DNA from: a virus
Lineage: Duplodnaviria > Caudoviricetes
IMG/VR virus record: IMGVR_UViG_3300031759_000908
Span: 1-30,559 of that record
DNA: 30,559 bases
Reading direction: 5' to 3' (one strand)
The notes under the pieces were generated by a model. That model saw only the letters and a program-made list of their open reading frames with translations, ran no database searches and was not told where the DNA came from. Numbering within the stretch: position 1 is the stretch's first letter; the number at the start of each line of letters is the position of its first letter. Made by a program: the position numbers and the translations under genes. Shown piece by piece: positions 1 through 30,559 of the stretch.

Positions 1-71
1 TCTGTAGGATCTTCTATTAGCCTGCTTAGTGCTTTAGATTCTTTATTAGTTTGTGGTGCCCAGAAACTCAT
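1..71 (-). CDS. 5' part of a hypothetical protein running off the left edge (MSFWAPQTNKESKALSRLIEDPT...)
   Basis: ATG at 71-69 with AAGGAG Shine-Dalgarno upstream and a sigma70 promoter at 97-125; frame open to the window edge. Confidence 0.7.
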   Translation of the reverse strand, partial: MSFWAPQTNKESKALSRLIEDPT

Positions 72-96
72 AATTGCTCCTTAATTGTTAAACGCT

Positions 97-125
97 AGTA
101 TACAGTCATTTTACCAAAATGTCAA
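97..125 (-). promoter_or_regulatory. sigma70-type (early) promoter
   Basis: Minus strand TTGACA-17 nt-TATACT; the palindrome CATTTT-ACC-AAAATG lies in the spacer and overlaps the -35. Confidence 0.8.
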
Positions 126-130
126 CCAAA

Positions 131-137
131 ATAAATA
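131..137 (+). promoter_or_regulatory. T4-like late promoter core (ATAAATA)
   Basis: Matches the TAAATA motif recurring in intergenic regions of this window; 22 nt upstream of the ATG at 160. Confidence 0.55.
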
Positions 138-159
138 GTATTTTACACTGGATTTTTCA

Positions 160-963
160 ATGAACACCGTTGCTCCGCAGGCCATTTTTGATGGTGCTAT
201 ACAGACGTTACCTTTGACTCAAGCAAGCCTAGATCTACTAGATTATGTCAATCAAATAGTCAAACAAAATTTTGGTTGTGATATCAGCGAGGTTAGATTA
301 GATACTAGTGAGCAAGTACCCAACTTTGTTCGCTGTGCTAGTGCAACTAAAACAGCATTCACTGATGGGGCCAGCACCCGTCCTTTATTAAAGAAACTAA
401 TACAAGCTCGCTACAGTCCAGAACTACTAGCAGGCATGCTGGTAGATCCGCCCAGATTGCGCATTATTCCAAACAGTGCAATCTTAAACTCAGGAATAAG
501 TTATAACTATCGCACACATCGTGACACTTGGTATGGTGGCGTACAACAACAGATCAATCATTGGATGGCTGTGGCCAATGTCACTGCTAATTCAACTATG
601 TATATGGCACCAGCTTACTACAATTTGCCTGTGGATAATAACAGTGAAATTTTTGACCTAGACACTTGGGATCAAAAATATCGCAAACAGGCTGTTAATA
701 ATGTTAAAGTTGAAGCTCGCCCACATCCAGGTGCAGTGATCGTACTAGCTGATGCAGAACGAGAACCAGTGGTATTGGCCAACGGTAATGAAATAGCTTT
801 TTCTGGGCATCACCTACACGGTAGTGCAACCAACACCACTGACCTTGTGCGTTTTAGTCTTGACTATCGTGTGGTGTTGGCAGTAGGCGATTGGCAATAT
901 CCTAAAAACATTGATAATCGCGCCACAGGTGATCTACGTAACTACATGTACTTACTTGAGTAG
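160..963 (+). CDS. 2OG-Fe(II) dioxygenase-like protein (PhyH-like DSBH fold)
   Basis: HxD (HRDTWY), distal His (HHLHGS) and downstream RFSLDYR, the typical facial-triad plus Arg arrangement. Confidence 0.6.
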   Translation: MNTVAPQAIFDGAIQTLPLTQASLDLLDYVNQIVKQNFGCDISEVRLDTSEQVPNFVRCASATKTAFTDGASTRPLLKKLIQARYSPELLAGMLVDPPRLRIIPNSAILNSGISYNYRTHRDTWYGGVQQQINHWMAVANVTANSTMYMAPAYYNLPVDNNSEIFDLDTWDQKYRKQAVNNVKVEARPHPGAVIVLADAEREPVVLANGNEIAFSGHHLHGSATNTTDLVRFSLDYRVVLAVGDWQYPKNIDNRATGDLRNYMYLLE

Positions 964-2043
964 TTGTTTTTCAAACCACTCTGCAGGGTGATGATTTTCG
1001 TGTGTGAATGTATATCCAAAACAGCCCATTGGTACACGTGTGCTGGCTATCAGCGCACTGTTGCGTGCTTGATGTAGTTGCCCTACGTTTTGATCTAGAT
1101 TAACATCCAACTCTGAAATATAAGGTTTCCAAAACAGAGGAATATCTTCTACGCACCAACGATGTTCTACACCGTTAGGGTTAGCATTATATAACCATTC
1201 AGCCGCGGCATACAAGTTTTGCCAACCTTCTCGACGATCAGCATAGCCCACACGTACTTTTAAATCCCGCTCAAAGAATCCATGTGGAACATATAGTGGT
1301 GTGCTGATATTAGCCAAAGTCTGTTCCATGTTTTGATTAACATGACTGTAGCCTTCATAGTGTCGTACCATTTCACGAGTTGGCACATAAATGTTACTAG
1401 GACATTTATAGTTAAATACCCAACCCATATAGTCTGGTTTGAATACCAATTGGTCACCGTGATCAATTTCCCAATACTTGGTAAACCTACCAGCTTTGAG
1501 TATCATAATACCATCAAAGTTTTCCCATTGATAGCGAATAAGATTACCGTCTGCTGTTAGTTCACCATTGAAGTGGCGACTCATACGCATCTGTTCTGGC
1601 CAGTGACTGTAGATCAACATAGCATCAGGATCAGGATCAGCATTAAGGTTATCAATGGCCGCTTTGAACATGTTAAGATTGTAGTCTATGAATATGTGAT
1701 CATCGTTAGCAGCCATCCAAACTAGTTCGTTGGGATCTGTTAATATTTCTTCACAGGTCTTGCGCCAATGACGAGTAAAGTCATTACGAGCCCATACTAT
1801 ATGAAGTTTATTTTCAGGGAACAAACTCTGCATATATTCTTCTAAATCTGCTTGTTGATGCTGGTATTCTGGCGCTAATGTGATATAAAAGTGAAATTTA
1901 TCTACCAGAGGTTCTAATACCGCTGTACTGGCCAAGCAGTATTTAAATACATCCATGCGTTGTGGATTAGGCATCCAGCCGCCGCGTGTATAAGGATATC
2001 CCATACGGACATCAGTGATCTTTACGTTGAATAAGACTTTCAT
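952..2043 (-). CDS. hypothetical protein, possibly GT-A fold glycosyltransferase
   Basis: 363-aa ORF, last gene of a coupled sugar operon; DxD-like WMAANDDHIFIDY after a hydrophobic strand. Confidence 0.5.
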   Translation of the reverse strand: MKVLFNVKITDVRMGYPYTRGGWMPNPQRMDVFKYCLASTAVLEPLVDKFHFYITLAPEYQHQQADLEEYMQSLFPENKLHIVWARNDFTRHWRKTCEEILTDPNELVWMAANDDHIFIDYNLNMFKAAIDNLNADPDPDAMLIYSHWPEQMRMSRHFNGELTADGNLIRYQWENFDGIMILKAGRFTKYWEIDHGDQLVFKPDYMGWVFNYKCPSNIYVPTREMVRHYEGYSHVNQNMEQTLANISTPLYVPHGFFERDLKVRVGYADRREGWQNLYAAAEWLYNANPNGVEHRWCVEDIPLFWKPYISELDVNLDQNVGQLHQARNSALIASTRVPMGCFGYTFTHENHHPAEWFEKQLLK

Positions 2044-3023
2044 TATAGGTTCGTTGTGTAAGTGTCAAAAATTTGATATAAGGCTTGATTGATCTCTGAA
2101 GTCCAATCAGCGTGTTGGCTAAGTTGATTGATAATGGCCTGATACTCAGCACTGGCAAAACAGTAGTGTCCTGCTACAATGACCTTTTGATCTGCGCTGA
2201 CACTGTCTGTCCATTTCTTCCAACGACCACTATTTAATACCAACTCAGCAAATGCCGTCCATTCATACACACCTATACGGCTTAGGCAAAGTTCTTTTAA
2301 TAGTTTAGTCTGTACTACCCCTAGCTGTGGTGCAATGTTCATTGCGTGTACACCTGCCGCACGACGTAGTTTGATTTCTTCTGCTGACAAATAATCAGCA
2401 TTGTGTTCTTTGAGTTTAACTCCATTTTCATTGGCCACACGTACTAGGTCTCTGACTGTGTCAATTTCAAATGTGCCAGCTTGATGATCTTCATGACATA
2501 GGCTGCCTGTTTGTGCTACTACAAATTCAATATTAGGAATGTTTTTAGCAAAGGCCACATCAGCTTTGTATTTGATAGCACCTGCGGCTACACCTACGTT
2601 TTCTTCTGTGCCAAACTCAAAACGTATGTTAGGATTTAGATCTAAACAGAATTTAAATAGTTCTTCAGCAACACCATAGGTATCTTCTACACGACTAGTG
2701 TCAATGTGTATTAGGTCAAAGCCCTGTTCAATGTCATAGGCTATGGTTTTCTTGGTCGCTTCTACTGCTTTCTTTAGACTAAGACCTTTTTCACTATCTA
2801 AAAAATATGGACCGCAATGGTCACGGCACATCCAAACATTTTCAGTTGGCAAGGTGCTTAGTAGTTGACGCAGTTCAGGTGTGGTCATTACATAGCCACT
2901 GTCTGCATCTACTTGATTACGACTTGCAATAATCATTAAAGGTCTATTTGTATCATGTGTGTAATTACAAATAGCTGTAATTACCTCACGGCTCATTGGC
3001 CCAAATCCTAGTCTAAAATCCAT
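2043..3023 (-). CDS. GatZ/KbaZ-like (tagatose-bisphosphate aldolase subunit / sugar-phosphate epimerase) TIM-barrel protein
   Basis: ASRNQVD..GY, RDHCGP, GFDLIHID, FEFGTEE and EHNADYL motifs resemble the GatZ/KbaZ family; start moved to the ATG at 3023 (MDFRLGFGPMS), overlapping the upstream stop. Confidence 0.65.
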   Translation of the reverse strand: MDFRLGFGPMSREVITAICNYTHDTNRPLMIIASRNQVDADSGYVMTTPELRQLLSTLPTENVWMCRDHCGPYFLDSEKGLSLKKAVEATKKTIAYDIEQGFDLIHIDTSRVEDTYGVAEELFKFCLDLNPNIRFEFGTEENVGVAAGAIKYKADVAFAKNIPNIEFVVAQTGSLCHEDHQAGTFEIDTVRDLVRVANENGVKLKEHNADYLSAEEIKLRRAAGVHAMNIAPQLGVVQTKLLKELCLSRIGVYEWTAFAELVLNSGRWKKWTDSVSADQKVIVAGHYCFASAEYQAIINQLSQHADWTSEINQALYQIFDTYTTNL

Positions 3024-3483
3024 GTTCAATCCCCATCCTATCCATAATAATAATGCAAGCATCCATAACAGCACCTTTGCCACCTTCACGACGTGTTACA
3101 TACGTGGCAGCATTGATAGCAGTTCTCCAGGCCTGTGCTGGAGCAAAACTTAATCCTACATGTGGCATGATCTTAGCATCATACGGACCGTCGCCCATGA
3201 ATATAGTTTCCTTTGGATCACCTTTCTTTAACACAAAATCCAAGCGATCCTTTTCTTTAACCATGGTCAATGGAAACTTCATATGTTCAACTATACGATT
3301 ATATGTAATACCAAATCCATTTTCATCAGCACTAACAAACTCAATGTCTAAGTGACTACGCAATAACTTTAGGCCATCGTGATCATAGTTACCAAAGGCC
3401 TTAAAGGGTTTACCAGTTGGTCCCCAGTAGAGCATACCATCATTTAGTACGCCGTCTACATCTAGAATAAATCTTTTATACAT
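3013..3483 (-). CDS. KdsC/YrbI-like HAD phosphatase
   Basis: ILDVDGVLNDG motif I, K.F...D..G segment, FMGDGPYD motif IV, GGKGAV C-terminal signature. Confidence 0.85.
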   Translation of the reverse strand: MYKRFILDVDGVLNDGMLYWGPTGKPFKAFGNYDHDGLKLLRSHLDIEFVSADENGFGITYNRIVEHMKFPLTMVKEKDRLDFVLKKGDPKETIFMGDGPYDAKIMPHVGLSFAPAQAWRTAINAATYVTRREGGKGAVMDACIIIMDRMGIEHGF

Positions 3484-5045
3484 TATAATACCTTGCTAAA
3501 GTGTAACTGTGCTAGTGCTACTAGGAACTTGTCAAACGGTGCTTCATGCAGTGGACTCATGTTCAAGTAGATAATTGGCACAAGTAGTTTAACTTTGCGC
3601 CATTCAAGTCCATTAGCATTGACCCAAGATTCTAAAATGCTTTCATATAGTTTAACATCATTGACACTGGGTACGTCAAGTGTTGCATAGTCATTTAATT
3701 CACTATACCCGTACTTCTCATGTTTAATGTCTTTGTAGCTTAAGTGAAGTCCGCCTAACATCTTAGCCAAATCATAATACTGGTCACCGTATAGTTCGCC
3801 ACCAAAGTCAGTGCGCCAATCAATGGCAGTAAAGCGTCCGCTAACTGGATCATAAATGGTATTATCAAAGTGTAGGTCACCGTGTACAAACTTCCATACA
3901 GTTTCTGTAGATAGATATGCCCAATCAATCTTGCTCAAGTAAGTGTCAATAGTATCTACTTCAACACCGTTGACCACGCATGGTTCTGACCAAGTTGGAT
4001 ATTTGGCACGGAACATTTCAACCCGTTCCATGGTCTTGTCATAGTAGAACTTATTACAAATGTTAAGCTGGTTTATATCAGCACCGGCATTTAGGTCACC
4101 GCTGGTATCTACTGCGTTGATCCATAGGTTTGTCTTACACCATGCCAACATGTTTTCGTAGAGTGCAGGTGTATATTGATTGTAGACAATGTCGCCATCA
4201 GCAAAATCATGTATTAAAAAGTTGCCGCTCTTACGCACACGATTTGGCATACAGCCCGGGTTGGCCTGAGCACGCTTAACTCTTAGGTCAGCATGTTTAG
4301 GATTGGTCCAGAATTTAATGATCTGACGGTTGTCGTTATAGAACAATTCGTCTGGCTTAGGGAAACTTACATCAAACAGCTCACTTGATAGTTCTTCCCA
4401 CTTTTCATAAGTACCAAAGTCTTTCCACCCACGTACTGTGTGTGCCTTAAGATCTAAGCCCGCAAAACCTTCTGGAGTTTCTTTAGCACCACGACTAATT
4501 AGGTTATCTAAATACTCGTCATCTACAGCATACATTAGGCCAATGAAAGCATCAACAGCCGTTTTACTAGCCACTTTGTTCTGTACTTCTGTAATAGTTT
4601 CGCCATCACGTTCAATCCAACAGTAGTCTTGACTGATGTTTGAATCTACAGGATGTACTCCAATCCAGTTGTGATCTAGTTTGTCTTTGTAGTCAAAGTC
4701 AAATAGTGTATCACAGGCCAACCACATAAATCCACCACGGATATGTTCTTGACACATTTGAATTGTAGTAGCAGGACCTGTATCACCTTCTGCATAGTTG
4801 TCAATGTCAACAAACACTACGTTCTTGTCCTTGTGTACTTCGCTAACATAATCTTTGGTTAGCTGTCCCATGTGTCCGCAGGCAATAACAAATTTAGTGT
4901 CACTATCAAACTTACTCATGATGTGACTGATCAAAGGTTTATTATCATATGGCACTAGTGCTTTAGGAACCATACGACTAAACTGTCCCATACGGCGACC
5001 GTAGCCTGCCGCTAGAATTAATACTGTTAATGGTTTATTAGACAT
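3483..5045 (-). CDS. fusion of N-terminal sugar-phosphate nucleotidyltransferase and C-terminal APH/choline-kinase-like phosphotransferase
   Basis: ILAAGYGRRM...PKAL and DFGT (NTP transferase); HGDLHFDN, IDWR and YDLAK (APH/ChoK kinase). Start placed at MSNKPL (5045), overlapping the cupin stop. Confidence 0.8.
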   Translation of the reverse strand: MSNKPLTVLILAAGYGRRMGQFSRMVPKALVPYDNKPLISHIMSKFDSDTKFVIACGHMGQLTKDYVSEVHKDKNVVFVDIDNYAEGDTGPATTIQMCQEHIRGGFMWLACDTLFDFDYKDKLDHNWIGVHPVDSNISQDYCWIERDGETITEVQNKVASKTAVDAFIGLMYAVDDEYLDNLISRGAKETPEGFAGLDLKAHTVRGWKDFGTYEKWEELSSELFDVSFPKPDELFYNDNRQIIKFWTNPKHADLRVKRAQANPGCMPNRVRKSGNFLIHDFADGDIVYNQYTPALYENMLAWCKTNLWINAVDTSGDLNAGADINQLNICNKFYYDKTMERVEMFRAKYPTWSEPCVVNGVEVDTIDTYLSKIDWAYLSTETVWKFVHGDLHFDNTIYDPVSGRFTAIDWRTDFGGELYGDQYYDLAKMLGGLHLSYKDIKHEKYGYSELNDYATLDVPSVNDVKLYESILESWVNANGLEWRKVKLLVPIIYLNMSPLHEAPFDKFLVALAQLHFSKVL

Positions 5046-5508
5046 GCTCTGAATCAATCCTTCCGTGTCCTCTGTTAGCTGAATCTTCTAAGCGGATAAC
5101 GTCATCTAATTGTGTAGTGCTGGCTTCTGTGTAGTGTAGATCATCGTAGGCAATCATGCGATGAATAGTACAAGGCGGAGTATGAAATACTGCACCTGGG
5201 TCCAATGGTTGTACTATCAGTTCACTTTTAATCTGTGCAATTTCTTCAGGTGTGTAACCACCAGCTAGATATCGTTCACAGTCAAAAGGTCTAGGATGAT
5301 ATGCTAAGGCGCCTTTGCCAATGTGTAGGTGAATTGATTCTGATTTGAATTGGTGTACTTGTAAGCTAGTAACAAAACCAGCTTTGAGGATTAGTTCTTT
5401 TAGTGCAAATGGGTAAACATCGCTACCCCCTTGAAGCCAGGTTTCAGTGCCCCAAGGTTTATGAACAACATGACATTGTTCAAGTGTTTGAAAATCTACA
5501 GTCATCAT
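5038..5508 (-). CDS. cupin-fold protein (mannose-6-phosphate isomerase type II-like)
   Basis: VHKPWG, SLQVHQFKSE, HTPPCTIHRM, EAST..LDDVIRLED motifs. Confidence 0.8.
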   Translation of the reverse strand: MMTVDFQTLEQCHVVHKPWGTETWLQGGSDVYPFALKELILKAGFVTSLQVHQFKSESIHLHIGKGALAYHPRPFDCERYLAGGYTPEEIAQIKSELIVQPLDPGAVFHTPPCTIHRMIAYDDLHYTEASTTQLDDVIRLEDSANRGHGRIDSEHV

Positions 5509-5528
5509 TGACCCCTAGTTGATAATAC

Positions 5529-5557
5529 ATTCTACAGTATTTATCGACCAAGGTCAA
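5529..5557 (-). promoter_or_regulatory. overlapping sigma70 promoter and late TAAATA core driving the cupin-kinase-HAD-GatZ operon
   Basis: TTGACC-17 nt-TAGAAT with TAAATA (5538-5543) inside the spacer. Confidence 0.65.
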
Positions 5558-5575
5558 CAGTATTTTTAAATTAGA

Positions 5576-5716
5576 TTAATCACAATCGCTGTATGCTTGG
5601 ACTAATCTAGCCAAACATTCTCGATCGCCTGGAGGGCATACATTTGGAATTTCTGGAACTGTTTGTTCTTGTAACGGTTGTAACGGCAGTGTATCTGGTG
5701 TTGTAGTGTTTGACAT
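5576..5716 (-). CDS. 46-aa small protein MSNTTTPDTLPLQPLQEQTVPEIPNVCPPGDRECLARLVQAYSDCD (not in the ORF track)
   Basis: AAGGA SD before the ATG, TAAATA core at 5762-5767, fills an otherwise empty gap. Confidence 0.7.
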   Translation of the reverse strand: MSNTTTPDTLPLQPLQEQTVPEIPNVCPPGDRECLARLVQAYSDCD

Positions 5717-5733
5717 GGTATGTCCTTTAAATT

Positions 5734-5767
5734 AGCAACGGCACTTTTGGCACCGTTGCTGTATTTA
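5734..5767 (-). promoter_or_regulatory. late promoter core followed by an 11-bp hairpin
   Basis: TAAATA (5762-5767) then AGCAACGGTGC-CAAAA-GTGCCGTTGCT (two G-U pairs). Confidence 0.6.
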
Positions 5768-5786
5768 TTAAAACACTTAGTATACA

Positions 5787-6323
5787 CTACTTTTGAGCAG
5801 TTGTCAATTGTTTTTTTGGAGCAGGATCGCTACTGTAAAAGACGTGACTACCTATACGTGCAATACGCATTAATCCCCAATTTGGGTGCGTTTGTGTATT
5901 GTGAAAGTACAGTGCTTCAGCCATGACTTCATTGTCTAAGCGTAGACCTTGATACATAACTTCTTCTGCCACTGCTAGACTAGCCTGCCAGCGGTCGCTG
6001 ACAAACTTAACTGGTGCAGGTGGGTTGCATACCCACGAAAATTGACATACAGTTTTAACCGTAGGTTTATTTTCTTTGACCACTGCTACTTGAGTTTTTT
6101 GATTAACTACTCCGCAGACAGTTTTAGGAAACTTTTCGTCTTCAGCACGATTAAGAGTAACCTGCGCTACTGCTATCATACCTTCACGGGTTTCTAGGCC
6201 TGCTTCGTAATAGATATTTTTAGCCAAACATAATAGTTGACTGTCTTGTTTAGGTGTTGCCAGTGCAGTACTGCACTGTAGAACTGCCAAGGACATTATT
6301 GCCCAGGTAACTAGTATTCGCAT
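5787..6323 (-). CDS. SleB/Hydrolase_2 family cell wall hydrolase with N-terminal signal peptide
   Basis: CLAKNIYYEA, AVAQVTLNR, FPKTVCGVV, CQFSW, ALYFH, IGSHVFY; AGGAGG SD. Confidence 0.9.
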   Translation of the reverse strand: MRILVTWAIMSLAVLQCSTALATPKQDSQLLCLAKNIYYEAGLETREGMIAVAQVTLNRAEDEKFPKTVCGVVNQKTQVAVVKENKPTVKTVCQFSWVCNPPAPVKFVSDRWQASLAVAEEVMYQGLRLDNEVMAEALYFHNTQTHPNWGLMRIARIGSHVFYSSDPAPKKQLTTAQK

Positions 6324-6359
6324 ACTTTTCCTCCTGTTAGTGTTGTCTTGCTGGTTGAA

Positions 6360-6560
6360 CTAGTTTGGTGCCAGACCTGTTGCTTGATTACGGTCTATAT
6401 AAAATTGACAGGGCTTTGGTAATTCTCTAACCATTACTAAATCATAATCGTTAAAGTCTGCGTTATTCACTGACATGCTACTGGTGTGTCTATGGCACGT
6501 ATCGCGTTTATCGCAAGCTCGCCCCGCACAGTAATACTTCTCCTGTGTAGTTTGTGTCAT
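6360..6560 (-). CDS. hypothetical Cys-rich small protein
   Basis: 66 aa, GGAGG SD, C-x4-C-x4-C-x-R-H ... C pattern. Confidence 0.7.
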   Translation of the reverse strand: MTQTTQEKYYCAGRACDKRDTCHRHTSSMSVNNADFNDYDLVMVRELPKPCQFYIDRNQATGLAPN

Positions 6561-6643
6561 TCATGAATCCTCCGAATGTTTAATATATAGTACTAGTGGA
6601 TCCGCCTTTTACTACATACTTTATTAATTTGTTTATGGGATAA

Positions 6644-7477
6644 CTACTCTATTCCTAAAATGTTAGGGTGTTGTTGAAGGAACTTGTGTCTGTAGAAGTT
6701 CCAAATGTCGTATAATTCGTCACTATTGTGGCGATTTATCAGCACTTTTAGGTCTGAAAGTGCCATAATTTCGTCAATAATTTGGCCATATTTAATTGAT
6801 ACAGTATCAGGTGTATGTTTGTATCCTATGCTGTCAATATGCTCTAATTCAAGGTAAGTTGGAATCAATCGCTCAATTAAGAATGTAAAGTTTGGTAATG
6901 ACTTATCGTGTGCATAGTTGCTTAGGCCAGCACCAAATACCTGATGTTTGAATTCTGGATCTGCATCTGCTTCAGTGAACAGCTTACGAGTAAACTCCAT
7001 GAACTTAATCCAAAAACTACGACTACCAACTATGTAGTTGGCAAACACAGTTGAGTTACGATCTAGTAGCATACCTTTGACTTCGACATCATCATAGCCA
7101 ACTTTCTTTAAAAACGTGTCGCCAATTGTTGAAATGTTTGGGTGATGGAAATCACCTTGTTCCCAACTGTTGGCAAACACTGCTTCATTTAGAATACAGG
7201 GATTAAACAGATAAACTTCATGTCCAGGATTAGCTGTGATAAAATCCAATGCCTGCTGTCCAGAAAGGTTAGTCTTTTCTTTAAACTTCCAACTGACGTA
7301 ACCCCAATAGTCTAGATCCTGTGCTAGAATATTGTCGTGTTCACGATCCCATACGTCCCACTCACGTAGTTCTGGGCGTGGATTGGCTGTGTTGTCTAAA
7401 GGTTCAAATGCAGGATCGCAGTGTACTTTTAATTCTGGCTTAAAGTAAATTTGAAAGATTTTTGTGTTTGTTGACAT
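6644..7477 (-). CDS. glycan-locus protein, probable glycosyltransferase-like
   Basis: KIFQIYF, PLDNT, YWGYVSWKF, ANY and FLIERL motifs resemble GT-associated proteins; coupled to GT2 genes. Confidence 0.5.
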   Translation of the reverse strand: MSTNTKIFQIYFKPELKVHCDPAFEPLDNTANPRPELREWDVWDREHDNILAQDLDYWGYVSWKFKEKTNLSGQQALDFITANPGHEVYLFNPCILNEAVFANSWEQGDFHHPNISTIGDTFLKKVGYDDVEVKGMLLDRNSTVFANYIVGSRSFWIKFMEFTRKLFTEADADPEFKHQVFGAGLSNYAHDKSLPNFTFLIERLIPTYLELEHIDSIGYKHTPDTVSIKYGQIIDEIMALSDLKVLINRHNSDELYDIWNFYRHKFLQQHPNILGIE

Positions 7478-8222
7478 AATACTCTATATCCTTGGTTAAG
7501 TCTCTAGCTCTAGGAATAAATTCATTCTCTAGTCTATAGGTCAGTGTTTCTCGATTGGTTATATGATGGAACCCGCGATTCTGTATACGATCACTCCACG
7601 GTATCTGTGTTTGAATCTGTAGCTTACGTGCTAGCTGTCCCTCATCAAACGGGCACCAACCATAGTAAAATACTACCAAATCTTCTGTGTTGTGGTAGTT
7701 GTAGTGTCTACCTGGTGCCATACATTCTTGTGTAGAATTCAATGGATACTGTACAGGTACGTTGTGTATACTGCGACTGCGACGTTCTAGAAAATCTCGT
7801 TGACTGTCTTTAAAACTAAATCCCCAATGCTTTTGTTCATACAATGGCCTATCATAGGTCACAGTCTGTTCTCTGTTGGTGTCAACAAAAAAGATTGTAG
7901 GCAATAGTAACTGTTTAGGGGTATCATCTAAGATTGAATAGTCACCAATTATCATCTCTGGCATACACAAACAGATCTTCCAGCCGTCTATTTGTCGTTC
8001 AATGTCATTGACTTCTGCATCGCAGTTGTCTGCTTGAAAGTCTGGGTTACGGCTGGTAATAATATCCCAAGTTGGACATAACTCTTTGATGATTTCCACT
8101 GAGCGATCCGTACTGTGATAGTCAATCATAACACCATGATCAAAAATCTCACGATGGTGTTTTAACCACCACGGCATCAGATATTCTTCATTGTAAAAAT
8201 GGCAAAGTATGGTCTTTTTCAT
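7440..8222 (-). CDS. glycosyltransferase family 2-like (paralog A)
   Basis: HFYNEEYLMPWWLKHH..IFDHGVMIDYHSTDRSVEII is a GT2 N-terminal signature. Confidence 0.8.
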   Translation of the reverse strand: MKKTILCHFYNEEYLMPWWLKHHREIFDHGVMIDYHSTDRSVEIIKELCPTWDIITSRNPDFQADNCDAEVNDIERQIDGWKICLCMPEMIIGDYSILDDTPKQLLLPTIFFVDTNREQTVTYDRPLYEQKHWGFSFKDSQRDFLERRSRSIHNVPVQYPLNSTQECMAPGRHYNYHNTEDLVVFYYGWCPFDEGQLARKLQIQTQIPWSDRIQNRGFHHITNRETLTYRLENEFIPRARDLTKDIEYYVNKHKNLSNLL

Positions 8223-9103
8223 TTGGGCCTATTCAAGTTTAGAGCATTTTGTAGTGCATCTATAGCTGATTGTATGTGTAAATTTGTTTCAGTGTGTAGC
8301 TGTGTTTGTGCTATCTTTTTTTTGGCTAGATACAATTCGTGTGCTTCTATAATATGTTTGATCTCAGGACGTAGGTCACGACTCATTGGCTGATGTTCTA
8401 GTTTAAATCTATCCATCAGCTGTTCTAATGTAAAGTTATGACTTGATCCACCACCAGGCACTTGTGTTTGTATCTGCATTCTACGTTTAATGCTCTTTTC
8501 TTCTAGGCTGGCGCTGGCATAATAGAATATAACCAAATCGTTATATGTGCCTTCTTGGCCCCAAAAGTGACGTCCTGTGGTATCATAAGCTATAGGATGG
8601 TTGTGTATACTGCGTGGACTGCGTGTAGGACTGCCAATACTTCTGGCCTTGAACTTTTCCCACTCTGCTTCTGTGCCACCAAATCCCCACCAACGTTGTT
8701 CATACAGGGGTCTGTTGTGATCTAAGAAGTAGGGTTCTTCACGACGTTCCATGTCTACAAAGCTATATTGTGCAGTTAGGATCTGTCTAGGAGTTGGATC
8801 ATCATCCATGTAACTGTAGTTACCAATGATGAACTCAGGAATGTTTAATGCCACACACCACCCTTGCACATCACGTTCAACGTCTACAATTTCACTGTCT
8901 ACTGGGCCAGCATTGAAATCAGGATTACGTGTGTCACGTATTTCCCAAGTTGGACATAACTCTTTAATAATGTCAACGCTACGATCAGTACTGCGATAAT
9001 TGATCATAATACCATGATCAAAAATCTCACGGTGATGTTTGAGCCAGAAAGGCAATAGCCATTCTTCGTTATAGAAAATTCCAATTACTGTTTTCTTAGC
9101 CAT
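8219..9103 (-). CDS. glycosyltransferase family 2-like (paralog B)
   Basis: FYNEEWLLPFWLKHHREIFDHGIMINYRSTDRS; collinear with paralog A. Confidence 0.8.
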   Translation of the reverse strand: MAKKTVIGIFYNEEWLLPFWLKHHREIFDHGIMINYRSTDRSVDIIKELCPTWEIRDTRNPDFNAGPVDSEIVDVERDVQGWCVALNIPEFIIGNYSYMDDDPTPRQILTAQYSFVDMERREEPYFLDHNRPLYEQRWWGFGGTEAEWEKFKARSIGSPTRSPRSIHNHPIAYDTTGRHFWGQEGTYNDLVIFYYASASLEEKSIKRRMQIQTQVPGGGSSHNFTLEQLMDRFKLEHQPMSRDLRPEIKHIIEAHELYLAKKKIAQTQLHTETNLHIQSAIDALQNALNLNRPK

Positions 9104-10320
9104 TAGTTTACTGTGATAGTTGGAAAGTACTTAATGAACACATCACCTTCACGGTCACGTTTCTTTTTAATGTTAGCACTGATCTCTTTAAAGAAATTCC
9201 AAGCTAAAGGCACAAATGCCACCTTAACGTCAGAGTATTGATCTAGTATATCAATGGCAACCACAGGAGTACTCATACCTGGACTGTATAAGCCTTGTTT
9301 TAGTGGATTATCATCAATGATATAATCTAAATGTATTTCACCAAAGTTAAGTAAGGTATTGCCTTTGGCTGCCGCACCATAGCCCACAATCAAATAGTCT
9401 AAGGTACGATAGTGCATGATAGTCTGTTTAAGATCTTCTACAATAGTAGCGGCACGATCAGCATAGGCAAGATATGTGTTCATGTCCTGTAGCCCTTCAG
9501 TGCGTTCAAAATCTAACTGTGCCTGCACACTTAATCTGGCACCAGGAACCTTACTCATAACAAACAGGTAACTGTTACCATGGATAGGTGTTTTACGTAT
9601 GTCTACAATAGTTAGCCCGGCACGACGAGCTAGTTCGTTCATGCTGTTAGCATTGAAGAAACTCAAGTGTTCATGATAGATAGTGTCAAACTCATTATTT
9701 TTAATCATGTCAGCTTGACTGGTTTGAATAAACAAACGACTGTCATCATGCATGATTTCTTTACACTGTAACAAAAAGTCCAACGGATAGTCATTATGAG
9801 CAAATACGTTTTGTGCTGTGATGATGTCTAGTTTTTTATTCTTGTAGTGGTAGACATATTTTTCTTTAAAGTAATCACATACTACTTCATGTTCTTTTGA
9901 ACTTAGTACATGTAGGTTTTCAGCAGGATCAATACCATAGGTCTTTAGGCCCAGAGCTTTGAAACTATTAAGCTGACTACCATCATTACAAGCAATGTCT
10001 AAGACTGTTGTTGGGGTCTCAGCAAAGTATTCTTGTGTTAGTTTAGCGAACCAATCAAAGTAGTCACGTAAGGTCTGACTTGTACCTGACACATACAGGT
10101 AGTTTTTAAATAGCAAATCTGGGTCAACAGCATGGCTCAACTGTAGATGAGTACACTCTTCACAGATATTTAAACGAAGTGGAAAATATGGTTCCTCTTC
10201 TTCTGCTGTTTTTTTAAAACTATTAGCCAATGGTTGCTCATTTAAGTCTAAAACTAGTTTTAATCGCTCACTGCCACAGCATAGGCATTCGTTGAGTTCT
10301 TTAGCGTTGTTGATAGGCAT
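9103..10320 (-). CDS. NDP-hexose C-methyltransferase (TylC3/EryBIII/NovU-like; Zn-binding, SAM and C-terminal domains)
   Basis: CLCC...CEEC Zn motif, VLDIACNDG, NVFAH, FDTIYHEHLSFF, TPIHGNS, GYGAAAKGNTLLN, DDNPLKQG. Confidence 0.88.
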   Translation of the reverse strand: MPINNAKELNECLCCGSERLKLVLDLNEQPLANSFKKTAEEEEPYFPLRLNICEECTHLQLSHAVDPDLLFKNYLYVSGTSQTLRDYFDWFAKLTQEYFAETPTTVLDIACNDGSQLNSFKALGLKTYGIDPAENLHVLSSKEHEVVCDYFKEKYVYHYKNKKLDIITAQNVFAHNDYPLDFLLQCKEIMHDDSRLFIQTSQADMIKNNEFDTIYHEHLSFFNANSMNELARRAGLTIVDIRKTPIHGNSYLFVMSKVPGARLSVQAQLDFERTEGLQDMNTYLAYADRAATIVEDLKQTIMHYRTLDYLIVGYGAAAKGNTLLNFGEIHLDYIIDDNPLKQGLYSPGMSTPVVAIDILDQYSDVKVAFVPLAWNFFKEISANIKKKRDREGDVFIKYFPTITVN

Positions 10321-11230
10321 TTTCTGGTTCCCAATTATAAATTATATATTTGTCTCTCCATTGCGGAGTTGCTTGTTCGTAATTTTCTATTAGACTGTCT
10401 ACTATTGTAGCAGGTGTTTCAGTGAATGTAAAGTCAAATGTCTGTTCAAACAGTGTGGTATCTAATGCAAAGTCATAGGCATTGGCAGTTATGCCTCGGT
10501 CGATGATTTCAGCATTAAGTTTTTGACTGACTGCTTGAGCTATAGCGCCTACAGTGCTGTTGAAACTGGCTAGATTGTAAATACCTGCTACTGGTTGTTC
10601 AATGCAACGAACTACTGCACGGCATAGGTCTTCTATGCCCAACATAGCACGGCTAATATGGCGGTTCGTTACCTGTATACCTGTTCCATTCTGCACACTG
10701 TGATACATACTGTTGATCATAACATCAACACGTAGATTAGGACTATAACCGTTCACTGTGCCAAAGCGTAGGCCAATTACCCGACGACCTTTAAGATTAG
10801 CAATAGTAGCCTGTTGATCTAATGCGTATTTTGTTACATCATAGTTGTTAACAGGTGTAAAGTGTGTGTTGGCTTCACTGTGTTGCTCGCCAGGTTTACT
10901 ATTACCGTAGACACTGGCTGAACTAGCATAGATAATCAGTTGATTGTCTGTTTTATCTAACAGGTCAGTGAAGTTAGTTACATTGTTTAGCCAAGGACCA
11001 GACAGTGCGCCGAGACAGCTAGGCACACTTGGGTGCCCAGCCAAGACCACAATTACTTCAAACTCTGCTAGTTCTTCTCTGGTGTATTTGTGATAGTCAC
11101 GACGGTTGCTAGTTTCGTCGTGAGCAAACCAACAGATATCATTGGTTTTAACAAAATGATGTTCACGTAGAACTTGTCGTAGTCTAGATCCAATGTAGCC
11201 ATTGCCACCTAAGATTAAGATCTTCTTCAT
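10301..11230 (-). CDS. NAD-dependent epimerase/dehydratase/reductase (extended SDR)
   Basis: GGNGYIG, YASSASVYG, YDVTK (YxxxK), LRFGTVNG. Confidence 0.88.
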   Translation of the reverse strand: MKKILILGGNGYIGSRLRQVLREHHFVKTNDICWFAHDETSNRRDYHKYTREELAEFEVIVVLAGHPSVPSCLGALSGPWLNNVTNFTDLLDKTDNQLIIYASSASVYGNSKPGEQHSEANTHFTPVNNYDVTKYALDQQATIANLKGRRVIGLRFGTVNGYSPNLRVDVMINSMYHSVQNGTGIQVTNRHISRAMLGIEDLCRAVVRCIEQPVAGIYNLASFNSTVGAIAQAVSQKLNAEIIDRGITANAYDFALDTTLFEQTFDFTFTETPATIVDSLIENYEQATPQWRDKYIIYNWEPENAYQQR

Positions 11231-11970
11231 CAGTCAATGATCATCATGCCATTAGGTGCAATGTTACCCTGTAGTCCCACAGTTTCAAGTTCAACTAACT
11301 TGTCCTTGGGAATAAACTTGGCCATAGCATGTTCATTGTCAATGTATTTGCCACTGTTGAACAATGGGATCATTGTGCCAATAATATTTTGATATAGTTT
11401 TACAGTATCTTCAAATAGATCAGGTGTAAATGACCATAAGCGAGTTTGTAGTAGTGTGTTTACTCCAGTGTCTGCTGGATTAATCCAACTTGGCTGAGAT
11501 TTTTTAAACACATATTTGCCTTTGGTATCTGCATTGTCAAACTTAGTAATATCAAATTTATCTGTGACTTGATAGCGACCACTTAGTTTGAAAATGCGTG
11601 CTGATGCTGAGACTTCATTCATAATGTCACTGTCGCTGGCAATGTAGTTCAGAGCCTTGAGCATACCCAATGCTTCCATGGCGTTCTTACCAATGTCATA
11701 GTTGCTGACATTGTTATGAAAGTATTTGATATCGTCGTCATCACTGTTGTCAATGTAGTAGTCAACTAGATCAATTAGTTCATTGAACTCATCGCTGTCG
11801 TCATTTTGTACATCAACTTTACTGTTGTCTACTAGAATAACTACAGCGCCAGGAATGTATTGTTTAGCACTTTTAGCAGTTTCTAATGTCTGTGCAATAC
11901 GTTCTGCTGGCTTATAGATACCATAGTTGCTGTAAACCGCTGATGTTAGTAATACAATATTTTTACTCAT
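11230..11970 (-). CDS. glycan-locus hypothetical protein (GT-like)
   Basis: LLTSAV, ERIAQT, ILVDNS and RIFKLSGRY motifs resemble proteins of polysaccharide loci; coupled to the SDR gene. Confidence 0.5.
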   Translation of the reverse strand: MSKNIVLLTSAVYSNYGIYKPAERIAQTLETAKSAKQYIPGAVVILVDNSKVDVQNDDSDEFNELIDLVDYYIDNSDDDDIKYFHNNVSNYDIGKNAMEALGMLKALNYIASDSDIMNEVSASARIFKLSGRYQVTDKFDITKFDNADTKGKYVFKKSQPSWINPADTGVNTLLQTRLWSFTPDLFEDTVKLYQNIIGTMIPLFNSGKYIDNEHAMAKFIPKDKLVELETVGLQGNIAPNGMMIID

Positions 11971-11979
11971 AATTTTTCC

Positions 11980-13011
11980 TTATTCGCAACGTAACCAGCG
12001 TTCATTAGCCAGTGTCCATTGTACTACTTCACCAATACGATCTGTTAGACTAACCTTAGGTTCCCAACCTAAACTGCGCATGTAGTCACCGCTGAGAGCA
12101 TAACGTAGGTCATGTCCTGGGCGTGAGCTATGGAAGTCAACCATTTCGTACTTCAATTCTTTTCCTTGCGCATCAGCAATGATCTGAGCTAGTTGCAGAT
12201 TGTTAATTTCTTGTTTGCCTACTAGGTTAAACTTAGGACATTTAGCATCACCGTAGTCTGGTTCTAGTTTCGTGTCATCTAAGCCCAGCAAGAACAACAT
12301 AGCATCAGCTACATCTGCCGCATGGATATAGTAACGACTACCTGGAATAGTACGACTAGCATCACTGTGAATAGTAATAGTATCTCCATCGTTTACCTTA
12401 CGAATACACATAGGAATAAACTTCTCTGGGTGTTGGCGTTGACCAAACACGTTCATTGTATGTGTGATGTAGATAGGCATCTTGTAGGTGTTTTCAAATG
12501 CTACTGCTAGTTCTTCACCACCAGCTTTAGTTGCTGAGTATGGATTTGAACTGTTATAACGATCACGCTCACCATAGTTAACGCCAACTGGTGCTGGACC
12601 AAACACTTCATCTGTTGAGAAGTAAATGAAACGTTCCAAGTTAGGTAGTTTACGTGCGAACTCTAAGATGTGGCCTGTACCAACAACGTTGTCCCAAACA
12701 AATTCCATCGGAAACTCAATACTACGGTCAACATGTGATCCTGCCGCTAGATGTAACACATAGTTTACATCGCCCACATCACGAGCAACCATTGGGTTAA
12801 GTTCTGCACGTAGATCGTGGAATACTACTTTGACACGCTTACGAATTTCAGGATCTAATTCCTGTGCCATATCATTTAGGCGATTAAGATTACCTGAGAA
12901 GTCCAAACGGTCTAGGCTGACCACATTCCAATCTGTTTCTCTTAGGATTTTTTCAATAACGTGGTGTGCAATAAATCCTGCACCGCCAGTCACTAGAACG
13001 GTTTTTGACAT
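11980..13011 (-). CDS. dTDP-glucose 4,6-dehydratase-like SDR (RmlB-like)
   Basis: TGGAGFI, HLAAGSHVDRSI, STDEVFG, PYSATK, QHPEKFIP, RPGHDLRY; start at the ATG at 13011 (MSKTVL). Confidence 0.88.
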   Translation of the reverse strand: MSKTVLVTGGAGFIAHHVIEKILRETDWNVVSLDRLDFSGNLNRLNDMAQELDPEIRKRVKVVFHDLRAELNPMVARDVGDVNYVLHLAAGSHVDRSIEFPMEFVWDNVVGTGHILEFARKLPNLERFIYFSTDEVFGPAPVGVNYGERDRYNSSNPYSATKAGGEELAVAFENTYKMPIYITHTMNVFGQRQHPEKFIPMCIRKVNDGDTITIHSDASRTIPGSRYYIHAADVADAMLFLLGLDDTKLEPDYGDAKCPKFNLVGKQEINNLQLAQIIADAQGKELKYEMVDFHSSRPGHDLRYALSGDYMRSLGWEPKVSLTDRIGEVVQWTLANERWLRCE

Positions 13012-13050
13012 TGATATCTCCAAATATTGTTGAATTTTGCTGCTTTTTAG

Positions 13051-13057
13051 TATTTAT
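13051..13057 (-). promoter_or_regulatory. late promoter core heading the large glycan operon
   Basis: ATAAATA about 40 nt upstream of the RmlB-like ATG. Confidence 0.55.
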
Positions 13058-13085
13058 TTTACTAAAAACTGGCAGAAAAATATTG

Positions 13086-13247
13086 TTATGCTACAGTATT
13101 AGCTACTTTAGCTTCAACGTATTCTTTGATAAAGCGCACAGCTTTACGGCTGCTGTCAAATACATACTCTAGGGTTTCTTCTTCAGGTGTTGTTAAGATT
13201 ACAACAAACCCGTTTGTTACTTTACGAATTTCAATTGAATTAAACAT
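13086..13247 (-). CDS. 53-aa hypothetical protein MFNSIEIRKVTNGFVVILTTPEEETLEYVFDSSRKAVRFIKEYVEAKVANTVA (not in the ORF track)
   Basis: GGAG SD and its own sigma70 promoter at 13283-13312. Confidence 0.8.
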   Translation of the reverse strand: MFNSIEIRKVTNGFVVILTTPEEETLEYVFDSSRKAVRFIKEYVEAKVANTVA

Positions 13248-13282
13248 TTTATTACTCCATAATTATAGATTGTTACTGTATA

Positions 13283-13312
13283 ACTATAACATAGAATAAT
13301 AGGTGTTGTCAA
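13283..13312 (-). promoter_or_regulatory. sigma70 promoter with extended -10
   Basis: TTGACA-18 nt-TATAGT with TG at the extended -10 position. Confidence 0.7.
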
Positions 13313-13313
13313 C

Positions 13314-13340
13314 AAAAAAGCCCACTTACGTGAGCTTTTT
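13314..13340 (-). terminator. intrinsic terminator downstream of ahpC (possibly bidirectional)
   Basis: GCTCAC-GTAA-GTGGGC stem-loop flanked by A/T tracts. Confidence 0.8.
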
Positions 13341-13352
13341 GGTTAAATTAGA

Positions 13353-13427
13353 CTATCTGCAAGGGCAATTATCAAAGCCACGGCTTCTACAATAATCAGC
13401 ATAGTCTTCAAACTCCCTGTTGGTCAT
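13353..13427 (-). CDS. possible 24-aa peptide MTNREFEDYADYCRSRGFDNCPCR
   Basis: ATG immediately after the ahpC stop, inside the ahpC transcript; very short, and an alternative 19-aa hydrophobic ORF also exists here. Confidence 0.3.
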   Translation of the reverse strand: MTNREFEDYADYCRSRGFDNCPCR

Positions 13428-13428
13428 G

Positions 13429-13995
13429 TTATAGTTTACCTACTAGATCCAAACTTGGTGCTAGTGTAGCCGCACCTTCTTGCCATTTAGCTGGGCATAC
13501 TTCACCTGGATGCTCACGTGTATACTTTGCCGCTTTAACTTTACGTAGCAACTCTTTTGCGTCACGGCCAACACCGCCTGGATTGATTTCAATGATTTGT
13601 ACACGACCGTCTGGGTCAATAACAAATGTACCACGGTCAGCAAGACCTTCACCTTCAATTAGTACACCAAACTGTGTAGCCAATTGATGATTAGGGTCGC
13701 CAATCATTGTGTATGTGATGCCGCGGATTGTGTCTGTAGCATCTGCCCATGCTTTGTGTACAAAGTGTGTGTCTGTGCTTACGCTGTATACTTCTACCCC
13801 CATAGCTTTAAAATCACTTGCATAAACGTCTTGTAGGTCTGCTAGTTCTGTTGGGCAGACAAATGTAAAGTCTGCTGGGTAAAAGAACACAATGCTCCAT
13901 TTACCTTGTAGATCTTGCTCTGTAACTTCTACAAACTTGCCTTGACTGTATGCTTGCGCTTTAAACGGTTGTACCTCTTTGCCAATTAAACTCAT
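13429..13995 (-). CDS. ahpC: alkyl hydroperoxide reductase subunit C (typical 2-Cys peroxiredoxin)
   Basis: [46 protein letters not shown]; AGGAG SD. Confidence 0.97.
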
Positions 13996-14018
13996 ATTAC
14001 TCTCCTAATTAAAAATAT

Positions 14019-14085
14019 ATTATAACACTTATTAAACTTCATTGTCTAATTAAATTTTCTTATACCTACCATTAAAAAAATTTAT
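14019..14085 (-). promoter_or_regulatory. ahpC promoter with putative OxyR-type binding site
   Basis: ATAA-N7-TAAT-N7-ATAA-N7-TAAT (14085-14049) directly abutting TAGACA-18 nt-TATAAT. Confidence 0.7.
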
Positions 14086-14100
14086 AACCCTTATTCGTGA

Positions 14101-14124
14101 CAAAAGCACCCTGAGGTGCTTTTG
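14101..14124. terminator. intrinsic terminator after pqqA (symmetrical)
   Basis: CAAAAGCACC-CTGA-GGTGCTTTTG perfect inverted repeat. Confidence 0.8.
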
Positions 14125-14145
14125 CTTGTGTAGTACGAACAATAA

Positions 14146-14217
14146 TTACTTGTTCATTACATACATTGTTACTTCAAACCCAAAACGCATTTCAGTAGCT
14201 GCTGGTTTAGTCCACAT
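14146..14217 (-). CDS. pqqA: pyrroloquinoline quinone precursor peptide PqqA ([23 protein letters not shown])
   Basis: 23-aa peptide with MWxKP...GFEVTxY containing the E-x-x-x-Y core; AGGAG SD and its own terminator. Below the ORF-track length cutoff. Confidence 0.95.
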
Positions 14218-14274
14218 AGTATATCTCCTAAGTAAGTTATTAAAAGTACCACAACATTGTTCTGTTGTTACTAG

Positions 14275-14282
14275 TACTTATA
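14275..14282 (-). promoter_or_regulatory. late-promoter variant (TATAAGTA) upstream of pqqA
   Basis: One mismatch to T4 TATAAATA, followed by a leader that can fold into a hairpin. Confidence 0.45.
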
Positions 14283-14340
14283 CATATAGTAACACCAAAA
14301 ACGCCTAAAAAACATACTGAAAATCATTAATGATAGATAG

Positions 14341-14517
14341 TCAATTTACGATGTCAGCATATTTTAACCTAAAGTAAGTTTCTGTTGGGCCAGGTTCTAT
14401 AATATCTATAGTATAGCCACGAGAACTTTTATGAAACGGACCGTGTTTAATGTTATTATCTTTGATGATCTGTTGAAACTCACGTAGCTCGTTGTGCTTA
14501 ATAGTTATCGTCATCAT
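14341..14517 (-). CDS. 58-aa hypothetical protein (MMTITIKHNELREFQQ...YFRLKYADIVN), not in the ORF track
   Basis: Open frame overlapping the end of the upstream gene and filling the gap to the pqqA leader. Confidence 0.65.
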   Translation of the reverse strand: MMTITIKHNELREFQQIIKDNNIKHGPFHKSSRGYTIDIIEPGPTETYFRLKYADIVN

Positions 14518-15064
14518 CGTCTAGATCCTCGTCTTCATACTCCCAAATTTCTTCACCGCTGGCATAGTCAAAGTAGTATTTCTCGTTAGGTACTAACAAG
14601 CGGAATTGACCAGCATACTTAAGAGCCGCTATGAGTGCTTCATTTTTATCTGTTAGGTCACAGATAATAAAGCTACTACCACAGCCACCATGGACATGTT
14701 TGATTTCGCTGTGTTGAAATTCATCTGCTAATAAAGCATTATGAAAATTTCCACGATTGCCGGCAATGATACGATTGGCAATGAATGGATGTGGTAAACG
14801 TCTATCTAATAGGCCTAACTTACTAAGTGTGGCATTATTATCACGGTCAATACTTAACTTACAATGCTTAAATTTTAGGGAACCCTTGGTATGCGGATTG
14901 TCACTCGTTTCCTTTGTGCTCCAAGGAATTTCTGCTGATACATGATTTACATAAAATGTAACACCATGACTTTTGATACACCACATTGGAACCGTTGGAT
15001 CCTCTAGGTGTTTTTTGTTAAAATGAAAAACTACGTCTTTACAACTATACTCAATCTATAACAT
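14498..15064 (-). CDS. hypothetical protein, 188 aa if the in-frame TAG at codon 3 (15056-15058) is read through
   Basis: AAGGAG-9 nt-ATG TTA TAG ATT GAG TAT AGT TGT AAA GAC..., continuing in frame without further stops into the 14498..14986 ORF; the internal ATG at 14986 has only a weaker, more distant GAGG. Confidence 0.7.
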
Positions 15065-15068
15065 TTTA

Positions 15069-15260
15069 TTACTCTCCTTGTTTATCAAGATACTTTCTTG
15101 TATCTGCTCTGGTATTTATACCGTACATTTCTGCTGTTACTAAACTAGACAAATCCTGTGGAGAACAAACTTCTGCAAATCCTACTCCTAACTTCTTAGC
15201 ACGTGGTACTACTTCGTTAAGTAAAATCTTTGCTGTAAGTTGAGCGTATTGTTTGTCCAT
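15069..15260 (-). CDS. 63-aa hypothetical protein, weak resemblance to the GatB helical (Yqey-like) domain
   Basis: AAGGA SD immediately after the tRNA CCA; helical pattern A..LL.EV.......G.......SP..L..LV.....G. Confidence 0.65.
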   Translation of the reverse strand: MDKQYAQLTAKILLNEVVPRAKKLGVGFAEVCSPQDLSSLVTAEMYGINTRADTRKYLDKQGE

Positions 15261-15270
15261 ATAATCCTTT

Positions 15271-15344
15271 TGGTGCAGTTGACGGGAGTCAAACCCGTTA
15301 CCAGGAGTTTTAGAGGCTCTTGCTATTCGATCAGCTTCAACTGC
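15271..15344 (-). tRNA. amber-suppressor tRNA (anticodon CUA), 74 nt, encoded CCA
   Basis: GCAGTTG/CAACTGC acceptor stem, A73 and CCA; D stem GCTG/TAGC; anticodon loop CT-CTA-AA (stem has A27.C43 and C31.A39 mismatches); T arm ACGGG-TTTGACT-CCCGT. Confidence 0.85.
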
Positions 15345-15353
15345 AATACATAT

Positions 15354-15382
15354 ATTATATAATTAAATTATTTCATTGTCAA
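15354..15382 (-). promoter_or_regulatory. perfect-consensus sigma70 promoter for the tRNA operon
   Basis: TTGACA-17 nt-TATAAT, ending 9 nt before the tRNA 5' end. Confidence 0.88.
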
Positions 15383-15438
15383 GAAAAATTTTACCAAGGT
15401 CTGTCTCAGCCGTAAATACTATTACAAAGGAGATTTAC

Positions 15439-15804
15439 ATGATTAAATTTATCAAGAAACTTTTATTTGGTACACCAACTGCACCAGCAAAAGTTGAAGC
15501 ACCTTATAAAGTTGAACCAGTATCAACAGCCGCTGACTTTGTAGTAGCCTCTGCTACAAGTAATGTACCTAATGTTACTGCATCAGCACCAACAGCTACG
15601 TACATTCCGCCAGCTAAACCAGCTAACCGCAAGGTTCGTGCTGTTACTGAACCAGTTAAGGAAGGTAACACCAAAGGTGGCAATGGTATTGTTAAAAAAC
15701 AAACACCAACTGCAAAACCACCAGCACCACCAGCACCAAGTGCTACAAAGCCTGCAGGTAAATCACGCAAACCATACCGTGGTAAACCTAAAGCTAAGAA
15801 GTAA
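15439..15804 (+). CDS. Pro/Ala/Lys-rich low-complexity protein with amphipathic N-terminus (MIKFIKKLLFG)
   Basis: AAGGAG SD, TAAATA at 15413-15418, terminator directly after; start moved from the TTG at 15376 to the ATG at 15439. Confidence 0.8.
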   Translation: MIKFIKKLLFGTPTAPAKVEAPYKVEPVSTAADFVVASATSNVPNVTASAPTATYIPPAKPANRKVRAVTEPVKEGNTKGGNGIVKKQTPTAKPPAPPAPSATKPAGKSRKPYRGKPKAKK

Positions 15805-15806
15805 AG

Positions 15807-15831
15807 AAAAAGCCCCGGAAGGGGCTTTTTT
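15807..15831. terminator. bidirectional intrinsic terminator between convergent genes
   Basis: AAAAAGCCCC-GGAA-GGGGCTTTTTT. Confidence 0.88.
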
Positions 15832-15858
15832 GTGACTACGGGTTGTGTTACTAGTCTA

Positions 15859-16449
15859 TTACTTGAATGAGTATGTGTAGTTAACACCAACTGTATCGTA
15901 TGTGCTATCACCACGTTCCATAGCATACTTAATACCTACAGCATGTTCTGGAGTAATTGCGTATTTTGCACCAATTGAAGTTTCCCAAGTTTTGTAACCA
16001 TAACCTGTATGGCCATCTAGGTTTTCATTGAATGGTGTACGTAGACGTTCTTGAACAAACGCAGTTAGGCCAGGCATAACTGTGTATTTTGCGCCTACAT
16101 CAGCACGGTAGTAGATAAAGTTTGTAGTTGATTTATCTTTCTCACCAACTGCTAGCCCTGCGTATGGAGTAACACCATACCATGTGCCAATATCCTTAAC
16201 TGCACCAATCTGTACTAGACCTTCGTGTGCGCCACCGTTAACAGTTTCATCTTCCATACGACCTTCAACTTTCCAGCCGTTGCCATAGTCATGGCCTAGT
16301 GTAATACCATAAACTGTATGGTTGTTTGTTGAATTAACTTTGTCTTTAAAGTCAATTGATGGACTAGCATAGTTATATGCTCCGTCAGCAAATGCTGATA
16401 CTGATACAAACAATCCTGCTAATAGTGTTGCTAATAAAGTTTTTTTCAT
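15859..16449 (-). CDS. outer-membrane beta-barrel protein with signal peptide
   Basis: MKKTLLATLLAGLFVSVSAFA signal peptide, alternating amphipathic strands (TPYAGLAVG, IGAKY), aromatic C-terminus VNYTYSFK; start at 16449. Confidence 0.85.
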   Translation of the reverse strand: MKKTLLATLLAGLFVSVSAFADGAYNYASPSIDFKDKVNSTNNHTVYGITLGHDYGNGWKVEGRMEDETVNGGAHEGLVQIGAVKDIGTWYGVTPYAGLAVGEKDKSTTNFIYYRADVGAKYTVMPGLTAFVQERLRTPFNENLDGHTGYGYKTWETSIGAKYAITPEHAVGIKYAMERGDSTYDTVGVNYTYSFK

Positions 16450-16556
16450 TACTCTTTCCTCTTGGTTAATTTGTTGCATAAAAGCCACAAAATAAAATTT
16501 TGTTGCCTTTTAGCCACGTTTTTATTTAGTCTTTTTAGTGTTGCAGATATATTACA

Positions 16557-17843
16557 TTAGTACCTGTATGTTTCTGGTTTGTAAGGACCATCAATACCAA
16601 CACTGATATAATCAGCCTGCTCATCTGTTAAAGTAGTTAGTTTAGCACCAATCTTATCTAAATGCAACCTTGCTACCTTTTCATCTAGATGTTTTGGTAA
16701 AAGATATAACTGACCAATTTCATAATTGGTATAGTTAGTGTACATTTCAACTTGTGCTAATACTTGATTAGTAAAGCTGTTTGACATAACATAACTAGGA
16801 TGTCCTGTAGCACAGCCCAAGTTTACTAGTCGACCTTTAGCTAAAATAATCAACTTGTGTCCACCTGGCATTGTAACGTGATCAACCTGTGGTTTGATTT
16901 CATCCCACTCACAGTCTTTAAGACTAGCAATGTCAATCTCGCTGTCAAAATGTCCAATGTTACAGATAATAGCATTGTTCTTCATACGTTCCATGTGTTC
17001 GTATGTAATAACATCAATATTACCTGTGGCTGTTACAAAGATATCTGCTTCACTGGCCGCTTCATCCATGGTAACCACACGATAGCCTTCCATAGCCGCT
17101 TGTAGGGCACAGATTGGATCAATCTCAGTTACCCAAACCTGTGCTGATAATGCACGAAGTGCGGCTGCTGATCCTTTGCCCACATCGCCAAAGCCCGCTA
17201 CTACTGCGATCTTACCTGCAATCATCACATCGGTAGCACGTTTGATACCATCTACTAATGACTCACGGCAACCATATAAGTTATCAAACTTACTTTTAGT
17301 TACGCTGTCGTTAACGTTGATAGCACGTAGTTTAAAACTACCGTTGGCAATAGCTTCGTTGATCTTGTGAATACCTGTGGTTGTTTCTTCAGTAACACCA
17401 TAGATACCATCCAGTAGTTCAGGATAGTTAGTGTGAATATACCAAGTTAGGTCATGGCCATCATCTAAGATCATGTTAGGTACCCAACCCTCTTTGCCAC
17501 TAATAGTCTGCTCAATACACCACCAGTATTCGTCTTCTGTTTCACCTTTCCAAGCGTAGACAGGAATACCCTGTTCAGCTAAGGCTGCTGCCGCATGGTC
17601 TTGTGTGCTAAAGATGTTACAACTTGACCAACGCACTTCTGCGCCTAAGGCCACTAGTGTTTGTACTAAGACTGCTGTCTGTATAGTCATATGTAATGAC
17701 CCAACAATACGTGCGCCCTTTAGTGGTTGCTGATAGTACAGCTCATCTTTGATTGCCATTAGACCTGGCATTTCTGTTTCAGCAATAGCTATTTCTTTGT
17801 GGCCCCACGCGGCCAAACTAATATCTTTTACTTTATAATCCAT
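16557..17843 (-). CDS. ahcY: S-adenosylhomocysteine hydrolase
   Basis: [65 protein letters not shown]. Confidence 0.97.
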
Positions 17844-18052
17844 TATTCACCTGTCGTTGGTTGTTGTGGACGATTGCCACCTTTTTGTGCTGTTGCTGGG
17901 TCGCTGAACTTGCGATTTTTACTTGCTACAAACGTAGCCTGTGCATCAATCATTGCCCGTTTAAAAACATTACGTGCTATTGGGTCTAAAATGTTGCCAA
18001 GTTTGATCTTGTTCATTTTACCAAATTTAAATGTTGAGTTAGTCTTTGCCAT
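17843..18052 (-). CDS. basic 69-aa hypothetical protein
   Basis: AAGGAG SD; stop overlaps the ahcY start. Confidence 0.75.
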
Positions 18053-18068
18053 AGTTGATTCTCCTTGA

Positions 18069-18866
18069 TTAAGTTAGTAGATCTTTTGCGCCGTGCTCTT
18101 TTAGCCATTTACCTGTTTGTTTACGAAAATGGTCTTGAAACAGTTTACTTTGTGGGGTTGATTTAATTTTTTCTTTTAATTTTTCAATTTCTGATTTATA
18201 ATTTTTTTCAAAATATTCATACGATCCAAAATCAGCACTACCGTTCCAAAGTTCCAATACCATTTGTTTAGTATTGTATTTTTCTTCCATAGAAGCCAGT
18301 TTTAAACACCCCAACTTAGTATTAATTTCATTAAGATATTTTACGTGACGGGTGTCATCACCTAGCATTTTTTTAAATAATTTTTGTTTATCAGTGTTGG
18401 TAGTAAACTTATACCAACTGTTTATCGATGATGTAGCAACAATTTCTAATATGTACATGTGAGCTGGAATAAATTTAGCTTCATGGGTTAATTTAGTTAT
18501 ATACTCTATTTTTGGTTCTTCTCCAAATGCTTTTTTATAAAAATAATAAGCTATTGATGTATGAGCACATTCTTCGTCCATCATCTCTGCTATGTATTTT
18601 TGAGATAGATCATCTGCAAATATTGGATTTTTTTGTAAAAGAGCATATATCTGAAATACCATGTATTCAGCATTTACCCATTTGGTTATCAACCATTTAT
18701 AATAGTCGATACTAATTTTTTTAAATGTTACTTCTGTGACTCTTGTTTTTAATTCTGCGATTGCTGTAACATCGCCCAATTGAAAAGGATCTACGGGATC
18801 TATCTCTAGGTCTAGTTTAACTAGATTTTTAATTGAATCAAAATAAGCTGGTGTGGAAACATTCAT
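18069..18866 (-). CDS. ferritin-like (di-iron carboxylate) protein
   Basis: Spaced E...ExxH...E...DxxH ligand pattern (NAEY, DEECAH, LEIVA, DDTRH); helical; visibly AT-rich. Confidence 0.6.
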   Translation of the reverse strand: MNVSTPAYFDSIKNLVKLDLEIDPVDPFQLGDVTAIAELKTRVTEVTFKKISIDYYKWLITKWVNAEYMVFQIYALLQKNPIFADDLSQKYIAEMMDEECAHTSIAYYFYKKAFGEEPKIEYITKLTHEAKFIPAHMYILEIVATSSINSWYKFTTNTDKQKLFKKMLGDDTRHVKYLNEINTKLGCLKLASMEEKYNTKQMVLELWNGSADFGSYEYFEKNYKSEIEKLKEKIKSTPQSKLFQDHFRKQTGKWLKEHGAKDLLT

Positions 18867-18871
18867 AGTTA

Positions 18872-18900
18872 ATTATAACAGGAAGTTATCTAAAGGTCAA
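18872..18900 (-). promoter_or_regulatory. sigma70 promoter likely giving a leaderless mRNA
   Basis: TTGACC-17 nt-TATAAT, only 5 nt before the ATG at 18866; no SD. Confidence 0.75.
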
Positions 18901-19848
18901 CTATTTAATAAGGACTTGCGGAGCCAACTCACGACTTTGTTTTGCACCAGCTCTACATAAAGAACCTTGGTTAGCTTTGCCCATATACATAGCAAATTCT
19001 TCCCCTGTTCTAACGTATTGATAGGTTCTTACACCTAGTGCTAGCATGCCGTCCCATTGGCCATGTGCTTTGTACACATCAAATACCTGAGCTTGCCATA
19101 CTTTTGCAAATTCAGGTGTGCCAAATGATGCTATTATTGCAGGTATTGGTTTACCAAACCAAGCTCTACAGGCAGCAGAGATAAAGTTCTTAGATAATTC
19201 TGGAACTGGAAATGGTTTATTACCATCTAATACAGAAAAACTACCTGCGCCAGGTACAGCTTTTGCAAGTATATCTAGCATTGGTTTCTGATGTATTGGT
19301 AAATCCCAAATTCTACCAGACTTACCTGCGGCACCTTTAGCACCTTTGACTTCTACTTTGACACTACCGCCTACTACAATGTCACCTGGTTTACCATAGG
19401 TAATATTTGGGCTTAACACAGACAGTGCGCCTTCACCAGGACCTGCGTCATTTTTACCAGCAAAATTAATATATAAGTTTGCAAATAATTTTGCCGCAAA
19501 TGGATCAGTTATTAAATTACCAATTGATTCAGGTTGAGGCATACTTTGTTTTGGTACTAGTGCATTTAAATTAACAAAATCTTCGCCGTTATTTAATTTA
19601 GTTAAAAATGCTTTAATTTCGTCAACATTTCCCAATTTTGGGATAACTGCATTTAAGTAGTCTTTGGCCTGCACTGCATCAGGGTCACCACGGTGTTGCA
19701 GATATTTTTCTAATCTAGTAGCAAGTGGACTACCTACAAGTAGTTTGTAGATATTAGCAAAAATAGGGTTTTGGTCATCAGTCTTAGACAGTGCTCTGAT
19801 AACTTTACTTTTGACCTGTTGGTCTTCAAAGAGTTCGCGTATTTTCAT
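18901..19848 (-). CDS. hypothetical protein with PD-(D/E)xK-like motif
   Basis: GPGE...PGDIVV...VEVKG; N-terminus MKIRELFE; TAAATA 7 nt before the ATG. Confidence 0.55.
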   Translation of the reverse strand: MKIRELFEDQQVKSKVIRALSKTDDQNPIFANIYKLLVGSPLATRLEKYLQHRGDPDAVQAKDYLNAVIPKLGNVDEIKAFLTKLNNGEDFVNLNALVPKQSMPQPESIGNLITDPFAAKLFANLYINFAGKNDAGPGEGALSVLSPNITYGKPGDIVVGGSVKVEVKGAKGAAGKSGRIWDLPIHQKPMLDILAKAVPGAGSFSVLDGNKPFPVPELSKNFISAACRAWFGKPIPAIIASFGTPEFAKVWQAQVFDVYKAHGQWDGMLALGVRTYQYVRTGEEFAMYMGKANQGSLCRAGAKQSRELAPQVLIK

Positions 19849-19858
19849 GATATAGTAT

Positions 19859-20599
19859 TTATCTATGTTCTATATCATCTTCGCCGCAATAATCTCCGTA
19901 CTGTATTTCTACTATCTTACAAGGTTGAGTGAATGGATTGTATAGCCTATGCCATTGTTCTGGTTCAACATGATAGTGATCATGATGCTGTAGGGTAAAC
20001 GTACGATCATCTAGTTCTACGTGGCACATACCGTAACTAACGTGCCAATGCTCAGCACGATTATAGTGTCGTTGCATGGTCAGGGTCTGTCCAGGTTCTA
20101 TGGTAAGTTCTTTTACTTTGGTACCGGGTACTTCATGTAGCACACGATAGTAACCCCAAGGACGTTCTGTTTTAGGTGCTTTATAATCTTCTAAAATCCA
20201 ACTGCTTGAATTCTTTTTAGTTTTACCGCCTACCCCAAATACAAAGTCTACACCAGTAACTGACATTTCAGGAATATTTTTAGCAGTACGATCACCGCCG
20301 TTGGCAAAGATGATCTTGCTGTTAGGATATGTTTGTTTGGTTTCTTCAATGATATCACAGGCAGTGTCGTCTGTATCATCAAAGGCAATAGCATAATCCA
20401 CAAACTTTAAGTTACTGACCACAGACTGACGTTCTTTAAACGGCATAAATGCGCGGCCTTTTTTACGTTCAAGCCAGCTGTCACTGTTGATACCAACGAT
20501 AAGAATATTGCCCAAGGCCTTGGCAGCTTTAAGATATTCTATGTGTCCTGAGTGTAGGGGATCAAATCCACCTGTGCATATTACTACACTGTTAATCAT
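19859..20599 (-). CDS. cytidylyltransferase-like (HIGH) domain fused to a mannose-6-P-isomerase-type cupin
   Basis: TGGFDPLHSGH, GINSD.WL.RKKG, FANGGDR, SSS; C-terminal ERPWGYY, MQRH..RAEHW, EIQYG...EDDI. Confidence 0.88.
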   Translation of the reverse strand: MINSVVICTGGFDPLHSGHIEYLKAAKALGNILIVGINSDSWLERKKGRAFMPFKERQSVVSNLKFVDYAIAFDDTDDTACDIIEETKQTYPNSKIIFANGGDRTAKNIPEMSVTGVDFVFGVGGKTKKNSSSWILEDYKAPKTERPWGYYRVLHEVPGTKVKELTIEPGQTLTMQRHYNRAEHWHVSYGMCHVELDDRTFTLQHHDHYHVEPEQWHRLYNPFTQPCKIVEIQYGDYCGEDDIEHR

Positions 20600-21497
20600 T
20601 TTTATAACTTTTCCTAGTTGGAGCCATTGGTTTAAGTACCTTTGTTTTTTTAGTCTTAGGTTTAGCTTGTTCTACGGTAGTTTCAGTAGATCTAGTAGTT
20701 TCGTTAAATACGCCAGTGACTGTTGGGGGTTCTGTAGGAGTCCACTCCATTTTTTGACTTACATAGTCAATAAAATATAATTCTTTATCTAACCATGGCA
20801 TACAAATTTCTTCTTGTTTAACATACCCATTGCTGTTTATTGAACTTTCAACAGTTGGATGCAATAGTTTTTTATCTACTAGATCAAACCAACTAGTAGT
20901 TGCTGGATCCATTGGAGCAACCGTTGATTTGTACACTGCTATGTTAATCCATGGATCTTGATGGCGTTTAAGTAGGTAAGCATCGCGGCAGTCAAACCCG
21001 TCGACGGCCAGCATATAGATTAAACTAACAGGATTATAATGGTAATAACAGCCATTGTAACTTCTGCTGTAGTATCTATCATATTCTATACCTGTGTGTG
21101 TCGGCACAGTTAACAGTAACATGCCATTAACCGTCATAGCATCATTCCAGCGGCGCAATGTCTCTAGAGGATTTGTACTGTATTGCAGGCTGTCGTGTGC
21201 CCACATTAAATCAATACTAACAGGAAATACATATTCTTCAGTGAAGTCTTGTTGTATTTTATTGATGTTTGGAAGATCAGGAACCTGGGCTAGTTTACCA
21301 GGATCGCGATCGACTGCAAAACAATTAAAATTGTAAGGCTCAGGAGGGTCGTCATAGTTTTCTAAGGTAGCCCACCAGGCGATATCTTCACCTGTGCCAC
21401 AGCCCATGTCAGCAACATTCTTAAGACTTTCTAAAAATGTATCATACTGACGTATGGTTTCTAGTATAGATAAACTGTGTCTATCCAATTGACGCAT
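20592..21497 (-). CDS. class I SAM-dependent methyltransferase
   Basis: VADMGCGTG motif I, AVD, DLMWAHDSLQY, GMLLLTVP. Confidence 0.8.
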   Translation of the reverse strand: MRQLDRHSLSILETIRQYDTFLESLKNVADMGCGTGEDIAWWATLENYDDPPEPYNFNCFAVDRDPGKLAQVPDLPNINKIQQDFTEEYVFPVSIDLMWAHDSLQYSTNPLETLRRWNDAMTVNGMLLLTVPTHTGIEYDRYYSRSYNGCYYHYNPVSLIYMLAVDGFDCRDAYLLKRHQDPWINIAVYKSTVAPMDPATTSWFDLVDKKLLHPTVESSINSNGYVKQEEICMPWLDKELYFIDYVSQKMEWTPTEPPTVTGVFNETTRSTETTVEQAKPKTKKTKVLKPMAPTRKSYKND

Positions 21498-21936
21498 CCT
21501 CCATGCCTGCTGTGCGCAAGCGGGTTACGTGGCCTAACATGAAGTTTTTACTTTCTAGGCCTTTCATAATACCTAACCACTTGTTACGTAACAATGCCAC
21601 TTCATTGATAATAGTTTCAAAGTCAATAACTTCATCTTCACCATCTACGTATTTTTCTGCGTCACGAGCAGTTAAAGCACGTGCATAGCCTTCAAGGTAT
21701 TTCTTAAAGTGAGTGGTGCGTATCTTACGTAGCTGTATATTGAGGTAGTTAAGCACCGCTTCAATCTCTTGTAGTTGATTAAAGCGATGTTCTGTTACTC
21801 CAGGTAAGCCAGCCAGATTCTTTTCTATGTTGCCATAGACTGCGACTTCGCGCCTAGCCTGTTCTAACTCTACTTCATAATGTTGTATAAAGTCAGGTAT
21901 TGCGCCCAAACTGGCTACTACTTTACTGTACCACAT
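21481..21936 (-). CDS. uvsY: UvsY-like recombination mediator
   Basis: Helical 151-aa protein with YLEGY.RAL..RDAEKYVDGE; near uvsX and gp32. Confidence 0.75.
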   Translation of the reverse strand: MWYSKVVASLGAIPDFIQHYEVELEQARREVAVYGNIEKNLAGLPGVTEHRFNQLQEIEAVLNYLNIQLRKIRTTHFKKYLEGYARALTARDAEKYVDGEDEVIDFETIINEVALLRNKWLGIMKGLESKNFMLGHVTRLRTAGMEDASIG

Positions 21937-22513
21937 TTTTATCTTTATAAGTGCAAAACTGTATTGCTTGTTTTGACTTAAATCCTTTACTAAAAAAATT
22001 ATCAGTATCGTGTAGTTGCAAACAAGGCCAACAAATCACACTACCAAATTTCCAATTATGTATCTTATATACTGCTAATTGATCTTGTATATTTCTATAC
22101 TCTGTCCCATACTCTGTAACAAATTTATCATATATTATAGTGTTGGCATTTTCAACTAACTTATCGTCATTGTCGACACTGACCGGAATTAGCATTGTCA
22201 TATATGGTGCTTGCGGATCTTCATACTCATTCTTAAAGTCAGGGTCTGAATGTATTCCGTATGAAGTTCCTATTTCTAAAAAACTGCAAGACCCTAAAAT
22301 TAAGTCTTCATCACCAACTAATTTTTTAAACTTTAAAAATAATAAATCGTGTAATACATCAAATTGATCACTGCCTTTTATTATTTTTTGAGCATAATTT
22401 CTTGGTTGTGTGTGTATTTTGCGTACTGTTTTAAGAATAGACAATGCCTGGTCTATTTCTGATTTAGAAAAGACGTCTAAAAACTGGTTAGTTTCTACTA
22501 ACTTAGTAGTCAT
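21923..22513 (-). CDS. 2OG-Fe(II) oxygenase-like hypothetical protein
   Basis: GIHSD (HxD), GSVICW...LHDTD, KQAIQF; start probably MTTKLVE at 22513; AT-rich. Confidence 0.5.
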   Translation of the reverse strand: MTTKLVETNQFLDVFSKSEIDQALSILKTVRKIHTQPRNYAQKIIKGSDQFDVLHDLLFLKFKKLVGDEDLILGSCSFLEIGTSYGIHSDPDFKNEYEDPQAPYMTMLIPVSVDNDDKLVENANTIIYDKFVTEYGTEYRNIQDQLAVYKIHNWKFGSVICWPCLQLHDTDNFFSKGFKSKQAIQFCTYKDKNVVQ

Positions 22514-22748
22514 CGTCCTCATCTTCATCGTAGTCTGGTTCATCGTCCTCATCTTCACCTAGATATTCTTGTAGGCTGCGTTTGAGATAGCTGTCAGTCG
22601 CACCAAATGCTTTTAAATCGCGCTCTACGATGTTGTGATCTGCGACAACAGCCAATACGTGATCAGCTGCTGCTTGTCGATCTTTGGGAGCGATATATTC
22701 TTTGGTAGTTAACCAAATCTCACTTAATACATCTAGTTCTACACTCAT
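22503..22748 (-). CDS. hypothetical protein with acidic tail
   Basis: 81 aa, AAGGA SD, D/E-rich C-terminus. Confidence 0.8.
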   Translation of the reverse strand: MSVELDVLSEIWLTTKEYIAPKDRQAAADHVLAVVADHNIVERDLKAFGATDSYLKRSLQEYLGEDEDDEPDYDEDEDDDY

Positions 22749-22757
22749 AATAAATCC

Positions 22758-23012
22758 TTATAGATCTGCCACTAGAACCATTTTGGATTTTGGATATTCA
22801 GCTAATGGTTCTGGCAATATATAAAATTCATAGTTAGATGGATATACAATAACAGCATTGTCTGGAAACTTTTCAGTCATTTGTTCGTGAATATCATTCA
22901 TATATTCACCGGCTGCTTCTTTAGTCATCTCACTAGTGTCAACTTTGATTAGAACCTTGTCACCTTTATTAAGTGTAGGAAAAATCGTTGGGGTTACTTC
23001 TGTAATATTCAT
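22758..23012 (-). CDS. hypothetical protein
   Basis: 84 aa; ATGA overlap with the uvsX stop. Confidence 0.7.
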   Translation of the reverse strand: MNITEVTPTIFPTLNKGDKVLIKVDTSEMTKEAAGEYMNDIHEQMTEKFPDNAVIVYPSNYEFYILPEPLAEYPKSKMVLVADL

Positions 23013-24124
23013 TCTTCGTCTCCTTGTAATACTGGTTCGTTGACTGATGCAATCTCAAGATCACTATCATCAACGTCAGTAGTTTCAGTACTTAGCAATA
23101 GATTAGCATTACCTGAAATTTCTGCCATAACTCGGTCCAGGCATCCATCTTCGTTCTTTTCCCATGCTTTACGGAATTTCTTAATGATAGAACCATCAGC
23201 AAACTTATAAACCAGACTATTACCTTCTTTAGTTAATAGACCCTTGCCTTCTAACATATCTACCATACCACTGTAAGGACTCATACCAGTTTCATACGGA
23301 ATCTCTACTTGTACACTTTCAAAAGGTTTAGCATAACGTGTTTTCATAATCTTACAAGCAGCACGAATACCGTGTACTTCGCTGGTCTTATTACCATCAG
23401 CGTCTGTTTTAAGTTTAAGTTTACGCATAGCTACAACAATACTTGAAGCATAGATAAAGCCTTGACCACCTGAAATCTTATCATCTGGGTCAAACATATC
23501 CTGACTTGCGTATGTGTGATTAGTTGCTACTAGGCCTAGGTTTAATGTACCAAACATGTTTACACAGTTGCGAACAAGTGCTGTAAGTGCTTTAGGTTTA
23601 CGACCCATATCACCTTTCATTTCACCTGCTTCAAACTGATTAACGTCTGTTGGAGTTAACATCATACCTAGCGAATCAAGTACAAACAGGACCTTAGGAC
23701 GATCTGCTTCGTCAAGTGTGCGATACTCTTTAACAAAGTCGCTAATAACCTTGGCTACATCGTCAATCATAGCCATGTTCAGTTTTAGCAATTTTTCCTC
23801 TGAAGTGTCTACTCCTAACGCATGTAACCAAGCCTCATCAAGTGCGTTTTCTGTATCAATTAAGATTACATAAATGCCTTGCTCTTGTGCGTGACGGATA
23901 ATGTTACCTGAACAGATAAATGATTTACCTGCGCCAGATTCACCAGCAAACACAGTTACCTTACCTAAGGGAATACCTTTGTTAAAGTCACCGCTTAATA
24001 GATAATTTAATGTGTAGTTGCCTGTTGAGATCCAATCCGTTGGATCATTAAAGCCAATGCCCATACCTGGGATAGCTTTGGTAATACTCTTTCTGAATTT
24101 ACTAATGTCGTATGGTTTTGCCAT
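23009..24124 (-). CDS. uvsX: UvsX/RecA-like recombinase
   Basis: GESGAGKS Walker A, IDTENA, FVLDSLG Walker B, NHTY, SGG.G..YASS. Confidence 0.92.
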   Translation of the reverse strand: MAKPYDISKFRKSITKAIPGMGIGFNDPTDWISTGNYTLNYLLSGDFNKGIPLGKVTVFAGESGAGKSFICSGNIIRHAQEQGIYVILIDTENALDEAWLHALGVDTSEEKLLKLNMAMIDDVAKVISDFVKEYRTLDEADRPKVLFVLDSLGMMLTPTDVNQFEAGEMKGDMGRKPKALTALVRNCVNMFGTLNLGLVATNHTYASQDMFDPDDKISGGQGFIYASSIVVAMRKLKLKTDADGNKTSEVHGIRAACKIMKTRYAKPFESVQVEIPYETGMSPYSGMVDMLEGKGLLTKEGNSLVYKFADGSIIKKFRKAWEKNEDGCLDRVMAEISGNANLLLSTETTDVDDSDLEIASVNEPVLQGDEE

Positions 24125-24142
24125 GTTGAGTTATCCTTTAAT

Positions 24143-24167
24143 TGAAATAGGGGGCATCGCTGCCCCC
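24143..24167 (-). terminator. GC-rich hairpin/terminator between the SSB gene and uvsX
   Basis: GGGGGCA-GCGA-TGCCCCC followed by TATTTC (weak U tract). Confidence 0.6.
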
Positions 24168-24177
24168 ATGCGCTATC

Positions 24178-25194
24178 TTAGTTTGTCTTTTGACGATTGC
24201 GAATCATTGCAAGGATGTCTTCAGCACGTTGAGCGCCACCTGCTGGAGGTGTTGCTACTGGTGCTGTAGGAGCCGCTGGTGCAGCTTCTGCAACTGGTGC
24301 TGGAGTTGATACTGGTGTATCTAATGCGCCGTCATCTTCATGAACTGCAGGTTCAGCTGGTGCTGAAGTAACTGCTGGAGCACTGTTAGCAGTGTCAATT
24401 TGAACACCTCTTGGTTTGTAGTAGTTACCCCAACGATCTGCGTCATATGCTTGACCATCTACTGATGCTTCAAACATTTCTTTCATAACTTTAAGTTCTA
24501 CATCACTTGGTTTCTTAGGTAAGAAATCTTTCAAGTTGTATAAGCCATGAGTTTCAATAGCTGCCGCTTCATCTGCTGTTAATGCAGATTCTTTGCGTGA
24601 CCATTTTGAAGTTGAGTAGTCAGCATAACCACCTTTTGATGTTTTAGTTACTGTAAAGTCTAAACCACCTTGGTAGTCTGTTGGTAGGTTTTCTAGTTCT
24701 GGATCTAACAATGCAGCTTTCACTAGATTGAAAATCTGTGGGCTGATGATAAACCTACGAATTGGGTTTTCTGGTGTTTTGTCATCGCTTAGAGGATTCT
24801 CACGCACAAAACCTTGGAACAAGTAACTGCGTTTTTTCCAGTACTTACGACCCATTTCTTCTAGACTTTGGTCTTTGAACCAAGTACGTACTTCTGCTAA
24901 GATTGGACATGCTTCGCCCCACATCTCAACGCATGGTACTTGAACAGTAACTGGTTTACTATCTGGTTGGCCTTTAACGCCAGCAAATGGTAAATTGATC
25001 ATTGCTCGTTCTACCCAGAAGAATGTGTTTTTTGTGTCTGCGTCTGGAAGGAAACGGATACGAGCATTTTGCCCTTCTGCAATGTTCCAGTGTGCGTAGA
25101 TGGCGTTGTCGCCGCCTTGTTGTGAGTTGTTACCTGAACTGCGTGACTCTTGCGCTTGTAGTTTTGCGCGAATTTCTGCTAATGATGTTGCCAT
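24178..25194 (-). CDS. T4 gp32-like single-stranded DNA-binding protein
   Basis: IRFLPD, C...GEACPI, YWKKRSY, G.DF...KT.KGGYADY..S.W, flexible Ala/Pro-rich tail. Confidence 0.88.
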   Translation of the reverse strand: MATSLAEIRAKLQAQESRSSGNNSQQGGDNAIYAHWNIAEGQNARIRFLPDADTKNTFFWVERAMINLPFAGVKGQPDSKPVTVQVPCVEMWGEACPILAEVRTWFKDQSLEEMGRKYWKKRSYLFQGFVRENPLSDDKTPENPIRRFIISPQIFNLVKAALLDPELENLPTDYQGGLDFTVTKTSKGGYADYSTSKWSRKESALTADEAAAIETHGLYNLKDFLPKKPSDVELKVMKEMFEASVDGQAYDADRWGNYYKPRGVQIDTANSAPAVTSAPAEPAVHEDDGALDTPVSTPAPVAEAAPAAPTAPVATPPAGGAQRAEDILAMIRNRQKTN

Positions 25195-25313
25195 AATGTT
25201 TTTCCTTTAATTTAAGTTGGTCTTTAATATGCCTAAACGTATAGTGCATTTATACATAATACGCTAATATTATTTATCTCACAAGACTAATTATAAGATA
25301 TTTTAACCAAAAC

Positions 25314-25338
25314 AAAAGGCACCCTTGAGTGCCTTTTT
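25314..25338 (-). terminator. intrinsic terminator after the 788-aa gene
   Basis: AAAAGGCAC-CCTTGA-GTGCCTTTT inverted repeat. Confidence 0.8.
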
Positions 25339-25359
25339 AATTGATATATTATTGTTGTT

Positions 25360-27726
25360 TTACTTGAGACCTGCTATTCTAAGCATTTGATCAATATCTT
25401 CTTTGAATTGTTTGTTATAATGTAATAGATCATCTTCTGAATCACCTTTGCGCATTGCTTTTGCTTGACTTGGCATAATCTTAAGTTTGTCTAATAGGCC
25501 CAATGGTTTTGCGCCCATACGTTTCATTTTTACATCTTTGTTTACATGATCATCACCAGCAACACTTTCATTTTTTCTACTGCGTAAGTGTGCAATAAAG
25601 TCTGCTAGTTTAGCATCTGGATGTTTTGATTTATACTCTTGATAGTTTTTAACAAAGTCTGGGTGTTTAGGATCGTCTAATTCATATGCATCACGTGTGT
25701 CATATCCTTCGCCTAATGCACGATCAAATGCTTCTTCTAATTCATGATGACCGAGACCAGCATCACGTTCTAGTTGTGCTACCCAACCACTAACATCGCT
25801 TGAGCCAATTTCATGTACAGGGCCAGCAAATTCAGCAATGTCTACTGCGGCATTTACAATACCTTCTGGGCCTAGTTTTCTTAATAATTCCAACATTCTT
25901 TCATCGCCTTGGCTACAACCAGTAAGAATTCTGCGAATAATAGCTGTTGCAATAGCATCTATGCTATTATCATCTTCGTCTTCATCTTCGCAAATACATT
26001 TATCTGCTGTGCGATCGCATGCATCACAGTAATCATGTTCTTCATATACTGTGCCGTCCATGCCGCCGTCACCAGATCCGTATGTTTTACTAAACTGTCC
26101 TGGTTCAGCACACTCATCTGCTGCATCTGATGCTACGCTTTCAGCTAGGTTTGGAAATTGTTTCATAATAGACTCAGCATCTAATTTGCCTGCGCTTGCT
26201 GGGTAGATAGTTTTAAACAATGGTTTTGTAAATTTATCTTTAGCACGAGCACCTGCAATGATTTCTTCTGCACGTTCTTTGCTAACTGGTTTACTGCGTA
26301 ATACTTTTGCTTGACCACTACGATCATAATCAACAATACAAGCTACATATAATTCTTCGTCTGATTCATCTAGATCACCACCTTCACTGCCGGTTTCGCT
26401 AGGTTCTGGTGTATCTTGGTCGCCAATTTCATCCACAACTTCTTGGAATACTGCTGGAACATTATCTTGTAACCAATCCATAATAGTATCACGTGCGTCT
26501 GCTGTTGGGTCCGCGTTGGCTAATTCTACTAGTTTGGCTTTTAGTTCATCATTTTGAATGATATCACCAATAGCATTGATAGCATTAACAGCATCAACTC
26601 CTACTGGAATTTCATCGCTAAGTGCCTCAATTAGATCGTCAGCGTTAATAGGCTCTATACCCCATTGTTTAACGCCCTCTTCATCTTCATCCCAGCCTTC
26701 AGCTACAGTGTTAGCCCAGCTTTCAAATTGTTGTGCAAATTTATTTTCTTTTTTCATTTTATAAGCCTTATGCACCAATGGTAGTGCGTCTGTCATTTTA
26801 TCATTAAATACACGCTTGATGAAGCGTTCTTTCATTTCATCCAAATTGGCTTCATCTTCTGGCAAGTAGCTAGAGTTTGATGATTCAAATTGTTCTTTGC
26901 AATGAGTGTAGCCTTTCTTACCACTCATGCGTTTAAGAGTGTTATTAAGTAGTCCGTGGTATTCAAATGCTGATTCAACCATGGCTTGAGTTTCTTGATC
27001 TTCAAATGTACGGCGGCGCACACTGTTCATAAACGGTTTAAGTTTACTGCATTCTACAGCCATTTCACAGATGTGACTACCTAGGTCATCGTGTGGTGTG
27101 CCACCTGCTGACACATGGCGTGCCATAGCACGTGCACCTGTTAGGCTCTTGAATGGCATCTTAAAACGTTCGCCTTCTGCGTTTTCAACATAGATGCTGT
27201 TGATATGACGACTACGAGCTCCTGTCATTTCATCAACTACTGGTGCATTGTGGCGTACAATAATACGAGCAGGACCAAACTTTTGATAGCTTGACTTGCT
27301 AGTACCATATAGCTTGCTTTCACCAATAACTTCATCTTTGTTGTAGGTGCTGTCTGCTTTACTTTGTTGAGCAATGTCGCGATGTTTTAGTGTCGAACGT
27401 GTGATATCTCTAGGTTCAAAACTTAACAGATTGCGTTTGGCAAATTCACGCAGTTCACGTAGGAATTGATACCAATGTTTCTTTTCGTGTTCTGTTAGGC
27501 CATCTGTGATATTCTTACTAAAGTAAACTTTTAATGATGTTTCATCAATTAAACTCATGGTAATATTACCATGGTTTTCGCCATCTACTAGGTAATCAAA
27601 ATTGAAAAAACGTGCTTTTTCAGGGTCATTTGTAGCTTTAGCGTTTTCGTCGCCTAAGCTAACATCTTCGTACCTGTCACGAATTTTTTCAAATAGACTT
27701 TCTGCAATTTTATTAACTTCTCTCAT
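25360..27726 (-). CDS. large acidic hypothetical protein, possibly virion/prohead-associated
   Basis: 788 aa between terL and SSB; TAAATA 5 nt before the ATG; modular acidic C-terminal half ending MLRIAGLK. Confidence 0.8.
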   Translation of the reverse strand: MREVNKIAESLFEKIRDRYEDVSLGDENAKATNDPEKARFFNFDYLVDGENHGNITMSLIDETSLKVYFSKNITDGLTEHEKKHWYQFLRELREFAKRNLLSFEPRDITRSTLKHRDIAQQSKADSTYNKDEVIGESKLYGTSKSSYQKFGPARIIVRHNAPVVDEMTGARSRHINSIYVENAEGERFKMPFKSLTGARAMARHVSAGGTPHDDLGSHICEMAVECSKLKPFMNSVRRRTFEDQETQAMVESAFEYHGLLNNTLKRMSGKKGYTHCKEQFESSNSSYLPEDEANLDEMKERFIKRVFNDKMTDALPLVHKAYKMKKENKFAQQFESWANTVAEGWDEDEEGVKQWGIEPINADDLIEALSDEIPVGVDAVNAINAIGDIIQNDELKAKLVELANADPTADARDTIMDWLQDNVPAVFQEVVDEIGDQDTPEPSETGSEGGDLDESDEELYVACIVDYDRSGQAKVLRSKPVSKERAEEIIAGARAKDKFTKPLFKTIYPASAGKLDAESIMKQFPNLAESVASDAADECAEPGQFSKTYGSGDGGMDGTVYEEHDYCDACDRTADKCICEDEDEDDNSIDAIATAIIRRILTGCSQGDERMLELLRKLGPEGIVNAAVDIAEFAGPVHEIGSSDVSGWVAQLERDAGLGHHELEEAFDRALGEGYDTRDAYELDDPKHPDFVKNYQEYKSKHPDAKLADFIAHLRSRKNESVAGDDHVNKDVKMKRMGAKPLGLLDKLKIMPSQAKAMRKGDSEDDLLHYNKQFKEDIDQMLRIAGLK

Positions 27727-27740
27727 GTAAGTATTTATCT

Positions 27741-29303
27741 TTAAGTGATAAAGAATGGCATTGGCTCTACAATGTCTTCTAGACTGTCTTTCATTTTAAG
27801 ATCTAATTGACTGTCAAAGCTCTGTAGCATTTGTGCCATGCGTACTATGAGTATTAGACTCATAACTAGGTCATCTGTTTCACCTGGTTTAGCCGCATAG
27901 CTAGCACCTGATGCTACAAAAGTTTTTAATTCGCTGATCAGCGGGCGGCTAACAACTGTCATGCGACGGCTTTCTATTAGATTTTTAAGTTTAGCACAGG
28001 CTGATATTTTAGTTTTATTTGTGGTATTAAAGCCCTTGCGATATCTACGGCCACTGCCGCCCATATGACGAGGTTCACTGAGGAATATGCCGCGGATATT
28101 TTCTTCGCCAATTTCACTGATACTTAACAAGGCTGCTTCACCTACAGTGTTGTTTTCAACGCTATAGTAAACACTGGTCTGTGCTACTGTTTCTGCTAGG
28201 TATTTGGTAATTTCTGTTAGGATACCAACTTGTTGTTGTATAGGAGTGCGGTTATGCTGCCATTCTGCTACTTGTTTAAATGTAGGTAACTCAAACACCT
28301 GTATACCTGCAGGGTCACCACCTGTGCCTAGGCTAGGATCTAAGGCCACTACATAGGTATATTGTGGTTCAGGCCTTTTGTACCAGCGTACTTGTCCCTG
28401 ACGTTCTATAGGATCCAGGCCAGCCATTTCAACTAAAAATCCTGGATTGATTAAGGTCTCGTCCCAGATAATAAACTCACAATCCATTTCACGACGGAAA
28501 CGTTCATCACCTAGTTGTGCTCGCTGTTGTGAGGCCCACGTTTCGTCACGGTCTGGATGTTCGTTCCAATAGCTACGGAATGCTTTAAATCCGTTAACAC
28601 CAATTTCAGTTGGGTTGCCAAATTCATCAAAGCACTTGTTAGCACCTTTCCATAGGGTAGCAAATTGGTCTTCATCGCTGTTAGGCGTTGAAGTAATAAT
28701 ACACTTACCACCAGTTGCTAGTGTGGGACTAATTGAAGTCCAGAATTCTCGTCCTATGGTAGGGCGAACGAATGCGAACTCATCTGCATATAATAATGAT
28801 ATTGACAGACCACGACCTGTGTTTTCTGTAGTTGTAGCTGAGATAATACGACTACCATTATCAAAATCAATACTACCTTTGTTGTAGCTCACAGCACCTG
28901 CACGTATAAAGTCTGGTACGCTTTCATAAGCATAGCGTATACGTTGCATGATTTCTTGTGAGCCTGTGTATTTGTGTGCGGCAATTAGGATAGTACTATC
29001 TGGCACGAACATAGCGTACCATAACAAGTAACCTGCAGCACTTGTTGACTTACCTGTTTGACGAGGCATTAGCGAAATGCTAAAGCGATAATTATGATAT
29101 GTATTGATCAGGCGTTTCTGATAGTCAAATGGTTCGTATAACATACGCCCTTTAACAGGGTGTTGTATATAGAAGTAGTTGCTCATAAAGTATTCAGGAC
29201 CCGTAATAGGGTCTGCACACTTTGCGAACTCGCGGATCTGCTCTTCAGTGAATGCTTCTTTCTGATGAGCTTTTTTAACTATTACTAGATCAGGTTTTGC
29301 CAT
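27741..29303 (-). CDS. terL: terminase large subunit, T4 gp17-like
   Basis: PFDYQ, PRQTGKS Walker A, LLYADEFAF Walker B, ITSTPN, ALDPSLG and DDLVMS nuclease motifs; start MAKPD at 29303. Confidence 0.93.
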   Translation of the reverse strand: MAKPDLVIVKKAHQKEAFTEEQIREFAKCADPITGPEYFMSNYFYIQHPVKGRMLYEPFDYQKRLINTYHNYRFSISLMPRQTGKSTSAAGYLLWYAMFVPDSTILIAAHKYTGSQEIMQRIRYAYESVPDFIRAGAVSYNKGSIDFDNGSRIISATTTENTGRGLSISLLYADEFAFVRPTIGREFWTSISPTLATGGKCIITSTPNSDEDQFATLWKGANKCFDEFGNPTEIGVNGFKAFRSYWNEHPDRDETWASQQRAQLGDERFRREMDCEFIIWDETLINPGFLVEMAGLDPIERQGQVRWYKRPEPQYTYVVALDPSLGTGGDPAGIQVFELPTFKQVAEWQHNRTPIQQQVGILTEITKYLAETVAQTSVYYSVENNTVGEAALLSISEIGEENIRGIFLSEPRHMGGSGRRYRKGFNTTNKTKISACAKLKNLIESRRMTVVSRPLISELKTFVASGASYAAKPGETDDLVMSLILIVRMAQMLQSFDSQLDLKMKDSLEDIVEPMPFFIT

Positions 29304-29307
29304 ACTG

Positions 29308-30036
29308 TTATTTAACCATCTGTTTTTTATTTTCGTAGTATCTGAGCAATGATTGACGTTGTTTTTCAACCTGTTCTTTAGATTTTGGTTTTCCTTTATG
29401 TGCTAAAGAAATTGCTTTTTTATGTTCATCTGAACGAGGAGGAATTATTTGATTAGCTCTTGCAAGTTTAATTTTAATTTTAGTTTCTTCAGATAATGGA
29501 TTTCTTTTTCTGCCAGACAATCGTATAGATATTTGTTGTTTTTGTTCTTCTGTGCGTTTCTTCCCAACATTTTTGCCCTTCATTGATTCTGATAGCTTTC
29601 TTTTAGATTCTTCACTCATTGGTTTTCTTTTTTTGCCAACGTGTGTCAGAGATAATTTCTTTTTAGTTTCTTCTGAATGTTTTCTGCCAGGTTTACCTTT
29701 TAAAGTTTCTGATTTTAGATTAGCATATTTAATACGCAATGATTCGTATATTTTAGATGTTATTTTATATCTTTGTTGAGAATTATTTTCTAATGTTGCC
29801 ATAGCCCAAGCGGCATGTACCATTTTATTTTTCGCATCACCTTCATACATTTTAGTAAGTAGAAGATGGCAAACAAAATGTTCTCTGGCTGTGAGTTTTA
29901 CAAGATTTTCTTTAAGATTGCTACCACCTAGCGATTTAGGGATAATATGATGTGTTTCGTAATAACCATCTATTAGACGATTTTTAGCATTATTGATGAT
30001 ACTGGTATAATAAGAAGTATATTTGTTTTCTAACAT
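29308..30036 (-). mobile_element. free-standing HNH homing endonuclease with NUMOD3 repeats
   Basis: ETHHIIPKSLGGSN...NLVKLTAREHFVCHLLL plus repeated (H/M/L)SEE(T/S)K.K(L/I) motifs; AT-rich; adjacent to terL. Confidence 0.9.
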
Positions 30037-30077
30037 ATAGTTATTTATCTGTTAGAAACGGTTTAATGAAGTTTAGT

Positions 30078-30311
30078 TTAGAATGGTTTTTCGTTCGTCA
30101 TCAGCGGCAGCGCGAACCACAATCTAAACCATTCTGGCGTACCAGGTTGTACATTGTGTTCATTTTGGTAGTTGATTTTTTCCATGGCAGTGATACTAGG
30201 GTTGCTACCACCTGTGCGTGTTGGGGTTTCTGGACCTTTGTATTCCACTAGCTTGCCTTGATTGTTGCCGCTCAAGCCTGCCATGTATTTGAGTTGTTCT
30301 AATTCATCCAT
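30078..30311 (-). CDS. hypothetical protein (MDELEQLKYMAGL...PGTPEWFRLWF)
   Basis: 77 aa; start overlaps the upstream stop. Confidence 0.75.
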   Translation of the reverse strand: MDELEQLKYMAGLSGNNQGKLVEYKGPETPTRTGGSNPSITAMEKINYQNEHNVQPGTPEWFRLWFALPLMTNEKPF

Positions 30312-30559
30312 TATTTTTTCTTCCTTTTAGCACCTGAATTATGTGGCACTGGGCTGGCTCTATGTACATCATCTGCTTCTCTGCTTCTAGTGTCACTCAT
30401 CTTATTAACTGGTCCTGCATCTGTCATTTCTGCGGCATCTTTGATCATATCATATTCTTCATCAGTGTAGGTAAGCAACAGTGGGTCACCAGCGAATGGA
30501 CCTGCAACTGGCATTTTGCCACCTTTCTTACCATCAGCGACTCCTAACGCTAACCCAAA
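30311..30559 (-). CDS. 3' part of a hypothetical protein entering from the right edge
   Basis: The frame of ORF 30311..30514 stays open to the window end (FGLALGVADGKKGGKMPVAG...). Confidence 0.7.
   Translation of the reverse strand, partial: FGLALGVADGKKGGKMPVAGPFAGDPLLLTYTDEEYDMIKDAAEMTDAGPVNKMSDTRSREADDVHRASPVPHNSGAKRKKK

Follow-up and report, generated by a model that had tools for sequence, protein, structure and literature searches.

Why should a phage gene carry a stop codon at its third codon and lie near a tRNA whose anticodon can read that stop? The question is raised by a 30.6-kb virus record (the whole stretch analysed here, hereafter the window), the sequence of which is present in lake and freshwater metagenomes. 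The gene begins ATG TTA TAG and its frame is open to position 14498. A sequence-only reading had proposed that expression of this one gene may depend on the phage's own suppressor tRNA. Judged by sequence comparison, the proposed dependence survived those refutations that could be tested, namely sequencing error, a downstream start in the homologues and lack of co-occurrence of stop and tRNA. We call the stop a gate and the gene behind it the FHFNK gene.

Layout of the locus, its tRNA and its protein

Promoter, tRNA, 63-aa ORF, Shine-Dalgarno sequence and TAG all hold their positions on recheck, and so does the open frame (Table 1). The TAG is no assembly error, as a contig from run X17 spans 14939-15380 with 0 differences. 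Another from run X12 spans 14995-15267 with 1 difference; both runs possibly sampled the same population as the window. Among the listed runs containing the window stretch there was no RNA dataset.

Table 1 Features of the gated locus in the window
Feature	Position	Strand	Remarks
Sigma-70-type promoter, TTGACA-17-TATAAT	15354..15382	-	12/12 consensus; 10 nt 5' of the tRNA
tRNA with CUA anticodon, CCA encoded	15271..15344	-	Found by Rfam, and by ARAGORN at lowered threshold
Anticodon CTA, reads UAG	15311..15313	-	
63-aa ORF between tRNA and gated gene	15069..15260	-	No family match
Shine-Dalgarno sequence AAGGAG	15074..15079	-	9 nt 5' of the start
ATG start codon of the gated gene	15062..15064	-	
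Gate, in-frame TAG as codon 3	15056..15058	-	Next base A; TAG at 79/80 viral and 118/119 metagenome loci
Gated gene, two domains and acidic tail	14498..15064	-	188 codons with the TAG read through
N-terminal beta-rich "FHFNK..KETP..KGS" domain	14810..15055	-	About 80 aa; no named family
C-terminal domain	14540..14794	-	Ferredoxin-like (ACT/RRM-type) arrangement; weak structural likeness only

In the window, tRNA and gated gene may be co-transcribed, judging from the promoter and from the absence of a terminator-like site between them. Co-transcription is not conserved in relatives. Sequences like the -35 and -10 elements lie directly 5' of most related tRNAs (judged by eye), and purine runs resembling a Shine-Dalgarno sequence precede the ATG of the related gated genes. 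The window gene also has a GAGGA 13 nt 5' of its second ATG. Of 102 loci, 23 have the tRNA up to 200 nt upstream of the gene and 33 up to 600 nt; at 31 it lies farther upstream, and at 15 it is downstream. In relatives, tRNA and gene are not always neighbours, nor is their order constant. The 63-aa ORF, which the sequence-only reading had placed between tRNA and gene, is a passenger: it occurs only in four near-identical loci (L001-L004) among 272 loci and genome stretches searched. Because distance and order vary and this ORF is confined to four loci, the module consists of the tRNA and the gate, and the operon layout is no part of it.

The tRNA(CUA) of the window is real. It matches the Rfam family RF00005 with 45.8 bits (E 8.8e-9; cut-off 29) and shows the features of a suppressor-type tRNA, with a cloverleaf, CUA centred in a 7-nt loop, U33, A37, a CCA end and a promoter. 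ARAGORN, which the sequence-only reading had named as a check, misses it at default settings and finds it at -ps90 with a score of 94.8. The default miss is due to the A27.C43 and C31.A39 mismatches in the anticodon stem and to D and T loops that deviate from the consensus; as a sign that no tRNA exists it was rejected as a threshold effect. The tRNA has G1-C72 and A73, starts with GCA (G3 is not conserved), is unpaired at 27.43 and 31.39, lacks G19 and C56 and is more degenerate than most of the relatives' tRNAs. Among 58 distinct tRNAs from L001-L091, 54 start with GCG and four with GCA, nearly all end in A-CCA, and 50 share the 31.39 mismatch; the acceptor stems of CUA tRNAs differ in other clades. 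Over all loci the mismatch is found in 73 of 123 CUA tRNAs, compared with 6 of 198 sense tRNAs from six long records. Decoding of a UAGA quadruplet, considered because of this open pair, was rejected, since no frame shift occurs and the base at +4 is G or C in other gates. In databases the suppressor tRNAs are filed as Pyl, Arg, Ser, Phe or undetermined. In one subgroup (L037, L045, L046, L057, L064) a conserved non-coding stretch lies directly 3' of the suppressor tRNA.

According to the accessible text of PMC9976931, E. coli amber suppressors with U35 and A73 insert lysine, and G73 shifts insertion toward glutamine; by the same rules, A73 and G1-C72 favour lysine over glutamine. By analogy with E. 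coli, lysine is therefore the predicted residue at the gate in the window's clade, given U35 and A73.

The gated protein belongs to no named family in PHROGs, Pfam or NCBIfam. The ESM Atlas gave no usable match, RecJ_OB at 0.86-0.87 with low shared counts being a lead only, and a Foldseek search of the whole-protein model against the PDB gave no match at E 0.001. The N-terminal domain is confidently modelled (pLDDT 91.5) as a beta-rich fold of about 80 residues with invariant aromatic and basic positions; searched alone, it reached a best Z of 3.3 and no solved match. The best structural match of the C-terminal domain is found among ACT/RRM folds (Z 5.2, rmsd 3.8, 74 residues aligned). Matches in a viral structure library were confined to uncharacterised phage proteins. 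In other phages the FHFNK domain occurs alone or fused. A profile search of 1.84 billion proteins returned 152 clusters, and in the seven of these that were scanned no link to a named family appeared besides probable chance or fusion matches. The C-terminal domain alone gave two matches, one of them a fragment of the same family.

The surroundings of the locus hold several further features. A 23-codon gene for a PqqA precursor peptide with its own Shine-Dalgarno sequence lies at 14146-14217 (-) (TIGR02107, 40.4 bits; PF08042, 42.4 bits), and this phage-borne cofactor precursor hints at a PQQ-using host. A 58-aa ORF at 14341-14517 (-) overlaps the end of the gated gene; it matches no family, and within the near clade 13 further loci or genome stretches have a relative of it. 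At 6323-6560 (-), a 66-aa ORF ends with a TAG that shares the frame of the following gene and precedes the start of that gene by 12 codons. Read-through would fuse the two, and the arrangement may be chance. Host-like genes near the module (13429-13995, 15859-16488, 16557-17843 (-)) include a peroxiredoxin and an outer-membrane beta-barrel below cut-off, and one that we take to be an S-adenosylhomocysteinase.

Conservation of the stop and of its partner tRNA

In one genome, a stop at codon 3 resembles a dead gene, and sequencing error or a pseudogene could account for it. Among the best 80 of 251 confirmed viral loci (49-100% identity), 79 have an in-frame TAG, which stands directly before the aligned isoleucine in 73 and a few codons earlier in six; L011 is the sole locus without it. 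Metagenomes were searched with a DNA pattern of the residues behind the stop that is blind to the stop itself, in 27 of 64 parts. Of the 119 loci found, 118 were preceded by TAG and one by ATG; CAA and CAG did not occur. The TAG cases include 102 distinct ones, in all of which the TAG is in frame with an ATG, as codon 3 in 63 cases, 4 in 18 and 5 in 19, and as codon 2, 10 or 11 in one each. Together with the zero-difference contig, these counts show that the TAG is neither a private mutation nor an error. Further loci without a gate are the metagenome locus L451 as well as L169 and L176. With the gate kept across hundreds of loci and synonymous change behind it, we regard error or pseudogene as practically negligible.

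The homologues include the IEY..FHFNK segment, and the N-terminal extension, which had been called protein-like, is indeed coding over the 23 codons from the stop to the next ATG. Six invariant residues (F10, H11, F12, N13, K14, D19) lie in this stretch, which the domain model folds into a strand and a helix (pLDDT 88-91). Mismatches behind the stop number 247/145/721 by codon position, mostly third, in 64 related loci that are not independent of each other. The stop itself floats in a variable N-terminal tail, outside the conserved domain. The FHFNK gene family is routinely mis-annotated, being missed, shortened or given a false glutamine. Glutamine as the residue aligned to the TAG, suggested earlier as an example, finds no counterpart in the DNA: as none of the 119 metagenome matches has a glutamine codon at this site, the "Q" in database homologues is most likely a product of a code-15 gene caller and was rejected as evidence.

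All of the 137 gates counted are followed by a purine, versus 80 of 177 terminal TAG stops; in the group of the cultured phage Phosso, 13 of 14 gates are. Purines at +4 raise amber suppression, as stated in the accessible part of PMC6266110. Avoidance of A at +4 was looked for among the terminal TAGs and not found (53 of 177 have A), which leaves no sign that the phage's own stops are protected from its suppressor.

The partner tRNA travels with the gate in relatives, as the proposal of dependence had led one to look for. A CUA tRNA was found at 68 of the first 80 loci and at one more by profile; of the 11 loci left, seven have little upstream DNA and four have full 3-kb flanks. In the larger set, the fetched flank contained a CUA tRNA at 102 of 124 gated loci, and at 80 of the 93 with 2.9 kb on both sides. 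The other 13 well-flanked loci lack it in the fetched DNA, and one of them is Agrobacterium phage Atu_ph07, which has a UCA tRNA elsewhere.

The genome is not globally recoded, as the sequence-only reading had held. TAG ends 8 of 40 ORFs picked in the window, the seven terminal TAG stops listed earlier are real, and in the window and six long records TAG is the terminal stop of 5-38 genes per record. Simple ORF tiling of the same seven sequences gave no clear rise in coding density with TAG as sense codon (code 11 versus TAG open: window 0.870/0.833, G001 0.879/0.894, G002 0.920/0.917, G003 0.909/0.913, G004 0.903/0.889, G006 0.852/0.867, W01 0.871/0.891). Gates were searched with a scan for a Shine-Dalgarno sequence, ATG, at most 10 codons, a stop and a long frame, which sees gates within 10 codons of the start; it replaced a first scan with a codon-usage filter that had missed four known positives. 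In G001-G004, W01 and the window, the gated FHFNK gene is the only candidate with a homologue elsewhere, and for G006 the scan returned the Pth2-like gene. G001, G002 and G006 also gave candidates with no homologue elsewhere, either three with TAG or several with TAA/TGA. There is one gate per genome in these six records and the window. In place of the internal TAGs in many genes that mark code 15, each record has one 5'-gated gene with the stop within 10 codons of its start. A first move toward reassigning TAG, as had been suggested, is a poor fit: very distant phages retain the single gate, and it has not spread. In G006, ARAGORN also reports a putative tRNA with a UUA (ochre) anticodon at 188241-188313 (score 105).

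Gates on Pth2-like genes and in cultured phages

Distant relatives with a single domain have loci in which the FHFNK gene is ungated and the TAG is found instead on the gene directly upstream. This upstream gene matches PF01981 (PTH2) above the gathering cut-off in six of seven cases and in two of three more; the misses match weakly. After three of 180 examined loci without the motif had been dropped and identical ones collapsed, 133 distinct loci remained. A script placed the gate on the FHFNK gene only in 91, on the Pth2-like gene only in 20, on both in 13 and on neither in nine. By inspection of the last group, Phosso (L093) proved to be gated; at L132, L136 and L174 a second ATG closely follows the gate; the TAG of L137 has no ATG in range; L125 is truncated; and L169 and L176 have no gate. 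In L142, a short ORF with TAG as codon 3, about 400 nt 5' of the FHFNK gene, precedes an ungated Pth2-like gene and is possibly a leader-peptide form of the gate. Even when ungated, the FHFNK gene adjoins the suppressor.

The four long records of the window's own clade (G001-G004) contain no Pth2-like gene, and therefore the Pth argument reaches the window gene only by association. The window protein itself gave no PF01981 match, and hhalign against the gated Pth2-like proteins gave a probability under 1% for either domain. The GK lysine motif of Pth2, which we take to be catalytic, is present in Phosso-type genes and missing from 34 of the 35 motif strings listed. Because most Pth2-like genes lack it, hydrolase activity is not assured. 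In XacN1 (ORF364, L301 964-1803), L300 and L303, the gated gene encodes an HD-motif domain (by eye) fused to the Pth2-like domain. Endonuclease-like inserts lie directly behind the gate in L098 (3847), L146 (4311) and L153 (4202); they appear to have captured the gated 5' end, and a second copy of the gate stands before the host gene. In L093, L094 and L144, a helical protein is a possible third component; its gene separates the Pth2-like gene from the FHFNK gene, or it is joined to the FHFNK domain.

Thirteen cultured phages have the arrangement of stop gate and suppressor. In Rhizobium phage RHph_I1_18, the unannotated FHFNK gene has TAG as codon 6 and lies directly before the CUA tRNA. A near-start stop in Pth2-like genes occurs in Phosso, GAP32, fHe-Yen9-04, ME3, Arash, RsoM2USA, XacN1 (ORF364), Xoo-sp13, RAS14, Catera and Myrna, each of which has a CUA tRNA (RAS14 by pattern only). 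Four huge metagenomic phages have gated Pth2-like genes too. One or two members per group were inspected, of 27, 247, 234 and 35 phage records returned. Ungated are the degenerate copies in RaK2 and Hallingskeid and the canonical Pth2 genes XacN1 ORF295, RsoM2USA_157 and SCTP-2 326. RaK2 has no CUA tRNA, and Hallingskeid and SCTP-2 gave no convincing match to one by pattern. In Catera and Myrna the start and TAG stand 6-7 nt past a -10-like hexamer, which suggests from sequence that the gated message may be leaderless; GTG follows the stop directly. In Phosso (L093 379-1538), the annotation leaves one CUA tRNA, which has C1-G72 and G73, undetermined; two genes further on, the core of a short class II aminoacyl-tRNA synthetase is encoded, so that this phage may charge one suppressor itself; a second CUA-loop match is found at W02 446762.

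Reading of the gate by the tRNA is best supported by a matched change of stop and anticodon. In Atu_ph07, codon 7 of the Pth2 gene is an in-frame TGA, with no other start before the conserved part. The accessible text of PMC6102473 gives a UCA tRNA as the only suppressor of this phage; we confirmed the UCA tRNA, looked for a CUA tRNA and found none. In the subgroup of Atu_ph07 and L475, 12 of 14 loci have TAG and two have TGA; ten of the TAG loci have a CUA tRNA in the flank and none has a UCA tRNA. L475 combines TGA with a UCA tRNA 4.3 kb away, and its sister L474 combines TAG with CUA. In a tree of 15 such proteins and three outgroups with long branches, the two TGA genes stand apart, and a single clade for them is rejected (p-AU 0.0004). 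The sequences thus indicate that stop and anticodon switched together in two separate lineages.

A mechanism without read-through would have the ribosome translate a two-codon minigene, stop, and restart at the following ATT or at a later ATG, while the tRNA serves another purpose. The codon after the TAG of the FHFNK gene is ATT, ATC or ATA in 95 of 104 gates, ATT is a rare start codon, as in infC, and several genes, Pth2-like ones among them, have a second start close behind the stop (1-6 codons past it in XacN1, Xoo-sp13, Catera, Myrna, L132, L136 and L174). However, other gates are followed by AAC, AAT, ACT, ACC, AAG, GTA, GTT, GAA or CAA with no start before the domain. Moreover, re-initiation needs neither a common frame nor a given stop, yet the TAG is nearly always in frame and TGA occurs only with a UCA tRNA. 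We consider re-initiation quite unlikely. The bar minigenes of phage lambda resemble the gate in that ATG, codon and stop begin the message and in their link to peptidyl-tRNA hydrolase (Pth), but they have neither a long conserved frame behind the stop nor a partner tRNA, whereas the gate has both.

Could the TAG instead encode a special, pyrrolysine-like residue that the protein needs? ARAGORN and GenBank label these tRNAs "Pyl", and Phosso has its class II synthetase-like gene two genes past one CUA tRNA; however, the label follows from the anticodon alone. tRNA-Pyl has G73, a short variable loop and a long anticodon stem, whereas the window tRNA is an ordinary cloverleaf with A73, a 5-nt variable region and a 5-pair stem, and RF00005 is its best Rfam match. 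Pyrrolysine and selenocysteine decoding likewise use a special tRNA at the stop codons of a few genes in genomes with the standard code, but the residue is a needed catalytic one at a fixed site, served by dedicated synthetases or factors. The gate, in contrast, floats over codons 2-11 outside the domain and is absent from the FHFNK gene in at least 20 loci, and the TGA/UCA switch argues that the residue is unimportant. A special residue is thus very improbable. From the sequence evidence as a whole, we conclude that the codon-3 stop is probably a gate opened by the phage's own tRNA(CUA).

Possible purpose and relation to known systems

We propose that the tRNA(CUA) would be made early from its sigma-70-type promoter, charged by a host synthetase, with lysine as the predicted residue, and would compete with RF1 at the UAG, where the purine after the stop would favour read-through. 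As the stop floats in a variable tail, the identity of the inserted residue would be immaterial. Without a functional suppressor tRNA the protein would not be made. Likely targets of the gated products are the suppressor itself or peptidyl-tRNA, so that product amount would follow the level of suppression. A comparable coupling exists in prfB, where an internal stop links RF2 to termination: this gene is autoregulated via an internal UGA and a +1 frameshift when RF2 is low. In both systems an early in-frame stop lets a translation-related gene report on termination; however, prfB escapes by frameshift, whereas the gate keeps start, stop and domain in one frame and its key would be a dedicated tRNA with an anticodon that co-varies with the stop.

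Feedback on tRNA handling is our tentative choice for the purpose of the gate, and it is favoured because the only gated gene of relatives that has a name encodes a Pth2-fold protein and because the FHFNK gene adjoins the suppressor when ungated. A timer or dose limiter, by which tRNA maturation and partial suppression delay and thin the output of a protein that harms host or phage if early or in excess, seems somewhat unlikely. It would suit a strong Shine-Dalgarno sequence followed by a stop at codon 3, and the open 31.39 pair could mark a suppressor kept weak on purpose; for recoded phages, the accessible text of 10.1101/2021.08.26.457843 proposes that a change of code sets the timing. A weaker ribosome-binding site or a later promoter would be simpler, though, and a timer gives no reason for the gating of just these genes, one for a Pth2-fold protein and one that adjoins the suppressor even without a gate. 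Less likely still is a sensor of host tRNA attack or co-infection, in which cleavage, acetylation or failed charging of the suppressor switches the gated gene. Gates often lie inside tRNA clusters, and Pth reverses aminoacyl-tRNA acetylation of the TacT type (accessible part of 10.1101/2021.12.20.473312; this concerns bacterial Pth, not Pth2). Yet damage to the tRNA would silence the gene at the very moment at which a repair enzyme is called for, and the gated protein matches no defence-related family in PHROGs, Pfam or NCBIfam. Taken together, the sequences make a suppressor-gated gene with feedback as its proposed purpose the likely best overall explanation.

Suppressor tRNAs are already known from recoded phages that use code 15 with TAG as glutamine, such as crAss-like, Lak and Agate phages (Borges et al., 10.1101/2021.08.26.457843), and gene control by change of code has been proposed for them (10.1101/2021.08.26.457843; PMC13037316), according to the accessible text of these sources. 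As there, the window encodes a CUA suppressor tRNA that is proposed to unlock stop-bearing genes in a standard-code host. In contrast to code-15 phages, in which the accessible text places stops throughout many late structural and lysis genes and reports a density that rises under the other code, the window shows no density rise, and one small gene linked to tRNA handling has one stop at its very start, with lysine predicted and not glutamine. Orphan suppressor tRNAs were noted in XacN1 (PMC5852040), Atu_ph07 (PMC6102473) and RsoM2USA (PMC8504454). The accessible parts of these papers examine or count ordinary terminal stops and do not mention a 5' gate, and the XacN1 authors state that the target of the suppressor could not be identified (PMC5852040). 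All three phages have a 5'-gated Pth2-like gene whose stop matches these same tRNAs. No description of one 5' stop paired with a phage suppressor turned up in the literature searched; as far as this search reaches, such a gate is undescribed.

With some hesitation, we speculate that large phages of Proteobacteria, of Bacteroidota-like hosts and of mycobacteria may share an old circuit, in which a private suppressor and one or two tRNA-handling proteins made only via it would keep read-through of the stop at a level of their own setting during infection. The FHFNK domain would be its core factor, and lock and key would together have been re-cut from UAG to UGA at least twice. The gate would give the orphan suppressor tRNAs of standard-code jumbo phages a concrete target. 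As a natural lock of a single codon, paired with its key, it is accessible in cultured phages that grow on laboratory hosts, such as Catera on M. smegmatis, Phosso on S. meliloti, RHph_I1_18 and Atu_ph07. A suppressor tRNA could in this way stay under selection in phages well ahead of genome-wide recoding, or in its absence.
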